Source of the DNA: an uncultured delta proteobacterium
Lineage (GTDB): Bacteria; Myxococcota; Myxococcia; Myxococcales; Myxococcaceae
Direction of reading: 5' to 3'
Assembly (NCBI GenBank): GCA_963776345.1
Contig: CAVZMH010000001.1
Coordinates: 32,001 to 96,000 of the forward strand
DNA length: 64,000 nucleotides
Both the position numbers and the translations under genes were made by a program. Shown piece by piece: positions 1-64,000 of the stretch. Each line of letters opens with the position of its first letter. Positions within the stretch are counted from its first letter, which is position 1. The notes under the pieces were generated by a model, which worked only from the letters and a program-made list of their open reading frames with translations, did not search any database and was not told where the DNA came from.

Positions 1-405
1 GTTCGAGGCGTTGAACTTCTTCACCTCGATGCTCTGGAGGTCGGCGGGAAGGGTGGGGCGGAGCGCGTTCAGCTCGCGCAGCACGTCGTCGTACTTGCGG
101 TCGGGATCCGTGCCGGCGTTGAACTCGATGCTCAGGACCGCCAGGCCGTCGCTCATCTCGGACTTGAGCGTCTTCACCTCGTCCAGCGCCTTGAGCTTGG
201 CCTCGATGGGGTCGACGACCAGCTTCTCGAGGTCGGTGGGCACCGCGCCCGGGTAGACGACGGCGATGGCGAAGTTGGGGTAGGGGAAGCTCGGGTCCTC
301 GGACTTGGGAATGCTCAGGAGCGACGAGCCGCCGAGCGCGGCGAGCATCCCGAAGACGACGACGGTGAACTGCCAGCGGCGGACGGAGAAGGCGGCGAGA
401 CCCAC
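1..405 (-). CDS. RND efflux transporter permease (AcrB/CzcA family), 5' part, truncated by window edge
   Basis: Manual translation from GTG at 405: MGLAAFSVRRWQFTVVVFGMLAALGGSSLLSIPKSEDPSFPYPNFAIAVVYPGAVPTDLEKLVVDPIE. This is a typical RND N-terminus (TM1, E-D-P, YPGA...E). Lies directly downstream of an MFP gene. Confidence 0.9.
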   Translation of the reverse strand, partial: MGLAAFSVRRWQFTVVVFGMLAALGGSSLLSIPKSEDPSFPYPNFAIAVVYPGAVPTDLEKLVVDPIEAKLKALDEVKTLKSEMSDGLAVLSIEFNAGTDPDRKYDDVLRELNALRPTLPADLQSIEVKKFNASN

Positions 406-413
406 GGCCGGCC

Positions 414-1454
414 TCACTGGACCCGCGCCACGGGCAGGCCCGGGCGGAGATAGGGAGCGCCGTCGGTCACCACCTCGGTGACCTGATCCAGGCCCTGGAG
501 CACCGCGACGCGCGGGCCCTCGATGAAGCCGATGGTCACCGGCACCCGGCGGGCCCGGTTGTCCCCGGCGGAGACCGTGTACACGGCGGCGCTCCGCCCG
601 CTGCCCTCGACCAGCGCCTCGACCGGCACCGCCCACAGCTCGGGCGGCGCGCCGGGGACGATCTCCACCTTGGCCACCAGCCCCGAGAGGAGGGTGGAGC
701 CCGCCGCCTCCACCGCCACCTCCACCTCGAAGGTGCCGGTCTGCGGCGAGGCCCCGCCGGCGATCTGGGTCACCCGGGCGGAGAAGGTCCGGTCGGGGAA
801 GGCGTCGAAGCGGACGGTGGCCAGGTCCCCCAGCCGCACCTGCACCGCGTCGCGGTCGCTCAGGCCGAGCTTCACCACCCAGCCCCGGGTGGCGCCGCGC
901 ACCAGCAGCACCGGCGTCCCGGCGCCAACCTGCTCGTGCGCCTCGACCAGCCGGCGCTGCACCTGCCCGTCGTCCGGCGCCCGCAGCTCGGAGACCACCC
1001 GGGCGTGGCGGGCCTGGCGGAGAGAGGCCCGGGCCAGCTCGACCGCGGTCTCGGCGTCCTGGAGGCTGACCCGGGCGACCGCCCCCGCAGAGGCGAGCCG
1101 CTCGATGCGCGCCCGGTCCCGCTCCGCCTTCTCGTAGGCCGCGTTCGCCTGGACCAGCGCCGCGTCGGCGTCGAGCGTGTCGAGGGTGGCGAGGACCTGG
1201 CCACGCCGGACCGTCTGGCCCTCGCGGACCAGGATGCGGTCCACGGTGCCGCCGCTCCGGAAGGCGAGCGCCATCTCCTGCTTGCCCCCGAGGCGACCCG
1301 CGGCGCGGATCGGCCGGAGCACCTTCTCCCGGACGACCGGCGCAGTCCGGACGGCGATGGGGGCCGGAGTGGCCGGGGCAGCCGGCGGCCTGGTGCAGCC
1401 GGCGAGCAGGGAGAACAGACCGAGGAAAAGCAGCGCGACACGGCGGACGGACAT
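414..1454 (-). CDS. RND efflux periplasmic adaptor (membrane fusion protein), lipoprotein
   Basis: Lipobox LLAGC; lipoyl half-motifs GTVDRILVREGQTVRRGQVLATLD and LRAPDDGQV; helical hairpin; SD AGGAGG upstream. Confidence 0.93.
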   Translation of the reverse strand: MSVRRVALLFLGLFSLLAGCTRPPAAPATPAPIAVRTAPVVREKVLRPIRAAGRLGGKQEMALAFRSGGTVDRILVREGQTVRRGQVLATLDTLDADAALVQANAAYEKAERDRARIERLASAGAVARVSLQDAETAVELARASLRQARHARVVSELRAPDDGQVQRRLVEAHEQVGAGTPVLLVRGATRGWVVKLGLSDRDAVQVRLGDLATVRFDAFPDRTFSARVTQIAGGASPQTGTFEVEVAVEAAGSTLLSGLVAKVEIVPGAPPELWAVPVEALVEGSGRSAAVYTVSAGDNRARRVPVTIGFIEGPRVAVLQGLDQVTEVVTDGAPYLRPGLPVARVQ

Positions 1455-1477
1455 GCCCGACCTCCTGAATGTGGCTG

Positions 1478-1506
1478 GTGGTAACTCTGGATGTGTCCAG
1501 CGTCAA
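1478..1506 (-). promoter_or_regulatory. Candidate sigma70 promoter with palindromic operator for the RND operon
   Basis: Minus strand reads TTGACG-17nt-TACCAC. The spacer contains the inverted repeat CTGGA-N4-TCCAG (1487-1500). Confidence 0.45.
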
Positions 1507-1656
1507 CTTGAGATGTCGACGGGACGCAAGCTCCCGAGATCACGGGCCGCTCGCGCCGAGGTCGGGCCGATGAGGCTTTCAGGTGCCGGGTGATGTCATG
1601 GGCGCGCGTCCCGGGCGCTCGTTCTCGCCCGGGTGACGCCGGGACCCTTGTCGCCC

Positions 1657-2121
1657 TCAGCCGGGCTGCGCGCGGCCGGAGTAGACGCGGAGGATGAGGA
1701 GCTCGAGCGTGTCCTTCGGGCGCTCCACCACCACGGAGTCGCCGGCCGAGCGCCCGAGCAGGGCCGCGCCGAGCGGCGAATCGACCCGCACCCAGCCCCG
1801 GGCCGCGTCCGCCTCGTCGCCACCCACCAGCCGCAGCTCGCGCCGGCTGCCGTCCGCATCCTCCACCTCGAGGTAGGCGCCGAGCACTGCCCGTCCGTCG
1901 GCGCCCGCATCGGGGGCGGCCGGCACCGCCCGCTCGAGCAGCACATCCAGCGCGCGGCGACGCTCGTCAGCGCCCGGCGCGTCGGTACCCTCCAGGGCCG
2001 CACGCTCGCGCAGCAGGCGGGCGTGCCCGTCGGCCGTCAGCGGACGTGGGCCCACCGGGCCACGGCGCCCGGGCAGCGGCGGGGGCACCACGTCGTCCTC
2101 TCGGGTGAACGCCTTGCTCAT
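1657..2121 (-). CDS. GreA/GreB-family protein with short N-terminal coiled coil
   Basis: Starts MSKAFTREDD. C-terminal GreA_GreB domain ends LRLVGGDEAD...VDSPLGAALLGRSAGD. Confidence 0.85.
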   Translation of the reverse strand: MSKAFTREDDVVPPPLPGRRGPVGPRPLTADGHARLLRERAALEGTDAPGADERRRALDVLLERAVPAAPDAGADGRAVLGAYLEVEDADGSRRELRLVGGDEADAARGWVRVDSPLGAALLGRSAGDSVVVERPKDTLELLILRVYSGRAQPG

Positions 2122-2193
2122 GGGGCGTGGGGAACGGTGCGCCTCCTCCAGCAGCCGAGTCAACGAGGGTAGACTCCCCGTGACGAGCACCCC

Positions 2194-3354
2194 ATGACGC
2201 TGGATCCGATCGCGCTGGCCGTTCCGTTCTTCTTCCTCCTCATCGGGCTGGAGCTGCTCGTCGCGCGTGTCCGGCACCGGCGCGTCTACCGCTTCACCGA
2301 CAGCTTCTCCGACCTGGGCTGCGGGGTGACCCAGCGGGTGGTCCTGCTCCTCTTCGAGGCCGCGCTCCTCGCCGGCTACGCCTTCGTCCATGCGCACGCC
2401 CGGCTGTGGACCTTCGCCCCGGGGAGCGTCTGGCCCTGGGTCATCGCCATCGTGGGGGTGGACCTCGGCTACTACTGGTGGCACCGCCTCTCGCACGAGG
2501 TGAACGTCCTGTGGGCGGTGCACGCCGTGCATCACCAGAGCGAGGACTACAACCTCGCGGTCGCGCTCCGACAGGCGGTGCTCTCGCCGCTGACGGTGAT
2601 GCCCTTCTACCTGCCGCTGGCGGTGCTCGGCGTCCCGCTCACCGTCTTCTTCATCGTCAACGCGCTCAGCACGCTCTACCAGTTCTGGATCCACACCGAG
2701 CTGGTGGACCGGATGGGCGCGCTGGAGAAGGTGGTGAACACCCCCTCGCTCCACCGGGTCCACCACGCGGTGAACCCCGAGTACCTGGACCGGAACTACG
2801 CCGCGACCTTCATCCTCTGGGACCAGCTCTTCGGAACGCTGCGCCGAGAGGAGGCGCCACCGGTGTACGGGGTCAGCCACCCGCTCCGGAGCTTCGATCC
2901 GGTCTGGGCGCAGGTGCAGCCGCTCTGGGGGCTGGTGCAGGCCGTGCGGCGCGCGCCGTCGCCGGGCCAGGCGCTCCGTTTCCTCCTCGCCTCGCCGGCC
3001 TGGCACCCGGATTGGCTCGGTCCGGCCACGCCGCGGCGCGGGGTCGACCCCGAGGCGCTGCCCAAGTTCGACGTGCAGCCCGGTCGGCAGCGGACCTGGT
3101 ACGTCGGCGCCCAGCTCACGCTGATCATCGTCGTCGCCTTCGCCCTCCTCACCTGGCACCAGGCGCTCTCCTTCACCGCGCTGGCCACCGCGGTGGCCTG
3201 GGTCCTGGTCTCGCTCGTCGCCGGGGCCGCACTGCTCGAGGGCCGGCGGTGGGCGGTGGGGCTGGAGATGGCCCGGATGGGCCTGCTCGCCGGGGCGGTG
3301 GCGATGGTGCTCCTGGTCCCGTCGCTCGGGCCGGTGCTGTTCGCGAGCCGCTGA
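2194..3354 (+). CDS. Sterol desaturase/fatty acid hydroxylase family membrane enzyme, alkylglycerol monooxygenase-like
   Basis: His boxes HRLSHEVN, HAVHHQSEDYNL, WIHTE and TPSLHRVHH; multiple TM segments. Confidence 0.88.
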   Translation: MTLDPIALAVPFFFLLIGLELLVARVRHRRVYRFTDSFSDLGCGVTQRVVLLLFEAALLAGYAFVHAHARLWTFAPGSVWPWVIAIVGVDLGYYWWHRLSHEVNVLWAVHAVHHQSEDYNLAVALRQAVLSPLTVMPFYLPLAVLGVPLTVFFIVNALSTLYQFWIHTELVDRMGALEKVVNTPSLHRVHHAVNPEYLDRNYAATFILWDQLFGTLRREEAPPVYGVSHPLRSFDPVWAQVQPLWGLVQAVRRAPSPGQALRFLLASPAWHPDWLGPATPRRGVDPEALPKFDVQPGRQRTWYVGAQLTLIIVVAFALLTWHQALSFTALATAVAWVLVSLVAGAALLEGRRWAVGLEMARMGLLAGAVAMVLLVPSLGPVLFASR

Positions 3355-3478
3355 CCGCGACGTCAATCGCAACGCCGCGGCGCCGGCGCGCCTTCGCCGT
3401 CGGTGCTTGACACTCGCGCCGGCGCCCGGGGACGCTCGCGCGCTCCTCGCAGCTCGCATCCTTGCCGGGAGGGCCGAG

Positions 3479-4717
3479 ATGGGGACCAGGCGGCAGTTCC
3501 TGAAGGACCTCGCCGGTGGCGCAGCGCTGATCGGCTCGGGTGCGCTGCTGCCGTCGCTGGCCCGCGCGGCGGAGGCGACGTCGGTCGGCCCGGCCACCCT
3601 CCCTCCCGGCACGCTCGAGACGTCGTTTCTGGAGACGCTCCCGGGGAAGAGGCCGCTCATCAAGCGGACCTACCGTCCGCCGAACTTCGAGACCCCGCTC
3701 GAGGTCTTCGGCCAGATCTTCACCCCCAACGACGCCTTCTTCGTCCGCTATCACCTTGCGCGCATCCCGGAGGTGGCCGCGGCCGACTGGAAGCTGGAGA
3801 TCGGCGGCGACTCGGTGGAGAAGCCCTTCACCCTCGATCTCCCGTCGCTGCAGCGCGACTTCGAGCAGGTCGAGCTCGCCGCGGTCTGCCAGTGCTCGGG
3901 CAACCGCCGCGGCCTCTCCGACCCCCACGTGGCCGGCGTCGAGTGGGGCGTCGGGGCGATGGGCAACGCGCGCTGGAAGGGCGTTCGCCTGAAGGACGTG
4001 CTCGCCAGGGCCGCACCGAAGAAGGAGGCGCTGGAGGTGGTCTTCAACGGCGCCGACCACGGCTCGCTCGAGGCCACCCCGGACTTCATGAAGTGCATCC
4101 CCGTCTGGAAGGCGCTCGACGAGAACACGCTGCTCGCCTGGCAGATGAACGGCGAGCCACTCCCGCACTGGAACGGCGCACCGGTGCGGGTCGTCGTCCC
4201 CGGATGGACCGCGACCTACTGGATGAAGCACGTCATCTCCATCCAGGTCGTCTCCCAGCCCTTCAAGAACTTCTGGATGTCCACCGCCTACCGGATCCCC
4301 AAGGGGAAGTTCCCGGTCGTCGATCGCTTCCTCTCGCAGGAGACGGAGGTCAACACGCCGATCACCGACATGGTGGTGAACTCGCTCCTCACCAGCCCCC
4401 GCGAAGGCCAGCGGTTCCGCCCCGGGCAGCCGGTCGAGGTGAAGGGCATCGCCTGGGACAACGGCAGCGGCATCCGGACGGTCGAGGTCTCCGCCGACGA
4501 AGGCCGCAGCTGGCAGACGGCGACGCTGGACCAGGACCTCGGGCGCTTCTCGTTCCGCGGCTTTCGCCACGCGTTCAAGGCCGGCGCCAAGGGAGAGGTC
4601 TCGGTCCTCGCCAAGGCCACCAACCGCATGGGGGCCTCCCAGGCCTTCGAGCTGGTCTTCAATCCCGCCGGCTACCACAACAACGTCGTCTCCCGGGTCA
4701 CGGTCCGGGTCGGATAG
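3479..4717 (+). CDS. sorA: Molybdopterin sulfite oxidase-family enzyme (SorA-like), Tat-exported
   Basis: Tat signal TRRQFLK; FFVRYH, CSGNRR (Mo-ligating Cys), MNGEPLPHWNGAPVRVVVPGW; C-terminal GYHNN. Confidence 0.85.
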   Translation: MGTRRQFLKDLAGGAALIGSGALLPSLARAAEATSVGPATLPPGTLETSFLETLPGKRPLIKRTYRPPNFETPLEVFGQIFTPNDAFFVRYHLARIPEVAAADWKLEIGGDSVEKPFTLDLPSLQRDFEQVELAAVCQCSGNRRGLSDPHVAGVEWGVGAMGNARWKGVRLKDVLARAAPKKEALEVVFNGADHGSLEATPDFMKCIPVWKALDENTLLAWQMNGEPLPHWNGAPVRVVVPGWTATYWMKHVISIQVVSQPFKNFWMSTAYRIPKGKFPVVDRFLSQETEVNTPITDMVVNSLLTSPREGQRFRPGQPVEVKGIAWDNGSGIRTVEVSADEGRSWQTATLDQDLGRFSFRGFRHAFKAGAKGEVSVLAKATNRMGASQAFELVFNPAGYHNNVVSRVTVRVG

Positions 4718-4727
4718 GGGCACCCCG

Positions 4728-5006
4728 ATGACCGCGCTGCTCGTCCTCGCCCTCCTCTCCTCCTCGCCGGCGTACCCCGACGAGAACCGGGTCCAGCTCA
4801 AGGAGGGCCCGGCCCGGGACCTGGTGCTCGGCCGATGCGCCGCCTGCCACAGCCAGGACTACATCCCCATGAACTCGCCGTTCCTGGACCGCAAGGGCTG
4901 GGAGGCCGAGGTCAACAAGATGGTCAAGGTGTTCGGCGCGCCGATGGAGCCCGAGGAGCTGACGAGGGTCGTCGATTACCTCGCCACCAACTACGGGAAG
5001 AAGTAG
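4728..5006 (+). CDS. sorB: Monoheme cytochrome c (SorB-like)
   Basis: Signal peptide, CAACH heme motif, W...VNKMVKVFGAP; 10 nt downstream of the sorA-like gene. Confidence 0.85.
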   Translation: MTALLVLALLSSSPAYPDENRVQLKEGPARDLVLGRCAACHSQDYIPMNSPFLDRKGWEAEVNKMVKVFGAPMEPEELTRVVDYLATNYGKK

Positions 5007-5214
5007 CGCCCGCTCGCCGGAACGGTGATGCGGGCTAACGTCGAGACCACTTGGATCGACCGGATGATCGCGCCGCAATCGCGGCCGAGGCCTAGGAGCG
5101 ACGACGGAGCGTGGCCGTCGTCACGTGACGGAGGAGCGACGCGGCGATCGGGCCGCGAGGGCAAGCGAGGGACGGATCGATCCAAGTGGTTTCGGCGTTA
5201 GGTTCGGTCCGAAG

Positions 5215-6264
5215 ATGGACCCCACCCGCCTCGACGGCTCGCAGATCTTCTCCTGGATCCTGGTGGGGCTGGCGCTGGCCCTGCTCTGGGCCATCCTCCA
5301 GCCGTTCTGGAGCGCGCTGCTCCTGGCGGCGGTGCTGGCCGGCGTCTTCTCGGGCCTCCAGCCACGGCTCGCGGGACGGCTCGGGGGTCGCGCGGGGATC
5401 GCCGCGGGGCTGCTGACCCTGCTGGTGCTGCTGGCCATCGTGCTCCCCTTCGGCGCGATCCTCGGGATCCTGGCCAGAGAGCTCCTCCAGGTCATCGACT
5501 CGGTCCGCTCGAGTCTGCAAGAAAGCGGCGTCTCGGGGCTCGTCCACCGACTGCCCGTGCCGCTCCAGGCGCTGGCCGAGCGCGCCGTGCAGGCAGCCGG
5601 GGGCGGGCAGAGCTGGGTGCAGATGGTCCAGTCACAGAGCGGGAGGGCCGCCACTGCGGCGCGCGCCCTCCTCTCCGCGACCTCGCACGCGGTGGTCGAG
5701 GCGGTGCTGATGCTCATCGCCTTCTACTTCCTCCTCCTCGACGGGCACCGGCTGGTGGGCTGGCTGGAGCGAATGGCGCCGCTTCCCCCGGGTCGCTTCC
5801 GCAGCTTCCTCTCCGAGTTCCGGAACGTCTCCCGCGCGGTGGTGGTCTCCATCGTCGGGACGGCCGCGGTGCAGGCCACCGCGGCGCTGGTGGGCTACCT
5901 CATCGCCGGGGTGCCCAACGCCATCCTCTTCACCCTGCTGACCTTCTTCATGTCCTTCATTCCCTCGGTGGGGGCGGCCAGCGTGCCGCTGCTGCTCTCG
6001 GTGGTGCTCTTCTTCCAGGGCCGGACCGGGTGGGGCGTCTTCCTCGTGCTCTGGGCCATCCTGGTGGTGGGGCTGATCGACAACGTGGTGAAGCCGCTGC
6101 TGATCAAGGGCGGGGTGGAGATGCACGGGGCGGTGGTCTTCTTCGCGCTGCTCGGGGGCCTGGCGGCGTTCGGGCCGGTGGGGCTCATCGCCGGCCCGCT
6201 GGTGGTCGCCTTCTTCATCGCCATCAGCCGGGCCTCGGCGCGACCGGACGCGCCGCCGGGCTGA
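5215..6264 (+). CDS. AI-2E family transporter
   Basis: Multi-TM protein with SFIPSVGA, IDNVVKP and GGLAAFGPVGLIAGP motifs. Confidence 0.9.
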   Translation: MDPTRLDGSQIFSWILVGLALALLWAILQPFWSALLLAAVLAGVFSGLQPRLAGRLGGRAGIAAGLLTLLVLLAIVLPFGAILGILARELLQVIDSVRSSLQESGVSGLVHRLPVPLQALAERAVQAAGGGQSWVQMVQSQSGRAATAARALLSATSHAVVEAVLMLIAFYFLLLDGHRLVGWLERMAPLPPGRFRSFLSEFRNVSRAVVVSIVGTAAVQATAALVGYLIAGVPNAILFTLLTFFMSFIPSVGAASVPLLLSVVLFFQGRTGWGVFLVLWAILVVGLIDNVVKPLLIKGGVEMHGAVVFFALLGGLAAFGPVGLIAGPLVVAFFIAISRASARPDAPPG

Positions 6265-6279
6265 GGGTCGAGCGGGGCG

Positions 6280-7086
6280 TCACCCCTGGGCGTCGAGGAA
6301 GGTGCGCAGCGCCGCGGTCACCGCCTCGGGGGCGTCGATGGGCGACATGTGCCCCGCGCGCGGGATGCGCACCAGCCGCGCGCCGGCGATGCCCGCGGCG
6401 ATCTCCGCCGATCGCGCGGGCACCGTCGCCGTGTCCTCCTCGCCCACCAGCACCAGGGTGGGGCAGCGGATCCGCGAGAGCAGCGACAGCACGCTCTCCC
6501 GCTGGAGCACGCCCTCCACCGCCCGCGGCATCGCCCGCCGATCGAGCGCCAGAAGATGCTCCCGCCAGGCGCGCAGGTCCGCGGCCCGGGCGGGATCGCT
6601 CCGTGCGCTCGCCCCGTGCATGATGGCCTGCACCTGCCCCACCACCGGCCGCATCCCGATCCAGCGCGCGACCCACTCCAGCCGGCGGTAGCGCGGCAGG
6701 TTCTTCGCCGGCTCCGGTCCGGCCGAGGTGTCGAGCAGCGCGAGCGAGCGCACCAGCTCCGGACGGCGCGCCGCGAGCCGCATCCCCACGAAGCCGCCCA
6801 TCGACAGGCCGACGAAGTGCACGGGGGCGATGCCGAGCGACTCCACCAGCCCGGCCGCGTCCTCGGCCAGGGTGTCCATGTCCAGACCGGAGACCGGCTT
6901 CGCGCTCTCGCCCTGACCGCGGTGGTCGTACGCGAGGCAACGGTATCGCCCGCGGAGCGCCGCGACCTGCGCGTCCCACATCCGCCGCGAGTAGAGCAGG
7001 CCGTGGGAAAAGAGCACCGTCGGGCCCTGTCCTCCGGCGTCGTCCACCGCGAGCTCCACACCGTTGCAGCGGATGCCAGTCGCCAT
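6280..7086 (-). CDS. Alpha/beta hydrolase (PcaD/enol-lactonase-like)
   Basis: FSHG, YDHRGQGES, nucleophile GLSMGG, GEED, AGHMS. Confidence 0.9.
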   Translation of the reverse strand: MATGIRCNGVELAVDDAGGQGPTVLFSHGLLYSRRMWDAQVAALRGRYRCLAYDHRGQGESAKPVSGLDMDTLAEDAAGLVESLGIAPVHFVGLSMGGFVGMRLAARRPELVRSLALLDTSAGPEPAKNLPRYRRLEWVARWIGMRPVVGQVQAIMHGASARSDPARAADLRAWREHLLALDRRAMPRAVEGVLQRESVLSLLSRIRCPTLVLVGEEDTATVPARSAEIAAGIAGARLVRIPRAGHMSPIDAPEAVTAALRTFLDAQG

Positions 7087-7184
7087 GGGGCGGTAGGCTA
7101 GACGCTCGCCTCGCCGCCGTGGTCGGTGAATAGCGCGCCCGGACAGGGCGTCTCGCCACCAGGCAAGGAAGGACGGAACCGACG

Positions 7185-8462
7185 ATGCGCAGGATGCTCT
7201 GGATGGGATGCGCGCTGCTCGCCTCGGGCTGCGTGGTCCGCGAGTACCGGGAGCCACCGCCGCCTCCCGTGGCGTACCGCCCTCCGCCGCCGCCTCCACC
7301 GGTGGTCGAGCCGGAGCTGGAGATGGACGTGGCGAGCGTCTACCTCGATCCGCCGGTCGATCAGCCGGCCGCGGTGGCCATTCCCTGGGCGCCTCCCCCG
7401 ATGCGCTGGGATCCGCCGCCGCAGCAAACGTTCGTCGACGCGGTCTGGGTCGGCGGCCACTGGACCTGGTGGAATGGCGAGTGGGTCTGGGCGCGCGGGC
7501 GATGGGCGCGTCCCCCCACGCCGGCCTACGTCTACTGCGAGCCGTACTACGAGTACCGGGGCGATGCGGTGGTCTTCGTCCCTGGCTTCTGGAGACCCAT
7601 GGTCCGCGTCTTCGTCCCGCCGCCGCCGATGGTGTACGTGCCGTTGGTCCAGGTGCGGGTGGTTCACGTCGGCTACGCGCGACCGATCGGTCCGCACGGG
7701 GTGTTCGTCCCGGCGCCTCCCGGCTCGCAGCCGGGGGTGATCGTCCCGGCGCCGGTGGGAACGCCGCCGGCCGTGGTGCTCAGCGCGCCGCCGGTCGTCC
7801 GGCCGGGCATGGTGGTGCGTCCGGTGCCGGGCCGCGGCGTGGTCGAGGTCGTGGCTCCGGCCGGCGTCACCCGCGAGGGGCATCCGGTCACCGCCCAGGC
7901 GCCGGTCGTTCCGCGCGACGCGGCCGCGGTCCACCCGGTGGTGGTCGCGCCTCCGCCGCCGGTGCGAGGCACGCCCGTGCCTGCCGGGGTCGGGCCCGCG
8001 GTGGGTGGGACTGCGCCGGTCTCGGTTTCGGAGGGCGACCCTCAGGCCGGGACGATCCGCAAGCCGACCCCTCCGGTGGGCAGGCCCGTCTCGGTCCAGC
8101 CGAGTGCCGGCCCCGTGCCAGTGCGTTCGCTGCCCTCGCCGGGTCAGGCCTCGGGCGGCGCGCCGCCGCTGGTGCGTCCGGTGCTCCGCCCCGAGGCGCT
8201 CGGCGGCGAGAAGGGCGCTCCGCGGCCCTGGCAGGACACGGAGCGGCCGGGCGGTGAGGGTCCGCTGGTCCGTCCGGTGCCCGCGTCGCGCCCCGATGTT
8301 GCGCCCCGGCCGCCGCCGGTCCAGACCGGCGCGCCCCAGCAGACCGCAGCGCCTGCGGCGACGCCGCGGGTCCAGACGCCTCCGCCCCGCCCGCACCCGG
8401 TCCCTCCGAAGGTGACGCCGGAGGATCGCAAGCGGCCGGACCCGCACGAGAACGAGCGCTGA
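7185..8462 (+). CDS. Proline-rich lipoprotein with YXWGXW-type repeats
   Basis: Lipobox LASGC; VWVGGHWTWWNGEWVWARGRW and VFVPGFW repeats; long Pro-rich tail; SD AAGGA upstream. Confidence 0.75.
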   Translation: MRRMLWMGCALLASGCVVREYREPPPPPVAYRPPPPPPPVVEPELEMDVASVYLDPPVDQPAAVAIPWAPPPMRWDPPPQQTFVDAVWVGGHWTWWNGEWVWARGRWARPPTPAYVYCEPYYEYRGDAVVFVPGFWRPMVRVFVPPPPMVYVPLVQVRVVHVGYARPIGPHGVFVPAPPGSQPGVIVPAPVGTPPAVVLSAPPVVRPGMVVRPVPGRGVVEVVAPAGVTREGHPVTAQAPVVPRDAAAVHPVVVAPPPPVRGTPVPAGVGPAVGGTAPVSVSEGDPQAGTIRKPTPPVGRPVSVQPSAGPVPVRSLPSPGQASGGAPPLVRPVLRPEALGGEKGAPRPWQDTERPGGEGPLVRPVPASRPDVAPRPPPVQTGAPQQTAAPAATPRVQTPPPRPHPVPPKVTPEDRKRPDPHENER

Positions 8463-8548
8463 GAAGGCTGGACGCGCCGCGCTCTCCGCGGCTCCGCAGC
8501 CATCCCCGGCAGGGGCTCGAACTCCGGTAGACTCCGGCGTTCCCGCCC

Positions 8549-10378
8549 GTGCCTCGCGCCCGACCCGCCGCCATCGTCCTCGCGCCGTCTCCGCTCCGCG
8601 AGCGCCTGCAGCGCCTGCTCGGCGAGCTGGAGGCGCTCCGCGACGAGGTGGCCCAGCTCGAGCTGGAGTGCGAGACGCTCCGGAGCGAGCTCGCCGCGTT
8701 CGAGGTCCGGCACCGCGCCGAGCTCTCGGAGGAGCAGCGCTGGCTCCAGCGGATCACCTCGGTCGTCCGCCAGATGGAGCGCTGGGTCGAGATGCTCGAG
8801 GACGCCGAGCCCCGGCAGCGCGCGGCCCGGGCGCGACGGGTGGAGCGCGAGCGCACCCGCGAGCTCCACCGGGAGTCACGAGAAGCCGAGCAGGTCGAGG
8901 AGGAGCCGGCGCCCGAGCCCTCGCCCGCGGCGGAGCTGAAGTCGCTCTACCGGCGGCTCGCGCGGCGCTTCCATCCCGACCTGGCGCGGACCGAGGAGGA
9001 GCACGTCCGACACGCGGCGCTGATGGCGCGGATCAACGCGCTGTACCGGGCGGGCGACCGCGCCGGCCTCGAGGCGCTCGCGGACCAGGCCCTCGGCTCG
9101 GAGCTACCGGAGCCGGCGGTCTCGCTGGAGGAGGAGGTCCGGCTCCTGGAGGAGCGCCGCATGCGGTTCGAATCCGCCCGTGACGGGCTGCGGCTGGAGC
9201 TCGATGCGCTCCGGGGGTGTGCGACGGCCGAGCTCCGCCGGCGGGCCCGAGCGGCGAGCGAGGACGGACGCGACTTCTTCGACGAGCTCCGGGCGGAGCT
9301 GGCCTCACGGTGCGAGGGTGCGCTCGGGGACGTGCGCGACGCGGCGGGGGCCCTGGAGGATGCGGTGAGACGAGCAAACCGTCGGTCGCTGGCCACCGAG
9401 GGGAGGCGGACGCTGGACCGCGCCTTCGACCCGCTCGGCCGTCAGAGGCTCGTCCGGCTGTCGCTGGAGGCGCTGGAGGCGGCGCGGGCAGCGCCCGAGG
9501 CGCGGCACGAGGCGGAGCGAATCGCCGAGCTCGCCCGGACCTCTCCGGCCGCGGCGCGGCTGGTCCTGTTCGCCTACGCGAGCGAGCTGGTGCCGCATCC
9601 GCTGGACGGGCTCAGGACGTACGAGGACCTGGCGCTCCGGTTCGAGCACCTGGGCGCCGGTGACGACGAGCCCCGGACGCTGGAGCGGGCGCTGGTGGAC
9701 GCCGCCGAGCTCGTCGAGTTCGGGATCCGCCGCGCCGGCGAGCGGCTGGTCCAGAGCGGTCTGCGGTTCCGCAGCGCCGTGCTGCGCGACGCGGTGCCGC
9801 TCGCCCTCCGCAAGCATCCGCTGCGGGTGGAGTTCCGGCGGGTGCTGGGCACGCTGGGCGAGCGCACCGGGTGCCCGGCGTGCCAGAAGGAGGTCTTCGC
9901 CGTCCCGCTCTACCGGCTGCGCGGGCTGGACGACCTGCACGCCAGCGCCTGCCCGCGCTGCGGACATCTGGTGTCGAGCTACTTCCTGCCCCGCGGCAAG
10001 GACGTGCAGTCGGTGCTGAACACCGCCTTCCTCGACCTCGAGCTGCTGTCCGAGTGGAGCTTCCGGATGGGCCCGGCGTCCGTCTCGGTCCAGCTGCTCC
10101 CGGTCCAGGTGGAGCGCACCACGGTGGGCCAGCTCAAGCGGCGGTTCTGGGCGGACGTGCTCGAGCGGCACGGCGTCCCGGTGCCGCTGGAATCGGTGCG
10201 GCTGCTCCAGTCGCGCCGGCCCGTCCAGGAGCGCCGGAAGCTGGCGCACCTCGACCGGCAGGAGTTCGTGGTGGCCTTCGGAGAGAAGGCGGGCGTGTCG
10301 GTCGCCGACGCGCTGGAGACCGTGCGGCACCGCATCCGCACACGGTTCCGGCCGGACGCCTCCGCGGTCGGGCGCTGA
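8549..10378 (+). CDS. Coiled-coil + J-domain + Zn-ribbon protein with ubiquitin-like C-terminal region
   Basis: LKSLYRRLARRFHPD...MARINALY J-domain; CPAC and CPRC pairs; codon usage typical of the window. Confidence 0.8.
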   Translation: MPRARPAAIVLAPSPLRERLQRLLGELEALRDEVAQLELECETLRSELAAFEVRHRAELSEEQRWLQRITSVVRQMERWVEMLEDAEPRQRAARARRVERERTRELHRESREAEQVEEEPAPEPSPAAELKSLYRRLARRFHPDLARTEEEHVRHAALMARINALYRAGDRAGLEALADQALGSELPEPAVSLEEEVRLLEERRMRFESARDGLRLELDALRGCATAELRRRARAASEDGRDFFDELRAELASRCEGALGDVRDAAGALEDAVRRANRRSLATEGRRTLDRAFDPLGRQRLVRLSLEALEAARAAPEARHEAERIAELARTSPAAARLVLFAYASELVPHPLDGLRTYEDLALRFEHLGAGDDEPRTLERALVDAAELVEFGIRRAGERLVQSGLRFRSAVLRDAVPLALRKHPLRVEFRRVLGTLGERTGCPACQKEVFAVPLYRLRGLDDLHASACPRCGHLVSSYFLPRGKDVQSVLNTAFLDLELLSEWSFRMGPASVSVQLLPVQVERTTVGQLKRRFWADVLERHGVPVPLESVRLLQSRRPVQERRKLAHLDRQEFVVAFGEKAGVSVADALETVRHRIRTRFRPDASAVGR

Positions 10379-10447
10379 GCCGTCACGATCGAGACGGCAC
10401 CGAGGACGAATCGGGAAGCTCGGCCCGAGCGCGTGGCCGTGCGCCGG

Positions 10448-10831
10448 TCACCAGCGCCCGGGTTCGCGCCGCTCGGCCTTCCGACGGCCGAGCCGCTTCT
10501 TGGCGTCGAGCCGGCGTTCCTTCGCCCCGCGAGATGGGCGCGTGGGACGCCGTGGTCGGCGGACCCGGGTCAGGCCGGCGAGGACGGCGCGGAGCCGCTC
10601 CAGCGCGGTGCTCCGGTTCTGCGCCTGGCTCCGGCGCTCGGTGGCGGTGACGGTCACTCCGGTCGGCGGGTGAACGAGGCGGACCGCGGAGGCGGTCTTG
10701 TTCCGGTGCTGACCGCCGGGACCTCCGCCCACGAAGGTGGAGACCTCGCACGTCCGCAGCAGCGCCTCGTCGTCGAGCGCGAGCGCGGCCCGGGCGGCTT
10801 CCCGCCGCAGCGTCTGGTCCGAGGGCTCCAT
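10448..10831 (-). CDS. Short class I release factor-like protein (ArfB/YaeJ-like ribosome rescue peptidyl-tRNA hydrolase)
   Basis: [13 protein letters not shown] motif, RSQAQNR, basic tail [19 protein letters not shown]. Confidence 0.88.
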
Positions 10832-11384
10832 CCCGGTCGGGGTCTACACGCGCTCCGGTCGGTCCGCACGCTCGCCGCCCGCCGGGGTGCCGGCCGCCGA
10901 GTGCCAGACACGTCGGGCGTGGGCCTCGAGGGGAAGCAGATGCTCGGCGCCGCCCGGGCCGGACGGCCCCGCCCACCAACTGAGACGCGCTGTGCGAGTG
11001 AGGCCCTCGTAACTGCCTGAGCCGTCGAAGCCCAACTTCCCTCAGTAGTTGTTGCAATCGCCTCTCGTGCCTCGGAGCGGCTCCCCGGGCGGACCTCGCG
11101 ATGCTGGGCGTCCGCCGCACGGCCCCTCGCGCGACGCAGTGGCCGCCGTGTCCACCCGCCTCGGTGGGTGGCCTCGGCCAGGCACGAGCGTGCCCGGGCG
11201 GCTGACCTCCGGCCCTTTCGGCGTTCTCCCCGGGGCGCTGCGGCCCTCGGTCGCCCCGCTCGGGCCGAGTCCGCGGCCTCGGCCAAGAAATTGGCCTGCC
11301 TGCTCGGCGAGACACCGGCCTCAGCCTGCCCTCCGAGGGGTGCAGGGTCGTGGTCCTCCTGTTAGCACCGCACCTCCCCCCTCC

Positions 11385-16655
<5,271 letters not shown>

Positions 16656-16691
16656 ACGCCGGCCGCGGTGAGCGCGCCGCTCCCTCCAGGC

Positions 16692-17069
16692 TCAGCGATG
16701 CGCCTTCTTGGTCGTCGTCTTCTTCGAGGAGCTGGTGGACTTGGCGGGCGTCGCGGCCGGCTTCTTCTTCGGCTCCTCGACCTTCACCGGCTCCACCTTC
16801 CGCTCGGCGAGCAGCGCCTTCTCGCGCTCGAGGTCGCGGATCTTCATCTCCATCGTGGCCTGGGTCTTCGCCAGGTCCTTCACCTTGGTCTCGAGGGCGG
16901 TGGACCGCTCGCTCTCCTTCTTGAGCGCGGCCTCGGCCTCGTCCTTGGCGCCCTTCAGGGTGCAGGAGCTCCAGCCGCCCACCACCACTGCGGCCACGAG
17001 GAGGATCCAGGGGAGCTTGGAGGGTCGAGAACGGCGCCACTCCGCCTCGAACTCGGCAGTAGTCGACAC
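16692..17069 (-). CDS. Hypothetical single-TM protein with coiled coil and Lys-rich tail
   Basis: SD GGAGG before GTG; TM LPWILLVAAVVVGGW; AAG/GAG-rich codons typical of real genes here. Confidence 0.75.
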   Translation of the reverse strand: MSTTAEFEAEWRRSRPSKLPWILLVAAVVVGGWSSCTLKGAKDEAEAALKKESERSTALETKVKDLAKTQATMEMKIRDLEREKALLAERKVEPVKVEEPKKKPAATPAKSTSSSKKTTTKKAHR

Positions 17070-17121
17070 AGGGCCTCCACCTTAGCAGGCCGGCCCCCCC
17101 GTGGTAGTTCCCTCCGGCGCG

Positions 17122-17946
17122 ATGGCCACCCTGGCGCACACCCGGTTGACGGAGGGTCCACGGGCGCCGGAGCGCTGGGTGGTGTTCCTCCACGGGCTGC
17201 TCGGGCGAGGCGGAAACTGGCGCTCCTTCGGCAGGAGGTGGGTGGAGACACACCCGACCTGGGGCGCGGTGCTCGTCGACCTGCGTCTCCATGGCGACTC
17301 GCGCGCTGGCTTCGCTCCACCCCACACGGTGCGCGCTGCGGCCGACGACGTCCTGGCGCTGGTCGAGGCGCTTCCCGGCGGGGTGGAGGCGCTGGTGGGA
17401 CACTCGCTGGGCGGGAAGGTGGTCCTCGCCGCGCAGCGCGCGAGCCACCAGCGCTTCCCGCGCGCGGTGGTGCTCGACGCCTCCCCGTCAGCCCGCCCGG
17501 AGGGGCTCGGGTCCGAGCAGACCCGCGACGTGCTCGCGCTGCTCGCCAGGCTCCCGCGGGAGTACGCCACCCGCACCGAGTTCGTCGCCGCGGTGGAGGC
17601 GGGCGGGCAGCCCCGGGCCATCGCCCAGTGGCTCGCCATGGCGCTCGAGCCCGGCGGGCGTGGATTCCAGCTCTCGCTCGACTTACCGGGGCTCGAGTCC
17701 CTCTTCCGGAGCGTGCTCGCCGAGGACGACTGGGACGTGGTGACCTCGGTCCCGTCCGGTCACCGGCTGGCGTTCGTGGCAGGCGGCAGCTCCGGCGTGG
17801 TCGAGCCCGCGGCGCGCACCCGGCTCGGGGCGCTCGGGCCGAGTGTGACCTTCGAGGAGGTTCCCGGCGCCGGCCACTGGCTCCAGGTGGACGCGCCCGA
17901 CGCCACGTTCTCCGCGGTGGAGCGGGCGCTCTCCGAGCGCTCCTAA
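17122..17946 (+). CDS. Alpha/beta hydrolase (YbfF/ABHD11-like esterase)
   Basis: FLHGLLG, DLRLHGDS, GHSLGGKV, AGHWLQVDAP. Confidence 0.88.
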   Translation: MATLAHTRLTEGPRAPERWVVFLHGLLGRGGNWRSFGRRWVETHPTWGAVLVDLRLHGDSRAGFAPPHTVRAAADDVLALVEALPGGVEALVGHSLGGKVVLAAQRASHQRFPRAVVLDASPSARPEGLGSEQTRDVLALLARLPREYATRTEFVAAVEAGGQPRAIAQWLAMALEPGGRGFQLSLDLPGLESLFRSVLAEDDWDVVTSVPSGHRLAFVAGGSSGVVEPAARTRLGALGPSVTFEEVPGAGHWLQVDAPDATFSAVERALSERS

Positions 17947-19277
17947 CGGGGCGCCCAGCCGAAGAAGAGGTGGCAGAGGCTGGTCGCGGCGACGTAGCCG
18001 GCGAGGTCCGCCGCCAGGCACGCCACCAGCGTGTGGCGGAGCACCCGGACCTGCACGCTCCCGAAGTACACCGCGAGCACGTAGAAGGTGGTCTCGGTCC
18101 CGGCGTTCAGGAGGCACACCAGGTAGCCGACGAACGAGTCCGGGCCGTGGGTCCTCATCGTCTCGCTCATCACCCCCAGCGCGCCGCTCCCGGACAGCGG
18201 CTTGATGAGCGCCATCGGGAGCGCCTCGGCGGGGAAGCCGAGCCGCGAGGTGAGGGGAGAGAGCAGGCCGGTCAGCGCATCCATCGCCCCGGAGGCCCGG
18301 AACATGGCGATGCCCACCAGGATGGCCACCAGGAAGGGGATGATGACGATGGCGATCTGGAAGCCTTCCTTCGCGCCGGCGATGAAGACCTCGTAGACCT
18401 TCACCCGCCGGGCGATGCCGAAGAGCATGATCGCCAGCATCAGCGCCGGGATCATCCACTCGCTCATGAAGGTGCGGACCAGGTCGAATCCCGAGTGCTC
18501 CGGCTGCAGGCGGAAGCCCCCCCGCACCGCGGCGGCCACGAAGAGCGCCAGGAGCCCCAGCGCGAACGCCCGCCGGCCTGGGCTCGCCGGCGCGTGCGCC
18601 TCGGCCAGCTTCTCCGCGGTGGCCAGGGCCGCCGCGTCCGGTCCCTTCGGCGCCGCGCCGGCGGCGGGGAGGGGCTCGACGGTGTAGCGGTCGGGACGGA
18701 ACCGGGCGCGCCGCTCGAGGAGCTTCGCCACCAGCACCGCGGTCAGCGCCGCCGACAACGTGGAGAGGAACGAGGGGAGGACGATGCCCGCCGGATCCTT
18801 CGACCCGAGCGCGGCGCGCACCGCCACCGCGCCGAGCGGGAGGATCGCCACGCCGGCCGCGTTGATCGCCAGGAACAGCGCCATCGAGTTGGTCGCCACC
18901 CCCGGGTTCGGGTTGAGGGTGTTGAGCTCCGCCATCGCCTTGAGCCCGAACGGCGTGGCGGCGTTGCCGAGCCCGAGCATGTTCGCCGAGAGGTTGAGGA
19001 TCATCGACCCCATCGCGGGGTGATCCTCCGGGACCTCCGGGAACAGCCGGCGCATGAGCGGGCGCAGCCCCCGGGCGAGCGACCGCATCAGGCCGCCCTC
19101 CCGGACGATGCCCATCATCCCCAGCCAGAGCGCCATCTGGCCGACCAGCCCGATGGCGAGATCCACCGACGCCTTGGCGGCCGTCAGCGAGGCCTCGGTC
19201 ACCCGGGGCATGGTGCCGCGAAAGGCCGCCGTGAGGACGGAGCCCACGACGAGGACGAAGAAGATGCCGTTGAGCAC
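17943..19277 (-). CDS. Fused SpmA/SpmB nucleoside-recognition (gate) domain membrane protein
   Basis: ANMLGLGNAATPFGLKAM (SpmA); VYEVFIAGAKEG, KPLSGSGA and TETTFYVLAVYFGSV (SpmB). Confidence 0.9.
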   Translation of the reverse strand: MLNGIFFVLVVGSVLTAAFRGTMPRVTEASLTAAKASVDLAIGLVGQMALWLGMMGIVREGGLMRSLARGLRPLMRRLFPEVPEDHPAMGSMILNLSANMLGLGNAATPFGLKAMAELNTLNPNPGVATNSMALFLAINAAGVAILPLGAVAVRAALGSKDPAGIVLPSFLSTLSAALTAVLVAKLLERRARFRPDRYTVEPLPAAGAAPKGPDAAALATAEKLAEAHAPASPGRRAFALGLLALFVAAAVRGGFRLQPEHSGFDLVRTFMSEWMIPALMLAIMLFGIARRVKVYEVFIAGAKEGFQIAIVIIPFLVAILVGIAMFRASGAMDALTGLLSPLTSRLGFPAEALPMALIKPLSGSGALGVMSETMRTHGPDSFVGYLVCLLNAGTETTFYVLAVYFGSVQVRVLRHTLVACLAADLAGYVAATSLCHLFFGWAPR

Positions 19278-19444
19278 GGGGGCTCCGCACCCTAGCAGCG
19301 CGCCCGGACGCCACCCGCTGCTCGGGGGGTGCACCGAATGCAGCCAGCCGCCCCGTTCCGGTCGCCGGACGGGGAACGGCCGGTTTGCCGCTCCCGAGGC
19401 CCGCGAGTTACAGTTTCCCGGCCGTTTCCCCTCGGGAGACTGCG

Positions 19445-22400
19445 ATGGCTCGAGAGGCCCTACCAGGAGAGGTGTATCGACCAGCGTCCCCGGGCGGACG
19501 CACGGCGAGCGCCACGCCTGACGACGGGGTCGGGGGGCCGGTCCCGAGGCTGCCGCGCGGGGCGACCCTGGGCCGGTACGTCGTCCTGGACTGCCTGGGC
19601 AGCGGGGGGATGGGGGTCGTCTACCGGGCCCACGACTTCGCGCTCGACCGGCGCGTCTCCCTGAAGCTGCTCCGCTCCTCGGGGAAGGACCCGGAGGCCC
19701 GGCGCGAGCGCCTGGTGACCGAGGCCCAGGCGCTGGCCCGGGTGTCCCATCCGAACGTCCTGGCGGTGCACGACGTCGGCACCTGGGAGGACGAGGTCTA
19801 CCTCGCCCTGGAGCACGTGGAGGGCGAGACGCTCCTGAGCTGGCTCGACCGCGCGCCGCGGACGCCGGCCGAGATCCGCGGGATGTTCCTCCAGGCCGCG
19901 CGCGGGCTGCAGGCGATCCACGATGCGGGGCTGGTGCACCGGGACGTGAAGCCCGAGAACCTGCTCGTCGGGCGCGACGGGCGGCTCCGGGTGGCGGACC
20001 TCGGGCTGGCCATCACCGCGGGGAGCGGCGGATCGGCGCCGGCCCGCGAGACGCTGCGGCCCGGGACGCCCGGCTACATGCCGCTGGAGCAGCACCGGGG
20101 CGAGGCGCTCGACGCGCGCGCCGACCAGTTCAGCCTCGCGGTGGCGCTCTACGAGGCGCTGCTGGGCCACCGTCCGTACGGGAGCCGCGGAGCCTCGCGC
20201 GAGGCGCTCGAGGAGCGGCTGGCGCGCGGACCCGGAGTCGACGTGCCGCGGTCGGGCGCCGTCCCCCCGCGGTTGCACCGGGCCCTCACCGCGTCTCTGA
20301 GCCCGGACCGCGACCGGCGCCCGGCCTCCCTCGCTCCGCTGATCGACGCGCTCACCTCCCCCGGTCTGCCGGCGCCCCGCAGCCTCGGAGGCTACGTCGC
20401 CGTCGGCGCCTCGCTGGCCGTCCTCCTGCTCGCCATGGCGCGCGGAAACGCGGCGCCTCTGGCCTCCGCCGAGGCGGCGCCCTGGCTCCCGCCCGCGTAC
20501 GAGTTCCAGGCCGAGGGGGTGGAGCCCGCGGCCCCGGCGGTCCTCGGCGCGGCGCTCCCGCCCGCCGCGCCCGGAGCGACGCTCCGCGAGGCGGCGTCCT
20601 CCGTCCGCAGCGGCCCGGCGTCCGCCTCCGCCCCGTCGCTCGCCCCACCGACCTCGGCCGCGGTGGTCCGGCCCGAGACGCTGGTCATCGGCCGGCGCGC
20701 GCCGTCCGCCGAGGTCTCCCCGTCGCCGCCCCGCGCTCCGGGCCTCGACCTGGACCGTCTCGCCGAGCTGCGCAGCCTGGTCCAGGCGCTCTACCGCGCG
20801 CTGACCGAGCCCCGGGAGGGCAGCGCCCAGGGGCCGCTCCTCGCGCTCTCGCCCGTGCCGGGCATGTCCTCGCCGAGCGGGGTCCCGTCGACCCCGGCCC
20901 CGGTCCAGCTGGCGTCGGCCGGGCTGAGCGGTGGCTCGGGGCCGGACTGGGTGGACCCGACGGGGCAGAGCATCGCGGCGATGGAGCGCCGGCTGGACCA
21001 GCAGATCCGCCAGAACCGGAGCCCGCCGGAGATTGCCCAGACGCGCTTCGCGCTCGCGCAGGCCATCTGGGACTCGAGCGACGCGGTCGACGCGCAGAAC
21101 CGCGCCCTGACTCTCGCCCGCGAGAGCAAGGCGGCGCTCGACGCGGTGACCAACGACGACTCGAGCGTGGTCGAGCTGCGCCAGGCGGTGAACGACTGGA
21201 TCTCGACGCGCGAGGGGCCGGTGGGCAAGCCCGGGGGCCCGCGTCTGACCTTCCAGCACGCCCAGCTCAAGCTGGAGTCGTGGACTCCCGTCGCTGACGT
21301 GTCTCGCCCCAACGCCACGAGGTCCGAGACCGATGGACGGCCGTCGTCCCGGCCCGCCCGGTCCAGCCAGCTGGTGGCCGCGCTCTCCTGCGACCGGCCG
21401 CTCGAGCCGCCGCGCGCGGTCGACCTGACGGGAGCCTCCGAGGTCTGGCTCGGCCGGTCGCCGCCCGAGGCTCCTCCCGGCGTCGTCCGGCTCAGCTTCG
21501 CGGACGAGCGGATGTCGGCGCTCCATGCGCGGCTGCGGCGGGTGCTCGGGCGCTGGGTGGTGGAGGACGCCGGCAGCAAGAACGGTCTGCGCGTGCAGGG
21601 GACCCCGCAGCGGCGGGCGGTGCTCGAGCCCGGCGACTCGATCGAGTGCGGGCAGACGTTCCTGGTCTTCGAGGAGCACCCGCGCGGGGACGACCCGCCG
21701 CCCTCGCTCCCCCCGGGCGCCGCGGAGCTCGGGTGCCAGAGCTTCCATCCGGAGCTCCTCGCCGCCTGGTCGGCGCTGGCCCGGGTGGCGCCCACCCGCG
21801 TGCCGGTGATGCTCGAGGGCGAGACCGGCACCGGGAAGGAGCTGGCCGCGCGGGCGCTGCACGTCTGGTCCGGCCGGTCCGGCCCCTTCGTGGCGGTGAA
21901 CTGCGGCGCGCTGCCCGAGCACCTGGCGGAGAGCGAGCTGTTCGGCGTCCGTCGGGGCGCCTTCACCGGGGCGGTCGAGGACCGGCCGGGGCTGGTCCGT
22001 GCCTCGAGCGGCGGGACGCTGCTCCTCGACGAGGTGGGGGAGCTTCCCGCCGCGCTGCAAGTGAAGCTCCTCCGCGTCCTTCAAGAAAACGAGGTGCAGC
22101 CGGTGGGCGCGGCGCAGCCGGTCCGCGTCGACCTGCGCGTCGTCACCGCCACGCACCGCGACCTCTCCGCGCTGGTGGAGGAGGGGACCTTCCGGAGCGA
22201 CCTCTTCGCGCGCCTCACCGGGCTCTTGGTGGAGCTGCCGCCGCTGCGGGACCGCCGCGCCGACCTCGGGCTGCTGGTGCCGGCGCTGCTCCGGCGGGCC
22301 GGCGCGCCGCCGGCGGTCCGCATCTCCCGCGAGGCAGCGCGGGCGCTCTTCCGCTGGAGCTGGCCGCACAACGTCCGCGAGCTGGAGAAGGCCCTGGCGC

Positions 22401-22678
22401 TCGGGGTGGCGCTCGCCGGCGACGGGCGCATCGAGCTCGCGCACCTGCCGGAGGTCTTGCGCACCGCCCCCGAGCCCCGGCCGGACGCGATGGCCAGCCG
22501 CGGCGACCGTCCGCTGAGCGACGCCGACGTGACGCGCCGGACCGAGCTCATCGAGCTGCTCCGGGCGCACCACGGGAACGTCAGCGCGGTGGCGCGCCAG
22601 ATGGGCGTGGCGCGGATGCAGATCCAGCGGTGGTGCCGGCGGTTCCACCTGGACCCGGCGAGCTTCCGCGCCGCCTAG
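19445..22678 (+). CDS. Single ORF joining a membrane Ser/Thr kinase (to ~21250-21280) and an FHA-sigma54 enhancer-binding protein (from GTG 21299); may be two genes
   Basis: Kinase motifs LGSGGMGVVY, HRDVKPEN, DLG, GTPGYMPLE; TM YVAVGASLAVLLLAMA; FHA motifs GR, MSALHA, DAGSKNG; AAA+ motifs GETGTGKE, ESELFG, GAFTGA, LLDEVGE, WPHNVRELE; HTH GNVSAVARQMGV. Confidence 0.85.
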   Translation: MAREALPGEVYRPASPGGRTASATPDDGVGGPVPRLPRGATLGRYVVLDCLGSGGMGVVYRAHDFALDRRVSLKLLRSSGKDPEARRERLVTEAQALARVSHPNVLAVHDVGTWEDEVYLALEHVEGETLLSWLDRAPRTPAEIRGMFLQAARGLQAIHDAGLVHRDVKPENLLVGRDGRLRVADLGLAITAGSGGSAPARETLRPGTPGYMPLEQHRGEALDARADQFSLAVALYEALLGHRPYGSRGASREALEERLARGPGVDVPRSGAVPPRLHRALTASLSPDRDRRPASLAPLIDALTSPGLPAPRSLGGYVAVGASLAVLLLAMARGNAAPLASAEAAPWLPPAYEFQAEGVEPAAPAVLGAALPPAAPGATLREAASSVRSGPASASAPSLAPPTSAAVVRPETLVIGRRAPSAEVSPSPPRAPGLDLDRLAELRSLVQALYRALTEPREGSAQGPLLALSPVPGMSSPSGVPSTPAPVQLASAGLSGGSGPDWVDPTGQSIAAMERRLDQQIRQNRSPPEIAQTRFALAQAIWDSSDAVDAQNRALTLARESKAALDAVTNDDSSVVELRQAVNDWISTREGPVGKPGGPRLTFQHAQLKLESWTPVADVSRPNATRSETDGRPSSRPARSSQLVAALSCDRPLEPPRAVDLTGASEVWLGRSPPEAPPGVVRLSFADERMSALHARLRRVLGRWVVEDAGSKNGLRVQGTPQRRAVLEPGDSIECGQTFLVFEEHPRGDDPPPSLPPGAAELGCQSFHPELLAAWSALARVAPTRVPVMLEGETGTGKELAARALHVWSGRSGPFVAVNCGALPEHLAESELFGVRRGAFTGAVEDRPGLVRASSGGTLLLDEVGELPAALQVKLLRVLQENEVQPVGAAQPVRVDLRVVTATHRDLSALVEEGTFRSDLFARLTGLLVELPPLRDRRADLGLLVPALLRRAGAPPAVRISREAARALFRWSWPHNVRELEKALALGVALAGDGRIELAHLPEVLRTAPEPRPDAMASRGDRPLSDADVTRRTELIELLRAHHGNVSAVARQMGVARMQIQRWCRRFHLDPASFRAA

Positions 22679-22697
22679 CGAGGAGCCGGGGGCGCGG

Positions 22698-22750
22698 GGT
22701 GCAACACCCCGAGGTGCAACACCCCCCGGGGGTGCAACGTGTTGCACCCC
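22698..22750. repeat. Array of GGTGCAAC half-sites (candidate enhancer for the adjacent activator)
   Basis: GGTGCAACACCCC direct repeats at 22698 and 22713; perfect inverted repeat GGGGTGCAAC-GT-GTTGCACCCC at 22729-22750. Confidence 0.8.
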
Positions 22751-22793
22751 GTCCGCTGGTACCGATGTCCCAGGCGATTTGCCGCCCACGGCC

Positions 22794-22809
22794 CGGCACG
22801 CCGACTGCA
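22794..22809 (+). promoter_or_regulatory. Sigma54 (-24/-12) promoter
   Basis: CGGCACGCCGACTGCA: GG at 22795-96, exactly 10 nt, GC at 22807-08. Compare consensus TGGCACG-N4-TTGCA. Confidence 0.72.
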
Positions 22810-22819
22810 CAGGCAGGGG

Positions 22820-22903
22820 AGCGACGTCGAGGCGGCCCGCCGTCCTGGGGCCACGGGGCGCCGTGGGTTCACTCTCCCCTCCCCACGGCGCCTCGTTTTT
22901 TTT
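22820..22903 (+). ncRNA. Candidate sigma54-dependent small RNA (~84 nt), Pxr-like organisation
   Basis: Lies between the sigma54 promoter and an intrinsic terminator, contains no usable ORF, and has a C/U-rich terminator loop. Confidence 0.55.
22853..22903 (+). terminator. Intrinsic terminator with 14-nt C/U-rich loop
   Basis: 15-bp stem ACGGGGCGCCGTGGG / CCCACGGCGCCTCGT (one G-U pair), loop TTCACTCTCCCCTC, run of 8 T at 22896-22903. Confidence 0.9.
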
Positions 22904-22904
22904 G

Positions 22905-23711
22905 TCAGTAGCTGTCGCTGGAACCGCCGCCGCCGCCCTCGCCACCGCCGCCGCCGGAGAAGCCGCTCCCACCGTCTCCGCCTCCGCCGAAGCCGCCACC
23001 TCCGCCTCCCCAGCCGCCGCCGTCTCCCCCACCGCCCCAGCCGCCCCCGATGAACGGCGGGCCGCCCCAGTAGGTGCGGCGACGCGGGTGCCGGCTCGCG
23101 CGAAGGAGGAGCATCAGGACGACGAAGAGGATGAAGCCCCAGAAGCAGAGGTCGAACCAGTGGGGCAGCACGACCGGGGGCTGCTGCCAGTCGGGCGGGC
23201 GCTGGCCGGCAGGACGGCGCGTGGTGCCCGAGCCCGAGAGCGCCTCGGTGATCCCGTCCACCCCCGCCAGGATCGCGTCGTGGACCCGCTCCTGTCGCAT
23301 CAGCGGGGCGATGCGCCGCCGGATGATGTCGTTCGACTGGAGGTCGGTGAGGTCTCCCCCCACGCCCTTGCCGGTCTCGATGCGGATGCGGCGCTCGCCG
23401 GTCGCGATGACCAGGACCACGCCGTTGTCCTTGCCCTTCTGTCCCGGGCGCCAGGTCTGGATGAGCTGGTACCCGACGTCCTCGATGGGCTCCCCCTCCA
23501 GCGAGGGAGTCACCAGGACGAAGATCTGCTTGGTGGTGCGGCGCTCGTAGTCACCGAGCCGGTTGTTGAGGTCCGTCAGCTCCGCCTGGCTGAGCAGGCC
23601 CGCGGTGTCGGTGACGTAGTCGGTCTGCTTCGGGACGTTGAAGGCCCGGGCGGAACCGGCGACGAGGAGGAGCAGGGTCGCGCAGAGCGGGCCCCAGGCC
23701 CGCGCCCGCAT
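22905..23711 (-). CDS. TPM domain protein (YgcG-like) with Gly-rich tail
   Basis: Signal peptide; VTDTAGLLS, KGKDNGVVLVIA, RIETGKG; TM; GGGGEGGGGGSSDSY tail; overlaps the lemA stop. Confidence 0.9.
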   Translation of the reverse strand: MRARAWGPLCATLLLLVAGSARAFNVPKQTDYVTDTAGLLSQAELTDLNNRLGDYERRTTKQIFVLVTPSLEGEPIEDVGYQLIQTWRPGQKGKDNGVVLVIATGERRIRIETGKGVGGDLTDLQSNDIIRRRIAPLMRQERVHDAILAGVDGITEALSGSGTTRRPAGQRPPDWQQPPVVLPHWFDLCFWGFILFVVLMLLLRASRHPRRRTYWGGPPFIGGGWGGGGDGGGWGGGGGGFGGGGDGGSGFSGGGGGEGGGGGSSDSY

Positions 23712-24304
23712 CAGAAGGTCACCTTGGGCGCCTGCGTGGCGTCCGCGGAGGCCTGGAAGTACACCCGCGGCTTGAACGTGCCGCCCGTGACGCGCTTCAC
23801 CACTGCTCCGCGGATCTTCCCGAGCTCGGTGTTGTAGTCCCGCACGGCGTCGTTGTACTGCTCGCGCGAGCGGAGGATCCGGTTCTCGGTGCCCTCGAGC
23901 TGGACCTGCAGGTCGTGGAACTGGGCATTGGCCTTCAGATCCGGGTAGGCCTCGTTCACCAAGAGGAGCCGTGAGAGCGCGCCCTTCAGCTGGTCCTGGG
24001 CCTTCTGGAAGGCGGCGACCTTCTCCGGATCCTGAAGGTCCTCGGCGCTGAGCGTGATGCCGGTCGCCCGGGCGCGCGCCTCCGCGACGTCGGTCAGCGT
24101 CTTCTCCTCGTGCTGGGCCGAGGCTTTCACCGTGGCCACCAGGTTGGGCACGAGGTCCGAGCGGCGCTGCAGCTGGGCCTGATAGTCCGCCCACTTCGCG
24201 TCGCAGACCTGATCCTTGGCGATCAGCTGGTCGTACTGGTTGCAGCCGGCCAGGGCGAACAGTCCCACGGCGGCCACGAGGGAGATGGGGGCGCGGGTCG
24301 TCAT
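23711..24304 (-). CDS. lemA: LemA family protein
   Basis: QRRSDLVPNLVATVK, YPDLKAN, LEGTENRI, YNDAVRDYN. Confidence 0.95.
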   Translation of the reverse strand: MTTRAPISLVAAVGLFALAGCNQYDQLIAKDQVCDAKWADYQAQLQRRSDLVPNLVATVKASAQHEEKTLTDVAEARARATGITLSAEDLQDPEKVAAFQKAQDQLKGALSRLLLVNEAYPDLKANAQFHDLQVQLEGTENRILRSREQYNDAVRDYNTELGKIRGAVVKRVTGGTFKPRVYFQASADATQAPKVTF

Positions 24305-24436
24305 GGCGTCACCCTAACGCCCACCATGTGCGCACGTGCAAGGGAACTTTCGGTCGGGGGTGTGCCTCCCCGGCGTCCCGGCAGGCAGACGCAAGTCCCG
24401 TCGGGACATTAGGATTCCGGCTCGTACCCGCCGACG

Positions 24437-26398
24437 ATGCGACCTGCCCCTTCTACGCCGACGAGCTCAGCGTGGACGCGCACACCCGTGCCGCGTCCGC
24501 CCAGTGCCCGGCGTGCGCGCCGGCGGCGCTGGAGGCGCTGGAGGCAGCGGGCGGCGATCATCGCGCTCGCGCTGGTGGGCGCCGTCACCGTCCTCCACTC
24601 GGTCCTCAACTCCTCGATGGTCCGGATGCGGCTCCGGGACAAGGTGGAGGCCGCGCTGGCGGCGCGACTGGGCGGCGTGGAGCTGGGGAGCCACAGCGAC
24701 GTGGACTGGGGCCTCCGGCTGAGCTTCGGCCCGGTGCGCATCTCGCCCGAGCCCGGCGCGCCGGTGGTGGTGGAGATCGAGCGGGTGCGCGTCCGGCCGC
24801 GGTGGACGTCCCTGCTCGCCGGTCGGCTCGAGCCGGGGCTGGTGCAGCTCCGCACCGTGGTCCTGCGCCCGGGTACCCACCTCGAGGGCCTGCGGGCGCT
24901 GGCGAAGCGGCTGCAATCGAAGCCGGCCGCGCCGCCGAAGGAGAACTCCGCGGCCGCGTCCACCGGCCCGCGCCTGCCGCGGCTCGAGGTGGTGGACCTG
25001 CGCATCGAGCTGGTCTCGAGCCAGGACGGCCATCCGCTGGACCTCGGCGCGTGGGACGCGCAGGTGGAGGTGACCGGAGGTCCATCCGCCCGCGCGCTGG
25101 ACGTCGCGGTGCAGCGGGACGGCGGCGGGGAGGCCCGGTCCACCGTCCGCTGGGCGCGTGACCAGCCGTTCCAGGTGGAGGCGGGCCTGGAGGGCATGCC
25201 CCTCCGGCCGCTGATCGAGCTCCTTGGGCAGAAGGTCGGGGTGCGCGCCACCGCCGGCTCGGTGACCGCCCGGATCAACGGGCTCGTTCCGCCGGACCTC
25301 AAGCGCGGCGAGCTCGAGGTGGAGGGCCGCATCGACGGGCTCTTCCTCGAGGGCAACCGTCTGGCCACCGAGCCCGTCGGCCCGTGGCGCCTGTCGGGCG
25401 CGGGGACCGTGGACTGGGACCGCGGCTCGCGCGAGGTCCGGCTCCGCGACGGCCACATCGGCTTCGGCGAGAACGACTCGTTGCGGGTCAACCTCGAGGG
25501 TGTGTACGAGGGCACCCGCGTGCCCCGCTTCCGCGCCGAGGCGCGGGTCGACCAGCTCCGTTACCAGGACGCCGTCGACGCGCTGCCGCCGCAGTTCAGC
25601 CTGGGCAACGAGGCGCCGCGCATCCCCGGGCTGCTCGACGCGAGGGTCCGCGTCTCGGGGCCGGTGCGCGACCCCGAGCAGTGGGCGGCGGAGGTGAAGC
25701 TCGACCTGGCCGGGCTCCGCGCGGTGGCCAAGGCGACGCCCTTCTTCCTCCGCGGTCCCTTCATCTACCGGCCGGTGGACGCCGCCGGGCACACCCGGGA
25801 AATCTGGGTCGGGCCGCAGAACCCGAACTTCGTCCCCATCTCGGACTTGCCCCGGTACGTCTCCCGCGCGGTGACCACCAGCGAGGACGCCGGCTTCTGG
25901 TTCCACCCCGGCTTCGACTTCGACGAGATGAGGGAGAGCCTCATCGACGCCGCGGAGGGCAGCCGGGTCCGGGGCGCGTCCACGCTCACCCAGCAGCTGG
26001 CAAAGAACCTCTTCCTCTCCCGCGAGCGGACCTTCGCCCGGAAGGTGCGCGAGGCGCTCTTTACCCTGGCGCTGGAGGCCTCGCTCCCCAAGGCGCGGCT
26101 GATGGAGATCTACCTGAACATCATCGAGTGGGGCCCGGGCCTCTACGGGCTGGGCGAGGCCTCGCGGCACTACTTCGGGGTGAACCCCAGGAACCTCAGC
26201 GTCCAGCAGGCCGCCTTCCTGGCGACCATCATCCCCAATCCGGTGAAGTACCACGCGTTCTACGAGAAGGGCCGGCTCAGCCCTCAGTGGCAGCACCGCG
26301 TCCGGACCCTCGTCCGGAAGCTGGAGTCGAACGGGATCATCGACTCCACGCAGGCGTTCCAGGCCGAGGTCACCCCGGTGAGGTTCCGGCGGGACTGA
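24437..26398 (+). CDS. Peptidoglycan transglycosylase (GT51, monofunctional) with long N-terminal extension; start uncertain
   Basis: SEDAGFWFHPGFD, RGASTLTQQLAKNLFL, RKVREA, EIYLNIIEWG; N-terminal TM. Confidence 0.88.
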   Translation: MRPAPSTPTSSAWTRTPVPRPPSARRARRRRWRRWRQRAAIIALALVGAVTVLHSVLNSSMVRMRLRDKVEAALAARLGGVELGSHSDVDWGLRLSFGPVRISPEPGAPVVVEIERVRVRPRWTSLLAGRLEPGLVQLRTVVLRPGTHLEGLRALAKRLQSKPAAPPKENSAAASTGPRLPRLEVVDLRIELVSSQDGHPLDLGAWDAQVEVTGGPSARALDVAVQRDGGGEARSTVRWARDQPFQVEAGLEGMPLRPLIELLGQKVGVRATAGSVTARINGLVPPDLKRGELEVEGRIDGLFLEGNRLATEPVGPWRLSGAGTVDWDRGSREVRLRDGHIGFGENDSLRVNLEGVYEGTRVPRFRAEARVDQLRYQDAVDALPPQFSLGNEAPRIPGLLDARVRVSGPVRDPEQWAAEVKLDLAGLRAVAKATPFFLRGPFIYRPVDAAGHTREIWVGPQNPNFVPISDLPRYVSRAVTTSEDAGFWFHPGFDFDEMRESLIDAAEGSRVRGASTLTQQLAKNLFLSRERTFARKVREALFTLALEASLPKARLMEIYLNIIEWGPGLYGLGEASRHYFGVNPRNLSVQQAAFLATIIPNPVKYHAFYEKGRLSPQWQHRVRTLVRKLESNGIIDSTQAFQAEVTPVRFRRD

Positions 26399-26462
26399 GC
26401 GCCGTCCTCTCGCCGGGGACGAGTGGGTTGCGCGCGGTGGCGCCTGCGTTACGTAACTTCCC

Positions 26463-26672
26463 ATGTTGAATGGGACCTTCGATCGTCAGGGCGAGGCCGC
26501 CGACTTCACCCTCCCCACCGGCTGTCCGCTGTGCGGTGGGGAGCTGGCCGTGCGGATGACTCCTGGCATCAGCTACAGCTACTGCGCGCACTGCCACTGG
26601 CTCTCGCGTTCGCACGTGGCGGTCGGGCCGGACAGCGTCCGCGTCGGGCATCCGCCCGGCGGGCTCGTCTGA
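26463..26672 (+). CDS. Small Zn-ribbon protein
   Basis: 69 aa with CPLC and CAHC; fills the gap between neighbours exactly. Confidence 0.7.
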   Translation: MLNGTFDRQGEAADFTLPTGCPLCGGELAVRMTPGISYSYCAHCHWLSRSHVAVGPDSVRVGHPPGGLV

Positions 26673-26674
26673 GC

Positions 26675-27427
26675 TCACTTCCCGAGCAGGGCTGGAAGCA
26701 GCGTCCCGCTCGGGCCTTCCCGGACGTGGTCGAAGCGGCCCGCGTTGTCGGCCCGCTCCGCGTTCACCAGCCAGGTCTCCGCGCCCCGGGCCCTGGCCAG
26801 GTCGACGAATCCAGCCGCGGGCCACACGGCTCCCGAGGTCCCCGCGGCGAGGAAGACCAGGCGTCCCCCGCGCCAGCGCTCGAGGAAGTCGTCCACCGCC
26901 TCGAGGTGCGCCGGGTCGAGCGTCTCCCCGAACCACACCACCGCCGGTCGGAGCGCCTCGCCGCAGCGCTCGCAGCGCGGCACCGTGCCCTCCGGGTAGG
27001 CGGTCTCGTCCGGGGTCTCGGGCCGGATGCACTTCGAGCAGCGCGTGCCGAGCAGCCGGCCGTGGATCTCGACCAGCCGCTCGCTCCCGGCGCGCCGGTG
27101 CAGGCCATCCACGTTCTGGGTGACGAGCAGGAAGCGCTCGCCCATTCGCCGCTCGACCTCGACCAGGGCGCGGTGACCCGCGTTCGGCCGTGTGGCCAGC
27201 GCCGCCTCGCGCCGCTCGGAGTAGAAGCGCCAGACGAGCGCCGGGTCGGCGTGAAATCCCTCGGGCGAGGCCAGCCGCTGGAAGGCGTGCGATCGCCAGA
27301 GGCCGCCCGAGCCGCGGTAGGTGGGGAGCCCGCTCTCGGCCGAGACGCCGGCGCCGGTCAGGACCAGCAGCGCCGAGTCCGGCCCCAGCCTGAGCTCACC
27401 CTCACTGGATGAAGTATCCGGCGCCAC
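26675..27427 (-). CDS. cobB: NAD-dependent protein deacylase (Sir2/CobB, class III-like); start uncertain
   Basis: GAGVSAESGLPTYRG, FYSERR (YxxR), TQNVDGLH, EIHG, CSKC/CERC, LRPAVVWFGE, GTS. Confidence 0.9.
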   Translation of the reverse strand: MAPDTSSSEGELRLGPDSALLVLTGAGVSAESGLPTYRGSGGLWRSHAFQRLASPEGFHADPALVWRFYSERREAALATRPNAGHRALVEVERRMGERFLLVTQNVDGLHRRAGSERLVEIHGRLLGTRCSKCIRPETPDETAYPEGTVPRCERCGEALRPAVVWFGETLDPAHLEAVDDFLERWRGGRLVFLAAGTSGAVWPAAGFVDLARARGAETWLVNAERADNAGRFDHVREGPSGTLLPALLGK

Positions 27428-27818
27428 GGAATCGTCCGCCTGCGTCGAGCATCGTGGTGACGGTCTCCCGGGCGCGCTCCTTGTGCTCGAACCGGGTCTC
27501 GTAGATGACGACGACGTACGTCCCGTCGGGGGCCCCCGGCAGCGCGTGGGTCAGCTGCTTCGAGGCGAGCTTCCGCGAGACGAGCTTGCCCAGCGGCTCA
27601 CGCGCCGCCGCGGCCTGCTTCTCCCACGTCGACCGGGGAACGGCCTTGCGGAACATCGCCGAGGCCTCGTCCCACGAGGCGCCGTACTGACCGGCGTCGA
27701 TGAGCTTGAGCCAGGCCTCGGCCGCCTGGACCCCGGCGGCCTCGCTCGCCTCGGCGGCGTGGGCCGCCGCAGCGGTGGCGGCCAGCAGGAGGCAGGTCAG
27801 CGCGAGCGCACGGGTCAT
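27402..27818 (-). CDS. Exported DUF4019-like protein
   Basis: Signal peptide; WLKLIDAGQYGASW, LPGAPDGTYVV, GYFIQ C-terminus. Confidence 0.82.
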   Translation of the reverse strand: MTRALALTCLLLAATAAAAHAAEASEAAGVQAAEAWLKLIDAGQYGASWDEASAMFRKAVPRSTWEKQAAAAREPLGKLVSRKLASKQLTHALPGAPDGTYVVVIYETRFEHKERARETVTTMLDAGGRFRGAGYFIQ

Positions 27819-27896
27819 CGAGTCACTCCCCCGGGGTGGAGGAGCATGCCCGAGCAGAGGGCGATGGGCGAGTTCGTCGGCCCCGGGGCGCTCGCC

Positions 27897-29096
27897 TCAG
27901 ACCCGGGCCGCGCCGCGGCGTGCCAGGTGCGTCACCGCCTCCCCGAGCCCCCCGAGTGTCAGCGGGTACATCGGGAACACCTTGCGGATGGTCCGCACCG
28001 TCTGCGCCCACCAGGCGCTCTGCGGCTCCGGGTTCAGCCACACGTGGCGGTGGAAGTGCTCGGCGAGCTGCATCAGCCAGACGATGCCCTCGGGCCCGTC
28101 CGGATCGAACAGGTCCGTTCCGCTCGAGCGGAGCATCAGCTCGTACGGCGCCATCAGCGCGTCGCCGACCATCACCAGCTTCCAGTGCGGGCCGCAGTCG
28201 GCGAGGAGGCTCGGCAGGGGAATGGGATCCGAGAACCGCTCCGTCCGGTACACCCGCCCGTAGACGCAGTTGTGAAAGTAGTGGGTCCGCAGCTCCTTGA
28301 AGTGCGTGGCCTGCTTCGCCGCGCTGAACAGCCGGTCGACCACGTGGGCATGCGGGGTCATCGAGCCGCCCACGTCGAGGAGGAGCAGCACCCGGGTGTC
28401 CGGCCGGCGCGGGGGCCGGAGCACCACCTCCAGCTCGCCGGCGTTCCGGGCGGTGGCGTCGATGGTCTCCTCCAGGTCCAGCTCGTCCGGCGCTCCCTCG
28501 CGGGTGAAGGCCCGGAGCTTCCGCAGCGCCATGCCCATCGCCCGGGTGTCCAGCACCTGGTCGTCCCGGTAGCCACGGTACAGCCGCGCGTCCGCCGTCT
28601 TCAGAGCGCTGCGCCCGCCGCCCTCGCCCTCGATGCGGAAGCCCTCCGGCGCTGTGGCCTGTCCGGCGTTCCCGAACGGCGAGGTGCCGCGGGTGCCGAT
28701 CCACCGGTTGCCGCCGTCGTGGCGCTCTCGCTGCTCGCGCATCCGCTGCTCGAACAGCGCTTGCAGCGTTCCGGCATCGAGCGCGTCCAGGGCGGCCGAC
28801 TCCTCCGGCGAGCGCTCCCGGGGTGGTTTCTCCGCCGCGTCCCGCAGCCACTCCAGCAGCGCCTCCGCCAGCGCCTCTCCCTTCTCCTCCACGCCTTTGA
28901 AGTGGGAGAGGAACGCCTGGTCGAACGCATCCAGGTGCGCCTCGGTGTGCACGCAGAGCGCGCGGGCCACCTCGTAGAAGCCGTCCAGCGAGCTGTCGTG
29001 CAGGCCGACCTCCAGCGCCCGGGCGAGCGCCAGCGCCTCCTGCGCCCCGACCGGCACTTTCCGCCGCCTCAGCTCGTAGAGGAACCCGACGAACAC
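27897..29096 (-). CDS. vWA domain protein (CoxE-like partner of MoxR)
   Basis: HDGGNRWIGTRGTSPFG, LLLDVGGSM, YFHNCVY, VGDALMAPYEL, WLNP. Confidence 0.88.
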   Translation of the reverse strand: MFVGFLYELRRRKVPVGAQEALALARALEVGLHDSSLDGFYEVARALCVHTEAHLDAFDQAFLSHFKGVEEKGEALAEALLEWLRDAAEKPPRERSPEESAALDALDAGTLQALFEQRMREQRERHDGGNRWIGTRGTSPFGNAGQATAPEGFRIEGEGGGRSALKTADARLYRGYRDDQVLDTRAMGMALRKLRAFTREGAPDELDLEETIDATARNAGELEVVLRPPRRPDTRVLLLLDVGGSMTPHAHVVDRLFSAAKQATHFKELRTHYFHNCVYGRVYRTERFSDPIPLPSLLADCGPHWKLVMVGDALMAPYELMLRSSGTDLFDPDGPEGIVWLMQLAEHFHRHVWLNPEPQSAWWAQTVRTIRKVFPMYPLTLGGLGEAVTHLARRGAARV

Positions 29097-29103
29097 CCCT
29101 CGC

Positions 29104-29943
29104 TCACCCCCGCGCCCGGCGCGCGCCCGCGGCCTCGGCCAGCGCCTCGAGGTCCTGCTCTTTCTTGAGCAGCGCGCCCACGAAGGGGAGCTGGGCCTCG
29201 AGCTTCAGGTTGTCGACGCCCGCGGCCTGCAGCACGGCCAGCCAGTCCACCAGCTCGCTGGTGCTGGGGCGCTTCCGGAGGCGGGTCAGCGCGCGGAGCT
29301 GGAAGAAGACCTCCAGCGCCTGATCCACCAGGTCGTCGTCCAGCGAGGGGTGATGCACCCGGACGATGCGCTTCATCAGCTCGGCGTCGGGGAAGTCGAT
29401 GAAGTGGAACACGCAGCGGCGGAGGAAGGCGTCCGGCAGCTCCTTCTCGTTGTTGCTGGTGATGACCACCACCGGTCGCTCGGCGGCGACGATCTCCTCG
29501 TCGGTCTCCATCACCCGGAACCGCATCCGGTCCAGCTCGTGGAGCAGGTCGTTGGGGAACTCGAGGTCCGCCTTGTCGACCTCGTCGATGAGCAGCACCA
29601 CCCGGCCCTTCGACCGGAACGCCTGCCCCAGGGGCCCCCAGCGAATGTAGTGGGCGACGTCCTTCACGTCGCCGTCGCCGAAGCGGCTGTCGTGGAGCCG
29701 CTGCACGGTGTCGTAGACGTAGAGCCCGTCCTGGGCCCGGGTGGTGCTCTTCACGTGCCAGGTCAAGAGCGGCAGCCCGAGCGCGGTGGCGATGGCCTCG
29801 GCCAGCAGCGTCTTGCCGGTGCCCGGCTCGCCCTTGACCAGGAGCGGTCGCTCGAGGGCCAGCGCGCAGTTCACCGCGGCCTGAAGCGCGGGGTTGGTGA
29901 GGTAGCGGTCGGTGCCGGTGAAGCGTCGGAAGGCGGTGGGCAT
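29104..29943 (-). CDS. MoxR-family AAA+ ATPase
   Basis: GEPGTGKT, LLIDEVDKAD, ITSNNEKELPDAFLRRC. Confidence 0.93.
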   Translation of the reverse strand: MPTAFRRFTGTDRYLTNPALQAAVNCALALERPLLVKGEPGTGKTLLAEAIATALGLPLLTWHVKSTTRAQDGLYVYDTVQRLHDSRFGDGDVKDVAHYIRWGPLGQAFRSKGRVVLLIDEVDKADLEFPNDLLHELDRMRFRVMETDEEIVAAERPVVVITSNNEKELPDAFLRRCVFHFIDFPDAELMKRIVRVHHPSLDDDLVDQALEVFFQLRALTRLRKRPSTSELVDWLAVLQAAGVDNLKLEAQLPFVGALLKKEQDLEALAEAAGARRARG

Positions 29944-29949
29944 GGGGCG

Positions 29950-30687
29950 TCAGGAGGGGAGCAGGCTCCCCAGGAGCTGGGCCACCCGGTCGAGGGCGTC
30001 CGGGTGCACGGTGTGGGGGCCGTCGAAGGGGATGAACTCGACGGCCAGCCCGGCGGCGGTCAGGAGGTCCCGCAGCGCCTCGCCCTCGGAGTAGGGCAGG
30101 ATCGGATCCTGCCGCCCGTGGGAGAGGATGACCGGAAGGCCGGTGCGGCGCGGGGCGAGCTTCCTCCAGGTGTCGGCGGTGATGAGGACCGAGCTCAGGC
30201 CCACCAGAGCCGCAGGCCGATGCTCCCAGTGCAACGCGAGGTCCGTGGCCAGCATCCCGCCCTGGCTGAACCCGCCGAGCACCACCCGCTCCGGTCCAAG
30301 CCCCGAGCCTGCGAGGAGCGCCTCGATGCACCCTTGCAGCTTCCGGCGGGCCGACGCCAGACCCTCGGGAACGTCGTTCCGGAGCCGCTCCCGGCCCTCG
30401 GCGCTCCCGGAGAGCATCGACAGCCTGGCCCAGTCCAGTGGCCACCAGGCCCGCGAGTCCCCCCAGGCCGCGACCCCCATGCTCAGGGGCGCCGCGGGGA
30501 AGGCGAAGCGCACCGGAGCGAGCCGCCGCTCCCGCTCCAGCAGCTCGGGGACGAACGGCACCAGGTCCTCCCCGGACGCTCCGTACCCGTGACAGAACAC
30601 CACCAGCAGCGGCGGCCGGGCGCCGGCCTCCGGCTGCACCACGTGCACCTCCAGCTCGCCGGCGGTGCTGGTGACCACGTCGTTCAT
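29950..30687 (-). CDS. Phospholipase/carboxylesterase (alpha/beta hydrolase)
   Basis: CHGYGA, GFSQGG, HGRQDPILP, FDGPH. Confidence 0.9.
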   Translation of the reverse strand: MNDVVTSTAGELEVHVVQPEAGARPPLLVVFCHGYGASGEDLVPFVPELLERERRLAPVRFAFPAAPLSMGVAAWGDSRAWWPLDWARLSMLSGSAEGRERLRNDVPEGLASARRKLQGCIEALLAGSGLGPERVVLGGFSQGGMLATDLALHWEHRPAALVGLSSVLITADTWRKLAPRRTGLPVILSHGRQDPILPYSEGEALRDLLTAAGLAVEFIPFDGPHTVHPDALDRVAQLLGSLLPS

Positions 30688-30734
30688 GAAGTCCTCTCCA
30701 CGCTAGCAGAGCATGGTAAGGCCCAGGGTCGGCC

Positions 30735-31928
30735 ATGGCTCGCTCGCAAGTCCTGGTGACGGTCACCGGCTCGGATCAACCCGGCATCACCGCACGGCTC
30801 ACCGGCATCATCGCCACCAGCACCGCCTCGCTGCTGGACATCGAGCAGGTCGTCGTCCACGGGCAGCTGACGCTCGCCCTCCTGCTCGCCCTCGACGATG
30901 ACGACGGGCTCCTCAAGGACCTCCTCTTCGCCGCCAAGTCGCTCGGGGTCGAGCTGGACTTCGCGCCGGTCGACCCGGGCGACCCGGGCGCGCCTCCGGA
31001 CACCCAGCGCTTCGTGGTGACCGTCATCGGGCGCTCGCTCGGGGCGCGGGAGATCCACGCGGTGGCCAGCACTCTGGCCGACCACCAGGGGAACATCGAG
31101 CGCATCCACCAGCTGTCCAAGGGCGACCTGGGCTCGGTGGAGATCCACCTCGGGCTCCCGTCGGGGGCCGACCCGGAGCCGCTCAAGCGCGCGCTGCTCG
31201 AGCTGGGGATGCAGGAGAGCTTCGACGTCGCGCTCCAGCGCGAGGGCCTGTTCCGGAGGAGCAAGCGGCTGGTGGTGATGGACATGGACAGCACCCTCAT
31301 CCGGATCGAGGTCATCGACGAGCTCGCCCGGGCGCACGGCGTGGCGGACAGGGTCGCGGCCATCACCGAGCGGGCGATGCAGGGCGAGCTGGACTACGAC
31401 GAGTCCCTGCGGCAACGCCTGGGGCTGCTCGAGGGTCTCGACGTCTCGGTCCTGCGGCGCATCGCCTCCGAGCTCCCGCTCACCGAGGGGGCCGAGAAGC
31501 TCATCCAGGTGCTGAAGCGCCTCGGCTACCGGACCGCGGTCATCTCCGGCGGGTTCTCCATCGCCGCCGAGGCGCTCAAGGCGCGGCTGGGCATCGACTA
31601 CGCGTACTCCAACACGCTCGAGGTCGCCGGCGGGAAGCTCACCGGCCGGGTCGTCGGGCCCATCGTCAACGGCAAGCGCAAGGCCGAGCTGCTCGAGGTC
31701 ATCGCCCAGGCCGAGGGCGTGCTCCTCGACCAGACCATCGCCGTCGGCGACGGAGCCAACGACGTCCCGATGCTAGAGAAGGCGGGGCTGGGCATCGCCT
31801 TCCGGGCGAAGAAGACGCTCCGCGAGCGCGCCGACACCTCGCTCTCCGCCACCGGCCTCGACGCCATCCTCTACCTCCTGGGCATCAGCGCCGAGGAGCT
31901 GCAGGACGCCACGGCCCGGTTCGGGTAA
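30735..31928 (+). CDS. serB: Phosphoserine phosphatase with ACT domains
   Basis: N-terminal ACT (GSDQPGIT); HAD motifs DMDSTLI, ISGGF, K, GDGAND. Confidence 0.95.
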   Translation: MARSQVLVTVTGSDQPGITARLTGIIATSTASLLDIEQVVVHGQLTLALLLALDDDDGLLKDLLFAAKSLGVELDFAPVDPGDPGAPPDTQRFVVTVIGRSLGAREIHAVASTLADHQGNIERIHQLSKGDLGSVEIHLGLPSGADPEPLKRALLELGMQESFDVALQREGLFRRSKRLVVMDMDSTLIRIEVIDELARAHGVADRVAAITERAMQGELDYDESLRQRLGLLEGLDVSVLRRIASELPLTEGAEKLIQVLKRLGYRTAVISGGFSIAAEALKARLGIDYAYSNTLEVAGGKLTGRVVGPIVNGKRKAELLEVIAQAEGVLLDQTIAVGDGANDVPMLEKAGLGIAFRAKKTLRERADTSLSATGLDAILYLLGISAEELQDATARFG

Positions 31929-31940
31929 AGCAGCGAGTCG

Positions 31941-33116
31941 ATGAGCACCGACGGCTGGAGCGGATGGTGGCGCGGCCGGCAGGACGCCTTCGAGGCGGCG
32001 CTGCGCGGGCTGGTGGAGGTCAACTCCTTCACCGACAACCGCGAGGGCGGGCTCGAGGTCGGCCGCCGGCTCCGGGATCTGTTGGCCCTGCCCGGGGTCG
32101 AGGGCTCGCCGGTCCCGAGCACGCGGTACGCCGACCACTGGGTGTTCCGCACGGCGGGGAACCCACGGCTCCAGCCGGTCGCGCTCCTCGGGCACCTGGA
32201 CACCGTCTTCCCGCCCGGGGCGTTCGAGGGCTACCGGGTGGACGGCGCGCTCCGGCGCGGCCCGGGTGTCCTGGACATGAAGGGCGGCCTGGTGGTGGTG
32301 GCGTTCGCGCTCCGGGGTCTCGCCGAGAGCTACCCGGGGGGGCTGGCTGCGCTCCCGCCGCTGCGGCTGGTCGTGGTGTCGGACGAGGAGGTGGGCTCGC
32401 CCGAGGGCGCGGGCGTCATCCGGGAGGCGATCGCCGGCAGCGCCGCGGCGCTGGTCTTCGAGTCCGGGCGCGCCGAGGACGCGATCATCACCCGCCGGAA
32501 GGGCACCGGCGCAGTCACCGCCGTGGCGCACGGAAGGGCCGCCCATGCCGGCAACCACCATGCCGACGGGAAGAACGCCATCTGGGCGCTGGCGCGGTGG
32601 ATCGACGCCGCGCAGCGGCTCACCGACTACGACCGCGGCGTCACGGTGAGCGTGGGAAAGGTCTCCGGCGGCCAGGGGAAGAACACCGTCCCCGACCGCG
32701 CCGAGGCTCAGGCCGACATCCGCTACCTCACCCGCGCCGACGGCGAGGCGTTGACCCAGCGGCTCCGCGAGGTGGCCGAGCACGCCGGGGCCGCCGTCCC
32801 GGGGACCCGGGTCGAGCTGTCGGGCGGCGTGGGGCGCGAGCCGCTCGAGCGAACGCTGGCGAACGTGGCCCTGATGGAGGAGTACGCCGCGGCGGCGCGC
32901 GCCTCCGGGCTCGGGGCCGGCGAGGCCCCGCTCATCGGCGGCGGAAGCGACGCGAGCACCTCGGCGGCGATGGGCATCGCCTCCATCGACGGGCTCGGTC
33001 CCCGGGGGAAGGGCTTCCACACCGTGGACGAGCACATCGAGGTGGAGACGCTGGTGCCCAAGGCCGAGGCGCTGGCGCGGTTCCTCGCCGCCAGGGCCGG
33101 AGCCGGCGGTGGATGA
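31941..33116 (+). CDS. M20 metallopeptidase (glutamate carboxypeptidase-like)
   Basis: GHLDTV, GPGVLDMKGG, DEEVGS, FESG, GGGSDA, HTVDE. Confidence 0.9.
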   Translation: MSTDGWSGWWRGRQDAFEAALRGLVEVNSFTDNREGGLEVGRRLRDLLALPGVEGSPVPSTRYADHWVFRTAGNPRLQPVALLGHLDTVFPPGAFEGYRVDGALRRGPGVLDMKGGLVVVAFALRGLAESYPGGLAALPPLRLVVVSDEEVGSPEGAGVIREAIAGSAAALVFESGRAEDAIITRRKGTGAVTAVAHGRAAHAGNHHADGKNAIWALARWIDAAQRLTDYDRGVTVSVGKVSGGQGKNTVPDRAEAQADIRYLTRADGEALTQRLREVAEHAGAAVPGTRVELSGGVGREPLERTLANVALMEEYAAAARASGLGAGEAPLIGGGSDASTSAAMGIASIDGLGPRGKGFHTVDEHIEVETLVPKAEALARFLAARAGAGGG

Positions 33117-33435
33117 GGACGCGCCGGTCCCGCTGCCCCTCGACGGCCGGCTGGACCTGCACCTCTTCCACCCTCGCGACGTTCCGGCCCTGCTGGACGC
33201 CTACCTCGCCGCCTGCCGGGCGGCGGGGGTCCTCCGCCTGGAGATCGTCCACGGGAAGGGGACCGGCGCGCTCGGGCGGCGCGTCCGGGCGCTGCTGGAG
33301 GGGCGCGAGGACGTCCTCCACCACGCCCTGGCGGACGAGGGCCGGGGTGGGTGGGGAGTCACCCTGGTCAGTCTGAGAGCCTTGCCGGGGAGAGGTCCCG
33401 GGGACCCCTCGCCAGGCGGCCCGGAGTCCGGCTAG
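33109..33435 (+). CDS. Stand-alone Smr/MutS2 domain protein
   Basis: LDLH, IVHGKGTG, GGWGVTLV. Confidence 0.87.
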   Translation: MDEDAPVPLPLDGRLDLHLFHPRDVPALLDAYLAACRAAGVLRLEIVHGKGTGALGRRVRALLEGREDVLHHALADEGRGGWGVTLVSLRALPGRGPGDPSPGGPESG

Positions 33436-33449
33436 GAAGACACCCCATC

Positions 33450-33869
33450 GTGGCCCACGCAGCCCCGCTCACCGTGATGGTGGTCGACGACCAGGCCCTG
33501 TTCCGCCGGTCGCTCCAGGACCGGCTGCGCTCGGACGGGTACGACGTGGTGGGAGCCGAGAACGGCGCCGAGGCGCTGGAGCTGCTCGAGGCCGCCCCGG
33601 GCCCCTGCGTCGTCCTGCTCGATCTCATGATGCCGGTGATGAACGGGATCGACTTCCTGCACGCGCTCGATCGCCGGCCCGAGGCGGCCCACGTCCGGGT
33701 GATGCTCGTCTCCGGCCACGGGGTGCTCGAGCGCGTGGCGCTCGACTCGCCGCGCATCGTCGCCCGGCTCCAGAAGCCGCTGGAGATGACCGAGCTGCGG
33801 AGCGCGCTGGAGACCCAGCTCGGGCCGGCCCCCTGGCACGGGCACGGGCCCGGGCGCCCGGTGCACTGA
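33450..33869 (+). CDS. Single-domain response regulator
   Basis: VVDD, LLDLMMP, S, QKP. Confidence 0.87.
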   Translation: MAHAAPLTVMVVDDQALFRRSLQDRLRSDGYDVVGAENGAEALELLEAAPGPCVVLLDLMMPVMNGIDFLHALDRRPEAAHVRVMLVSGHGVLERVALDSPRIVARLQKPLEMTELRSALETQLGPAPWHGHGPGRPVH

Positions 33870-33872
33870 CGA

Positions 33873-34463
33873 TCAGCCGGTGAGGTGGCTCACGTCGTTC
33901 CAGAGCCACACCGCCTCCGAGGCGTGCTCGCGGCCGAGCACGCTCACCGAGGCGGTGGTGAGCGCGAGCCGCTCGCCGAAGGAGGGGGGCGCCTGGATCC
34001 AGCGGGCCGCCAGCACCCTCAGCACGTGTCCGTGCGCGAAGAGCACGACGTCCCCCTCGATACCGCGGACCTCCGAGAGCACCCGGTCCACGCGCACGCC
34101 GACCTGCTCGGCCGTCTCGCCCTGCGGGCAGCCGTCGCGCCAGAGGTTCCACTCCGGCCGCTCGTGGAGGATCTCCGTCCGGGTTCGGCCCTCGTAGGCC
34201 CCGTAGTCCCACTCCATGAGGTCCGGGCGCAGCTCGGCCCGGTCCCCCAGGCCGGCGAGCGCGCAGGTGTCACGGGCCCGTGACAGCGGGCTGACGAGGA
34301 CCCGGGTGAAGGGCCAGGCCAGCAGCCGGTGCCGGAGGAGCTCGGCCTCCCGCCGACCCTGCGGGTTCAGCGGGAGGTCCTGTCTCCCGGTGTGCTGCTT
34401 GGACTTGCTCCAGTCGGTCTCCCCGTGGCGGACCAGCACCACCACCCGGCTCGTCTGCGACAT
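33873..34463 (-). CDS. Histidine phosphatase family protein
   Basis: LVRHGETDWS, SPLSRA, EWDYGAYEG, AHG. Confidence 0.92.
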   Translation of the reverse strand: MSQTSRVVVLVRHGETDWSKSKQHTGRQDLPLNPQGRREAELLRHRLLAWPFTRVLVSPLSRARDTCALAGLGDRAELRPDLMEWDYGAYEGRTRTEILHERPEWNLWRDGCPQGETAEQVGVRVDRVLSEVRGIEGDVVLFAHGHVLRVLAARWIQAPPSFGERLALTTASVSVLGREHASEAVWLWNDVSHLTG

Positions 34464-34550
34464 GCGGTCTCCCCGCGCCCCGGTCCGTGAAGGCGTCCGT
34501 TGACGCACCATAGAGCGGGCGTTCGCCCGAGCGGTTAATATGCGCCGCCC

Positions 34551-35093
34551 ATGGAGACCCTGGTTCTCAGCACGGGGTACGAGCCAGTTGCCCGCGTCCC
34601 GTGGCAGCGGGCGATCAATCTCTTGTTCCTCGGCAAGGTGGAGGTGGTCGAGGAGTACGAGGACCGTCTCATCCGCTCGGTGACCTTCGCGGTCAAGATG
34701 CCGTCGGTCATCCGTTTCCTGCGTGCGGTGCGCAACCGCAAGCGGGCCATCAAGTTCAGCCGCGAGAACGTCTACGCCCGCGACCACGGGAAGTGCCAGT
34801 ACTGCGCCGAGCGGGTCAGCCGGCAGGACGCCACGTACGATCACGTCGTCCCACGCGCCCAGGGAGGCCACACCACCTGGGAGAACGTCGTCATCTGCTG
34901 CTTCGGCTGCAACCAGCGGAAGGGCGGACGCACGCCCACGCAGGCCGGGATGGGCCTGCTCAGCATGCCGGTGAAGCCGAAGAAGCTCCCCGAGACGTTC
35001 CACCTGACCTTCACCTACGAGCCGGGGATGCCGCTGTCCTGGCGGAAGTTCCTCCGGGACGTGGCCTACTGGCACGGCGAGCTCGAGGACTGA
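34551..35093 (+). CDS. HNH endonuclease
   Basis: SRENVYARD..CQYC, TYDHVVPRAQGG, WENVVICCFGCNQRKG. Confidence 0.93.
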   Translation: METLVLSTGYEPVARVPWQRAINLLFLGKVEVVEEYEDRLIRSVTFAVKMPSVIRFLRAVRNRKRAIKFSRENVYARDHGKCQYCAERVSRQDATYDHVVPRAQGGHTTWENVVICCFGCNQRKGGRTPTQAGMGLLSMPVKPKKLPETFHLTFTYEPGMPLSWRKFLRDVAYWHGELED

Positions 35094-35146
35094 TCGCCCG
35101 CGCCCCCGGGGCGCTGGTCCGGGGCTGGTCCAGGCTCCCGCCGCCG

Positions 35147-35719
35147 GTGCGACGGGGTCTGGGCCGGGCGGCGCTCCTCGCGGGCGTGGTGCTGGCGCTG
35201 GTCAACGGCGCGGTGAACGCCATCGGGGGAGCGGAGGTGTTCCTCCTGTCGCCGGTGCACGTCCGGGCCCGGGTCCGGGCGCTCGGACTCTACGCGCTGC
35301 ACCGGCCGCGGTGCGCGTTCCGGGCGCACCCGCCGCTGCCTCCGCTGATCTCCGCGGCCGAGCGACGCCACGGGCTCCCCCCGGGGCTGCTCGAGTCCCT
35401 GGTGGAGGTGGAGAGCGGGCTCAGGGTCCACGCCATCTCCGGAGCGGGCGCGGTGGGCCCGGGCCAGCTGCTCCCGTCCACCGCCCGCCTGCTGGGGGTG
35501 GGCGACCCCTTCGACTCGGGGGAGAACGTGGAGGGGAGCGCGCGGTACCTGGCGGACCAGCTTCGCCGGTTCCGCTCCATCCGCCTGGCGGTCGCCGCCT
35601 ACAACGCGGGCCCCGGCACCGTGGCGGGCGGGGCGCCCTGGCCGGACGAGACCCGCGCCTACGTGGACCAGGTCACCGAGCGCTACGCACGGCGTCGGCG
35701 CATCCAGGCCCAGCGCTGA
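35147..35719 (+). CDS. Lytic transglycosylase (SLT domain); start uncertain (GTG 35147 or CTG 35090)
   Basis: VEVESG, SGAGAVGPGQLLPSTA, AAYNAGPG, ETRAYV. Confidence 0.82.
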   Translation: MRRGLGRAALLAGVVLALVNGAVNAIGGAEVFLLSPVHVRARVRALGLYALHRPRCAFRAHPPLPPLISAAERRHGLPPGLLESLVEVESGLRVHAISGAGAVGPGQLLPSTARLLGVGDPFDSGENVEGSARYLADQLRRFRSIRLAVAAYNAGPGTVAGGAPWPDETRAYVDQVTERYARRRRIQAQR

Positions 35720-35779
35720 GCCTGGACGCGCCGCGCCCCTGCGCGGCTCCGCGAGCGTCCCCCTGGTGCGGGGGGCTGA
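35717..35779. repeat. REP-like intergenic repeat, copy 1
   Basis: 25-nt core GCGTCCCCCTGGTGCGGGGGGCTGA (35755-35779) is identical to 54911-54935; looser similarity runs back to the upstream stop codon. Confidence 0.75.
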
Positions 35780-35842
35780 CGGCGAGGCGCCCGGAATGCG
35801 TGCGCGGCCGGTCCGGTGGGGCTAGGAAGGCGGGCTTCCCGC

Positions 35843-36592
35843 ATGGTGCTGACCCGGCAGCAGCAGCTCTACACGTACCTCAGCGGCATCTTCGTCGCGG
35901 CGCTGCTGCTCGGCGACCTCACGGGCGGCAAGGCCTTCTCGGTCGAGGTGCACCTCTTCGGCCTCCGCTACCACCAGCCAGTCTCGGTCGGGCTCTTCGC
36001 CTTCCCGGTGACCTTCCTCCTGACCGACATCGTCAACGAGTTCTACGGGACGAAGGGGGCCCGCTTCCTCACCCTGCTGGGGATGTGGATGGCGGTCTTC
36101 GCCTTCGTGGTGCTGAACGTCTCGCAGCTGCCCTCGGCAGACCCCAACAGCTATTACACCGACGCCGAGTTCAACAAGGTGTTCGGCGTCGGCGGCAAGC
36201 TCTTCGTCGCCTCGATCATCGCCTACCTCTGTGGACAGTTCCTCGACATCCACATCTTCGCGTTCTGGAAAGCGCTGACCCAGTCGCGCCACCTGTGGCT
36301 CAGGGCGACCGGCTCCACCATCGCCAGTCAGGTGGTGGACACCTTCGTCATCAACTACCTCTTCTGGTACGTCTTCCCCTCGGTGGGGAACGCCCAGCCC
36401 CGGCCCCTGGGGTGGGTCACCAGCAAATCGGTCGGCGAGTACCTCATCAAGCTGGTCATCGCCATCGGGCTCACCCCGGCCATCTACGCGCTGCACGAGC
36501 TGGTGGTCCGGCGGCTCGGCATCCACCCCCAGCCCCACGCCCCACCGCCGAAGTCCGTGCCCTCGCACGCCCCCTCCGGTGGGGCCGGGTAG
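35843..36592 (+). CDS. yhhQ: Queuosine precursor transporter (YhhQ/VUT family)
   Basis: FPVTFLLTDIVNEFYG, ASIIAYLCGQFLD, LWLRATGSTIASQVVDT. Confidence 0.92.
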   Translation: MVLTRQQQLYTYLSGIFVAALLLGDLTGGKAFSVEVHLFGLRYHQPVSVGLFAFPVTFLLTDIVNEFYGTKGARFLTLLGMWMAVFAFVVLNVSQLPSADPNSYYTDAEFNKVFGVGGKLFVASIIAYLCGQFLDIHIFAFWKALTQSRHLWLRATGSTIASQVVDTFVINYLFWYVFPSVGNAQPRPLGWVTSKSVGEYLIKLVIAIGLTPAIYALHELVVRRLGIHPQPHAPPPKSVPSHAPSGGAG

Positions 36593-36643
36593 GTCCACCG
36601 GGGGTTGACGTCTCACGCGAGCGGGGAGCACGGTGAGACGACC

Positions 36644-37006
36644 ATGTCTGATGGCCCAATCCTGATCGTCGACGACGACGCATTCGTCCGGACGCTGCTC
36701 CGGGAGATGCTCGCCGACCAGGGGCACCCCCTGCGCGAGGCCGAGAACGGGCAGCAGGCGCTGAGCCTGGACGGTCCGGCGCCGAGTGTCGTGCTGCTGG
36801 ATCTCCTGATGCCGCAGATGAGCGGGATGGAGGCCCTGGCGCGGATCCGCGATCGCTGGCCCACCACCCCGGTGCTGGTCATCAGCTCGATGGACAGCGA
36901 TCGGCTGGTGGAGGAGGCGCTCCAGGCCGGCGCCTCGGGGTACATCACCAAGCCGTTCCACCCCGTGGAGATCGCCTCCGCGGTCGAGCGTGCGCTGGCC
37001 GCCTGA
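36644..37006 (+). CDS. Single-domain response regulator (CheY-like)
   Basis: IVDDD, LLDLLMP, ISS, ITKPF. Confidence 0.9.
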   Translation: MSDGPILIVDDDAFVRTLLREMLADQGHPLREAENGQQALSLDGPAPSVVLLDLLMPQMSGMEALARIRDRWPTTPVLVISSMDSDRLVEEALQAGASGYITKPFHPVEIASAVERALAA

Positions 37007-37023
37007 GGACGCTAGACCGGACA

Positions 37024-38019
37024 ATGCCCGAGTACTGGATCGGAGACGCGGAAGGACGGGTGCTCGGGCCGGTGAGCCTGGACGTGGTCCAGGACCTGGT
37101 GAACACCGGCCGCCTCACCGAGATCACCCAGGTCTCGCGCGACGGCCGCAACTGGGGCGTGCCGGCCTCGTTCCCCGAGGTGATGGCGCTCCTCCTCAAC
37201 GCGCCCTCGCCCGAGGCGCTGCTCCAGTCCGAGCGGCACGAGGCGGCGCGGGTCCGCGAGCAGCTGCAGGCGATGCACGGCCGCCCGCCGCACGAGATCT
37301 TCCGGCTCGGCCGCAGCGCCTCGGTCGATGCCTACCGCAACGCCTTCTTCAAGCTGGTGAAGCGCTTCTACCCGGACCGGGTGCGGTCCCAGGCGCACCC
37401 CGACCTGCGCAAGGCGTACGCCGACGCGTTCCAGTTCCTCAGCCGGCTGATGGTGCACATCGAGCGTGAGCTGGCGGAGGGGGGCGCGGTCTCGCCGCTC
37501 CCGGTGGTCCGGGCCGTTCCCCCGCCCCCGGTGGACGACGAGCCGCTGACGCCGTTCCGCACGTCGCCGCCGCAGCCCGGGCGCCCGCTGACCGTCGTTC
37601 CGCGGAGCCTGACGCCCCCGCCCCGGCCGGGGCCGCTGCCCACGCCGGCGCACCAGGGACACTACAGCTACAAGCCGCACGAGTTCGTGGGCTTCGAGCG
37701 GCAGGGGGACCGGGTCGAGGTGACCATCCGCGTCACCGCCCGGAACAGCCGGATGTTCACCGAGCATCCCCTGGCCAACCTCAAGACCGACGGCTTCTTC
37801 CTGGCCTGCGCCAAGGCGCTGCCTCTCGGGACGCTGGTGGACGTCATCTTCCGCTTCGAGGAGGAGCACCGCGAGGTCCGCTCGCGCGGCCGGGTCATCC
37901 TCGAGAACACCGGCGGGGACCCCAGCAGGCCCACCGGCTTCGGCGTCCGCTTCATCACCCTGGTCGACCAGGACCGCCGCTTCATGCAGCAGTTCGTGGA
38001 CCGGGCCGCGGTGCGCTGA
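37024..38019 (+). CDS. GYF_2-like + degenerate J-domain + PilZ-like protein
   Basis: YWI...LGPVSL..V..LV..GRL..W N-terminus; AFFKLVKRFYPD; C-terminal NLKTDGFFL...LPLGT...GRV...GFGVRFI. Confidence 0.78.
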   Translation: MPEYWIGDAEGRVLGPVSLDVVQDLVNTGRLTEITQVSRDGRNWGVPASFPEVMALLLNAPSPEALLQSERHEAARVREQLQAMHGRPPHEIFRLGRSASVDAYRNAFFKLVKRFYPDRVRSQAHPDLRKAYADAFQFLSRLMVHIERELAEGGAVSPLPVVRAVPPPPVDDEPLTPFRTSPPQPGRPLTVVPRSLTPPPRPGPLPTPAHQGHYSYKPHEFVGFERQGDRVEVTIRVTARNSRMFTEHPLANLKTDGFFLACAKALPLGTLVDVIFRFEEEHREVRSRGRVILENTGGDPSRPTGFGVRFITLVDQDRRFMQQFVDRAAVR

Positions 38020-38064
38020 CCGCGCTAGTCTCCAGGCCCTCCGTTCGAGGAGAGGAGGCGCGCC

Positions 38065-38658
38065 ATGTGGGACCAGCGGTACTCCGAACCAGGGTATGCC
38101 TACGGGACGGAACCGAACGACTTCCTGGTCGCCTCGGCCCGGCGTTACCTGCCGGCCGGCGGCGAGCTCGTCTCCCTCGGCGAGGGAGAGGGCCGGAACG
38201 CGGTCTACCTCGCGGGGCTCGGCTTCCGGGTGACCGCGGTCGATGGCTCCCGGGTCGCGATGGAGAAGGCGAGGGCCCTCGCCGCCCGGCGCGGGGTGAG
38301 CATCGAGACCGTGGTGGCGGACCTCGCCGAGCATCCGCTGGGGCACGCCCGGTGGGACGGCATCGTCTCCATCTGGTGCCACACACCCTCGGAGCTGCGG
38401 AGACGGCTGCACCGCTCCGTCGTGGAGGCGCTCCGCCCCGGCGGCATCTTCATCCTCGAGTCGTACACCCCGGACCAGCTCCGGTACGAGACCGGGGGGC
38501 CGCGCTCGGCGGATCTGCTCCTCTCCCTCGCCACGGCGCGCGAGGAGCTCGCCGGGCTGGAGCTCCTCGTCGCCGAGGAGAAGCTCCGGGACGTGCAGGA
38601 GGGGACGCACCACCACGGCACGAGCGCGGTGCTCCAGCTCGTCGCCCGGAAGCCCTGA
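38065..38658 (+). CDS. Class I SAM-dependent methyltransferase
   Basis: MWDQRY..YGTEPN, LGEGEGRN, ALRPGG; SD GGAGG. Confidence 0.9.
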   Translation: MWDQRYSEPGYAYGTEPNDFLVASARRYLPAGGELVSLGEGEGRNAVYLAGLGFRVTAVDGSRVAMEKARALAARRGVSIETVVADLAEHPLGHARWDGIVSIWCHTPSELRRRLHRSVVEALRPGGIFILESYTPDQLRYETGGPRSADLLLSLATAREELAGLELLVAEEKLRDVQEGTHHHGTSAVLQLVARKP

Positions 38659-38696
38659 CCCCGGCCCATCGCCAACGCCGTAGAGTGCGCTCCAGG

Positions 38697-39485
38697 GTGG
38701 GGCCCCCGAGCGCAGACCATGGAACGCCTCCGGGCCACGGCGCCGGGCCGGTGCTCCTGCTGCGCGACGTCGCCCGGAGCTTCGGAGGGCGCCTCGCGAT
38801 CCAGCCGCTCTCGCTCGAGGTCCCGCGCGGCCGGACCACCGTGCTCCTCGGCGAGAGCGGGAGCGGCAAGAGCACCTTGCTCCGCCTGATGGCGGGGCTC
38901 CTCGCGCCGGATTCGGGCGAGGTGCTGTTCGAGGGTGCGCCGGTCACCGCCGGGAGCGGCCCCGCCCTCCGGCGGCGCATGGGGTTCGGGCTCCAGTCGG
39001 GGGGACTCTTCCCGCACCTGACCGCCGCGGAGAACGTCACCCTCCTCGCCCGGGCCCTGCGGCGGCCCGTGGAGTGGCGCGGGCGGAGGCTGGAGCAGCT
39101 CGCCGCGCTGGTCCGGCTCGAGCCGGAGGTGCTCTCGCGCTGGCCGCTCCAGCTCTCGGGTGGCCAGCGCCAGCGGGTCAGCCTGATGCGGGCCCTGATG
39201 CTCGAGCCGGCGGTGCTGCTCTTGGACGAGCCGCTCGGAGCGCTGGACCCGGTCACGCGCGGGGAGCTGCAGCGCGAGCTGCTGCGCGTCTTCCGGGCGC
39301 TGGGGACGACGGCGGTGCTGGTCACCCACGACCTGGAGGAGGCGGCGATGCTCGGGGACCGCGTCGCCCTGCTCCGGGAGGGCGCGCTGGTCCAGGTGGG
39401 TCCGATGGAGGAGCTCGCGGCGCGGCCCGCGGACCCGTGGGTGGCGCGGTTCCTCGCCGGCTGGCGCCGGGGGGCGGCGCAGTGA
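38697..39485 (+). CDS. Osmoprotectant ABC transporter ATP-binding subunit
   Basis: GESGSGKS, LFPHLT, LSGGQRQR, LLDEP, VTHD. Confidence 0.9.
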   Translation: MGPPSADHGTPPGHGAGPVLLLRDVARSFGGRLAIQPLSLEVPRGRTTVLLGESGSGKSTLLRLMAGLLAPDSGEVLFEGAPVTAGSGPALRRRMGFGLQSGGLFPHLTAAENVTLLARALRRPVEWRGRRLEQLAALVRLEPEVLSRWPLQLSGGQRQRVSLMRALMLEPAVLLLDEPLGALDPVTRGELQRELLRVFRALGTTAVLVTHDLEEAAMLGDRVALLREGALVQVGPMEELAARPADPWVARFLAGWRRGAAQ

Positions 39486-40966
39486 AGCTCCTCGTTCTCC
39501 TGGCGCTCTCGGCCGCCGGCACGCCGGTCCCGGTGAAGGTGGGAAGCAAGGTCTTCACCGAGTCGGTGATCGTCGGCGAGCTGGCGACGGGGGCGCTCGA
39601 GCGGCGGGGCATCCGGGCCGAGCACGTCCGGGGGCTCGGCGGCACCCGGGTGGTCTGGGACGCGCTGGTCCGCGGCGACGTGGACGTCTACCCCGAGTAC
39701 ACCGGGACGCTGGCCGAGGAGATCTTCGGAGGGCGCGTCCGCCCCGACGCGCTCGGTCCGGCGCTGGCCGCGGCGGGGGTCGAGCTCGGGCCGTCGCTGG
39801 GGTTCGAGGATGGCTACGCGCTCGGGATGCGCGAGGACGTCGCGGCGCGGCTGGGCGTCCGCCGCATCTCGGACCTGCGCGCCCACCCCGACGTCCGCCT
39901 GGGGTTCAGCAACGAGTTCCTCGACCGGGCCGACGGGTGGCGTGCCCTCCAGCGCGCGTACCGGCTCCCGCATCGGGACGTGCGGGGGCTGGACCACGAG
40001 CTCGCCTACCGCGGTCTCCGGGCCGGAGCGCTCGAGGTGGTGGACCTCTACTCCACCGACCCGGAGATCCAGGCCGAGCGCCTGCGGGTCCTCGAGGACG
40101 ACCTGCGGCACTTTCCCGAGTACCGGGCGGTCTTGCTGGTGCGCGCGGATCTCGAGACGCGGGTGCCCGGGGCGCGCGCGGCGCTGGAGACGCTCCGGGA
40201 CCGGATCGACGCTCCGGCGATGATCGCCATGAACGCCCGGGCTCGGCTGGAGCGCGTCCCCGAGCCGGAGGTGGCGGCGGCGTTCCTCCGCGAGCGCCTC
40301 GGCGAGACCGGCGCGCCCCCGGTGGCCCCGGCGCCCGGTCGTGCGCGGCGGATCGCCGCCCGGCTCGGCGAGCACCTGACGCTGGTGGCCGTCTCGCTCG
40401 GGCTCTCGCTCGGGGTCGCCGTGCCGCTCGGGGTCCTCGCCGCCCGCCGCCGCCGGCTGGGGCAGGCGGTCCTCGCCGCGGTGGGGGTGGTGCAGACGGT
40501 TCCCTCGCTCGCGCTCCTGGTGCTGATGATCCCCCTGCTCGGCATCGGGACGCGGCCGGCCATCGCCGCGCTCTTCCTCTACGGGCTGCTCCCCATCGTC
40601 CGGAACACCCACGCCGGTCTGGTGGGCATCGCCCCGGACCTGCGCGAGTCCGCCGACGCGCTCGGCCTCCCGGCGGCGTTCCGTCTGTTCCGGGTGGAGC
40701 TCCCGCTGGCCTCGCCGTCCATCCTCGCCGGGGTGAAGACCTCCGCGGTCATCGCCGTGGGCACGGCCACGCTCGGCGCGCTGGTGGGCGCCGGCGGCTT
40801 CGGCCAGCCGATCCTCACCGGCATCCGGCTCGCCGACACCGGGCTCCTGCTCGAGGGCGCGGTGCCGGCGGCGGCGCTGGCGCTGGTGGTGGAGGCGGCG
40901 TTCGAGGGGGTGGAGCGGCTCGTCGTTCCGCGGGGCCTCCGGCTCCGTCCGGAGCAGCCGGGGTGA
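39482..40966 (+). CDS. Glycine betaine ABC transporter, substrate-binding domain fused to permease
   Basis: VGSKVFTES and YPEYTGT (binding domain), then QTVPSLALL, LYGLLPIVRNT and ELPLA (permease); GTGA overlap. Confidence 0.92.
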   Translation: MKLLVLLALSAAGTPVPVKVGSKVFTESVIVGELATGALERRGIRAEHVRGLGGTRVVWDALVRGDVDVYPEYTGTLAEEIFGGRVRPDALGPALAAAGVELGPSLGFEDGYALGMREDVAARLGVRRISDLRAHPDVRLGFSNEFLDRADGWRALQRAYRLPHRDVRGLDHELAYRGLRAGALEVVDLYSTDPEIQAERLRVLEDDLRHFPEYRAVLLVRADLETRVPGARAALETLRDRIDAPAMIAMNARARLERVPEPEVAAAFLRERLGETGAPPVAPAPGRARRIAARLGEHLTLVAVSLGLSLGVAVPLGVLAARRRRLGQAVLAAVGVVQTVPSLALLVLMIPLLGIGTRPAIAALFLYGLLPIVRNTHAGLVGIAPDLRESADALGLPAAFRLFRVELPLASPSILAGVKTSAVIAVGTATLGALVGAGGFGQPILTGIRLADTGLLLEGAVPAAALALVVEAAFEGVERLVVPRGLRLRPEQPG

Positions 40967-42369
40967 GCGTTCCGCTCTCGAGTCCGCAGGGGCGCGGCGT
41001 GCTCCTCGCGTCCATCGTGGGGTCAGGGATGGCGTTCCTCGACTCGACGGCGGTGAACGTGGCCCTGCCGGCGCTCGGACGGGCGCTCGGAGCGGACCTC
41101 GCCGGGCTGCAGTGGACGCTCGATGCCTATCTCCTGACCCTCTGCGCCTTTCTCCTCGTCGGCGGGAGCCTCGGGGACAGGCTGGGCCGCAAGCCGGTGT
41201 TCGAGCTCGGCGTGCTGGGGTTCGCCGCGGCCTCGCTGCTGTGCGCGCTGGCGCCGGGTGTCCTCGCGCTCGCGCTGGCCCGGGCTCTCCAGGGGCTGGC
41301 GGCGGCGCTCCTCGTCCCGCTGAGCCTGGCCCTGGTCCGGGCGGAGATCGACGAGACCGACCAGGGCGCGGCGCTCGGGCTCTGGACCGGTCTGTCGGGG
41401 GTGAGCTCGGCCGCGGGCCCGCTCGTGGGAGGGTGGCTGGTCGAGACCGTCGGCTGGCGCGGCATCTTCTTCCTGAACCTGCCGCTCGCCGCCATCGCGC
41501 TCTGGGCGGCGAGGCGCTGGCTTCCCGACGCGACGCCCGCCCGCGATCCGCGACCGCTCGACCTGGCCGGCGCGGCCTCGGGAGCGCTCGCGGTGGGTGG
41601 CCTGACCTTCGCGTTGATCGAGGGACCGGCGCACGGCTGGGGCAACCTCGCGCTTCTCTCGGCGGGGAGCGGGGCGGTGTGGCTCGTGGCCTTTCTCCTT
41701 CTCGAGCGCCGCCCGGAGGCGATGATGCCGCTCTCGCTCTTCCGGGACGCCGCCTTCGCGGCGACCAACGGCGTGACCCTGCTGCTCTACGCCGCGCTGG
41801 GCTGCGCCATCTTCCTGCTGATGCTGGAGCTGCAGCTCGCCCTGGGGTTCTCGCCGGTGCGCGCGGGGCTGAGCCTGCTGCCGGTCACCCTGCTGATGCT
41901 CGGGCTGTCGCCGCTCTCCGGACGGTGGGGACAGGCGCGCGGCGGACGGTGGCCCATGGCGCTGGGCGCGCTGATCGCGTCGGGCGGCTTCCTGTGCTTC
42001 GTCCTGCTCCGGCCAGGGGTCGGGTGGACGGCGGTCCTCCCGGGAGCGTCGCTCCTCGGCCTGGGGCTCTCGGTGGCGGTTGCGCCGCTCACCGTCGCGG
42101 TGCTCGACGCGGTCGGCCCCGAGCGCGCGGGTCTGGCCTCGGGCGTGAACAACGCCGTGGCCCGGCTGGCGGGGCTGCTGGGGGTGGCCGCGGTGCCATG
42201 GGCTGCCGGACTGTCGGGGCTCGGCCGGGAGGTCGACCCCGAGCGCCTGACGACGGGCTTCCACCGCGCCGCCGTCCTGTGCGCGGCACTCTGCGTGGCC
42301 GCGTCGGTGGCCTCGGTCGTGTGGGTCCCATCCCGCCGGGGAGCGGAGCCGCTCGCCTCCGCCGGGTGA
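40963..42369 (+). CDS. MFS transporter, DHA2 family
   Basis: LDSTAVNVALP, GGSLGDRLGRK, WRGIFFLNLP, ASGVNNAVAR. Confidence 0.92.
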   Translation: MSVPLSSPQGRGVLLASIVGSGMAFLDSTAVNVALPALGRALGADLAGLQWTLDAYLLTLCAFLLVGGSLGDRLGRKPVFELGVLGFAAASLLCALAPGVLALALARALQGLAAALLVPLSLALVRAEIDETDQGAALGLWTGLSGVSSAAGPLVGGWLVETVGWRGIFFLNLPLAAIALWAARRWLPDATPARDPRPLDLAGAASGALAVGGLTFALIEGPAHGWGNLALLSAGSGAVWLVAFLLLERRPEAMMPLSLFRDAAFAATNGVTLLLYAALGCAIFLLMLELQLALGFSPVRAGLSLLPVTLLMLGLSPLSGRWGQARGGRWPMALGALIASGGFLCFVLLRPGVGWTAVLPGASLLGLGLSVAVAPLTVAVLDAVGPERAGLASGVNNAVARLAGLLGVAAVPWAAGLSGLGREVDPERLTTGFHRAAVLCAALCVAASVASVVWVPSRRGAEPLASAG

Positions 42370-42389
42370 CCCACCGCCGGGGCTCGGCC

Positions 42390-42788
42390 TCAGCCGAGCG
42401 CAGCGAGTCCGGCGCGGGCGACCTGCTCGTCCTCGTGCGAGGCCACGCCGGAGACGCCCACCGCGCCGACCCAGTCGCCCTCGACCTGGATGGGCAGTCC
42501 GCCCTGCACCCGGAGCTGCCCGGGGAAGGCGACCAGCGCGGGCCGCTCCTTCACCACCTCCTCGAGGGCCTTGGTGGGCAGGCGCACCATCGCCGCGGTC
42601 CATGCCTTCCGGGTGGCGATCTCCGCGCTCTGCGGGAAGGCGCCGTCCATCCGCTCCAGCGCGAGGAGGAAGCCGCCGTCGTCCACCACGGCGATGCTGA
42701 CGTTCCACCGCCGCTGCTCGGCCTCGGCACGGGCGGCGTCGAGGATCCGGCGGGCATCGGTCAGGGAAAGGGCGCGCTTGGTTCTCAT
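42390..42788 (-). CDS. GlcG/HbpS-family heme-binding protein
   Basis: IAVVDDGG, RMDGA, KAWTA, GGLPI, GAVGVSG, DEQVA. Confidence 0.92.
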   Translation of the reverse strand: MRTKRALSLTDARRILDAARAEAEQRRWNVSIAVVDDGGFLLALERMDGAFPQSAEIATRKAWTAAMVRLPTKALEEVVKERPALVAFPGQLRVQGGLPIQVEGDWVGAVGVSGVASHEDEQVARAGLAALG

Positions 42789-42907
42789 GCGCAGGCCACT
42801 TACCGCCGCCGGAGCCCCGGGGGAAGCGGGCCCGACCCGGGGGACGGGTCGGACCGGCCTCCCGTCCGAGGGGGCGGAACGTCAGCCCACGCCCGTACGG
42901 TGCTTCC

Positions 42908-44344
42908 ATGGAGCTGTCCTGGGTGGCGGGAACGGGGGGGCTGGTGGCCGGGGCGGCGGTGCTCGGCTGGGTGCTCGGCCGCGCCCGGCTCGCTGCCGCC
43001 GTGGCCAGGGAGCGCGCGGCGCTCGAGGCCTCACACCAGGTGCTCGGAGAGCGGCTGAGGGCCCGGGACGCAGATCTGGAAGAGGAGGCGCGCGCCCTCG
43101 CCGCGGCGACCGCCCGGGTCGAGGCGCTCGAGGAGGCCCGGTCGCGCGCCCTGGCCGACCTCGCCGCCGAGCGGGCCGGCCGCGCCGAGGAGCAGCGGGC
43201 CATGGACGAGAAGCTCCACCTGGTCCAGGCGACGCAGGAGGAGCTCACCGAGCGGTTCAAGGCGCTCTCTCACGACGCGCTGCAGGCCAACACCCAGAGC
43301 TTCGTCGAGTACGCGAAGGCCCAGCTGGAGAAGACGCAGGAGGTGGCAAAGGTCGAGCTCGACGCGCGCTCCACCGCCATCGACGTCCTGGTGGCGCCGC
43401 TGCGCGAGGCGCTGGAGAAGGTCGACGGAAAGCTCGCCGAGCTGGACCAGAGCCGCGAGCGGGCGCAGGGCGCGCTGGGGGCCCAGCTCCGCGCCCTCGC
43501 CGAGTCGCAGGATGCGCTCCGCCAGCAGACCGAGCGCCTGGTCGGCGCGCTCCGGGCCCCCAACACCCGCGGGCGCTGGGGCGAGATCCAGCTCCGCCGG
43601 GTGGTCGAGCTGGCGGGCATGGTGGACCGCTGCGACTTCACCGAGCAGACCCGGGTGGACGTGGAGGGCGGCTCGCTCCGTCCCGACCTGGTGGTGCACC
43701 TGCCCGGTGAGAAGCAGGTGGTGGTGGACAGCAAGGTCCCGCTCCAGGCGTACCTGGACGCGCACCAGGAGACCGACGAGGTCACCAAGCAGTCGCGTCT
43801 CGTGGCCCACGCCGCCGACGTCCGCCGCCACGTGCGCCGGCTGAGCGAGAAAGGCTACGCGGCCCAGTTCGAGTCCGCGCCCGAGTTCGTGGTCATGTTC
43901 ATGCCCGGCGAGGCGTTCCTCTTCGCCGCCCTGGAGAAGGACCCGGAGCTGATCGAGTTCGGCGCGACCCAGAACGTCATCCTCGCCACGCCCACCACGC
44001 TCATCGCGCTGCTCCGGGCCGTGGCCTACGGCTGGCGGCAGGAGCAGGTGGCGAAGAACGCCCGGGACATCCAGGCTCTCGGCCGCGAGCTGCACGACCG
44101 GCTGGTGACGGTGGTGAAGCACCTGGCGATGCTGGGGCAGCGCCTGGGCGGCTCGGTGGACGCGTACAACTCGGCCATCAACTCGCTCGAGTCCCGGGCG
44201 CTGGTCACCGCGCGGAAGTTCCGCGAGCTCGGCGCGGGCGGCGAGTCGGACATCCCCAGGCTCGAGCCGGTCGAGACGCTGGTCCGCCAGCTCGACATCC
44301 CCGCGCTCCCGCCCGGGCGCCGCGGCGGGCACGAGGCGGCCTGA
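42908..44344 (+). CDS. rmuC: DNA recombination protein RmuC
   Basis: N-terminal TM and coiled coil; RGRWGE, RPD, VDSKVP, FVVMFMPGE, TPTTLIALL. Confidence 0.93.
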   Translation: MELSWVAGTGGLVAGAAVLGWVLGRARLAAAVARERAALEASHQVLGERLRARDADLEEEARALAAATARVEALEEARSRALADLAAERAGRAEEQRAMDEKLHLVQATQEELTERFKALSHDALQANTQSFVEYAKAQLEKTQEVAKVELDARSTAIDVLVAPLREALEKVDGKLAELDQSRERAQGALGAQLRALAESQDALRQQTERLVGALRAPNTRGRWGEIQLRRVVELAGMVDRCDFTEQTRVDVEGGSLRPDLVVHLPGEKQVVVDSKVPLQAYLDAHQETDEVTKQSRLVAHAADVRRHVRRLSEKGYAAQFESAPEFVVMFMPGEAFLFAALEKDPELIEFGATQNVILATPTTLIALLRAVAYGWRQEQVAKNARDIQALGRELHDRLVTVVKHLAMLGQRLGGSVDAYNSAINSLESRALVTARKFRELGAGGESDIPRLEPVETLVRQLDIPALPPGRRGGHEAA

Positions 44345-44401
44345 GCGGGGCGCCTTTCCTGGCGGCGCGCGCTGCCGCTCCGCGCTAGAAGCCTCGCCGC
44401 G

Positions 44402-45993
44402 ATGGAGACGACGAGACGCCCGCTGCGGGTGGTGGTGGTGGGTGCGGGACCCGGAGGCCTCGCCGCGGCCATCAACCTGGCGGGGCTGGGGCTCGAGGTG
44501 ACCGTCGTGGAGAAGGACGCCGTCCCGGGTGGCCGGATGAAGGGGCTCACCCTCGGCGAGCGAGGCGAGTACGCCCTCGACACGGGACCCTCCATCCTCC
44601 AGCTCCCCGGGGTGCTGGAGCGCATCTTCGAGCGCTCGGGCAAGCGCATCGAGGATTACCTGCGGCTGGTCCCGGTGGACCCGAACACCCGGGTGCACTT
44701 CTGGGATGGCACGCAGCTGGACACCTCGAAGCACCAGGAGCGCTTCGAGGCCTCGCTGGCCCGGCTCGACCGCCGGCTGCCGATGGCGATGCGCCGCTGG
44801 ATGGAGCTGAGCCGCGACAAGTACGCCGTCGCCTACGAGAGGTTCATGGCCACCCCGGCGGGGAACCTCGGGTACTACGCGCCGTGGCGGCTCCTGCCCG
44901 CGCTGCGCTTCAAGCCCTGGCAGAGCCTGTACGGCCACCTGGACGAGTTCTTCGGCGACGACCGGGTCACCTATGCGCTGGCCTATCCGTCGAAGTACCT
45001 CGGGCTCCACCCCACGACGTGCTCCAGCGTGTTCTCGGTCATCCCGTACCTCGAGCTGGCGTTCGGCGTGTGGCACGTGCAGGGCGGCTTCCGGGAGCTC
45101 GCCCGCGGGATGCAGCGCTGCGCCGAGGACCTGGGCGCGCGGTTCCGCTTCTCGAGCCCGGTGCGGACGGTGTGGATCGACGCCGCTCACGCCCGGGGGG
45201 TGGAGCTGGCGAGCGGCGAGCGCATCGAGGCCGACGCGGTGGTGGTCAACGCGGACCTGCCGTACGCGGCCACGCGGCTGGTCGACTCCGAGTGGCGCGC
45301 AGGGAACGCGGCTCAGCGACCGGGTGCTGGAGGGTGCCCGGTACTCGTGCAGCACCTTCATGCTGTACCTCGGGCTCGACCGCCGCTGGGACGACCTGCC
45401 GCACCACCTCATCTACCTCTCGAACAGCGCGCGCCGGACCGATGCGGCGGCGCTCGACGACCGCTTCGTCGACGAGGACGACCCTCCGTTCTACGTCTGC
45501 AACCCCTGCGTGACCGACCCCGGCGGCGCGCCCGCTGGCCACTCGACGCTCTACGTGCTGGTTCCTACGCCCAACACCCACCAGCCGGTGGACTGGGCGC
45601 GGACGGAGCGGGTGCTGGCCGAGCGCGTCCCCGGGTGGCTCTCCAAGGTCGGCATGCACGACGTGGCCCGGCACATCCGGGCGCAGCGGACCTTCACCGC
45701 CGAGACCTGGCGGGACGAGTTCAACGTCTTCCGCGGCGCCGTCTTCAACCTCGCCCACAACTGGCTGCAGCTCGGTCCGCTCCGTCCGAAGGTGAAGAAC
45801 CCCGACGTGGAGGGGCTCTACTGGGTCGGCGGGAGGGACGCACCCCGGGAGCGGCCTGCTCACCATCATGGAGAGCGCCAACATCGCTGCCGACTACCTG
45901 GCGAAGGCGATCGGCCGCGACGGTCTGCCCGGATGGCCGTACATCCCGCCGGTACCCGCGAGCCCAGGGGGTGCACGCGACGCCGCGGCGTGA
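44402..45993 (+). pseudogene. Phytoene desaturase (CrtI)-family oxidoreductase with two +1 frameshifts (pseudogene or sequencing error)
   Basis: VVGAGPGGL, DTGPS, SCSTFMLYLG, GGGTHPGSGL. Frame changes near 45303-45306 and 45831-45833; removing two bases gives 530 codons ending at TGA 45991-45993. Confidence 0.85.
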
Positions 45994-46120
45994 CCTCCAC
46001 GTGCTCCCGCTCGGGGTCGGCCGTGGACGGCGAGCGTCGAGCATGCGGCCCTGGGAGAACGCAGGAAGGACCGGTGCGCAGGCGTCCGGGGCCCGAACAT
46101 CGCAGCCAGCGTCTGGTGAG

Positions 46121-48289
46121 CTACCGGCTCCCCGGCATCCCGAGCGCCCGCACGGTGAAGGCGAGCATGTCGGCCGCCTCCTCGATCTTCTTCTCGGTGG
46201 GCTTCCCGGCCGAGTGCCCGGCGCGGGTCTCGATCCGGATCAGCACCGGCGCGGGGCCGGCCTGCGCGGCCTGGAGCGCGGCCATGAACTTGAAGCTGTG
46301 CGCCGGGACCACCCGGTCATCGTGATCGGCGGTCATCGCCAAGGTCGGCGGGTACGCGGTCCCCGGCTTGATGTTGTGCAGCGGCGAGTAGGCGACCAGC
46401 GCCTTGAACTGCTCCGGGTCGTCCGACGAGCCGTAGTCCGACGTCCACGCCCACCCGATGGTGAACTTCTGGAACCGGAGCATGTCCATCACCCCCACGA
46501 TGGGCAGCGCGCAGCCGAAGAGGTCCGGCCGCTGGGTCATGACCGCGCCCACCAGCAGCCCACCGTTCGACCCGCCCTCGATCGCCAGGCGTGAGGGCTG
46601 CGTCCAGCGCTCCCTGATCAGCCACTCCGCCGCGGCGATGAAGTCGTCGAACACGTTCTGCTTCTTCAGCTTCATCCCGGCCTGGTGCCAGGCGTCGCCG
46701 TATTCGCCGCCGCCCCGGAGGTTGGCGACCGCGAGCACCCCTCCACGCTCCATCCAGGCGAGCCAGGTCGGAGAGAAGTACGGCGTCTCCGAGATGTCGA
46801 ACCCGCCGTACCCGTAGAGCAGCACCGGACGCTTTCCGTCGGGGGTCACGCCCTTGCGGAAGGTGAGCGTCATCGGCACCCGGGTGCCGTCCTTGCTCGG
46901 GTAGAAGACCTGCCGGCTCTCGAACTCGCTGGGCTCGAACTTGAGCTGCGGAGCCCGGAAGACGCGGAGGTCGCCGCTCGCCGGCTCCAGCCGGAGGATG
47001 GCCGCCGGTGCGGCGTAGGTCTCGAACGAGAGGTAGGTCTCCTCCTGGGTGAGCCGACCGTAGAAGCCCTTGGCGGTCCCGAGCGCTGGCAGCTTCAGCG
47101 TCTGCTGGAGCTTGCCGTCCAGCCCGTGGAGCTCGACCACGCTGTGCGCGTCCTGCAGGTAGTTGAGGACCAGCCGCCGGCCGACGGCGGATGCCTCCTC
47201 GAGCCGGGCCTCGGTCTCGGGGACCAGGGTCTTCCAGCGCCCCCGGTCCGGCGCCCGCATGTCGATGGCGATGACCTTGCCGCGCGGCGCGTCCAGGGTG
47301 GTGTGGAACCACAGCACCGGTCCCTGGCTCCCGACGAAGGCGTACTTCGCCTCGAGCACGTCGACGAGCGGGCGGACCTTCGAGCCGCGCTTCGCCAGGT
47401 CCTGGATGTACACCCGGTTCCGCGGGTCGGTCCCTTGCGTGGCGTGGATGACCAGCCAGCGGCCGTCGTCGGAGACGACGGCTCCGAACTGCCATTCCTT
47501 CTGGTCCTTGCGCTGATAGACCAGCCGGTCGGCGGACTGCGGCGTGCCGAGGCGGTGGTGGTAGAGCTTCTGGAAGTAGTTCACGTCCCGGAGCTGGTTC
47601 GGGCCCGGAGCGTCGTAGCGCGAGTAGTAGAAGCCGCGTCCGTCGGGCGTCCACGAGGCGGAGGAGAACTTCACCCACTGGATGCGATCGGGCAGGTCCT
47701 CGCCCGAGTCCACCTTCCGCACCCGCCACTCCTCCCAGTCGCTGCCCGCCTCCGCGATGCCGTAGGCGAGGAGGGCGCCGTCGCGCGAGGGAACCGTCCC
47801 GCTGAGCGCCACCGTCCCGTCCTTGCTCAGGGTGTTGGGGTCCAGGAGCACTCGCGGCTCGAACCGCGGCATGTCCACCACGTAGAGGACCGGCTGGGCC
47901 TGCAGGCCGCTGTTCCGCTCGAAGAAGACCCGGTTGCCCTCCCGGAACGGCACCCCGTACCGCTCGTAGTCCCAGAGCGCGGTCAGGCGGTCGCGGAGCG
48001 CCGCGCGTTCGGGGATGGCGGAGAGGAAGCGCTCGGTGAGCGCGTTCTCCTCGGCGATCCACTCCTGGTACCCGGGGCTCGACGGTTCCTCGAGCCAGCG
48101 GTACGGGTCGGCGACCTTGGTCCCGTGGTAGTCGTCGACGACGTCGACCTTCCGCGCCACCGGGTAGACGAGGGCGACGCCCGCGTCCGGGCCCGGAGCC
48201 GCGGGCGCGGGAGCGGCGGTGGGGGCGGGTCCACCGTGGGAGCAGGCGATCAGCGCGAGGGGGAGCGTGGCCAGGATGGTGGCCCGCAT
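46121..48289 (-). CDS. Prolyl oligopeptidase (S9A), lipoprotein
   Basis: Lipobox LIAC; DPYRWLE, GYGGF, GGSNGG, DDRV, AGH triad motifs; overlaps the thiolase stop. Confidence 0.95.
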   Translation of the reverse strand: MRATILATLPLALIACSHGGPAPTAAPAPAAPGPDAGVALVYPVARKVDVVDDYHGTKVADPYRWLEEPSSPGYQEWIAEENALTERFLSAIPERAALRDRLTALWDYERYGVPFREGNRVFFERNSGLQAQPVLYVVDMPRFEPRVLLDPNTLSKDGTVALSGTVPSRDGALLAYGIAEAGSDWEEWRVRKVDSGEDLPDRIQWVKFSSASWTPDGRGFYYSRYDAPGPNQLRDVNYFQKLYHHRLGTPQSADRLVYQRKDQKEWQFGAVVSDDGRWLVIHATQGTDPRNRVYIQDLAKRGSKVRPLVDVLEAKYAFVGSQGPVLWFHTTLDAPRGKVIAIDMRAPDRGRWKTLVPETEARLEEASAVGRRLVLNYLQDAHSVVELHGLDGKLQQTLKLPALGTAKGFYGRLTQEETYLSFETYAAPAAILRLEPASGDLRVFRAPQLKFEPSEFESRQVFYPSKDGTRVPMTLTFRKGVTPDGKRPVLLYGYGGFDISETPYFSPTWLAWMERGGVLAVANLRGGGEYGDAWHQAGMKLKKQNVFDDFIAAAEWLIRERWTQPSRLAIEGGSNGGLLVGAVMTQRPDLFGCALPIVGVMDMLRFQKFTIGWAWTSDYGSSDDPEQFKALVAYSPLHNIKPGTAYPPTLAMTADHDDRVVPAHSFKFMAALQAAQAGPAPVLIRIETRAGHSAGKPTEKKIEEAADMLAFTVRALGMPGSR

Positions 48290-49458
48290 CAGGCGGCCTC
48301 GAAGAGCGCCGCCGCGCCCATCCCTCCACCGATGCACATCGTCACCACCCCGTACCGGCCGCCGCGCCGCTTCAGCTCGCGGAGGATCGTCGCCGTCATG
48401 CGCGTGCCGGAGACGCCCAGCGGGTGCCCGAGGGCGATGGCGCCGCCGTTGGGGTTCACCTTCGCCGGGTCGAGGCCCAGCTCGCGGATGCAGTACAGCG
48501 CCTGCGCGGCGAAGGCCTCGTTCAGCTCGAAGACGGCGATGTCCTTCACCTCGAGCTTGTTCTTCGCCAGGAGCTTGCGCACCGCCGGGACCGGGCCGAT
48601 GCCCATGATCTCCGGGGGGACACCGGCCACCTGGAAGTCGATGAAGTAGCCGAGCGGCTTCACCCCGAGCTGCTGCGCCTTCGCCTCCGACATCACCACC
48701 GCGGCGCCCGCGCCGTCAGTCAGCGGCGAGGCGTTTCCGGCGGTCACGGTGCCCTTGGGGTTGAACGCCGGCTTGAGCTTGGTCAGGCCCTCGAGCGTGG
48801 TGTCCGCGCGGAGGATGGTGTCCTCGGTGACCGTGACCTCGTGCGCCGTGCCGGCGTCGTCGAACACCTCGGTCTTCACCGGGACGATCTCCTCCTTGAA
48901 GATGCCCTTCTTCCGGGCCTCGGCCGCGCGGCGCTGGCTCTCGTAGGCGAACGCGTCCTGGTCGGCCCGGGAGATCTCGAAGCGCTTGGCCACGTTCTCC
49001 GCGGTGGCGCCCATGGAGGTGTAGACCTCTGGATATTTCTCCATGAGCTCCGGATTGGCGGAAACCTTGTTCCCGCCCATCGGCACCATGCTCATCGACT
49101 CGGTGCCGCCGGCCACCGCGACCTCGTACATCCCCGCGGCGATCGCCTGCGCGACCTGGGCGATGGACTGCACGCCCGAGCTGCAGAAGCGGTTGATGGT
49201 CATGGCCGGCACGGTGTCGGGCAGCCCGGCGAGCAGCGCGGCCAGGCGGGCCACGTTCATCCCCTGCTCGGCCTCGGGCATGGCGCAGCCCAGCACCACG
49301 TCCTCCACCGCGGACGGCTGGAGCCCGGGGACGGCGGCCACCGCGGCCCGGATGGCATCGGCGGCGAGGGTGTCGGGACGGGTGTCCTTGAACTCGCCCT
49401 TGAGGGCGCGGGTGAAGGGGGTGCGGACGGCGCTGGCGATGACGACTCGGGAAGCCAT
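48289..49458 (-). CDS. fadA: Acetyl-CoA C-acyltransferase (thiolase)
   Basis: NRFCSSG, NEAFA, GHPLG, CIGGGMG. Confidence 0.95.
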   Translation of the reverse strand: MASRVVIASAVRTPFTRALKGEFKDTRPDTLAADAIRAAVAAVPGLQPSAVEDVVLGCAMPEAEQGMNVARLAALLAGLPDTVPAMTINRFCSSGVQSIAQVAQAIAAGMYEVAVAGGTESMSMVPMGGNKVSANPELMEKYPEVYTSMGATAENVAKRFEISRADQDAFAYESQRRAAEARKKGIFKEEIVPVKTEVFDDAGTAHEVTVTEDTILRADTTLEGLTKLKPAFNPKGTVTAGNASPLTDGAGAAVVMSEAKAQQLGVKPLGYFIDFQVAGVPPEIMGIGPVPAVRKLLAKNKLEVKDIAVFELNEAFAAQALYCIRELGLDPAKVNPNGGAIALGHPLGVSGTRMTATILRELKRRGGRYGVVTMCIGGGMGAAALFEAA

Positions 49459-49479
49459 GGTCGTGGTTCTCCTGATGCT

Positions 49480-51870
49480 CTAGTTCCGGAGCGGCTTGCC
49501 CGTCTCCAGCATGTGGGCGATGCGGTCCTGGGTCTTCTCCTCGCCGCAGAGCGAGAGGAACGCCTCGCGTTCCAGGTCGAGCAAGTATTGCTCGCTGACC
49601 GGGGTGAAGGCCGAGACGTCGCCGCCGGTGATGACGTGGGCGAGCTTCTGGCCGATGTGCCGGTCGTACTCGGAGATCTGGTTGTTGACCTGCATGTCGT
49701 ACAGCATCATGTCCACGGTGGCCGCGCCGCTCCGCCCCGGGAGCCGGAAGTGCGTGGGCCGCGGCGGGCGGAAGCCCGACTCCGCCATCCCCAGCACCCG
49801 ACCCTTCGCGTCGCTGAGCAGGAAGTCCCGGTTCAGGCTGATGCCGTCGGCGCGGTTGAGGAACCCGATCTCCCGTGCCTCCTCGGCCGAGGTGGCCACC
49901 TTCGCCGTGCCGATGGTGAGGAACAGCTTCTTCAGAAAGGGCAGCGGGTCGAAGTCGCGGTCGGTGGCGAACGGCCCGTAGAGGTTCCGGAGCAGCATGA
50001 GATTGCCGCCGCCCCCGGGGATGAGACCCACCCCCACCTCGACCAGGCCCATGTACAGCTCGGCCGCGGCCTGGATGGCGTTGGCGCCCATGGTGACCTC
50101 GGCGCCGCCGCCGAGGGTGAGGCCGAACGGCGCAGCGACCACCGGGATGGGGCTGTACCGCAGGCGCTGGTTGGCCGCCTGGAAGTCCCTGACCAGCTTC
50201 TCCACCGAGGGCAGGTCGTCGCTCTTGATGGCCATCAGCAGCGCCATGATGTTGGCCCCGGCGGAGAAGTTGCCGCCGTCGTTGCCGATGACCAGGCCCC
50301 GGGCGGAGGCCTCGGCGCGATCCAGCGCCTTGTTCATCATCGCGACGATGCCGTCGTCGATGGAGTTCATCTTGGTGTGGAACTCGAGCAGCAGCGCCCC
50401 GTCGCCCATGTCCCAGAGGGTGGCGCTGTCGTTCCCGTCGAGCCGCCTGTTCGCCCGGCGGAGGTGGTCCACGCGCAGGGTGCGCGGGTTCTCCTTCACC
50501 GGGGTGGCCTTCTTCGCCGGGATGTCCCAGGCGGTGTCCTTCGTCCCGTCGACCGCGTAGAAGCTCTCGCGACCCGAGGCGAGCATCTGCTCCACCCACG
50601 CCGCGGGCCTCAGGCCCAGCTCCTTCATCCGCTCCACGCCCTTGCGGACGCCGTACGCGTCCCAGACCTGGAAGGGCCCGAGGTCCCAGGCGAAGCCCCA
50701 GCGGAGCGCCCGGTCGATGTTGACCAGGTCGTCGGAGATCTCCGGGATGCGGCGGCTGGCGTAGGCCAGCGAGTCCAGCGTCACCCGCTCGGCGAACTTC
50801 GCCGCCTTGTCGGTCCCGCTGAGCACGGTGCGGATGCGCTCGGCGACGTCGTCGACGCCCTTGGCCGCGCCGAGCGAGTCGAAGCGCACCTTGGCCTGCG
50901 GCCGATAGGTGAGGGTGGCGAGGTCCAGCGCCTGGATCTCACTCTCCCCGTCCTTGCCCTTCACCTTCTTGTAGAAGCCAGAGCCCGTCTTGTCGCCGAG
51001 CATCTTCGCGGCGACCATCTTCTTGACGAACTCGGGGACCTGGAAGGTCTCGCGCTCCTCGTCCTTGGACAACGTGTCGTAGCAGTTCTGTGCCACGTGG
51101 ACGAAGGTGTCGAGGCCCACGATGTCGGTGGTGCGAAACACCGCGCTCTTCGGGCGCCCCATCGCCGGTCCGAAGATCTTGTCCACCTCCTCGACGGTGA
51201 GCTCCGCCTTCTGCATGTCGCGGAGCACCCGGAGCATCCCGTAGGTGCCGATGCGGTTGGCGATGAAGTTGGTCGAGTCCTTCGCCCAGACGATGCCCTT
51301 GCCCAGCGTCTCCTCGCCGAACCGGGCCATGTGGGCCAGGACGCCGGGGTCGGTGTCCGGACCGGGCACCAGCTCCAGCAGCTTCATGTACCGGACCGGG
51401 TTGAAGAAGTGGGTGACCAGGAAGCTCTTCCGGAACGCGGGACCGCGCCCCTGGAGCATCCCGGTGACCGACAGGCCCGAGGTGTTGGAGCTGATGACTG
51501 CGCCCGGCTTGAGGTGCGGCTCGACCTTGGCGAACAGCGCCTGCTTGACCGCCAGGTCCTCCTTCACCACCTCCACCACCCAGTCGCACTCGGCGATGCG
51601 GTGCAGGTCGTCCTCGAAGTTGCCCACCTCGATGAGCTCGAGCGCGGCCGGGGTGAAGAGCGGGGCGGGCCGGGCCTTCTTCAGATTGGCCAGGCCGGCG
51701 AGCGCGAACTTGTTCCGGAAGGACTTCTTGCCGCGGTCCTCTCCGGGGCCAGCCTCCGGGGGGACGATGTCCAGCATCAGGACGGGGATGCCGGCGTTGG
51801 CCACGTGGGAGGCGATGCCGCTCCCCATGACGCCGGACCCCAGGACCGCGACCTTTCGGATGAGGCTCAT
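49480..51870 (-). CDS. fadN: 3-hydroxyacyl-CoA dehydrogenase/enoyl-CoA hydratase (FadN-type domain order)
   Basis: GSGVMGSG, SNTSG, HFFNPVRYM, then crotonase motifs FSAGAN, LGGGAE and GLVEVGVGLIP; ends TGKPLRN. Confidence 0.92.
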   Translation of the reverse strand: MSLIRKVAVLGSGVMGSGIASHVANAGIPVLMLDIVPPEAGPGEDRGKKSFRNKFALAGLANLKKARPAPLFTPAALELIEVGNFEDDLHRIAECDWVVEVVKEDLAVKQALFAKVEPHLKPGAVISSNTSGLSVTGMLQGRGPAFRKSFLVTHFFNPVRYMKLLELVPGPDTDPGVLAHMARFGEETLGKGIVWAKDSTNFIANRIGTYGMLRVLRDMQKAELTVEEVDKIFGPAMGRPKSAVFRTTDIVGLDTFVHVAQNCYDTLSKDEERETFQVPEFVKKMVAAKMLGDKTGSGFYKKVKGKDGESEIQALDLATLTYRPQAKVRFDSLGAAKGVDDVAERIRTVLSGTDKAAKFAERVTLDSLAYASRRIPEISDDLVNIDRALRWGFAWDLGPFQVWDAYGVRKGVERMKELGLRPAAWVEQMLASGRESFYAVDGTKDTAWDIPAKKATPVKENPRTLRVDHLRRANRRLDGNDSATLWDMGDGALLLEFHTKMNSIDDGIVAMMNKALDRAEASARGLVIGNDGGNFSAGANIMALLMAIKSDDLPSVEKLVRDFQAANQRLRYSPIPVVAAPFGLTLGGGAEVTMGANAIQAAAELYMGLVEVGVGLIPGGGGNLMLLRNLYGPFATDRDFDPLPFLKKLFLTIGTAKVATSAEEAREIGFLNRADGISLNRDFLLSDAKGRVLGMAESGFRPPRPTHFRLPGRSGAATVDMMLYDMQVNNQISEYDRHIGQKLAHVITGGDVSAFTPVSEQYLLDLEREAFLSLCGEEKTQDRIAHMLETGKPLRN

Positions 51871-51921
51871 CGGAGTGTCTCCTGCGTCCGCTGACGCGCC
51901 GTGTCGGGCGCACCCTACGCG

Positions 51922-51937
51922 ACTGACTCGATAATCA
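51922..51937. promoter_or_regulatory. Candidate operator upstream of fadN
   Basis: ACTGACTCGATAATCA, an imperfect palindrome, 14/16 identical to 59390-59405. Confidence 0.6.
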
Positions 51938-52040
51938 ACAAGCGCGAAGAAGGCAGCGGTTTCGCGCCGGAAACACGCTGGGAAGAGCTACCAGCCGGCC
52001 GTCCGGCGAGGGCCGAGCCAGGCTCGCCGGAGCGCGGCGT

Positions 52041-52706
52041 TCAGTCGCCGTTCCAGTCGGACGCCGGGAGGATCTTCCACCTGGTGTCGAGGCCCCTGGA
52101 CGTCGTGAAGCGGAGCACCCGCAGCGGCCAGCGGCGCACTTCCTTCCGCGGGCCCTCGAGGCTCTCGATGGTCATCCGGTGCACCTCGAGCGTGTAGGTG
52201 CCGTCCGTCCCCGCCTGCGCCAGCAGCGGCCGGAGGGGGTTCTTCGGGTGCCAGTACACGGGCTTCGAGACCCGGGCGATGTACGCCAGCACGGGCAGGG
52301 TCCGGACGAACCGGCTCGCCCGCTCGCGGGTTGGGGCGAGGAGCTTGTTCGCCTCGGCCTCGGAGAGCTCGCGGACCTGGATGTCGTTGCTCAGCGCGCC
52401 GGACTCGTTCAGGAGGTTTGCCAGCGTGACCCGGCCGGCCTTGTCGAGGTCGGCCATGAGCTGGGTAGCCGTCTGGAGCGCTCCGGTCTCCTTGCGCACC
52501 GGGTCCTCGGCGATGATCCGCCAGCTCCCGATGGTGGCGATCGACGCATTCATCGTCACCCCACCGAGCAGCGACTCCCGCGCGGCGTCGTCCCCCGCGC
52601 CCGTCAGGGCGTCCAGGTAAGCGCGGGCCACCTGGTGAACGGGGTCCTCCTGCGCGGCCGCGCCGAGCGAGATGACGAGGCAGGAGAGGAGGGCGATTCG
52701 CGACAC
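52041..52706 (-). CDS. Hypothetical exported protein
   Basis: Signal peptide, non-repetitive sequence, fills the gap; no recognised domain. Confidence 0.72.
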   Translation of the reverse strand: MSRIALLSCLVISLGAAAQEDPVHQVARAYLDALTGAGDDAARESLLGGVTMNASIATIGSWRIIAEDPVRKETGALQTATQLMADLDKAGRVTLANLLNESGALSNDIQVRELSEAEANKLLAPTRERASRFVRTLPVLAYIARVSKPVYWHPKNPLRPLLAQAGTDGTYTLEVHRMTIESLEGPRKEVRRWPLRVLRFTTSRGLDTRWKILPASDWNGD

Positions 52707-52837
52707 TGGGGGGAGAGATTGGAACTTTTACGACACCAGCCGCGGAGGCGTCGAGGCGCGTGGGGAGCAGGATGTAGGTTGCCCCTCCCGCGTGGAGGGC
52801 CTAACTCCCCTCGGGCGCTGGGCCGGACGGAGGAGAC

Positions 52838-53287
52838 GTGAGACACGGAAGACGGTGGTGGTTGCTCTTCGCGCTGCTGGGGGCGCTCGCCATGGCGCCC
52901 CGGGCGGCGGAGGCGCAGGAGTTCGATCTCGGGGTCGGGGCGGACTACTGGACCCAGTCGCCCGGGATGGGAATCTTCTCCTTCGGGCTGGACACGCTCT
53001 GGCGCGTGGCGCCCGGGTTCCAGCTCGGGTTCAAGCCGGGCTTCTTCCTCACGACCTCCGGCGACATCCCCGCCGGCATCCCACTGGACTTCAAGGCCCG
53101 GCTGAACGTGGGCCAGGCCTACGTCGACGGGTTCATCGGTCCGTGGTTCTTCTTCAAGGGGGACGTGGCGCGGATCCACGTGGGCATGGGCGCGGGCTGG
53201 CGGTTTGGACGGCTGCTCCTGGGCGGTGAGGTCTCGTACCTCAACAACGGAGCGACATTCGGAGGACGGCTCGGCTTCCAGCTCTGA
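52838..53287 (+). CDS. Small outer-membrane beta-barrel-like protein
   Basis: SD GGAGG; signal ending AEA; alternating Gly/aromatic strands; C-terminal GGRLGFQL. Confidence 0.72.
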   Translation: MRHGRRWWLLFALLGALAMAPRAAEAQEFDLGVGADYWTQSPGMGIFSFGLDTLWRVAPGFQLGFKPGFFLTTSGDIPAGIPLDFKARLNVGQAYVDGFIGPWFFFKGDVARIHVGMGAGWRFGRLLLGGEVSYLNNGATFGGRLGFQL

Positions 53288-53308
53288 CGCTGGCCGTGCG
53301 GCAGCCCC

Positions 53309-54145
53309 GTGGCAGACTCCCAGGCCAGGGTGAGAACGGCCTGGGCATGCGTGGCGGTCCTCGTCGCCTGCGCTCCGCAGTCGCAGCGGCTCGCCGAGAC
53401 CGGACACGCCAACCCCGAGCGGGCGGCGAAGGCCGAGCGTGATCTGGCCGCGGCCGCCGCGCCGCCCGCACCTCCGCTGCCAGCGGTGACGCCCGAGGTC
53501 GTGGCCCACGGCCGGCGTGACCGGAAGGAGATCGCCCTCACCTTCGATGCCTGCTCCACCCGCGACGTCAGCAAATACGACGACCGCGTGACCCAGGAGC
53601 TCCTCGCCGCCAACGCGCCGGCCACCATCTTCCTCGGCGGGAGCTGGGCGAAGGAGGAGGCGGCGCAAGTGAAGGCTCTGGCGAGCCATCCGCAGTTCGA
53701 GCTCGGGAACCACACCTACACCCATCCGCACCTGCCGGCGATGAAGGACGACGCGCGCCTCCGCGCCGAGCTGGCCCGCACCCAGGCCGAGGTGAAGGCG
53801 CTCACTGGACAGACCCCGCGCTTCTTCCGTCCGCCCTACGGCGAGTACGACCAGCGGGTGGTGCGCATCGCCGCCGAGCTCGGGCTCACCACCATCGAGT
53901 ACGACCTGCCCTCGGGAGACCCGGACGCGCACGCGACGAAGGAGAAGCTGGTGCACTGGGTGCTCTCGCAGGCCAAACCCGGGAGCATCGTGGTGATGCA
54001 CATCAACCACGTCCGCTTCCACACCGCGGAGGCGCTGCCGGACATCATCACCGGGCTGCGCCAGCGCGGGTTCACGCTGGTCACCGTGGGCCAGCTCGTC
54101 GGCGAGCTCCATCCGGGCGCTCCCGCCGTCGGGGCGGCCCCGTGA
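53309..54145 (+). CDS. Polysaccharide deacetylase (CE4/NodB), probable lipoprotein
   Basis: ALTFDA, NHTYTH, FRPPYG, IVVMH; LVAC lipobox-like sequence. Confidence 0.9.
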   Translation: MADSQARVRTAWACVAVLVACAPQSQRLAETGHANPERAAKAERDLAAAAAPPAPPLPAVTPEVVAHGRRDRKEIALTFDACSTRDVSKYDDRVTQELLAANAPATIFLGGSWAKEEAAQVKALASHPQFELGNHTYTHPHLPAMKDDARLRAELARTQAEVKALTGQTPRFFRPPYGEYDQRVVRIAAELGLTTIEYDLPSGDPDAHATKEKLVHWVLSQAKPGSIVVMHINHVRFHTAEALPDIITGLRQRGFTLVTVGQLVGELHPGAPAVGAAP

Positions 54146-54870
54146 GCGCGGTGGTGGTCAGCGGGGACGCCCGCCGGCCCGAGGTGCTCGCGGAGGCGCT
54201 GGCGGGACGGCGGCCGACGTTCCTGCTGACGGACCCGCCTTACTGCCTCCTCACCCGCCGCCGGAAGGGCGGGGACGAGCGCGAGCGGCGGGCGCGCCGG
54301 AAGATCGATCAGGACCCCATCCACCGCTTCGAGGACGTGCGCGCGTACCGCCGCTTCACCGCCGAGTGGCTCCCCGCTGCGGCCCGCGCGGTCGAGGACG
54401 GCGGCACGCTGGCCATCTGGACCAACTTCCTCGGACGGCAGCCCATCCTCACGGTCGCGGCCGAGGCGGGCTTCGGCGTGCTCGCCGGCGAGTTCCTCTG
54501 GGCCAAGCTGACCACCGAGGGCGGCGGGAACGAGCGGCTGGCCCGGGTGTACGAGGTGGCGCTGGTGCTGCGCCGGGAGCCGCTGCCTGCACCGGTCCCC
54601 GGCGACGCGGCCCGGCCCTGGGCAGTGGTGGCCGGCTACGACGAGGAGGGTGAGGCGGCGCGCTGGGGAAGCCATCCCAACCACAAGCCGTTCGGCGTCC
54701 TCGAGCCGCTGCTGCGGACCTGGAGCCGCCCCGGAGAGCTGGTGCTCGACTGCTTCGCCGGGAGCGGGAGCATCCCCGCGGCGGCGGCGCGGCTCGGGCG
54801 CGACGTGGTCTGCATCGAGCTCGAGGCGGACTGGGCCGAGCGGGTCCGGGACCGCCTGGCCGGCGGCTGA
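54142..54870 (+). CDS. Orphan N6-adenine/N4-cytosine DNA methyltransferase (beta class order)
   Basis: TDPPY (motif IV) precedes HPNHKP and VLDCFAGSGS (motif I). Confidence 0.85.
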   Translation: MSAVVVSGDARRPEVLAEALAGRRPTFLLTDPPYCLLTRRRKGGDERERRARRKIDQDPIHRFEDVRAYRRFTAEWLPAAARAVEDGGTLAIWTNFLGRQPILTVAAEAGFGVLAGEFLWAKLTTEGGGNERLARVYEVALVLRREPLPAPVPGDAARPWAVVAGYDEEGEAARWGSHPNHKPFGVLEPLLRTWSRPGELVLDCFAGSGSIPAAAARLGRDVVCIELEADWAERVRDRLAGG

Positions 54871-54935
54871 GCCAGATCGACGCCGGCGCGCCGCTGCGCC
54901 GGCCCCGCAGGCGTCCCCCTGGTGCGGGGGGCTGA
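54868..54935. repeat. REP-like intergenic repeat, copy 2
   Basis: Core 54911-54935 is identical to 35755-35779. Confidence 0.75.
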
Positions 54936-54945
54936 GCCCGGGGGC

Positions 54946-55137
54946 TCACTCGCGCGGCGCGTCCTCGGTTCTCGGCCGGAAGTACTGGCACGCGTGCACC
55001 GGCTGGCGTGGGTACCGCTCCGGCACCAGCGGGCAGAGGATGAAGGTGCTCCGGGCGGTGTGGACGTACCTGGGCGGCGCCGCGCAGCGGTGGCAGAGGC
55101 TGTCCGGAAAGGGAAGGGGAGCCGGAGACTCGCTCAC
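54946..55137 (-). CDS. Small Cys-rich hypothetical protein
   Basis: 63 aa, CHRC...FILCP...YPRQPVHAC; SD AGGGGAG; starts 19 nt after the fadL stop. Confidence 0.65.
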   Translation of the reverse strand: MSESPAPLPFPDSLCHRCAAPPRYVHTARSTFILCPLVPERYPRQPVHACQYFRPRTEDAPRE

Positions 55138-55156
55138 GGCTCCCCTTCAAGCACAC

Positions 55157-56368
55157 CTAGATCTTGAACCCGAGGGTCAGGCTGAGCACGTGCGCGCCGG
55201 CGCTGTACGAGGCCGGGAAGTACGGGCTGGTGCTCGTCTGCCCGAAGAAGAAGATGTACTGGTACCCCGCGTCGATGCGGAACGCACCCCAGCGGTAGGT
55301 GCCGCCGATCGCCACGTTGAGGCGGTCCGCGTCCGGGACGTCCGGCAGGAGGGTGTACGTCCCGCTCGGGGTCTTGTCGTAGAGGAGGCCGAGGCGGAGC
55401 TGGACGTGCTCGCTGAGCGTGTACTCGGCGCCGATCCGGTAGTTCCAGCTGTGGCTCCAGAACTTGGCCTCGTAGGTGTTGAGGGACGGGTTCTGGAAGC
55501 GGATGTCGATGGCCTGGAACTGCTGCCAGGTGAAGTAGGTGATGTCCGCGTCCAGCGCCAGCTCGGGCGTCGCGTGAACAGCCACACCGAACCCGATGGT
55601 GTGCGGGAGGTTGAACTTGGTGGTGACCTCCTGGTCCACGAAGGTCGAGGCGTACGGCGGCGGGACGTTGGTGAAGTGCGCCCGGCCGGTGAAGTCCAGG
55701 CTCACCGCACTCCGGTAGTACGCGCCAAGCTGCAGGACCTTCTCGATCGCCTCGTACTGCACGCCGACGTTTCCGCCGTAGCCCCAGGTCGCCGCGCCCA
55801 GGTCGGCGCTCACGTACTGTCCGGAGAGCGGGCCGATGTCCTTCTGCAGCTCGACCGTGGAGCGGACCAGCTGGAAGCCGGCGCCGATCCGGAAGGGTCC
55901 GGACTTGAAGGCCACGGTGGGGTTGATGTCGAAGGTCTGGAAGTTGGCCTGGGTGATGATGGTCCGGCCGATCCAGTCCGAGTTCCACTCCACCTTGAGG
56001 CCGTAGGGCGAGAACACCCCGATGCCCACCGTCCACTCGTCGCTGATCCCGTAGGTGAAGTAGACGTGCGGCGGGGGGATGACGTTGGTGACGCCGCTGA
56101 TCTCCTGGCCTGCGGAGGGACCTGTGGTCGGCGTGGCCTTGAAGGTGGGGATGATGGGCGAGGCGCCGAGCATGATCTCCATCCCCTGGCCCTGCGCGAT
56201 GCCGGCGGGGTTGTAGTAGATGGCCGCCGCGTCGTCGACCAGGCCGATCTGCGCGCCGGCCATCCCCACGCCGCGGGCGGAGTGCAGGTCGACCGCGATG
56301 CCCGCTGCCCGGGCAGAGCCCCCGGCCACCGCGGCCAGGCCCATCACTGCGAACATGAGCTTCTTCAT
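55157..56368 (-). CDS. fadL: Outer-membrane long-chain fatty acid transporter (FadL/OmpP1)
   Basis: Signal peptide, DDAAAIYYNPAG hatch motif, PYGL, INPTVA, PDADR, beta-strand C-terminus. Confidence 0.92.
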   Translation of the reverse strand: MKKLMFAVMGLAAVAGGSARAAGIAVDLHSARGVGMAGAQIGLVDDAAAIYYNPAGIAQGQGMEIMLGASPIIPTFKATPTTGPSAGQEISGVTNVIPPPHVYFTYGISDEWTVGIGVFSPYGLKVEWNSDWIGRTIITQANFQTFDINPTVAFKSGPFRIGAGFQLVRSTVELQKDIGPLSGQYVSADLGAATWGYGGNVGVQYEAIEKVLQLGAYYRSAVSLDFTGRAHFTNVPPPYASTFVDQEVTTKFNLPHTIGFGVAVHATPELALDADITYFTWQQFQAIDIRFQNPSLNTYEAKFWSHSWNYRIGAEYTLSEHVQLRLGLLYDKTPSGTYTLLPDVPDADRLNVAIGGTYRWGAFRIDAGYQYIFFFGQTSTSPYFPASYSAGAHVLSLTLGFKI

Positions 56369-56399
56369 GTGCATGTGCCTTTCCTGGGTGTTCGGGTGA

Positions 56400-59350
56400 T
56401 CAGGGGAACGGCGGCGGCGCACCGGCGATGAAGGCGCCGATCTGCTGCTGCCCGCTCGTGGTCAGTGCCACACCTGAGGCGTTGGGGTACGGCTGGAGCA
56501 GGAATCCGTGGCGTGCGGCGACCGGCACGTTGGACAGAGCGTTCCCCGCTCCCAGGTTGGTCGCGTCGTTGTACTGGTAGGACCAGAGGGGCGCGGCCGA
56601 GAGCCGCGTGGGGTCGGCGACCACCGAGCCGGACGCGGCGTTCACCAGCTCCACCGTGGTGGGGTTGACCACGACCTGGTCGTCCAGGATCCACTGGACG
56701 AGCGCCCGGCGCGTCGCCGGATTGATGTTCGGCGGAAGCGGCGCGGGCAACTTGGCGGAGTGGGTCAGGTAGTACGCCGCGTTGACCGGGTCGGCCGGGT
56801 CGATGATCCACTTCGCGATCCCGAGGAACTGATCGTACGTCGGCGAGTTCTGGGCGATGCCCTGCGCCGCCAGCCCGGCGATGAAGGCGTTCTTCTGCGC
56901 GGCGAAGCTCGGCGAGGTCAGGAGATTGAGCACCCAGTCCGAGCCGGCCACGTCCAGGGCGGTGTTGCCGACCTCCGGCGCCACCGCGGTGTAGAGCGCG
57001 CCGAGGAAGCTGCCCAGGCTCTGGCCGACGTAGCTGATCTTCGTCGGGTCGAGCTTCACCGCCGTGCCCGGAGGGGTGGTGTTGATGCCGGCGGGACCCG
57101 CGGTGGCGATCACCCGGGCGAGCTGCCCGTGGGAGATGACCTGCTGGCGGATGTTGTCCCGGGTGGCGAAGAAGTCCACCAGGTTGAGCAGGTTCCAGCC
57201 GGAGACGGGGATGGTCACCCCCGGGGCGACGGTGACGCCCGCGGCGAACCCGGCGCCCGTGCCCTCGCAGTGGTTGTCCGGAGCGCAGGCGCCCTGTCCC
57301 GCGGCGAGGCAGACCAGGTCCGAGGTCGGGTCGGCGAAGGTGCAGGCCGCGGTGCCCCGGTTGGTGAGCTGGCACCGCCCCGCGGCGTTGCAGCTCTGGG
57401 TGGTCGGGTTCGAGCAGGCGTACGCGTCGGTGAAGAGGGTCTGCGCGGTGGCGAGGTTCAGGTAGTGGCCGAACCCGATGCAGGTGTTCCGGTCACCGTG
57501 CCACGGCTCGTCGATGGCGATGGTGACCTGGCCGGCCAGGGCGAGGGTGTTGGCGATGGCGTAGGCGTTGGTCTTGTTGCCGGTGAGGCCGTGGCCGAAG
57601 ATGGTCACCGGCCAGCCGTTGGCCGGAGCGGTGCCCGCGGGGATGGCCATCACGAAGGGCATCTTCTTCGCCACCGCGTCCGCCAGCCCGGGCGTGAAGT
57701 GGGTGGAGTTCAGCGCCCACAGGTCCAGGATCTCACCGGCCCAGAAGGCGGCCACCGCGGCGTGCGGGACGCCGAGCGCGTCGAGCTGCGCGGTCACGGT
57801 GGCGGTGATGTCGGCGACCCACAGCGGGGTCGCCGGGACCTGGGCGACGGTGGGGGCGGCGTGGATCTGGGCCAGGATGGAGACGGTGCTCTGGGTGGTG
57901 AAGGCCCAGGCGAGGGCGACCTTCTTCCGCGGCAGCCCGCCGGCCGCGAGCTGATCGAAGAGCGGCTTCAGGCCGAGGCGGAGCTGCTCCAGCTGCCCGG
58001 CCTGGGCATCGGTGAGGAGGCTCACCGTGCTCTTGCCATTGGCGAACAGCGGAGCCGAGGAGCGCGCCAGGGCGAAGGCCGGGCTGGGGATGACGTTCTT
58101 GCTCAGGTTGTCGGTGAGGTCGGTGGTGATGTACGCCGCGTACTGCGTGCGCTCGGTGAGCGGGACGCGCGGCACGATCTCCAGGGTCTCGGGCTTGGTT
58201 CCGCCGTCGATCAGCGTCGGGCTGACCGTGCAGTTCACGCAGGCGAAGGCGTTGAGCGGGATGCCGGCGTCTGCCCCGCTGCTCGCGACGGCGAGCATGT
58301 TGATCGGGCTGGTCGCCCCCAGGTTGTACGGCGTCCCGGGCAGCTTGCCCTGGATGAGCGCACCGGTCTCCGTCCCGAACTCGCTGACGATGGGAGCGGT
58401 GGTGGAGAACCCGTCGAGGGTGTTGAGGCCGGTGTAGAGCTGGGTCAGGAGCCCCGCGTCCGGAGGCACCGGCAGGGTGACCTGCTTCCCGGTCGGGTTC
58501 AGGATGTCGTTGGGGAAGGGGATGATGTTGTTGGCCGGATCGAAGGTGACCTCGGCCTGGCTGGTGATGGTGAAGGTCCAGGCAATCGCGATGTCGGTCG
58601 GCTTCACCCCGACTGCCGTCACACCGTCGATCAGCGGCTTGTAGTTCAGCCGGAGCGCCTCGAGCTGCTTGGCCAGCGCGACCTGCTGTGCGTACTGGGC
58701 GGCCGGGTCCTTCTCGGTCGTCGGGATCGCGCTGGTGCCCAGGACGCAGCCGTTCGCGTCACAGGTGACCAGCGGAGTGTCGCTCAGCGACCAGCGCCCA
58801 GGTCGGCGACCCGGTCACGGTCTGCCCGGACTTCTTCCCCTTGACCCCGTTGGCGCCGCCGACCACCACGATTCCGTAGTGGTGGCCACGGGTCCAGTAG
58901 CCGCTCTTCGGGGCTGATGTTCAGCGACTGCGCCCCGTTCGGCGCATCCGAGACGCTGATGTTCACGGTCGTGATCGGCAGGTTGGCGGTGATGTCGAAC
59001 ACCGCCAGGTTCCCGCCCACCCCGGAAAAGAGCTCCACCGAGGTGACGTCGATCGGCTTGTCGAACAGGACCGACGCCGTCGACTCCATCGGGAACCCGT
59101 CGAGCAGGTTCAGGTAGTCGCGGTTGAACTCGTTCTGCGCGTCGGTCCCGCCCGTGGTCGGCGCGTGGAGCACGGTGTCGAAGTTCCCGTTCGCGTCGAG
59201 GAACACCAGGTCGTTGGGAAGCGGGATGACGCTGTTGGCGGGATCGAACTCGGCCTCCACGTACTTGGTCGAGTTGTCCGGGCCGGTCGGAATGTCAGGG
59301 CTGCACGCGGCGAACCCCACCGCGAGCGCGAGAAGCAGCAACCTCTTCAT
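56400..59350 (-). pseudogene. Large extracellular lipase-like lipoprotein (Pla-1/Cef-like) with two +1 frameshifts (pseudogene or sequencing error)
   Basis: Lipobox FAAC; IFGHG, IDEPWHG, GQSLG nucleophile, DPADP, D..V.N, HGFLL. Frame changes near 58910-58913 and 58788-58791; removing two bases gives 983 codons. Confidence 0.82.
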
Positions 59351-59389
59351 CTGGGAACCCCCTCCGCAAGGGCCGCCCGAGCCTCGGCC

Positions 59390-59405
59390 ACTGACTCGGA
59401 AATCA
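59390..59405. promoter_or_regulatory. Candidate operator upstream of the lipase-fadL operon
   Basis: ACTGACTCGGAAATCA, 14/16 identical to 51922-51937, same orientation relative to its gene. Confidence 0.6.
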
Positions 59406-59551
59406 GGCTGGCTTGTAGATGGTTTCGGTGCATGCGCCAAGCGAATTGGGGCCATTTCCGGGCCCTTACGCAGCGAGTCAAGAATGCGTTGCGCGAATGG
59501 CAGTCAGTCGTTCGCTGCAAGTGCGTGGCCCACGGGTTAAGGCTCGGCGTC

Positions 59552-59947
59552 ATGAGCACTGCGCGAACCATCACCGCCCAGAACTTCCGGGAGACCGTCG
59601 AGGCCGGGGGAATCGTCATCCTCGACTTCTGGGCTCCCTGGTGTGGCCCCTGCCGTGGGTTCGCCCCGGCCTTCGAGAAGGCCGCCGGCGACAACCCGGA
59701 CGTGGTCTTCGGGAAGGTCAACACCGACGAGGAGCAGCAGCTCGCCGCGACGTTCGAGATCCAGAGCATCCCCACGCTCATGATCTTCCGGGACAAGTTC
59801 CTGCTCTTCCGGCAGGCCGGCGCGCTCCCCCCGGCGGCCCTGGCCGACGTGGTGGCCCAGGCCAAGGCGCTGGACATGGAGAAGGTCCGCGCCGAGATCG
59901 CCGCGCACGAGGCCGCGGAGAAGGCCGCCAAGACGCCGTCCGCCTGA
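59552..59947 (+). CDS. Thioredoxin
   Basis: DFWAPWCGPC, IQSIPTL. Confidence 0.95.
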   Translation: MSTARTITAQNFRETVEAGGIVILDFWAPWCGPCRGFAPAFEKAAGDNPDVVFGKVNTDEEQQLAATFEIQSIPTLMIFRDKFLLFRQAGALPPAALADVVAQAKALDMEKVRAEIAAHEAAEKAAKTPSA

Positions 59948-60021
59948 GCCCGGGCGGCCCGCTCGCCTTCGTCGGTCTCCCGGGCGTTCCCCCCGGTACG
60001 GAGGTCGACCCTCTCGTCGCC

Positions 60022-60507
60022 TCAGCCGCTCCCGGGTCCGGCCTTCTGGATGAGGGCGACGAGCGCCTGCATGACGCGCTGGTAGTCCGCCGGCGCGAGC
60101 AGGAGCTGCGCTCCGCGGATGCCCGCCGAGATGGAGATGAGCGGCCAGTCGAGCGCCGAGGTGTCGAGCACCACCGGGTAGTCCCGCTTCCCGGCGAGCG
60201 CGGTCACGCCTCCGCGCACGTATCCGGTCAGCGGCTGAACCTCCTTGAGCGGAACCGTCTCGCAGCGGCGATCGCCCCGGGCCCGCGCCAGGGCCTTGAG
60301 GTCCAGCTCCCGGTCGCCCGGGACCACCGCCAGGCAGACCCCCGTCCGGTCTCCCCGGCAGACCAGCGTCTTGAACAGCTGGGCGGCCGGGAGCCCCACC
60401 TTCTCCGCCACCCGGAGTGCCGACAGGTCGTCCGGATCCACCGGATAGGTCCGCAACTCGTACCGGATGTTCAGTGAGTCCAGTAGCCTGGCGGCGTTGG
60501 TCTTCAT
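60022..60507 (-). CDS. ybaK: Cys-tRNA(Pro) deacylase
   Basis: MKTNAARLLD, FKTLV, LDLKALA, TGYVRGG, SAGIRG. Confidence 0.93.
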   Translation of the reverse strand: MKTNAARLLDSLNIRYELRTYPVDPDDLSALRVAEKVGLPAAQLFKTLVCRGDRTGVCLAVVPGDRELDLKALARARGDRRCETVPLKEVQPLTGYVRGGVTALAGKRDYPVVLDTSALDWPLISISAGIRGAQLLLAPADYQRVMQALVALIQKAGPGSG

Positions 60508-60550
60508 CGGGGCTGGTTTGCGCCCGGACGCTGCTAGGGTCGGCCGGCGC

Positions 60551-62440
60551 ATGTCCAGTCCTGGTGAACCCGCGCCCCAGCGGTGGCCCGGCGCGAAGCT
60601 CGCCATCGCCGCGCTGGGCATCGTCTTCGGCGACATCGGGACCAGCCCGCTCTACGCGATGCGGGAGTGCTTCGGGGAGCACGGCGTCACGCCCACCACG
60701 GAGAACGTGCTCGGGGTGCTGTCGCTGATGCTCTGGTCGCTCACCCTGGTGGTGGCGGTGAAGTACCTCGGCTTCATCATGCGGGCCGACAACCAGGGCG
60801 AGGGCGGCATCTTCGCCCTCCTGGCGCTCATCCCCCGGGCCGAGACCCGCTGGGAGATCCGGCAGCGCACCGCGGTGGTGCTGCTGGCGCTCTTCGGGGC
60901 CGCGCTCCTCTACGGGGACGGGGTCATCACCCCGGCCATCTCGGTGCTCTCGGCGGTGGAGGGACTCAGCATCGCCACCAGCGCCGCCGAGCCGCTGGTG
61001 GTTCCCATCACCTGCGTCATCCTCGGGCTGCTCTTCCTCGTCCAGCGCCGCGGCACGGCCCGCATCGGCGGCATCTTCGGCCCGGTGATGCTCCTGTGGT
61101 TCCTCTTCATCGCGGTGGCCGGGCTGGTCCAGATCGTCTCCACCCCGGGGGTGCTGGCGGCGGTCAATCCCTGGCACGCGGTGCGGTTCTTCCGGGCCAA
61201 CGGGTTCCGCGGCTTCGAGGTGCTGGGCGCCGCCGTGCTGGCCATCACCGGTGGCGAGGCGCTCTACGCCGACATGGGGCACTTCGGGCGGCACCCCATC
61301 CGGATGAGCTGGTTCAGCGTGGTGTTCCCGGCGCTGCTCCTCAACTACTGCGGCCAGGGGGCTTTGCTCTTGTCCGACACCGCGGCCCGGGCCAACCCCT
61401 TCTACGCGCTGGTCCCCCGGCCGCTGCTGGTCCCGTCGGTGGTCCTGGCCACCCTCGCCACCATCATCGCCAGCCAGGCGCTCATCTCCGGCGCGTTCTC
61501 GCTCACCCGCCAGGCGGTGCAGCTGGGTTACGTCCCACGGCTGAACATCGTCCACACCAGCCGGGAGAACGAGGGGCAGATCTACCTGCCGGCGGTGAAC
61601 CAGGCCCTGATGGTGGCCTGCATCGCGCTGGTGCTCGGGTTCGAGAAGTCGAGCCGGATGGCGGCCGCCTACGGCATCGCGGTCACCGGGACGATGCTCA
61701 TCACCACCCTGGTCTTCTTCTTCATCATCGTGAACGCCTGGCGCTGGCCGCTGTGGAAGGCGCTGTCGGTGACCTTGCTCTTCCTCTGCATCGACATCCC
61801 GTACTTCACCGCCAACCTCATCAAGTTCGTCCAGGGCGGGTGGTTCCCGGTGCTGGTGGCCATCGCGGTCTTCGCCTGCTTCACCACCTGGAAGCGCGGC
61901 CGGGCCGAGCTGGCCGAGCGCTTCGCCGCGAGCGCCCTCAGCGTGGACGAGCTGCTCGCCGACCTGGCCCGGAGCCCGGTCACCCGGGTGCGGGGAACGG
62001 CGGTGTTCCTCAGCTCATCGACCACGCTGGTCTCGCCGGTGCTGCTCCACCACCTGAAGCACAACCAGGTGCTGCACGCGCAGGTGCTGCTGCTCTCCGT
62101 GCTCCCCCTGAACGTGCCCGAGGTCCCCCCCGAGCAACGGGTCTCGGTGGAGCCGCTCCCCCTCGGCTTCTTCCGGGTCACGGCCAAGTATGGGTACCGC
62201 CAGAGCCCCCGGGTGCCGGAGATCCTCCGCCGGGCGCGCTCCCTGGGGCTCCTGACCAAGCCCGAGACCACAAGTTTCTACGTGGGGCGTGAGACCGTGC
62301 TGCCCCGCGGACGGAGCCACATGGCCTACTGGCGGAAGGTGCTGTTCCGGGTCATCTCCCGGAACGCCCGGGCCACCACGGACTACTTCTCCATCCCCCC
62401 GGGCCGGGTGGTGGAGCTGGGGATGCAGATCGACCTCTGA
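60551..62440 (+). CDS. kup: Potassium uptake transporter Kup
   Basis: GDIGTSPLY, DNQGEGG, GDGVITPAISVLSA, EALYADMGHF, GQIY, VVELG. Confidence 0.96.
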   Translation: MSSPGEPAPQRWPGAKLAIAALGIVFGDIGTSPLYAMRECFGEHGVTPTTENVLGVLSLMLWSLTLVVAVKYLGFIMRADNQGEGGIFALLALIPRAETRWEIRQRTAVVLLALFGAALLYGDGVITPAISVLSAVEGLSIATSAAEPLVVPITCVILGLLFLVQRRGTARIGGIFGPVMLLWFLFIAVAGLVQIVSTPGVLAAVNPWHAVRFFRANGFRGFEVLGAAVLAITGGEALYADMGHFGRHPIRMSWFSVVFPALLLNYCGQGALLLSDTAARANPFYALVPRPLLVPSVVLATLATIIASQALISGAFSLTRQAVQLGYVPRLNIVHTSRENEGQIYLPAVNQALMVACIALVLGFEKSSRMAAAYGIAVTGTMLITTLVFFFIIVNAWRWPLWKALSVTLLFLCIDIPYFTANLIKFVQGGWFPVLVAIAVFACFTTWKRGRAELAERFAASALSVDELLADLARSPVTRVRGTAVFLSSSTTLVSPVLLHHLKHNQVLHAQVLLLSVLPLNVPEVPPEQRVSVEPLPLGFFRVTAKYGYRQSPRVPEILRRARSLGLLTKPETTSFYVGRETVLPRGRSHMAYWRKVLFRVISRNARATTDYFSIPPGRVVELGMQIDL

Positions 62441-62473
62441 GGTGTGGCATGTTCCGGGGCCGAGGTGCGGACC

Positions 62474-63271
62474 ATGCTCCCTGTTGCGTGCTGGATGCTG
62501 CCGGCGCTGGCGCTCGCGGCGAACACGCCAGGGCGTTCTCCCGCCGAGGAGCTGGAGGCGGAGCTCGCGAAACAGGTCAAGATCCCCGAGCCCGAGCTGG
62601 TGGTGGTCACCGACGGCCCGGACCCGGCCCGGTTCGACCTGGTCGAGGGCACGGTGGAGCTCGACGGCCGGGCGCTCCCCGGCCCGGTGGAGCCGGGGTG
62701 GGGGAAGCCGTTCTTCCGGGGTCCGGTGGTCCCTGGAAACCATGTGCTCACCGCCCAGTTCACGTACCGGGGCTCCCGGACGGGCGCGTACCCGTGGAGC
62801 GGCTCGTTCGTCTACCGCGTGCCGGGGAAGGTCGAGTTCCAGGCCCAGCGGGGGCTCCGGCTGGTGGTGCACCTCCGGGTCGAGGAGCACCTGGACCAGG
62901 AGGAGTCGCGCAACCGGCTGGCGTTCCGGGCTGCGCTCGAGACGGAGATGACCGCCACGGTGGACGACGCGCCGATGCCGCCGCCTCCCCCCAAGGTCCT
63001 GACGCCGGAGGAGCTGTTCAAGCCGGAGCTCGCCCCGTCCCTGACCTCGGTCCCGGAGACGGCCCCGCCGGCGAAGACCAAGAAGAAGGCGCCGAAGAAG
63101 AAGAAGACCACCGTCGCCGCGGGAGCCTCGCTCGACGCGGCCACGGCGCGGCTGCAGAAGGCCATCGCCACCCCGGCCCCTGCACCGCCCCCGAAGACGG
63201 GCAAGACGGGCTCGAGCGGCAAGAGCTCGCGCTCGAAGGGGCTGCCGGACGCCGGGCCGCTCCAGGACTGA
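62474..63271 (+). CDS. Hypothetical exported protein with Pro/Lys-rich tail
   Basis: Signal-like N-terminus ending ALA, beta-rich domain, SD GAGG; no family recognised. Confidence 0.7.
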   Translation: MLPVACWMLPALALAANTPGRSPAEELEAELAKQVKIPEPELVVVTDGPDPARFDLVEGTVELDGRALPGPVEPGWGKPFFRGPVVPGNHVLTAQFTYRGSRTGAYPWSGSFVYRVPGKVEFQAQRGLRLVVHLRVEEHLDQEESRNRLAFRAALETEMTATVDDAPMPPPPPKVLTPEELFKPELAPSLTSVPETAPPAKTKKKAPKKKKTTVAAGASLDAATARLQKAIATPAPAPPPKTGKTGSSGKSSRSKGLPDAGPLQD

Positions 63272-63279
63272 GACGAGAA

Positions 63280-63311
63280 AGGGCGCCGCCGGATGTGCTC
63301 CGGGGCGCCCT
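63280..63311 (-). terminator. Hairpin between convergent genes, probable fusA terminator
   Basis: AGGGCGCC(G)CCGGA / TCCGGGGCGCCCT stem followed by a short T tract on the minus strand. Confidence 0.55.
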
Positions 63312-63340
63312 CGGGTCCTTCGACGATGCGAGGCGGGTGA

Positions 63341-64000
63341 CTACCGCCGCTCGGCGGCCAGCTTCTCGCGGTAGGCCTTCATCATCTCCTCCTGCTCCAT
63401 CCGCGGCACCGGGGCGTACTTCGCGAACTCCATGGTGAACTCGCCCTTGCCCTGGGTCGCGGAGCGGAGGTCGGTGCTGTAGCCGAACATCGAGTTCAGC
63501 GGCACCTCGGCCACCGCCACCACGTAGCCCTCGCGGTTCTCGGTGCTGAGGATGGTCCCGCGGCGCTGGTTCAGCTGGCCCACGACCGAGCCCTGGAAGT
63601 CCTCGGGCGCCTGCACCTCGACCTTCATGATCGGCTCGAGGATGGTCGGCTTGGCGGCCTCGTACCCCTCGCGGAAGCCCATGATCGCCGCGGTCTTGAA
63701 CGCCTGCTCGGAGCTGTCCACCGCGTGGCTCGCCCCGTCGTTGATCACCGCCCGCACGCCCACCACCGGGAACCCGATCAGCGAGCCCTTCTTCATCGCT
63801 TCGCGGAAACCCTTGTCCACCGCGGAGATGAACTCCCGGGGGATGGCACCACCGGCGATGTCGTCCACGAACTCGTAGGTCTCCACCGCGTCCGCCGGGA
63901 GCGCCTCGAGGTACCCGCAGACGCGCCCGAACTGACCCGAGCCCCCGGTCTGCTTCTTGTGGGTGTAGGCGAAGTCGCCGCGCTGGGTGATGGTCTCGCG
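63341..64000 (-). CDS. fusA: Elongation factor G, C-terminal part (truncated by window edge)
   Basis: THKKQTGGSGQFG, GAIPREFI, HAVDSS, LEPIMKVEV, MFGYSTDLRSATQG. Confidence 0.95.
   Translation of the reverse strand, partial: RETITQRGDFAYTHKKQTGGSGQFGRVCGYLEALPADAVETYEFVDDIAGGAIPREFISAVDKGFREAMKKGSLIGFPVVGVRAVINDGASHAVDSSEQAFKTAAIMGFREGYEAAKPTILEPIMKVEVQAPEDFQGSVVGQLNQRRGTILSTENREGYVVAVAEVPLNSMFGYSTDLRSATQGKGEFTMEFAKYAPVPRMEQEEMMKAYREKLAAERR

Follow-up and report, generated by a model that had tools for sequence, protein, structure and literature searches.

To our knowledge, only few sRNAs of myxobacteria have been characterized, above all Pxr, and myxobacteria do not possess Hfq. An arrangement in which a sigma-54 activator gene is followed by a sigma-54-dependent sRNA gene is already known from cbrB-crcZ and nla19-pxr. 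CbrAB belongs to the two-component histidine kinase systems, and CrcZ is several times longer than the RNA predicted in this study. FHA-type sigma-54 enhancer-binding proteins of M. xanthus were reportedly described by Jelsbak, Givskov and Kaiser in 2005, together with a proposed link to Ser/Thr kinases. CrcZ of Pseudomonas is described as an RpoN-dependent sRNA encoded immediately after the activator gene cbrB, which can also be cut from the activator transcript and antagonizes the Hfq/Crc proteins (PMC5113210). For Pxr, an sRNA gene directly 3' of the sigma-54 activator gene nla19/pxrR with its own sigma-54 promoter has been reported (PMC5568312), and its C-rich loop is described as functional (PMC5684412). 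Pxr and MXnc1 are further reported to pair near Shine-Dalgarno (SD) sequences of several mRNAs in Hfq-less M. xanthus (TRIC-seq; bioRxiv 10.1101/2025.09.11.675593).

The 64,000-nt stretch of DNA analyzed here as a whole (the window) revealed all elements listed in its initial annotation, namely a kinase with a transmembrane helix, an FHA-AAA+-HTH activator with intact GAFTGA, repeats, a promoter, about 84 nt without an ORF, a strong terminator, and a convergent gene. The hosts of this RNA unit are uncultured myxobacteria. The layout is less unusual than that annotation implied, since cbrB-crcZ displays the same: as in CbrA-CbrB-CrcZ, the activator gene is followed at once by a (predicted) RpoN-type sRNA. 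While CrcZ sequesters proteins, the RNA here is short with an anti-SD-like loop, and Hfq (PF17209) was not found in the 98%-complete genome. The likeness to Pxr comprises the position 3' of a sigma-54 activator gene, an own sigma-54 promoter (predicted here), a C-rich loop, and the lack of Hfq. In Pxr, however, the C-rich loop is of the GGUUCCCCCCC type and located in SL1, the first of three stem-loops, whereas the RNA of about 84 nt found here has two predicted hairpins and carries a C/U-rich loop of another sequence in its terminator hairpin. Furthermore, the Pxr activator harbors a receiver domain, whereas the activator here has an FHA domain and a Ser/Thr kinase as its putative partner. 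Thus, the analogy to the Pxr layout drawn in the initial annotation stands, but an identity with Pxr had to be rejected: the Rfam covariance model of Pxr (RF01812; Myxococcus and relatives) gave no match in the window at the gathering score or at E values up to 10 and placed the Pxr of this genome elsewhere (C21:14849-14958), while our model R2 matched 0/12 Pxr loci.

With the M. xanthus FHA enhancer-binding proteins, the activator has the FHA-AAA+-HTH architecture in common. Unlike those reported, the genome's only four-site enhancer serves an ORF-less unit here, and a literature search revealed no report of an sRNA as output of such proteins; neither the Ser/Thr-kinase input nor the RNA family was found in print. 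The RNA also resembles the Hfq-independent sRNAs pairing at SD regions (Pxr, MXnc1, and RsaI/RNAIII of S. aureus) in its exposed pyrimidine-rich loop, but Rfam gave no sequence-family match, and the targets here are candidates. The RNA would found a new family, for which an activator with its binding site, a promoter, and an upstream kinase can be predicted at the locus.

Kinase and activator genes

The first gene of the unit (19445..21297, plus strand, ATG at 19445) encodes a Hanks-type Ser/Thr kinase (Pfam Pkinase, E 2.6e-38), with a length of about 617 aa in strains carrying the extra base described below. The kinase domain is followed by a predicted single transmembrane helix (20393..20437, plus strand; best 19-residue hydropathy 2.06), a Pro/Ala-rich linker, and a conserved helical C-terminal domain, to which no family was matched in the Pfam search. 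A hydrophobic stretch is present at the helix position in the genus relatives as well. Gly loop (GSGGMG), catalytic Lys (VSLK), HRDxKPxN (HRDVKPEN), D-x-G (DLG), and substrate-loop (GTPGYMPLE) motifs typical for Hanks-type kinases were identified and are all kept in the aligned relatives, with DLG instead of DFG and PLE instead of APE as variants. Altogether, dozens of kinases are encoded in this genome.

One base past the kinase stop, a GTG codon starts the gene for an FHA-AAA+-HTH sigma-54 enhancer-binding protein of 459 aa (21299..22678, plus strand, stop at 22678), in which Pfam detected FHA (1.9e-08), Sigma54_activat (4.2e-59), AAA_lid_14, and HTH domains. Alignment of the FHA domain to GarA/OdhI revealed that the S-x-x-H and N-G residues are retained, and Walker A/B, GAFTGA (21956-21973), and R-finger motifs are present, so that this gene product displays the domains and motifs of an FHA-type sigma-54 enhancer-binding protein. 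Judged by sequence, the catalytic motifs of the kinase and the motifs of the activator are both intact. AlphaFold, given the activator sequence alone, yielded an uninformative model (pLDDT 35).

In the deposited sequence, kinase and activator form a single ORF of 1077 aa, a point left out in the initial annotation. The fused appearance arises because the window lacks one base behind 21280 (21280..21281, plus strand), which concerns this assembly only. All five near-identical runs covering the site (X1, X3, X4, X6, X8) possess an extra A behind 21280, while run X10, which does not cover it, was excluded from this count; the natural kinase stop is the TGA at 21295-21297. Two separate genes were found in 11/11 genus loci, with stop and start 1 base apart in most genus relatives, and a stop was present in 13/13 readable metagenome junctions. 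A genuine kinase-FHA-AAA+ fusion protein as the unusual feature of this strain could be proposed from the one open frame, which has a coding-type GC3 along its whole length. Such a fusion would place the activator behind a membrane helix, and two further long genes of the assembly likewise appear frameshifted; with the loss of the base private to this assembly, we reject a real fusion as highly improbable.

Predicted enhancer, promoter and small RNA

Downstream of the activator gene, a predicted enhancer (22698..22746) comprises three GGTGCAAC repeats at 22698, 22713, and 22731, the last of which merges into a TGCAAC-N-TGTTGCA palindrome (22733-22746). Clusters with at least two TGCAAC half-sites occur 15 times in the 5.1-Mb genome, but four half-sites only in this one. 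Promoter-type boxes were found at a frequency of 0.0099 per kb, and array plus box, rare as they are in this genome, represent more than chance. The predicted sigma-54 promoter (22795..22809, plus strand) is of the GG-N10-GC type with the -24 GG at 22795-6 and the -12 GC at 22807-8, and transcription is predicted to start near 22820. The box (GGCA-N7-TGCA) was present in 39/39 type A loci, at a distance of 48-50 bp from the palindrome in all 35 loci in which the latter was found, so that -24/-12 box and enhancer keep the constant spacing expected of genes for sigma-54-dependent trans-acting sRNAs. A comparison of 10 genus sequences revealed invariant enhancer repeats and variable spacers; the 13 nt that separate the box from the predicted start likewise vary, while enhancer, box, and RNA keep a fixed spacing. 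The gene rpoN is absent from this assembly together with its neighbors, at a contig end; the gap also lacks lptB, and rpoN is present in 5/5 relatives.

The predicted sRNA of about 84 nt (22820..22903, plus strand) consists of an invariant CGAGGCGGCC block in its 5' part, a weak first hairpin, a 15-bp terminal hairpin (22853..22896, plus strand), and a U tail given by a T8 run at 22896-22903. According to the fold prediction (z = -4.25 for the terminal hairpin), this hairpin exposes an unpaired, C/U-rich loop of 14 nt (22868-22881), which is complementary to SD-like words. The hairpin was overlooked by the terminator scan because the latter accepts loops of at most 8 nt. Rfam gave no match for the predicted RNA, and a small peptide encoded in the 84-nt region was rejected as a candidate, as the sole start codon common to 30 aligned sequences sits inside the terminal stem.

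The initial annotation had set beforehand that repeats, -24/-12 box, and terminator should be conserved in relatives, and this held in 9/12 genus relatives, in which the intergenic region was matched at E 1e-54 or better and the enhancer repeats, the box, the ORF-less stretch of about 84 nt, and the U-tailed hairpin were kept; of the remaining three, two break off and one is 68% complete. Among seven relatives, the mean identity of the predicted RNA was 0.90-0.95 versus about 0.6 at neutral sites (four-fold sites 0.58; box-to-start spacer 0.38-0.62), and 300/301 bases of the terminal hairpin including the loop were identical. The loop was also identical in 28/29 metagenome type A loci. As controls, the terminators of rpsA, rpoC, and pyc vary in loop or stem within the same genus, while the Pxr homolog is near-invariant like the predicted RNA. 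On the basis of these alignments, the loop sequence is under selection, and on the sequence level the predicted RNA, with its non-coding character and intrinsic terminator, resembles an sRNA. Since the stem is almost invariant within the genus, no covariation is found there; across paralogs, 3/15 stem pairs were changed on both sides, with changes from genome G136 of another genus and more distant copies, a count qualified by the search pattern for hairpin loci, which fixed part of the stem. RNA runs X20 and X24, present as contigs only, contained no listed piece on the RNA, which has no bearing either way, and their depth in the RNA's bin came from GC-repeat pieces farther right.

Mode of action and rival explanations

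As an overall reading of these sequence features, we slightly favor a pathway from the kinase via the FHA activator and sigma-54 to an anti-SD sRNA. The kinase would activate the FHA activator through phosphothreonine, the activator would drive the 84-base unit as a small RNA via the repeats and the sigma-54 box, and the open C/U-rich loop would repress translation through pairing at ribosome-binding sites. As with crcZ, part of the RNA might also stem from read-through of the kinase-activator message, since no U tail follows the hairpin of the enhancer. With regard to the single steps, the activator very probably drives the synthesis of a real RNA from this promoter, and it is probably itself controlled by the adjacent kinase through its FHA domain; somewhat less firmly, we consider it likely that the RNA acts by base-pairing at SD regions without Hfq.

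The clearest pairing was detected in G136, where 14 RNA bases are perfectly complementary to a site over the ribosome site of the neighboring TonB-receptor gene, a complement reached by 0/7691 control leaders; this is a single case noticed after the fact. Within the genus, duplex, pattern, and leader comparisons revealed no conserved mRNA target. The best duplex (-36.0 kcal/mol), formed with a TRAP solute-binding gene, was rejected, as it was matched by 2/12 shuffled seeds and the gene occurs in 2/13 genomes. The loop complement before start codons ranked 20th of 84 permutations, and a pattern scan for a long loop complement before ATG led to 15 matches in 8/13 genomes with no gene in common. 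HMG-CoA synthase stays a target candidate only: a 10-nt complementary word was present in 5/5 aligned leaders (one of five relatives was dropped, as its start anchor failed), and this word is the gene's own SD region. In the case of a receiver/HD-GYP gene, a complement of 11-15 nt is kept in 11/12 genus genomes and in G136, and it was rejected as target because the match coincides with the -35 region of a sigma-70 promoter that recurs family-wide and apparently gives rise to a leaderless message. For the TonB-receptor paralogs of this genome, no obvious complement was seen by eye in the two readable leaders out of three.

A real and activator-driven RNA could also bind a protein or sponge another RNA in a CrcZ-like manner instead of meeting ribosome sites, and the invariance of the whole terminal hairpin, including its stem, and of the 5' block would suit recognition by a protein, as would the failure of a conserved mRNA target to emerge. 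We consider this unlikely, as the loop is predicted to be single-stranded and complementary to SD-like words, the 14-nt match of G136 falls precisely onto a ribosome site, and no repeated protein-binding motifs were found in the 84 nt. With regard to the input, adjacency is no proof of a kinase-activator pairing because the genome has dozens of kinases, and the FHA domain might read another kinase or work without phosphothreonine; the upstream kinase is indeed of a different, longer type in 4/7 other-genus loci. Nevertheless, a kinase gene lies directly upstream of the activator in 7/7 of the other-genus loci fetched, and the tight stop/start junction recurs in most genus relatives, making an input other than the adjacent kinase rather improbable.

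That no functional RNA exists at all, with a hairpin that only terminates the kinase-activator operon and with an enhancer and a promoter left over from a deleted target operon, would agree with the protein genes found behind this promoter in sister genera and with similar hairpins that terminate protein-coding genes elsewhere. However, a leftover promoter would decay, whereas box, spacing, and repeats are kept here while spacers drift; the three ordinary terminators used as controls vary within this genus, loop and 5' block are invariant, and stand-alone paralogs persist behind a second promoter, which leaves this explanation very little room. Even less probable is an action in cis on the convergent message, which is not part of the unit and comprises a TPM-domain gene (22905..23711, minus strand; Pfam TPM_phosphatase) and, upstream of it, lemA (23711-24304; Pfam LemA), either as antisense to the 3' end or by collision. 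Though only 1-2 nt lie here between the end of the hairpin and the TPM stop codon, and this neighbor is usually retained, insertions of 10-70 nt separate the two in several relatives, the paralogous hairpins and G136 have other neighbors yet the same loop, and a conserved sequence would not be required for pairing in cis. For the favored pathway from kinase to anti-SD sRNA, the locus offers a compact test case for a possible control of FHA-type sigma-54 activators by Ser/Thr kinases and for its mechanism, and a reporter for use in a laboratory host can be assembled from the TGCAAC array and the box.

Relatives, paralogs and possible origin

Pattern matches in metagenomes revealed enhancer and box in 29/49 cases, 25 of them distinct; the locus of the unpublished G158 was excluded, and no claim depends on it. 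Most of the 28 GTDB-wide pattern matches came from members of the genus, represented G136-like or sigma-gene copies, or were due to chance in other phyla. Beyond the genus and G136, models R1/R2 gave weak matches (E 1e-4 to 1e-8), mostly to terminators or other C-rich hairpins, and these were not counted as family. Within the genus of G136, the RNA unit was found in only 1/8 genomes.

In other genera, the same array and box recur after 10/18 related activators, and a start codon comes next; judged by these sequences, related activators with the same repeats and box drive envelope-protein genes. In a sister genus, the same activator is predicted to drive a TonB-dependent receptor operon as well, so that the designation of the unit as self-contained in the initial annotation applies to the genus of this genome and not to the sister genus. 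The RNA probably originated as the 3' end of an envelope-protein operon once driven by the activator, and was retained after the coding part was lost. More far-reaching and rather doubtful is the proposal that a eukaryote-like membrane kinase, an FHA sigma-54 activator, and a single Hfq-independent sRNA constitute an entire signaling pathway with translational silencing as sole output. Such a pathway would have arisen from a kinase-controlled TonB-receptor operon whose coding part disappeared, leaving the RNA of its 3' UTR as the product; the stub-bearing paralog would then represent a second such transition of a 3' UTR into a stand-alone gene, and the RNA of G136 would repress the receptor message that the activator turns on.

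The RNA paralogs sit behind a different promoter, and in the metagenomes 16 of them stand alone while two lie behind a gene for a secreted protein. Paralog L186 keeps only the last codons of the secreted-protein gene, and this remnant of a deleted gene suggests a 3'-UTR origin of the RNA. The family would thus document how sRNAs emerge stepwise from 3' UTRs, as some copies follow a gene, one follows the stub of a gene, and others stand alone.

Anatomy of the cassette and its apparent gene fusion

All elements listed for this cassette in the initial annotation were found in the sequence. The ATG at 19445 opens a Hanks-type kinase domain that carries its catalytic motifs; a hydrophobic helix (20393-20437) comes next, and then an activator made up of an FHA domain, a GAFTGA-containing sigma-54 AAA+ domain, and an HTH, which ends at 22678. 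Nineteen bases past the activator end lie three GGTGCAAC repeats, the last of which forms part of a palindrome. They are followed by a GG-N10-GC box (22795-22808) and an ORF-less stretch of about 84 bases (22820-22903), whose 3' end is a 15-bp hairpin with T8 and a loop of 14 nt; directly beyond the hairpin, a convergent gene with a TPM domain has its stop. Genome-wide, the 702 TGCAAC half-sites include 15 clusters of at least two, with a four-site cluster only here, and this type of promoter box occurs at 0.0099 per kb. The hairpin revealed a folding z of -4.25 and the longest loop of 128 hairpin-plus-U candidates outside genes, and an Rfam search gave no match for the RNA. In the enhancer-promoter interval, a GCTGGT..TGTCCCAG block (22751-22792) is kept in the genus; a DNA-bending protein may bind it. 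Genes were called with a simple, self-trained finder (4298 genes), so that gene starts are approximate.

In the deposited assembly, kinase and activator form a single 1077-aa ORF. A fused protein was rejected because the fusion is private to this assembly and most likely an error: all 11 genus loci carry two genes with an invariant TGA-C-GTG (the kinase stops at that TGA in eight and earlier in three), each of the 13 readable metagenome junctions (14 examined) contains a stop, and an extra A behind 21280 is present in 5/5 near-identical sequencing runs covering the site. The activator starts at GTG 21299 and has 459 aa. Two other long genes of the assembly, both encoding TonB receptors (G000:C14:81128 and C22:228524, G000 being the window's own genome), also look frameshifted, which suggests further single-base assembly errors. 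At 22706, a C present in four runs is absent from the window.

Predicted promoter and output, and conservation

The DNA 3' of 18 related activators from other genera was read, out of 19 loci returned, with one locus of an unpublished genome excluded. Ten of the 18 carry this TGCAAC array together with the GGCA-N7-TGC box, and the start codon after the box is that of a TonB-dependent receptor or of a small secreted protein; two showed variant arrays and six none. At all seven loci fetched at length, a kinase gene lies directly upstream of the activator. Since the same elements follow related activators, array and box seem to behave as enhancer and promoter of this activator subfamily, and the output slot behind the promoter would in this genus hold the predicted RNA. 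A related kinase-FHA activator pair in genome G115 is followed by a TGTAAC/TGTCAC array and a sigma-54 box (L247:4805-5075, activator orientation), and the roughly 110 nt behind the box, which contain hairpins and a short run of U, may be a second, unrelated RNA output.

No rpoN was detected in the window's assembly, the adjoining lptB block at the contig end being absent as well, and rpoN is present in 5/5 relatives. At the end of G000:C21 (48178-51501), synteny with relatives stops before rpoN, and rpoN, lptB, and lptC are absent. Hfq was not found in the window's genome.

The cassette is present in 11 of 12 genus relatives (DNA identity 76-82%), and the proposed check, whether repeats, -24/-12 box, and terminator are kept downstream of the activator, came out positive, with intergenic matches in nine of the 12; of the other three, two have contigs ending in or just past the activator and one is a 68% complete genome. 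Repeats, palindrome, box, and RNA are kept, and the spacers and the 13 nt past the box drift. Compared to seven relatives, hairpin identity was 300/301, that of the RNA 0.90-0.95 and of the box 0.88-1.0, with values of 0.38-0.62 for the box-to-start spacer, 0.58 for kinase four-fold sites, and about 0.65 for third codon positions. Among control terminators (five genus genomes, 3-5 aligned per locus), those of rpsA, rpoC, and pyc are either missing or differ in loop or stem, and a fourth one chosen, with a conserved C-rich loop, is itself possibly an sRNA. The Pxr homologue hardly varies in the same genomes.

A metagenome pattern scan resulted in 49 loci, of which 29 (25 distinct, loop identical in 28) were type A, i.e., with enhancer and box; the others were 16 stand-alone paralogues, two loci behind a protein gene, one behind a sigma-factor-like gene, and one cut off. 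In 39 type A loci, which are close kin and not independent, the palindrome lies 48-50 bp from the box (35 loci with palindrome) and the box 47-50 from the hairpin. Matching database records were Myxococcaceae or Myxococcota MAGs, and soil and peat runs contain near-identical DNA.

Paralogues, sister genus and relation to Pxr

Three genus genomes harbor a second RNA copy. In the type B copies, the promoter element is a conserved palindrome, TGGCAG..TTTGTCACTCCTGCC..CGTA, different from that of type A. At L063, L064, L188, and L195, a secreted-protein gene (265 aa, no Pfam match) lies between promoter and hairpin, making the latter its 3' UTR; no gene intervenes at L065, L165, L169, L171, L174, L175, L178-L180, L186, L192, L196, L200, L202, L203, L206, and L212, and the gene-free form accounts for 16 metagenome loci (12 distinct). 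At L186, the promoter is directly joined to the last codons of the secreted-protein gene and its 3' UTR. We infer from these arrangements that the hairpin RNA originally formed a 3' end and outlasted the loss of the coding part; a plain terminator would not be retained after such a deletion. Among 21 hairpin variants, 93.7% of cells pair, with changes on both sides at 3/15 pairs, part of the stem being fixed by the search pattern. The six double changes, all from sister genus genome G136 and two sigma-gene copies, were reached by 0/500 shuffles.

In G136, the locus and the divergent gene upstream of it are the same, and the order is kinase, activator, enhancer and box, TonB receptor, lipoprotein, and a 3' hairpin with a similar loop, past which a second enhancer and box precede an RNA of about 108 nt that shares the loop core and has compensatory changes in its stem. 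Its loop and stem show 14 perfectly complementary bases over the ribosome-binding region of the TonB receptor, a single case noticed after the fact; 0/7691 control leaders of the window's genome reached 14 bases with the G136 RNA and 2/7691 with the window's RNA. The RNA unit occurs in one of eight genomes of that genus. In genome G159, kinase, activator, receptor, and lipoprotein are present, and a model search gave no RNA match. Among 151 family and 151 order genomes, strong matches to our RNA models R1 and R2 were restricted to this genus, G136, and G223; the RNA family was found nowhere else among them.

The initial annotation compared the arrangement to that of Pxr, which adjoins nla19 on its 3' side and has a sigma-54 promoter (PMC5568312), like the predicted RNA behind the FHA activator. 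This likeness in layout holds; the RNA itself is not Pxr, as RF01812 places the only Pxr of the genome at C21:14849-14958 (23/24 family genomes carry one) and R2 gave zero matches at 12 Pxr loci. Pxr requires its SL1 loop, and M. xanthus has no Hfq (PMC5684412). The Pxr homologue of the genus (G000:C21:14849-14958; L031, L134, L155-L159) has no adjacent sigma-54 activator or -24/-12 box; unlike Pxr of other genera, it revealed a TTGTCA-N17-TATCTG sigma-70-like promoter, kept in 6/6 aligned genomes.

Proposed circuit and further candidate RNAs

The proposed circuit builds on what the sequences show, namely the anatomy of the genes, their motifs, the conservation, and selection acting on the loop. 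The kinase would autophosphorylate on an envelope-side signal, the FHA domain would dock on it, the activator, bound to the repeats, would open the sigma-54 promoter, and the open C/U-rich loop of the RNA would pair with SD regions. In an alignment, the FHA domain retains the GarA/OdhI phosphothreonine-binding residues. Phosphothreonine is recognised by FHA domains (PMC6213207, PMC2875238), and binding sites near SD sequences are described for Pxr and MXnc1 (bioRxiv 10.1101/2025.09.11.675593). Word counts, a duplex scan with 12 shuffles as control, a pattern scan of the genus, and follow-up of two candidates were negative or ambiguous and revealed no conserved target in the genus.

An activator gene followed by a sigma-54 sRNA is a known layout, the same being seen in crcZ, which adjoins the 3' end of cbrB and arises both from an RpoN promoter and through processing (PMC5113210). 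In the mostly open-access literature covered, we found neither this RNA nor an sRNA driven by a Ser/Thr-kinase/FHA activator described; a distant relative could be among the surveyed M. xanthus ncRNAs (cited in PMC7694542) or in the TRIC-seq data that include MXnc1. The predicted RNA is likely a new sRNA family, a known design in new wiring.

Several further loci were noted. Near G000:C22 111364 (minus strand; L130, L150, L151, L154), C-rich stretches and the loop are kept across four genomes in the 3' UTR and terminator of a gene for a 448-aa secreted protein, which makes this a candidate 3'-UTR sRNA. In genus g12 (L261, L262, L264, L270-L276), the best R2 match in 10/11 genomes is a terminator hairpin whose loop is of the CTCTCCCC type, directly 3' of a sigma-factor-like gene (ECF by our reading of the sequence), and is possibly also a 3'-UTR sRNA. 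L265 and L266 (G205, G204), conserved in two small genomes with no activator adjoining, show a near-consensus sigma-54 box, then about 110 ORF-less bases with C-rich stretches, a U-tailed hairpin, and a 5' end like that of the window's RNA. In family f4 (L282, L285, L287; three genomes), a sigma-70-like promoter precedes an ORF-less RNA that contains a C-rich stretch and ends in a pyrimidine-loop terminator, another candidate anti-SD sRNA. Finally, a receiver/HD-GYP gene (G000:C15:186813-188006; orthologues L338-L369), present in 56/61 genomes, appears leaderless, with a TAGAAT-type -10 box 7-10 nt before its GTG in many genera.
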